Positions 1-10,111 are shown, counted from the first letter of the stretch. The stretch is 10,111 bases of DNA from Pseudobdellovibrionaceae bacterium (GCA_041288045.1 JBGGMM010000071.1:1-10111); one strand, 5' to 3'. Numbers and translations: made by a program. The notes: generated from the sequence alone by a model not told the origin.

Positions 1-683
1 GTCATGGCTCCTCTTTTTCCTTTGCATGTTAAGTGAAGAGATCCAGGGAAAAACTTCGCCACGTCGGCTGGATAGTGGGGATTTTGATCAGATCGAATTA
101 CAATATCATCTTCCACGAAGGGATGGATTTTTCGAAATAAATCTTTTCTGCCTAATGGTCTATGGTCTTTTCTAAATCCATATTTTTTCACTGAAATTGC
201 AGCAAGCTTTCCTTTAGCCGGCATTTTTGAGACTTCAAAGCCAAGAATTCGCCTTGTTTTTGATTCCACAGCAAGAGTGATAGAAAGAGGCTTACACTTT
301 GAGTGCTCAAAGGTTTCTAGATCATCAAACTGAATGTCGATGCACTTGGGTTGATTGAGATTGTGTGACTGAACTTGGATTTTGGCTTTTTCAGAAAGAA
401 AAAGAAATTTTCTGACAACCGTGATTCGATTGAGATTTAATATTTTAGCAGCCCTTCTTTGTGAGACACCAGAGCAGAAGAGCTTTCTGAGGATTTCATT
501 TTTATGTCGTTTGTTTTGCCGAAAGCAAGGGTCAGAAGTGGCTTGAGAAAAGCCTGCATGGCATGATTTGCAGTAAAACCTGGTAATCCACCTGCCATCT
601 GACTTTCGCCAAAATCTTCCCCGGCGAACGACATTCGGACGATTGAAGGGGTGAGGAAGGCATAAGGGGCATTTGGCACTCAT
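1..683 (-). CDS. IS1/IS1595-like DDE transposase homolog (Zn-ribbon + HTH + DDE in one ORF), 3' end outside the window
   Basis: My own translation from the ATG at 683 is open to the window edge (227 codons): MSAKCPLC...RFYCKSCHAGFSQAT (CxxC...CxxC ribbon), SGVSQRRAAKILNLNRITVVRK (HTH), IQFDDLETFEHSKCKPLSITLAVESKTRRILGFEV (first catalytic Asp strand), IRSDQNPHY (second Asp, like IS1/IS1595 'SDG..Y'). Absent from the ORF track because no stop lies in the window. Confidence 0.85.
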   Translation of the reverse strand, partial: MSAKCPLCLPHPFNRPNVVRRGRFWRKSDGRWITRFYCKSCHAGFSQATSDPCFRQNKRHKNEILRKLFCSGVSQRRAAKILNLNRITVVRKFLFLSEKAKIQVQSHNLNQPKCIDIQFDDLETFEHSKCKPLSITLAVESKTRRILGFEVSKMPAKGKLAAISVKKYGFRKDHRPLGRKDLFRKIHPFVEDDIVIRSDQNPHYPADVAKFFPGSLHLTCKGKRGAM

Positions 684-697
684 GCCCCGCCATCAGG

Positions 698-712
698 GCA
701 AGATTCTGGCCA
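698..712 (-). promoter_or_regulatory. Putative sigma-54 (-24/-12) promoter of the DDE transposase-like gene
   Basis: Minus strand TGGCCAGAATCTTGC = GG-N10-GC with TGGC and TTGC, 15 nt upstream of ATG 683. Confidence 0.65.
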
Positions 713-781
713 TGCATGAGAATGATAGACTCAGAAAGTCACCTTTCAAATGCACAGCAAGGTGGGCCAGTTTTTAATCAA

Positions 782-1141
782 TTAAAATGTCGATCCCTTG
801 CTGCGAATAGGAACTCGGTTTTGCTTGCTGAAAACCGGTTGTGGAAAGTCATCACTGGCAGCGCTTCTTTGCCAAGTGGAATCTGATTTGGGTTGCAATT
901 GTGAGGCTGGCAAACGACTGCTCTGGGCCATGCGTGGCTGGGCCTTTGCCACTGGTCGAGTGCTGATCAGCTTTTTTCGCTCGGACATGGATTTTGTTTT
1001 CTTCATCGTTTTTGAAGCAGCCGGCTGTTTCTGAGGTTTGGAAGATTTGGATTTGGCAGCAACAGCCGACGAAGCAGCAAATAGAAAAAGAAGACTCATG
1101 ACCGCCCTTAAGAAAAAAGAAGGCTTTGGATCCAACGTCAT
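782..1141 (-). CDS. Small basic, Lys/Ser/Gln-rich secreted hypothetical protein (~119 aa)
   Basis: ATG at 1141 preceded by GGGGGTGG. Hydrophobic signal-like segment FFLRAVMSLLFLFAASSAVA, then a low-complexity basic tail (AKSKSSKPQKQPAASKTMKKTK). Confidence 0.7.
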   Translation of the reverse strand: MTLDPKPSFFLRAVMSLLFLFAASSAVAAKSKSSKPQKQPAASKTMKKTKSMSERKKLISTRPVAKAQPRMAQSSRLPASQLQPKSDSTWQRSAASDDFPQPVFSKQNRVPIRSKGSTF

Positions 1142-1168
1142 AACCACCCCCAGTTCCCATTGACAGAT

Positions 1169-1183
1169 TCATGATTGATGCCG
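1169..1183 (-). promoter_or_regulatory. Degenerate sigma-54-like promoter
   Basis: Minus strand CGGCATCAATCATGA: GGCA at -24 with correct spacing but TGA instead of TGC at -12; 28 nt upstream of ATG 1141. Confidence 0.3.
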
Positions 1184-1355
1184 GCTGAGAGTGATTTTAC
1201 CAGAGTTTGAGATTGTCTCAGTGGATGAGATTTAGTGAAAATGACGGCAGGGCTTTCCTTGATGCAGAAAATTTCAGTGGAAATTCAATTAGATCGAGAG
1301 GAGCGCGGAAGGATTGGTCAATTTTACTGGGATTGACGGATCAGAATGGGACAAA

Positions 1356-1958
1356 TCAGTGCTGATAGCCCTTTGGGAATTTGTGCAAACGGGCCAAAAA
1401 ACTTTCGATGAGATTTCGATCCATCCTCGTGTCGTTGCCGCTCATCCCCTTCCACAGATTGACCGGCAATAAAAACAGGCTCGAGTAGACAGTTGAATCG
1501 GCCCTCAAGTGCAGGGGCTTTCTCATCGAAACCGAAGTGACAGAAAGGCAGCGACCTTCCTCTTGCCAATAGGGAACCAAAGTCCAAGTCAGGATTGAAG
1601 AAAATCGCCAGAAACTGCGGGCCCCAGAGGTCTCCTCTTCATTTCCATAATCGCAATCCTTGAATTCAAAATAAAATTCATAATCAGGGTTCTGGGTCTG
1701 ATTGATGGAGGCAAAAAACTGCTTTGATTCGACGAATTCTTGCATTTCAACCTGGTACGTTGACTGATGTTTCTCGGTGGCATGAGGCAATCGATTGAAA
1801 TGCAAAGTGACTTTTCTTTGTTTCCAAAAGGCACTGCCTCGTATGGCAGGAGGATCCGCTTTTGGAACAGAAACACAACTGACACACACGAAAAGAGTGA
1901 GAAGAAGAGATCTCTTTTGCATCCTCTTAACGTTGAATGATCTCTCGGAAACAGTCAA
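1356..1958 (-). CDS. Hypothetical putative lipoprotein (~200 aa; start TTG 1958 or ATG 1922)
   Basis: Basic N-terminus, hydrophobic stretch and Cys (KRSLLLTLFVCVSC), an imperfect lipobox. Internal hydrophobic patches SILTWTLVPYW and YSSLFLLPVNLW. AGGGA lies 5 nt before the TTG. Confidence 0.7.
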   Translation of the reverse strand: MTVSERSFNVKRMQKRSLLLTLFVCVSCVSVPKADPPAIRGSAFWKQRKVTLHFNRLPHATEKHQSTYQVEMQEFVESKQFFASINQTQNPDYEFYFEFKDCDYGNEEETSGARSFWRFSSILTWTLVPYWQEEGRCLSVTSVSMRKPLHLRADSTVYSSLFLLPVNLWKGMSGNDTRMDRNLIESFLARLHKFPKGYQH

Positions 1959-1963
1959 TTCAA

Positions 1964-1998
1964 TCCCTGGACGTCGAGGTCGATCTGTCCTCCAGGGA
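1964..1998. other. Intergenic inverted repeat / hairpin
   Basis: TCCCTGGA (1964-1971) and TCCAGGGA (1991-1998) are perfect reverse complements. GGAC (1969-1972) and GTCC (1987-1990) offer an alternative pairing. A T-run follows on the + strand. Confidence 0.5.
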
Positions 1999-2037
1999 GG
2001 CTCTTTTTAATTAAATATGGAATTATTTTTATTCGAC

Positions 2038-2481
2038 TTACTGCTCTAGTGTCATCGGAAGAGAATCATCGTCTGAGCGAAGCGGTTTCGGAGAAGAGGT
2101 TTTGGTGCCGGCCTCTGAGCTCTCCAGATTCTGATTGACCTTATCCACATCCGGAATTGGAAAGTTCTCTGATGTCACCTGTTTGCCTGTATCAATGATT
2201 CGAACTCGAGTTGGGGCCACGATTTTCGACTTTGATTTGGATTTTTTTGAAGATTTAGATTTCTTCGAATCCTTGTCTGAAAGATCGATCACTTCGGTGA
2301 CTTCTCCAGCTTGAATCGGAGTCTGCGCCTGTGCCAGGAGCCTTTTTTTCTTGCTGGATTTGAGATGCTGAGCTGACTTTCCCTGTTTCATGCAAGCGGC
2401 TGCCCGAGGAAGGGAAGTGAACAAAAGGGAGCTGCCAAAGAGAATCGACAGAATGTAAATAAAGGCTTTCTGAGTTTTCAT
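2038..2481 (-). CDS. Basic Lys/Ser-rich exported hypothetical protein (~147 aa)
   Basis: ATG 2481 (MKTQKAF...) has the SD AAGGGGG, so it is preferred over the track start at 2517. Hydrophobic N-terminal segment followed by the low-complexity SKKSKSSKKSKSKSK. Confidence 0.75.
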   Translation of the reverse strand: MKTQKAFIYILSILFGSSLLFTSLPRAAACMKQGKSAQHLKSSKKKRLLAQAQTPIQAGEVTEVIDLSDKDSKKSKSSKKSKSKSKIVAPTRVRIIDTGKQVTSENFPIPDVDKVNQNLESSEAGTKTSSPKPLRSDDDSLPMTLEQ

Positions 2482-2518
2482 TGGTCCCCCTTTCTTTCGT
2501 CCAGTTCTTAAATTCATC

Positions 2519-2533
2519 TCAAGAGTCGTGCCA
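2519..2533 (-). promoter_or_regulatory. Putative sigma-54 promoter (TTGA variant)
   Basis: Minus strand TGGCACGACTCTTGA: consensus TGGCACG -24 box and TTGA at -12; 38 nt upstream of ATG 2481. Confidence 0.6.
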
Positions 2534-2664
2534 AGCCTTCAGTGATTTGATTTCATTTGAGGATTTCAAAGTGAGTGAAAGCTGGTCTCTTGTCGAGACA
2601 AACAGGCCTTAAGATTCAGAAATTCCAAACAGATTCAGGGTTTTGAGAATGAATCGACCAAATC

Positions 2665-4017
2665 CTATTCAGTTGTTCTCGACCGAGGCGTCTCAGAATG
2701 AGAAAACCCCAGCTGCAGGATTTTCTGGGCAGCCTTTAGACCTGAGTCCAGGGCGCCATGCACAGTGCCTCGATGTCGATCGGGTGCAGTGGCTTCGCCT
2801 GCAAAGTACAAAGTGTCCTCGAAGGGCCTGGTCAGACGCTGAACCGCCTTCGCCCCACCCACGGTGATGTAGCTATAAGCTCCGAGAAAAAAGGGATCTC
2901 GGGACCAATTGTGAGTCATCCACCCTTGGAGCTGCTCACTGAGATAAGTGATGGACCTGCCAGTGATTTCCGAGAGGGTCATCAACGCCGTTTTGACTCT
3001 TTCTTCTTCGCTCCATAGAGACATTTCGGTGGCTTTCGGGCCCCCTTGCCAAGCGGTCAAGAGTGGAGCCCGCATGGGCATCACAGTCCACCAAGTCGGA
3101 AAATATTTATCGGGACCGGCATGGAGAAAACCAATCGGCTTCTCTGAAAGTTCCTCCCAAAAGCGATTGCGAAAATGGAAAATGAATCTTTGCACTTCGC
3201 CCATGCGCATTCCTTCCAAAGCATTTTGCAATTCTTTTGGAAATGGATCCCATTCAATGGCTGCCTTGGCGGCTTTTGGTGCCTTCAATACACCCAACGG
3301 CACAGTGACAACCACGGCTTTGGCCAGAAAAGCTGGAAGGGGAATACCAGTGTTTGTTTGTGCTTCAATGCGCACATGACCACTTCGCCAAGTGATCTTT
3401 TTGACGAGAGTTTGAAGTCTTAGAATATTCTCATCCGGCGGGAGAGAATGCACGAATCCCTGAAACAATTGATCATAGCCACCTGAAATGCGAAACATCT
3501 GTGAGCCGTTCAATGATGTTTCCTGAGTCTGTTCGGATTTCGCAAGCCCAGCTTCGCTCATCAAATGCAAATCTCCCGCATGGAAGCCTTCGACGAAAGC
3601 TTGAAAAGCCTGACGATCTTGCAAAGAAATTCTTTTTTGTGATTCTAAAAAATCTAAAACCGATCGATCCTTGCCAGGCTTTTCTTGCAAATGCCCGGTG
3701 ATTTTTTGCAGTCGTTCCCAAAAGTCGTCAAGATTTTGCAATTTTCCATCTTGATAAAAAAGGTGATTGTCACAGGCATCGTAGAATGACAGACCGAAAG
3801 TTTCAAAAGACTTCAATGTCGCTGAAGGTGCTCCATGAATAAATTCAGCTCCGAGCTCAAATGGAGTTTGAAGGCCCGAGTCGCGCCAAGTGAGGATTCT
3901 TCCACCCACTCGTGACTGAGCTTCCAAGATTAAAACTTTCAATCCACGTTTGAGAAGCTCATGAGCACAAGCAAGCCCTGAGATCCCGGCTCCAATCACA
4001 ATCACATCAGCACGCAT
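2665..4017 (-). CDS. FAD-dependent flavin monoamine oxidase family protein (Amino_oxidase, PF01593-like), ~450 aa
   Basis: N-terminal dinucleotide-binding motif VIVIGAGISGLACA...LEAQSRVGGRI, then ELGAEFIHG, VVVTVPLGVLK, WSRDPFFLGAYS, LYFAGEAT...GTVHGALDSG. SD GGGAGG 5 nt before ATG 4017. No signal peptide. Confidence 0.95.
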   Translation of the reverse strand: MRADVIVIGAGISGLACAHELLKRGLKVLILEAQSRVGGRILTWRDSGLQTPFELGAEFIHGAPSATLKSFETFGLSFYDACDNHLFYQDGKLQNLDDFWERLQKITGHLQEKPGKDRSVLDFLESQKRISLQDRQAFQAFVEGFHAGDLHLMSEAGLAKSEQTQETSLNGSQMFRISGGYDQLFQGFVHSLPPDENILRLQTLVKKITWRSGHVRIEAQTNTGIPLPAFLAKAVVVTVPLGVLKAPKAAKAAIEWDPFPKELQNALEGMRMGEVQRFIFHFRNRFWEELSEKPIGFLHAGPDKYFPTWWTVMPMRAPLLTAWQGGPKATEMSLWSEEERVKTALMTLSEITGRSITYLSEQLQGWMTHNWSRDPFFLGAYSYITVGGAKAVQRLTRPFEDTLYFAGEATAPDRHRGTVHGALDSGLKAAQKILQLGFSHSETPRSRTTE

Positions 4018-4136
4018 GAGCACCTCCCTTCATTTTCTAGCTTGAAATGAGAGGCGCTGGGATGAATGCCGGCAAGCGGTTGTGAAAATGCAATTTGAAA
4101 GTATTTTCAGACTTTGGTCGAAGTCATTTCTAGTTT

Positions 4137-4150
4137 ATGTCAGCTGACAT
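4137..4150. promoter_or_regulatory. Perfect 14-bp palindrome, possible operator
   Basis: ATGTCAGCTGACAT is its own reverse complement; it lies in AT-rich DNA 120 bp upstream of the amine oxidase start. Confidence 0.35.
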
Positions 4151-4231
4151 GTCTTATTTTGGTGATTTGTCCTCAAATTTAAACTTCTAAAAGTCTTGAT
4201 TATTTTAAATTCTTCTTTGTTCTTAATAACT

Positions 4232-4369
4232 TTGCTTCTCACTGCAGAAGCCGAAGCGGCTCAAGTCACCAGCGCATTGTCTGCCGGAGTGAGCGGATAT
4301 GTGGTGAAACCTTTCACTGCAGTGACTTTGAAGGCTCAATTGGAAAAAATCTCTGGTAAGGCCGCTTAA
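4232..4369 (+). pseudogene. C-terminal half of a CheY-like receiver domain (5'-truncated remnant)
   Basis: My translation: LLLTAEAEAAQVTSALSAGVSGYVVKPFTAVTLKAQLEKISGKAA*. It matches CheY beta4-alpha5 (TAE, AG.S.Y.VKPFT..TL..KL). The upstream in-frame sequence is non-homologous AT-rich DNA ending at TGA 4163-4165; no acidic pocket or phospho-Asp is present. Confidence 0.8.
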
Positions 4370-4377
4370 TCAGAGTC

Positions 4378-5877
4378 CTAGGGAACCACGCTGAGCTGGA
4401 GACTGGTGGAGCCCACTCCAACTGCATTTCTGCCAGTAATTTGGTAAGTCTTTGCAGCTTGCAGGGCTTTGGCAGATCCCGAAATTGTACAGCTGACCGG
4501 ATTGAAACTGATTCCATTTGGCAGTGCTAGGTTGATTGCACAAGAAGCGGGCAGACTGCCGCGGCCTCCATTGCTTCGAAGCGCTAAACTCACGCGCGCC
4601 CCTTTTTTTAACACGAAGGACTTGGCTGCATAAATCAGAACTGGCGGGGCCAGCACTCGCAATGTCAGCTTTGTTTGACTGGCTCCCACTCGATTTCTAG
4701 CAGTGATCACATAAGTTGAATATCCGCTAAGAGAAGTCGGCGTGCCACTCAGGACGCACCGATTCGAAAGCACGAGGCCCGCCGGAAGACTGTGATCAGC
4801 TCGGCAAGATTCAACTGCATTTCCTCCATAAACCGGGATCAGCGAAATCGCTGCGCCTCGCTTTAATGAGTAACTGCCTGAAGAGTAGTGTAGGCTCGGA
4901 GGCGTCATGATGCGAATGTCGACGTAGACTTTGTAAGTACCAGCAGAATTCGTGGCAGCGATTAAATAGCGAGTGGTCCCCTGATTTGTTTGTGGAATCC
5001 CGGTGATTCGGCAATTGGCGGTATCCAATTGAAGGCCCGCCGGAAGGGCCGGGCTGACTGAGCAGGTTCGAATGGGTCCTCCCGAATTTCTGATATCCAA
5101 CTGTCCCGTTAAAGCTGAATTTCTTCTAAGAACCACAGAAGAAGAGCGATAGCGGATCGAAGGGCGAGCTAAGTAGCAACCGTAAGATTCAAACTGTGGG
5201 AGATTTCTTTCACTGGAAAGTGGAGCACTCAAATCCGTGTAAATATCAAAAGTGAATTTGCCGCCATCGGTTCGAACTCCCACGGGTCCCTGGAATGGAA
5301 TATCTTGATTTTCTATCATTCCACTCCAAGCTTTCACTCCTGATGCGTAAACATTCAAAGTCTCGTTTTCATATTCAGCCTGTAGACGGTATTTTCTTCC
5401 GATTTGCAGGGCTGAAACAGTTTTACTCAGACTTGGAGTCAGATTTGTATAGCCCTCAGGCCCACACTCCGAATGGTTTTTCATTCCGTCGTTTCGCTTC
5501 AATGTCACTTTCAAAGGGCCTCCAGCGACAGGCCACATCACATAAAGAACATTGCATGAATTAGCAGCTCGAAGTTTCAAACCGATCTGACGGTGACCAT
5601 TGGGATTTGCAGCCGGGTCGTTGATTGGCGCCAGGTAGGTAAAGTCAATTCGGATTTTCTGTTCCGTCGGAGTGGTGACGACAGAGCGAGAAGTAGCGGT
5701 AGTAACCTCGATAGATTCAGCCGAATTGGTTTGAACTTGACCGTTGGTCGCACAGATCAGGTTGCGAGGAATGCGGGCCGTGAGTTGAGTCTGCGCTAGT
5801 GCTTGCTGTCCCAAAATGAGAAAACAAAGAGCTAACAGCACGAGAATAAAATTGAATTGGGTCATCGCTTTTTTCAT
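4378..5877 (-). CDS. Secreted/surface protein: N-terminal beta-sandwich (ConA/lectin-like, tentative) plus three putative Ig (He_PIG-like) repeats, ~499 aa
   Basis: Signal peptide MKKAMTQFNFILVLLALCFLILGQQALA. Three repeats with LPAGLQLDTANCRITGIP, LPAGLVLSNRCVLSGTPT and LPNGISFNPVSCTISGSA, each followed by Y.I.(A/G).N..G and each containing a Cys pair. ATG 5877 is preferred over TTG 5901. Confidence 0.85.
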   Translation of the reverse strand: MKKAMTQFNFILVLLALCFLILGQQALAQTQLTARIPRNLICATNGQVQTNSAESIEVTTATSRSVVTTPTEQKIRIDFTYLAPINDPAANPNGHRQIGLKLRAANSCNVLYVMWPVAGGPLKVTLKRNDGMKNHSECGPEGYTNLTPSLSKTVSALQIGRKYRLQAEYENETLNVYASGVKAWSGMIENQDIPFQGPVGVRTDGGKFTFDIYTDLSAPLSSERNLPQFESYGCYLARPSIRYRSSSVVLRRNSALTGQLDIRNSGGPIRTCSVSPALPAGLQLDTANCRITGIPQTNQGTTRYLIAATNSAGTYKVYVDIRIMTPPSLHYSSGSYSLKRGAAISLIPVYGGNAVESCRADHSLPAGLVLSNRCVLSGTPTSLSGYSTYVITARNRVGASQTKLTLRVLAPPVLIYAAKSFVLKKGARVSLALRSNGGRGSLPASCAINLALPNGISFNPVSCTISGSAKALQAAKTYQITGRNAVGVGSTSLQLSVVP

Positions 5878-5910
5878 GAAAATTCGCTCGCACCTTTTCA
5901 AATAGAAAAT

Positions 5911-5925
5911 GCAAGACCTTGTCCA
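5911..5925 (-). promoter_or_regulatory. Putative sigma-54 promoter
   Basis: Minus strand TGGACAAGGTCTTGC = GG-N10-GC, 34 nt upstream of ATG 5877. Confidence 0.6.
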
Positions 5926-6048
5926 GCCGAGTTGAAGTTTTTAATCATTGAGAGGCTCAGGATCTGTTCAGTGACTATCCACCTGTCGGTGAAGCTTCGA
6001 CACCATTCGGAGACAAGAGAGTTGTCAATTTCTTAGACAGCTCGATTT

Positions 6049-6666
6049 TTATCGAGCCTCATAGCGATGAGAGATTTCCTCGCCTGTTTTGATGTCGGTT
6101 CCGCGGAGCGTGACTGCGATGAGTTTGTGAAATGGGGGCACGATGGTTTTTTTAGATTCCGAGTAAATGCTTTCCAGGTTGATCGTTGCGTTTTGATCAG
6201 AAGGGCCAAGAGTCATCAAAGCTTCGACTTTGCAATCGCCATCAGCCTCTTTTTCAGCTTCTGCGCGAATATCCAGATGAGGATCGGCAATGTCGTTTTT
6301 GACTTCGGAAAGATCGTTGATTTTGACTGAAAATCGGTCTGGGTCTTTGCTCGATACTAATGACAGTCGCTCTCGGATTTCATTTTTTATCATCTGATGA
6401 ACAGGTTTGTAATTCTTGCGATCCATTTTCCAATAAAATTCAAAGACGGGCTGTTTGCCTTTCTTGATGAAATGGCAATTCGAATCCACTTGGGTGTAAA
6501 TCACCATGATGTTTTGAGGATTTTGATTTTTTTCCAGCAGAAAAAGTTGGTGGTGGAGACCGACTTCTCCAAAAGAAGGAATTTCCTGAGCCCCAGCTAA
6601 GAGTGAACTGGTGAACCCAGCCAAAAAGAGTCCAAAAGAAGTCCATTTCCTTTTGCCATTAGACAT
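6049..6666 (-). CDS. Secreted DUF4833-like protein (~205 aa)
   Basis: ATG 6666 has the SD AAGGAG (the track start at 6792 overlaps the opposite gene). Signal peptide MSNGKRKWTSFGLFLAGFTSSLLAGA. Motifs LFLLEKNQNPQNIMV, PVFEFYW and LESIY...VTLRGTDIKTGEEIS resemble DUF4833 as I recall it; not verified by search. Confidence 0.65.
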   Translation of the reverse strand: MSNGKRKWTSFGLFLAGFTSSLLAGAQEIPSFGEVGLHHQLFLLEKNQNPQNIMVIYTQVDSNCHFIKKGKQPVFEFYWKMDRKNYKPVHQMIKNEIRERLSLVSSKDPDRFSVKINDLSEVKNDIADPHLDIRAEAEKEADGDCKVEALMTLGPSDQNATINLESIYSESKKTIVPPFHKLIAVTLRGTDIKTGEEISHRYEAR

Positions 6667-6710
6667 CGAAATCTCCTTTGTCAATTTCACACCTTGTTTC
6701 ATTACCATTG

Positions 6711-6725
6711 GCAAATTTGAAGCCA
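6711..6725 (-). promoter_or_regulatory. Putative sigma-54 promoter for the DUF4833-like gene
   Basis: Minus strand TGGCTTCAAATTTGC = GG-N10-GC with TTGC, 45 nt upstream of ATG 6666. Confidence 0.6.
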
Positions 6726-6739
6726 AGCTGGGATTGATT

Positions 6740-6754
6740 TGGTACTCAACCTGC
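6740..6754 (+). promoter_or_regulatory. Putative sigma-54 promoter for the copper amine oxidase-like gene
   Basis: TGGTACTCAACCTGC(A) = GG-N10-GC, 32 nt upstream of GTG 6786. Confidence 0.6.
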
Positions 6755-6785
6755 AGTTTCAGCTCGAAGACCTCAAGGAGGAATC

Positions 6786-8348
6786 GTGGCAAGCTTGCTT
6801 TTCATTTCGTTTCTTTTTGGCATTTCAGCATGGGCTCAATCTCTTCAAGTGAACGTCAACCCTGTTGGGATGAGTGAGACTGAGAGATCTCAGCTCCAGG
6901 ATCGAATTCTTCAGTACCCCGAAGTTGAAAATTTGTTGCGCAACAAATCGTTTCGAGTTCTTGCATTGCAAACAGAAGATCTGGACCCCGAGAATTCTGA
7001 ATACAATCTTCAGGTTTACAATGAAACAGATGATCAGCTTTATGAGGTGAACGGCCCCCTCAATATGAGCATTACGCCCCAAATTTTGGAATCTTTTGAA
7101 GAGATTCCGGCAACTCCTGAAGAATTTGAAGCTGCATTTAAAATCCTGTCCGAAGATCCACAGCTGGGACCCCTGATTCAAGCGCAAACTCTTTTACCCT
7201 ATGAAGCCATGCCTCCCATTCTTCAACCCCACCGGTTGATTCCTGTCGGCTTGATTTCAAATTCGAACCCGAGCTCGAGGCCACATGAAATTGTCGGCGT
7301 GGATCTGAGCTCTCGACAAGTGACTCGATTTCCAAAAGGAGCACCAGCTGGCGCTATCGCAATTGAACAAGTTTGTGGAATGCCCAATGCTCATCAGGCC
7401 AATACGGCCAAAGGAGTGCGGGGATCCGCTGAAATTGAAATTGAGAAAGGTGATCAGCTTCTTTGGAGTTTCACTGTGATTCGACCTTCGGCTTCTTCAG
7501 GAAAAAAAGGTTCTGGGCTGGAGCTTCGCAATCTTTACTACAAAGGGAAAAAAGTTTTCTCACGGGCCCACACTCCCATTCTCAATGTTCAATACGATGA
7601 CAACCGCTGCGGCCCATTCCGAGATTGGGGCTATTCAGAAAATCCTTTCGTCGCTGTTGGAAGCAATTTGGCACCCGGAATTCGACTTGCTTCTGAGCCA
7701 CCCAAAACCATTTTCGATACTCATGATGATCGCGGGCAGTTTCGAGGAGTTGCGATTTATTCAAGCGAAGGGCTTGTGACTTTGACGACCGAACTTTCGG
7801 CAGGTTGGTATCGCTACGTGAGTAAATTTGAACTTTATGATGACGGACGAATCAAACCGATTTTTCAATTTTCCGGAGTCACGAATTCTTGCGTCTGCTT
7901 CAGTCACCATCATAACGTCTACTGGCGCATTGATTTTGATGTCCAAGGCGTGAACAATTCCATTCAAGTTTCCAACGGGTCTACATTTCGAGTGATTCCT
8001 GAAGAAATTTCTCAAATCAAAAGTCCAGAAAACCAAGTTTGGAGAATTGGAAATTCTGTAACCGGAAGTGCCTATGACCTCACACCTGGAGCTTCTGACG
8101 GAGTCGCCGATGATTACAGCATCGCTGATGTTTGGCTTTTGAGATATTCACCAACACAGATTGACGACTCGAGAGTCAGGACTTCCACGAAGGCGGCTTT
8201 GAATGCCTTTTTAACTGGTGGTAACTTGGTTCAGCGGGATGTCGTGATGTGGTACACAGGTCACTTTGCTCATCTCACGGGCGAAGCCGAAGTAGGACAT
8301 GGAATTGTCGGCCCCACCTTGGCTCCGGTGAACTGGCCCGAAGAGTGA
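6786..8348 (+). CDS. Secreted copper amine oxidase-like protein with non-canonical quinone site (520 aa)
   Basis: SD AAGGAGG before GTG; signal peptide ending in AWA. CAO landmarks appear in the expected order: LNVQYDD...FRDW (candidate base D280), AGWYRYVSKFELYDDGRIK (position of xNY(D/E)Y...F..DG.I), HHHNVYWRIDFDVQG..NS (HxH...RLDxDVDG..NS), and DVVMWYTGHFAH (third Cu His, H496). Confidence 0.8.
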   Translation: MASLLFISFLFGISAWAQSLQVNVNPVGMSETERSQLQDRILQYPEVENLLRNKSFRVLALQTEDLDPENSEYNLQVYNETDDQLYEVNGPLNMSITPQILESFEEIPATPEEFEAAFKILSEDPQLGPLIQAQTLLPYEAMPPILQPHRLIPVGLISNSNPSSRPHEIVGVDLSSRQVTRFPKGAPAGAIAIEQVCGMPNAHQANTAKGVRGSAEIEIEKGDQLLWSFTVIRPSASSGKKGSGLELRNLYYKGKKVFSRAHTPILNVQYDDNRCGPFRDWGYSENPFVAVGSNLAPGIRLASEPPKTIFDTHDDRGQFRGVAIYSSEGLVTLTTELSAGWYRYVSKFELYDDGRIKPIFQFSGVTNSCVCFSHHHNVYWRIDFDVQGVNNSIQVSNGSTFRVIPEEISQIKSPENQVWRIGNSVTGSAYDLTPGASDGVADDYSIADVWLLRYSPTQIDDSRVRTSTKAALNAFLTGGNLVQRDVVMWYTGHFAHLTGEAEVGHGIVGPTLAPVNWPEE

Positions 8349-8451
8349 TGAGAATGCAGGTTGAGCAAATGCTCTGAATTTTTCTGGATTGCCGAATGGG
8401 AGCAATTTCAAATAATCTCTACTGAGGCCTTTTGATTCTGGGGAGGGCCAT

Positions 8452-9495
8452 TTGAAATTGAATCCAAGCAATTTATTCTCGATTTTAAAAGTCAATTCAG
8501 CGCCAACGCCCTGGCATCACATGTGGCTCGTGGGTCTGGCCACTTTCATTCCCATATTGATGGGGCTGGCGACGAATCATCTGGAAATTTCTGTTCTTGG
8601 TTCGGTTGTTGGTTTTTTGGTAGCGCTGAACGATCATTTTGGCAAATGGGGCCATCGCCTTTGGGTCATGAGTTTGACATATCTTCTTATTCTCTTCGGG
8701 TTTTTTCTGGGAACAAAAGTCGGAGAGGGGCCTTTATTCTGGCTGACACTGGGTGGCTCCGTGTATTGGATGGGAGTTCTCTCTGGACAAGGAGCTGAGC
8801 TAGAAAAGGGATTCACTTTTGGCCTCGTGGGATTTCTTGTGGCCCAAGCTTCGCCGGAGCTTCCCTCAGAAGTTTTGCCCGCGCTTTTTCTTTTCGTCGT
8901 CAGCGGCTATCTGACACTTTTGTTGGCGATTCCATTATTGGCATTGCTTGGAAAGCTCGATCCAAAGCCTTATCGAAGCCTTCGAGAATCTCTCAGCCAT
9001 TTACTTTCAAAACGAATTCAAAATCACATTCACGCCGCGAGCTTCACGGTCGCAGTGCTATTTGCAGCCCGATTGGTCTTGGACCTGCATTTGGAGCGGG
9101 GCTATTGGGTGACGATCACAGTTCTGCTTGTCATGCGCCCGGATCGCACTCAATCCATTCAGATTATCCTTCAACGATTGATTGGAACTTTGCTAGGAGT
9201 GCTCGCTGCTGAATTGATTCTTCTCAGCTCGCCCCCAATCGCTTTTCTGATCGCAGTCACGATTCTCTGTGCCTCAGCCGTCCCCTGGGCCAGTTTGAAA
9301 AATTATGCCGGCGTTGCCTTCTTTGCCACGGTCATGGTTGTCCTGCTTCTAGAGCTCAATCAAATCAAGCAGGGCTTCGACACCCACCTTCCCTGGGTGA
9401 GACTCCTAGCCACAGCCATGGGCTGCGCCATCAGTTTGATAGGAACTCTCATCTCAAAAATATTGGACACTCTGATTCTAAAGAAACCAATCTAA
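8452..9495 (+). CDS. FUSC-family (fusaric acid resistance / aromatic acid exporter-like) inner membrane protein
   Basis: Many transmembrane segments. ERGYWVTITVLLVMRPD...QRLIGTLLGV and C-terminal RLLATAMGCAI are typical FUSC_2 motifs. SD GGGAGG before TTG. Confidence 0.9.
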   Translation: MKLNPSNLFSILKVNSAPTPWHHMWLVGLATFIPILMGLATNHLEISVLGSVVGFLVALNDHFGKWGHRLWVMSLTYLLILFGFFLGTKVGEGPLFWLTLGGSVYWMGVLSGQGAELEKGFTFGLVGFLVAQASPELPSEVLPALFLFVVSGYLTLLLAIPLLALLGKLDPKPYRSLRESLSHLLSKRIQNHIHAASFTVAVLFAARLVLDLHLERGYWVTITVLLVMRPDRTQSIQIILQRLIGTLLGVLAAELILLSSPPIAFLIAVTILCASAVPWASLKNYAGVAFFATVMVVLLLELNQIKQGFDTHLPWVRLLATAMGCAISLIGTLISKILDTLILKKPI

Positions 9496-10103
9496 CTCCA
9501 AAGCACCTGCCAATCCGCTGTCGAAAGCCCTCTGAGTCTTTGCTTGGAATACTTGATTTCACCTTTCTCTTCTTTTTCATTGAGTCTGATATAGTTCCTA
9601 ACAGTCAGATAAGCTTTCCACCCTTTCACAACTCGTGTGAAAGGCCTGAATTTCCAAAGCTTCGTCTTCCTTCCCCCTGTCTTTGTGGGGACTTGTCTTG
9701 ATCCCTTAGTTGGGTGGGGGGTATCCGTCACCAAGAGATTGTTCTTTCCAAATTCCTGAGCAATTTGTCCTGCCACAACTCTTAGAAAATGCTGAGCGAG
9801 AGATCTTTTTGAGATTCTGATCAATAAATGAATGTGATCTCCACAGATGGCCTTTTGCTCGATCTTCACGAAAAACTTTTTCGAGTAGCGCTTGAGCACT
9901 CTTTCACAGATGGAAAAAGCGAGAGGTGACCGAAACCCCCGGCGCATCCCAAGGCGATCGGCTTTGAGCACTAGATGAATCGGGTCTCGAGAAGAAAGAG
10001 GCCTGGCACCGCGACCTAAGCGTTTTTGTCGTAAGATCCCGCCGTGTGTGTAGCGGAATTTCCAGTGAACTTTTCCGAATTCAAATCCTAGTTGTTGACC
10101 CAT
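9492..10103 (-). CDS. HUH/Y1 tyrosine transposase (IS200-like / REP-associated RAYT-like), 203 aa
   Basis: IHLVLK strand, HUH motif GDHIHLLI (H90/H92), LW..RPFTRVV, and a catalytic-Tyr helix AYLTVRNYIRLN. N-terminal HGGxLRxKRxGRxxRPL extension. Its stop codon overlaps the FUSC stop. Confidence 0.85.
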   Translation of the reverse strand: MGQQLGFEFGKVHWKFRYTHGGILRQKRLGRGARPLSSRDPIHLVLKADRLGMRRGFRSPLAFSICERVLKRYSKKFFVKIEQKAICGDHIHLLIRISKRSLAQHFLRVVAGQIAQEFGKNNLLVTDTPHPTKGSRQVPTKTGGRKTKLWKFRPFTRVVKGWKAYLTVRNYIRLNEKEEKGEIKYSKQRLRGLSTADWQVLWS

Positions 10104-10109
10104 ACCCCC
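9717..10109. repeat. Three copies of a 16-bp motif G(G/T)TGAC(C/G)(C/G)A(T/A)ACCCCC within and at the start of the HUH transposase gene
   Basis: 9717-9732 minus strand GGTGACGGATACCCCC; 9925-9940 plus strand GGTGACCGAAACCCCC; 10094-10109 plus strand GTTGACCCATACCCCC. Pairwise identity is 13-14/16. Confidence 0.6.
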
Positions 10110-10111
10110 AC

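Follow-up and report, generated by a model that had tools for sequence, protein, structure and literature searches.

Positions 6786–8348 (plus strand) of the window, by which we mean the whole 10,111-nucleotide stretch of Pseudobdellovibrionaceae DNA analyzed here, carry a gene for a compact protein of 520 residues. By profile alignment and a predicted structure, this protein is a member of the copper amine oxidase (CAO) structural superfamily that stands apart from the canonical topaquinone (TPQ) amine oxidases, because it lacks the consensus cofactor motif and the dimer arms, though the fold and the catalytic set are retained. It belongs to a family, named W-Y-R-Y after the residues at its putative cofactor site, which is a real variant of the CAO fold, widespread and to all appearance uncharacterized. 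To judge from the sequences, the family likely makes its cofactor or selects its substrate differently from known CAOs, since the neighbors of the cofactor tyrosine are replaced and the dimer arms are absent.

Fold and distribution of the family

The gene is supported by its open reading frame, by homologs that cover 95–100% of it and by an AlphaFold model with its Foldseek and VIA comparisons. Its start codon is GTG, preceded by an RBS-like AAGGAGG (6775–6781) in which AGGAG (6776–6780) lies five bases 5′ of the start; a promoter and terminator scan performed at about chance level and gave no site 5′ of the gene. All residue positions named in an earlier note on this DNA were correct in this frame. 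Residues 1 to about 17 (6786–6836), a hydrophobic N-terminal helix in the model, are likely a Sec signal peptide, and all close homologs of the protein also score as having one by the hydrophobicity heuristic used for these calls. Global hhalign alignment and the VIA range (residues 25–520) then delimit D2/D3-like N-terminal domains at about residues 20–190 (6843–7355), with no D1 stalk, and the D4 catalytic beta-sandwich occupies about residues 212–520 (7419–8345), in which gaps in the alignments to TynA and AGAO mark the absence of both beta-hairpin arms and of the E-D-W-P-x-M-P loop.

Membership of the CAO superfamily, which the earlier note had proposed, was borne out by several comparisons. 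The protein passes PF01179 narrowly (32.6 bits for a gathering cut-off of 27, the best stretch being residues 365–404) and scores 12.7 bits with NCBIfam PRK11504 (primary-amine oxidase), below the cut-off of 651. Searched against the PDB as a single sequence it had no real match (best E-value 0.31); the family profile reached AGAO with an E-value of 4.9e-7. The AlphaFold model, built with an alignment of 120 sequences, has a pLDDT of 93.7 and a pTM of 0.92; a model of the catalytic domain built with no alignment (pLDDT 35.8) was left out of the analysis. The best Foldseek matches of the full-length model are AGAO and other CAOs (E-value 2.9e-20, TM about 0.60), it has a TM of 0.73–0.74 to canonical CAO clusters in Atlas, and VIA superposes it on AGAO over 428 residues (Z 26.7, rmsd 4.5), so that the predicted CAO fold runs along the whole length. 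Global profile-profile alignment with 20 canonical CAOs (E. coli TynA and 19 others) spans D2-D3-D4 with a probability of 99.8 and an E-value of 7.7e-27; in it, segments of about 19 and 12 residues are missing where canonical CAOs have their two beta-hairpin arms, a loop of about 23–26 residues is missing ahead of the HxH, and the Met of E-D-W-P-x-M-P falls opposite a gap.

With AGAO (PDB 1AVK, 3KII) the protein shares the D2-D3-D4 fold and the positions of the cofactor Tyr, of the HxH and distal His, of the O4-binding Tyr and, probably, of the base Asp, but identity is only about 17–19%, and the protein is about 100 residues shorter, has W-Y-R for N-Y-D and no motif Thr, lacks the arms and the E-D-W-P-x-M-P loop, and carries a likely signal peptide and other cysteines. 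E. coli TynA (ECAO) likewise has an exported CAO fold, but at 757 residues against 520 it possesses the D1 stalk, both arms and the loop of about 23 residues that are missing here.

A word-seeded search returned 704 matches among 7997 scored candidates, the best 120 of which are mostly 450–600 residues long and are unnamed, "hypothetical" or automatically named, as the earlier note had anticipated for its homologs in databases. A profile search of 50%-identity representatives returned 439 matches at 1e-30, 1076 at 1e-10 and 1787 at 1e-3, the two weaker tiers of which may take in sister families. W-Y-R-Y is present in 144 of the 150 best representatives at 50% identity, the others being truncated (two) or variant (four); counted in the same 150, with gaps scored as misses, conservation is 147 for W341 and Y270, 146 for Y342 and D280, 143 for H376, 132 for H374 and 121 for H496. 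Together with the fold and the PF01179 score, these counts uphold the notion of a divergent subfamily with a conserved rewired site.

A genome scan over 49 of 64 parts gave 584 confirmed stretches, and 79 loci were retained, from Bdellovibrionota, Actinomycetota, Acidobacteriota, Bacillota, Bacteroidota, Proteobacteria, Omnitrophota and one Thermoproteota record. WYRY occurs in all 82 gene copies within these loci, which were retrieved through family motifs other than WYRY; both tallies include the unpublished genomes G258 and G273 (loci L019 and L034). The closest named relatives of the protein are Bdellovibrio-like, with about 50% identity. The distribution is patchy: none of 40 relatives of the host genome (G000) carries a match, and strong matches occur in 6 of 301 genomes of the host phylum, G000 included, with eight more weak ones. 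The heuristic found a signal peptide in 101 of 267 homologs and none in 97 (69 could not be scored), so the earlier description of the protein as secreted stands for the 520-residue protein but fails for about half of the family. Tandem arrays also occur, of three family genes at L025:5680–11330 and of two at L035:5974–9617. A literature search conducted largely outside subscription journals and supplements found no published study of a W-Y CAO.

The putative cofactor site and the sister families

A-G-W-Y-R-Y (residues 339–344; 7800–7817) sits on canonical V-G-N-Y-D-Y in the global profile alignment and on G-N-Y-D-Y of AGAO and TynA, which places Y342 (codon 7809–7811), within G340-W341-Y342-R343-Y344, at the position of the cofactor precursor. 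For the T-x-x-N-Y-D/E consensus the protein has S-A-G-W-Y-R; the replacement of Asn by Trp and of the acid by Arg had been noticed earlier, and the motif Thr is gone as well, its position (338) having its modal residue in only 39% of homologs. In the numbering of the TynA precursor, Y342, H374, H376, H496, Y270 and D280 correspond to Y496, H554, H556, H719, Y399 and D413, the first with posteriors of 0.96 and 0.84. Y270 (7593–7595) thus corresponds to a conserved Tyr of known CAOs whose side chain is hydrogen-bonded to O4 of TPQ (PMC3382800). H374-x-H376 (7905–7913), where H374, H375 and H376 were all confirmed, and H496 (8271–8273) align with the canonical HxH and distal His and are the predicted Cu ligands. 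The putative catalytic base D280 (7623–7625) falls on the canonical Asp only through a bridge of Streptomyces sequences (posteriors 0.48/0.72), the direct alignment being four residues off. Alignment therefore backs the residue assignments of the earlier note, moderately so for D280, and fold and alignment together would put Y342 near the His triad. Within the family 46 positions (residues 212–516) are at least 90% conserved, but the catalytic domain has no more than 17 columns that are both identical and at least 85% conserved in the W-Y-R-Y, Streptomyces and canonical groups; they include V268, Y270, D280, Y342, Y344, H374, H376 and H496.

We hold with moderate confidence that the protein is a Cu/Tyr-quinone amine oxidase with a remodeled site, a reading for which we count the presence of Y270, D280, Y342 and the three His among these common columns, the structural match to AGAO, the joint loss of H374 and H496 in some members and the copper oxidase genes beside others (both described below). 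Cu bound by H374, H376 and H496 would, with O2, oxidize Y342, positioned by Y270, to a self-processed quinone of the topaquinone type; Trp341 would take over the steric job of the Asn as a wall controlling ring rotation, and D280 would act as the catalytic base. The enzyme, probably an armless monomer, would act extracellularly, turning a primary amine into an aldehyde with release of ammonia and hydrogen peroxide, and its arm-free open site would suit a bulkier substrate. Deletion of the two dimer arms makes a more open site, already suggested in the earlier note, plausible. Known CAOs are described as obligate dimers, arm-locked in all solved structures, whose arms form the back wall of the partner subunit's active site (PMC3382800).

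The Asn beside the TPQ tyrosine is called strictly conserved in PMC3382800, and a survey of plant and animal CAOs reports a plant clade without T/S-x-x-N-Y-D (PMC12058724). AGAO N381A still forms TPQ, at 1/180 of the rate and with 1/160 of the kcat (PMC9491219), and HPAO N404A reaches 5–10% TPQ while E406Q is tenfold slower (PMC3382800); judged by these mutants, TPQ formation does not depend absolutely on either the Asn or the acid. The mutants resemble the W-Y-R-Y family in that TPQ is possible in them without Asn, but they are engineered, impaired and carry a smaller residue, whereas in the family a larger residue has been fixed by selection. What speaks against a TPQ enzyme is that Thr, Asn and acid, three of the four residues by which the motif is defined, have been lost, single Asn mutants of known CAOs being already 10- to 180-fold impaired (PMC3382800, PMC9491219). 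Moreover, ring rotation belongs to TPQ biogenesis, which needs a 180-degree flip (PMC11951088), and Trp341 might block this flip. Also on this side stand the obligate dimerization of known CAOs, the PRK11504 score far below its cut-off, the moderate posterior of D280, the members described below that have lost canonical Cu ligands but not W-Y-R-Y, and the lack of recurring neighbors for amine catabolism.

The ring flip and the deep conservation of the Trp led us to weigh also a copper enzyme that makes another cofactor from its tyrosine, in which Trp341 blocks the flip after dopaquinone and the reaction ends in an ortho-quinone, a Trp-Tyr crosslinked quinone, a Trp-stabilized tyrosyl radical as in galactose oxidase, or an oxidized Trp. 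We consider it improbable. No residue lies nearer to the TPQ ring than the Asn (PMC9491219), so that a Trp at the same position is likely to touch the ring, and the Trp is common to three families that are about 21% alike or less and apparently predates the loss of the arms. On the other side, the O4-binding Tyr and the putative base Asp have been retained, both positions serving the Schiff-base chemistry of TPQ. Joining two residues that follow each other directly in the chain causes strain, which counts against a Trp-Tyr crosslink, and the available text of the 2025 cofactor review (PMC11951088) contains no Trp-Tyr cofactor of a CAO. Lysyl oxidase (LTQ) and galactose oxidase/GlxA (Tyr-Cys radical), which also occur as gene neighbors, resemble the CAOs in having self-processing Cu/Tyr cofactors, but their folds are unrelated and they offer a precedent for alternative Tyr cofactors only.

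The Trp also occurs in sister families of the W-Y-R-Y proteins. When 201 genomes of another phylum were searched with PRK11504, weak matches came up that are W-Y proteins. Among them is a large Streptomyces family with 604 matches among 7995 scored sequences, most of which bear the name "copper amine oxidase" or "primary-amine oxidase". The best 120 of these 604 all have W-Y-E-Y, in line with the conservation of WY(R/E)Y that the earlier note had proposed to look for. These proteins match our family with a profile probability of 99.8 and resemble it in the Trp before the Tyr, the His triad and the putative base Asp, but they have lost neither the arms nor the acid nor the Met loop, and have no CxC. 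In both genomes where the upstream gene was examined, D2/D3 and D4 are encoded by separate genes; in the Streptomyces-like loci L115:6060–8352 and L116:6794–9015, a leader-bearing D2/D3 gene for 272–276 residues lies directly 5′ of the D4 gene, which has a leader of its own, beside genes which we take to be glycogen-debranching-like. A third form, an armless D4-only protein of 349 residues with G-W-Y-Q-Y and the His set (L106, genome G051, 1462–2508, minus strand), is possibly a minimal CAO.

In known CAOs the acid after the cofactor Tyr contacts a His on the arm of the partner subunit. All 120 armed W-Y-E-Y proteins have this acid, and the armless W-Y proteins have Arg or Gln. The order of Trp gain and arm loss, read from an unrooted quick tree, suggests that the Trp arose first and that the acid was released on loss of the arms (N-Y-D/E to W-Y-E to W-Y-R/Q); under the amine oxidase reading the acid would have been free to become Arg once the partner's arm was gone. 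The W-Y-R-Y family may be viewed as a natural experiment that breaks the rules of the strict Asn and the arm-locked dimer and leaves the rest of the site intact, and one purified member could show the minimal needs of TPQ biogenesis, the need for a dimer and whether the CAO fold admits other cofactors. The motif that defines CAOs is also missing from at least 120 Streptomyces proteins, although most of them go by the names "copper amine oxidase" or "primary-amine oxidase". For biocatalysis, an amine oxidase that is small, open at its active site and possibly monomeric would be useful.

Histidines, cysteines and predicted metal binding

Co-variation was scored in 132 sequences, parsed from the 139 of 150 representatives that span the region (seven were dropped). 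Of these, 116 have both H374 and H496, 12 have neither and four are discordant, and the joint loss is as expected for joint metal ligands. Eleven of the 12 sequences lacking both have Arg at position 374 (P0174, P0180, P0206, P0207, P0224, P0227, P0233, P0244, P0251, P0259 and P0266) and keep A-G-W-Y-R-Y, D280, Y270 and H376 intact, as if the guanidinium stood in for the metal. A single origin of this subgroup found no support in a quick tree of 83 rows (the 11 H374R sequences, four other His variants, the query, 55 random members and 12 outgroups), computed with the trait columns left in, on which the H374R state requires five changes, at least three of them forced by branches with SH-aLRT of at least 95.

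Since the 11 H374R members retain WYRY, D280 and Y270, WYRY can outlast the canonical Cu site, and conservation of the motif is weak proof of catalysis because the His-less members still carry it. Such repeated loss of the ligands around an intact core is what might be expected of a noncatalytic binder of copper or amines, that is, a pseudoenzyme, a Cu store or a donor to neighboring copper oxidases, in which the Tyr would be unmodified and the W-Y-R-Y core would be retained for structure or ligand binding. Additional His point the same way: those at H262 (7569–7571), position 377 (7914–7916; Asn in our protein) and H493 (8262–8264) are family-specific and conserved, and a variable loop rich in His and acidic residues follows H496 (8274–8306); together they may form a second metal site, and H262 and H493 co-vary weakly (p = 0.025). 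We nevertheless find the binder doubtful, for the whole catalytic set is present in 116 of the 132 members, the 520-residue protein among them, and the positions of D280 and Y270 are catalytic in known CAOs. Several homologs, besides, carry fused accessory domains of the kind often seen in secreted enzymes: extracellular domains (T9SS tail, P-domain, fn3, Ig, BACON) were seen in 13 of 36 homologs picked for length or His loss. H493, which the earlier note had considered as a possible Cu ligand, was ruled out as a canonical one, for it aligns to a canonical Gly and does not co-vary with H374 (p = 0.73, n = 132).

The CxC motif, C369-x-C371 (7890–7898), had been hinted at as part of the catalytic rewiring, but its two cysteines behave separately, each with a partner of its own. 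C369 co-varies with C275 (7608–7610), 122 of the 132 sequences having both, 10 neither and none only one; C371 co-varies with C197 (7374–7376), with 121 having both, five neither and six discordant, four of which are N-terminal fragments. Three sequences retain C197 and C371 and lack C275 and C369. Cysteines have been lost more often where a signal peptide is missing (9 of 36 against 1 of 75; Fisher p = 1.4e-4, although related sequences are not independent). The pattern makes it likely that the CxC contributes to two structural disulfides, C275–C369 and C197–C371, which would have a stabilizing role in the proposed amine oxidase. A second metal or redox site tied to catalysis, either Cys4 zinc or a thiol switch, appears very improbable to us: it would account for the retention of all four Cys in 118 of the 132 sequences and of the C275/C369 pair in 27 of the 36 members that have no signal peptide, a group in which one would look less for disulfides and which leaves room for a zinc site, but the pairwise losses, the three sequences with C197 and C371 only and the enrichment of loss in members without a signal peptide speak against it, and most Cys-less members retain the His triad and WYRY.

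Gene neighborhood and host contig

Copper oxidase genes recur beside members of the family. In 7 of 79 loci (L055, where the gene is broken over two frames, L057, L068, L069, L075, L076 and L078) a gene similar to galactose oxidase/GlxA follows 3′ in the same orientation, for 0.089 expected from 39 PF09118 matches in 21 of 77 host genomes, or 0.081 with the unpublished genomes G258 and G273 left out of the background. The seven loci represent three lineages, with five in Solirubrobacteraceae (four genomes), one in Variovorax and one in Flavobacterium; taken as three independent events the adjacency has a P of about 1e-4, in a test chosen after the data had been seen. Tyrosinase genes lie 5′ of a family member in two of the 79 loci (L029 and L046) and a lysyl oxidase gene lies beside one in a single locus (L058); a multicopper-oxidase-like gene, identified by motif only, was observed at L071. 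Gaps to the Cu oxidase neighbors are operon-like in L076 (19 bp) and L029 (34 bp).

These neighbors support a copper-dependent oxidative role, which an enzyme and a copper donor fit alike. The operon-like positions in L076 and L029 favor the binder, as does the lack of amine-catabolism neighbors, no aldehyde dehydrogenase or amine transporter recurring among the 133 of 147 flanking ORFs that were scanned. Against it, the host genome (assembly 83% complete) offers no Cu oxidase to be served: tblastn gave no match to galactose oxidase, tyrosinase, lysyl oxidase or canonical CAO. The enrichment of copper radical oxidase genes also counts for a different cofactor. In a broader proposal the whole W-Y clade (armless W-Y-R-Y, split W-Y-E-Y and minimal W-Y-Q-Y) would carry a non-TPQ, protein-derived cofactor, such as a Trp-Tyr crosslinked quinone or a Trp-stabilized tyrosyl radical, and would act as a monomer with copper radical oxidases on extracellular polymers; we rate this proposal, too, as unlikely. 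No operon partner conserved across phyla was found, and recurrent neighbors track taxonomy: FtsH and an S1/P1 nuclease recur in Bdellovibrio-like loci, and SelB, a hydrolase and a cytidylyltransferase recur in Blastocatellia.

The gene's own neighbors in the window are unrelated. They comprise a flavin amine oxidoreductase (2665–4023, minus strand), a protein with three He_PIG Ig repeats (4378–5901, minus strand), a divergently oriented DUF4833-like gene (6049–6666, minus strand), for which the Atlas value of 0.89 is no more than a lead, and a FUSC_2 membrane protein (8452–9495, plus strand). The flavin amine oxidase was examined as a partner and set aside, for it is absent from the recurring neighbor clusters and its presence was taken as coincidence. 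The contig ends carry an IS1-like transposase (3–683, minus strand; 40.6 bits, below the cut-off) and a weak ORF similar to IS200/REP-associated tyrosine transposases (9492–10103, minus strand). The GC content of the CAO-fold gene (0.468) is close to that of the genome (0.465). A 17-nucleotide inverted repeat, 88% complementary, closely flanks the gene (6745–6761 and 8349–8365); its 11-nucleotide core has four copies in the genome for 1.4 expected and occurs in none of 10 related loci checked, and the repeat is possibly a product of chance.
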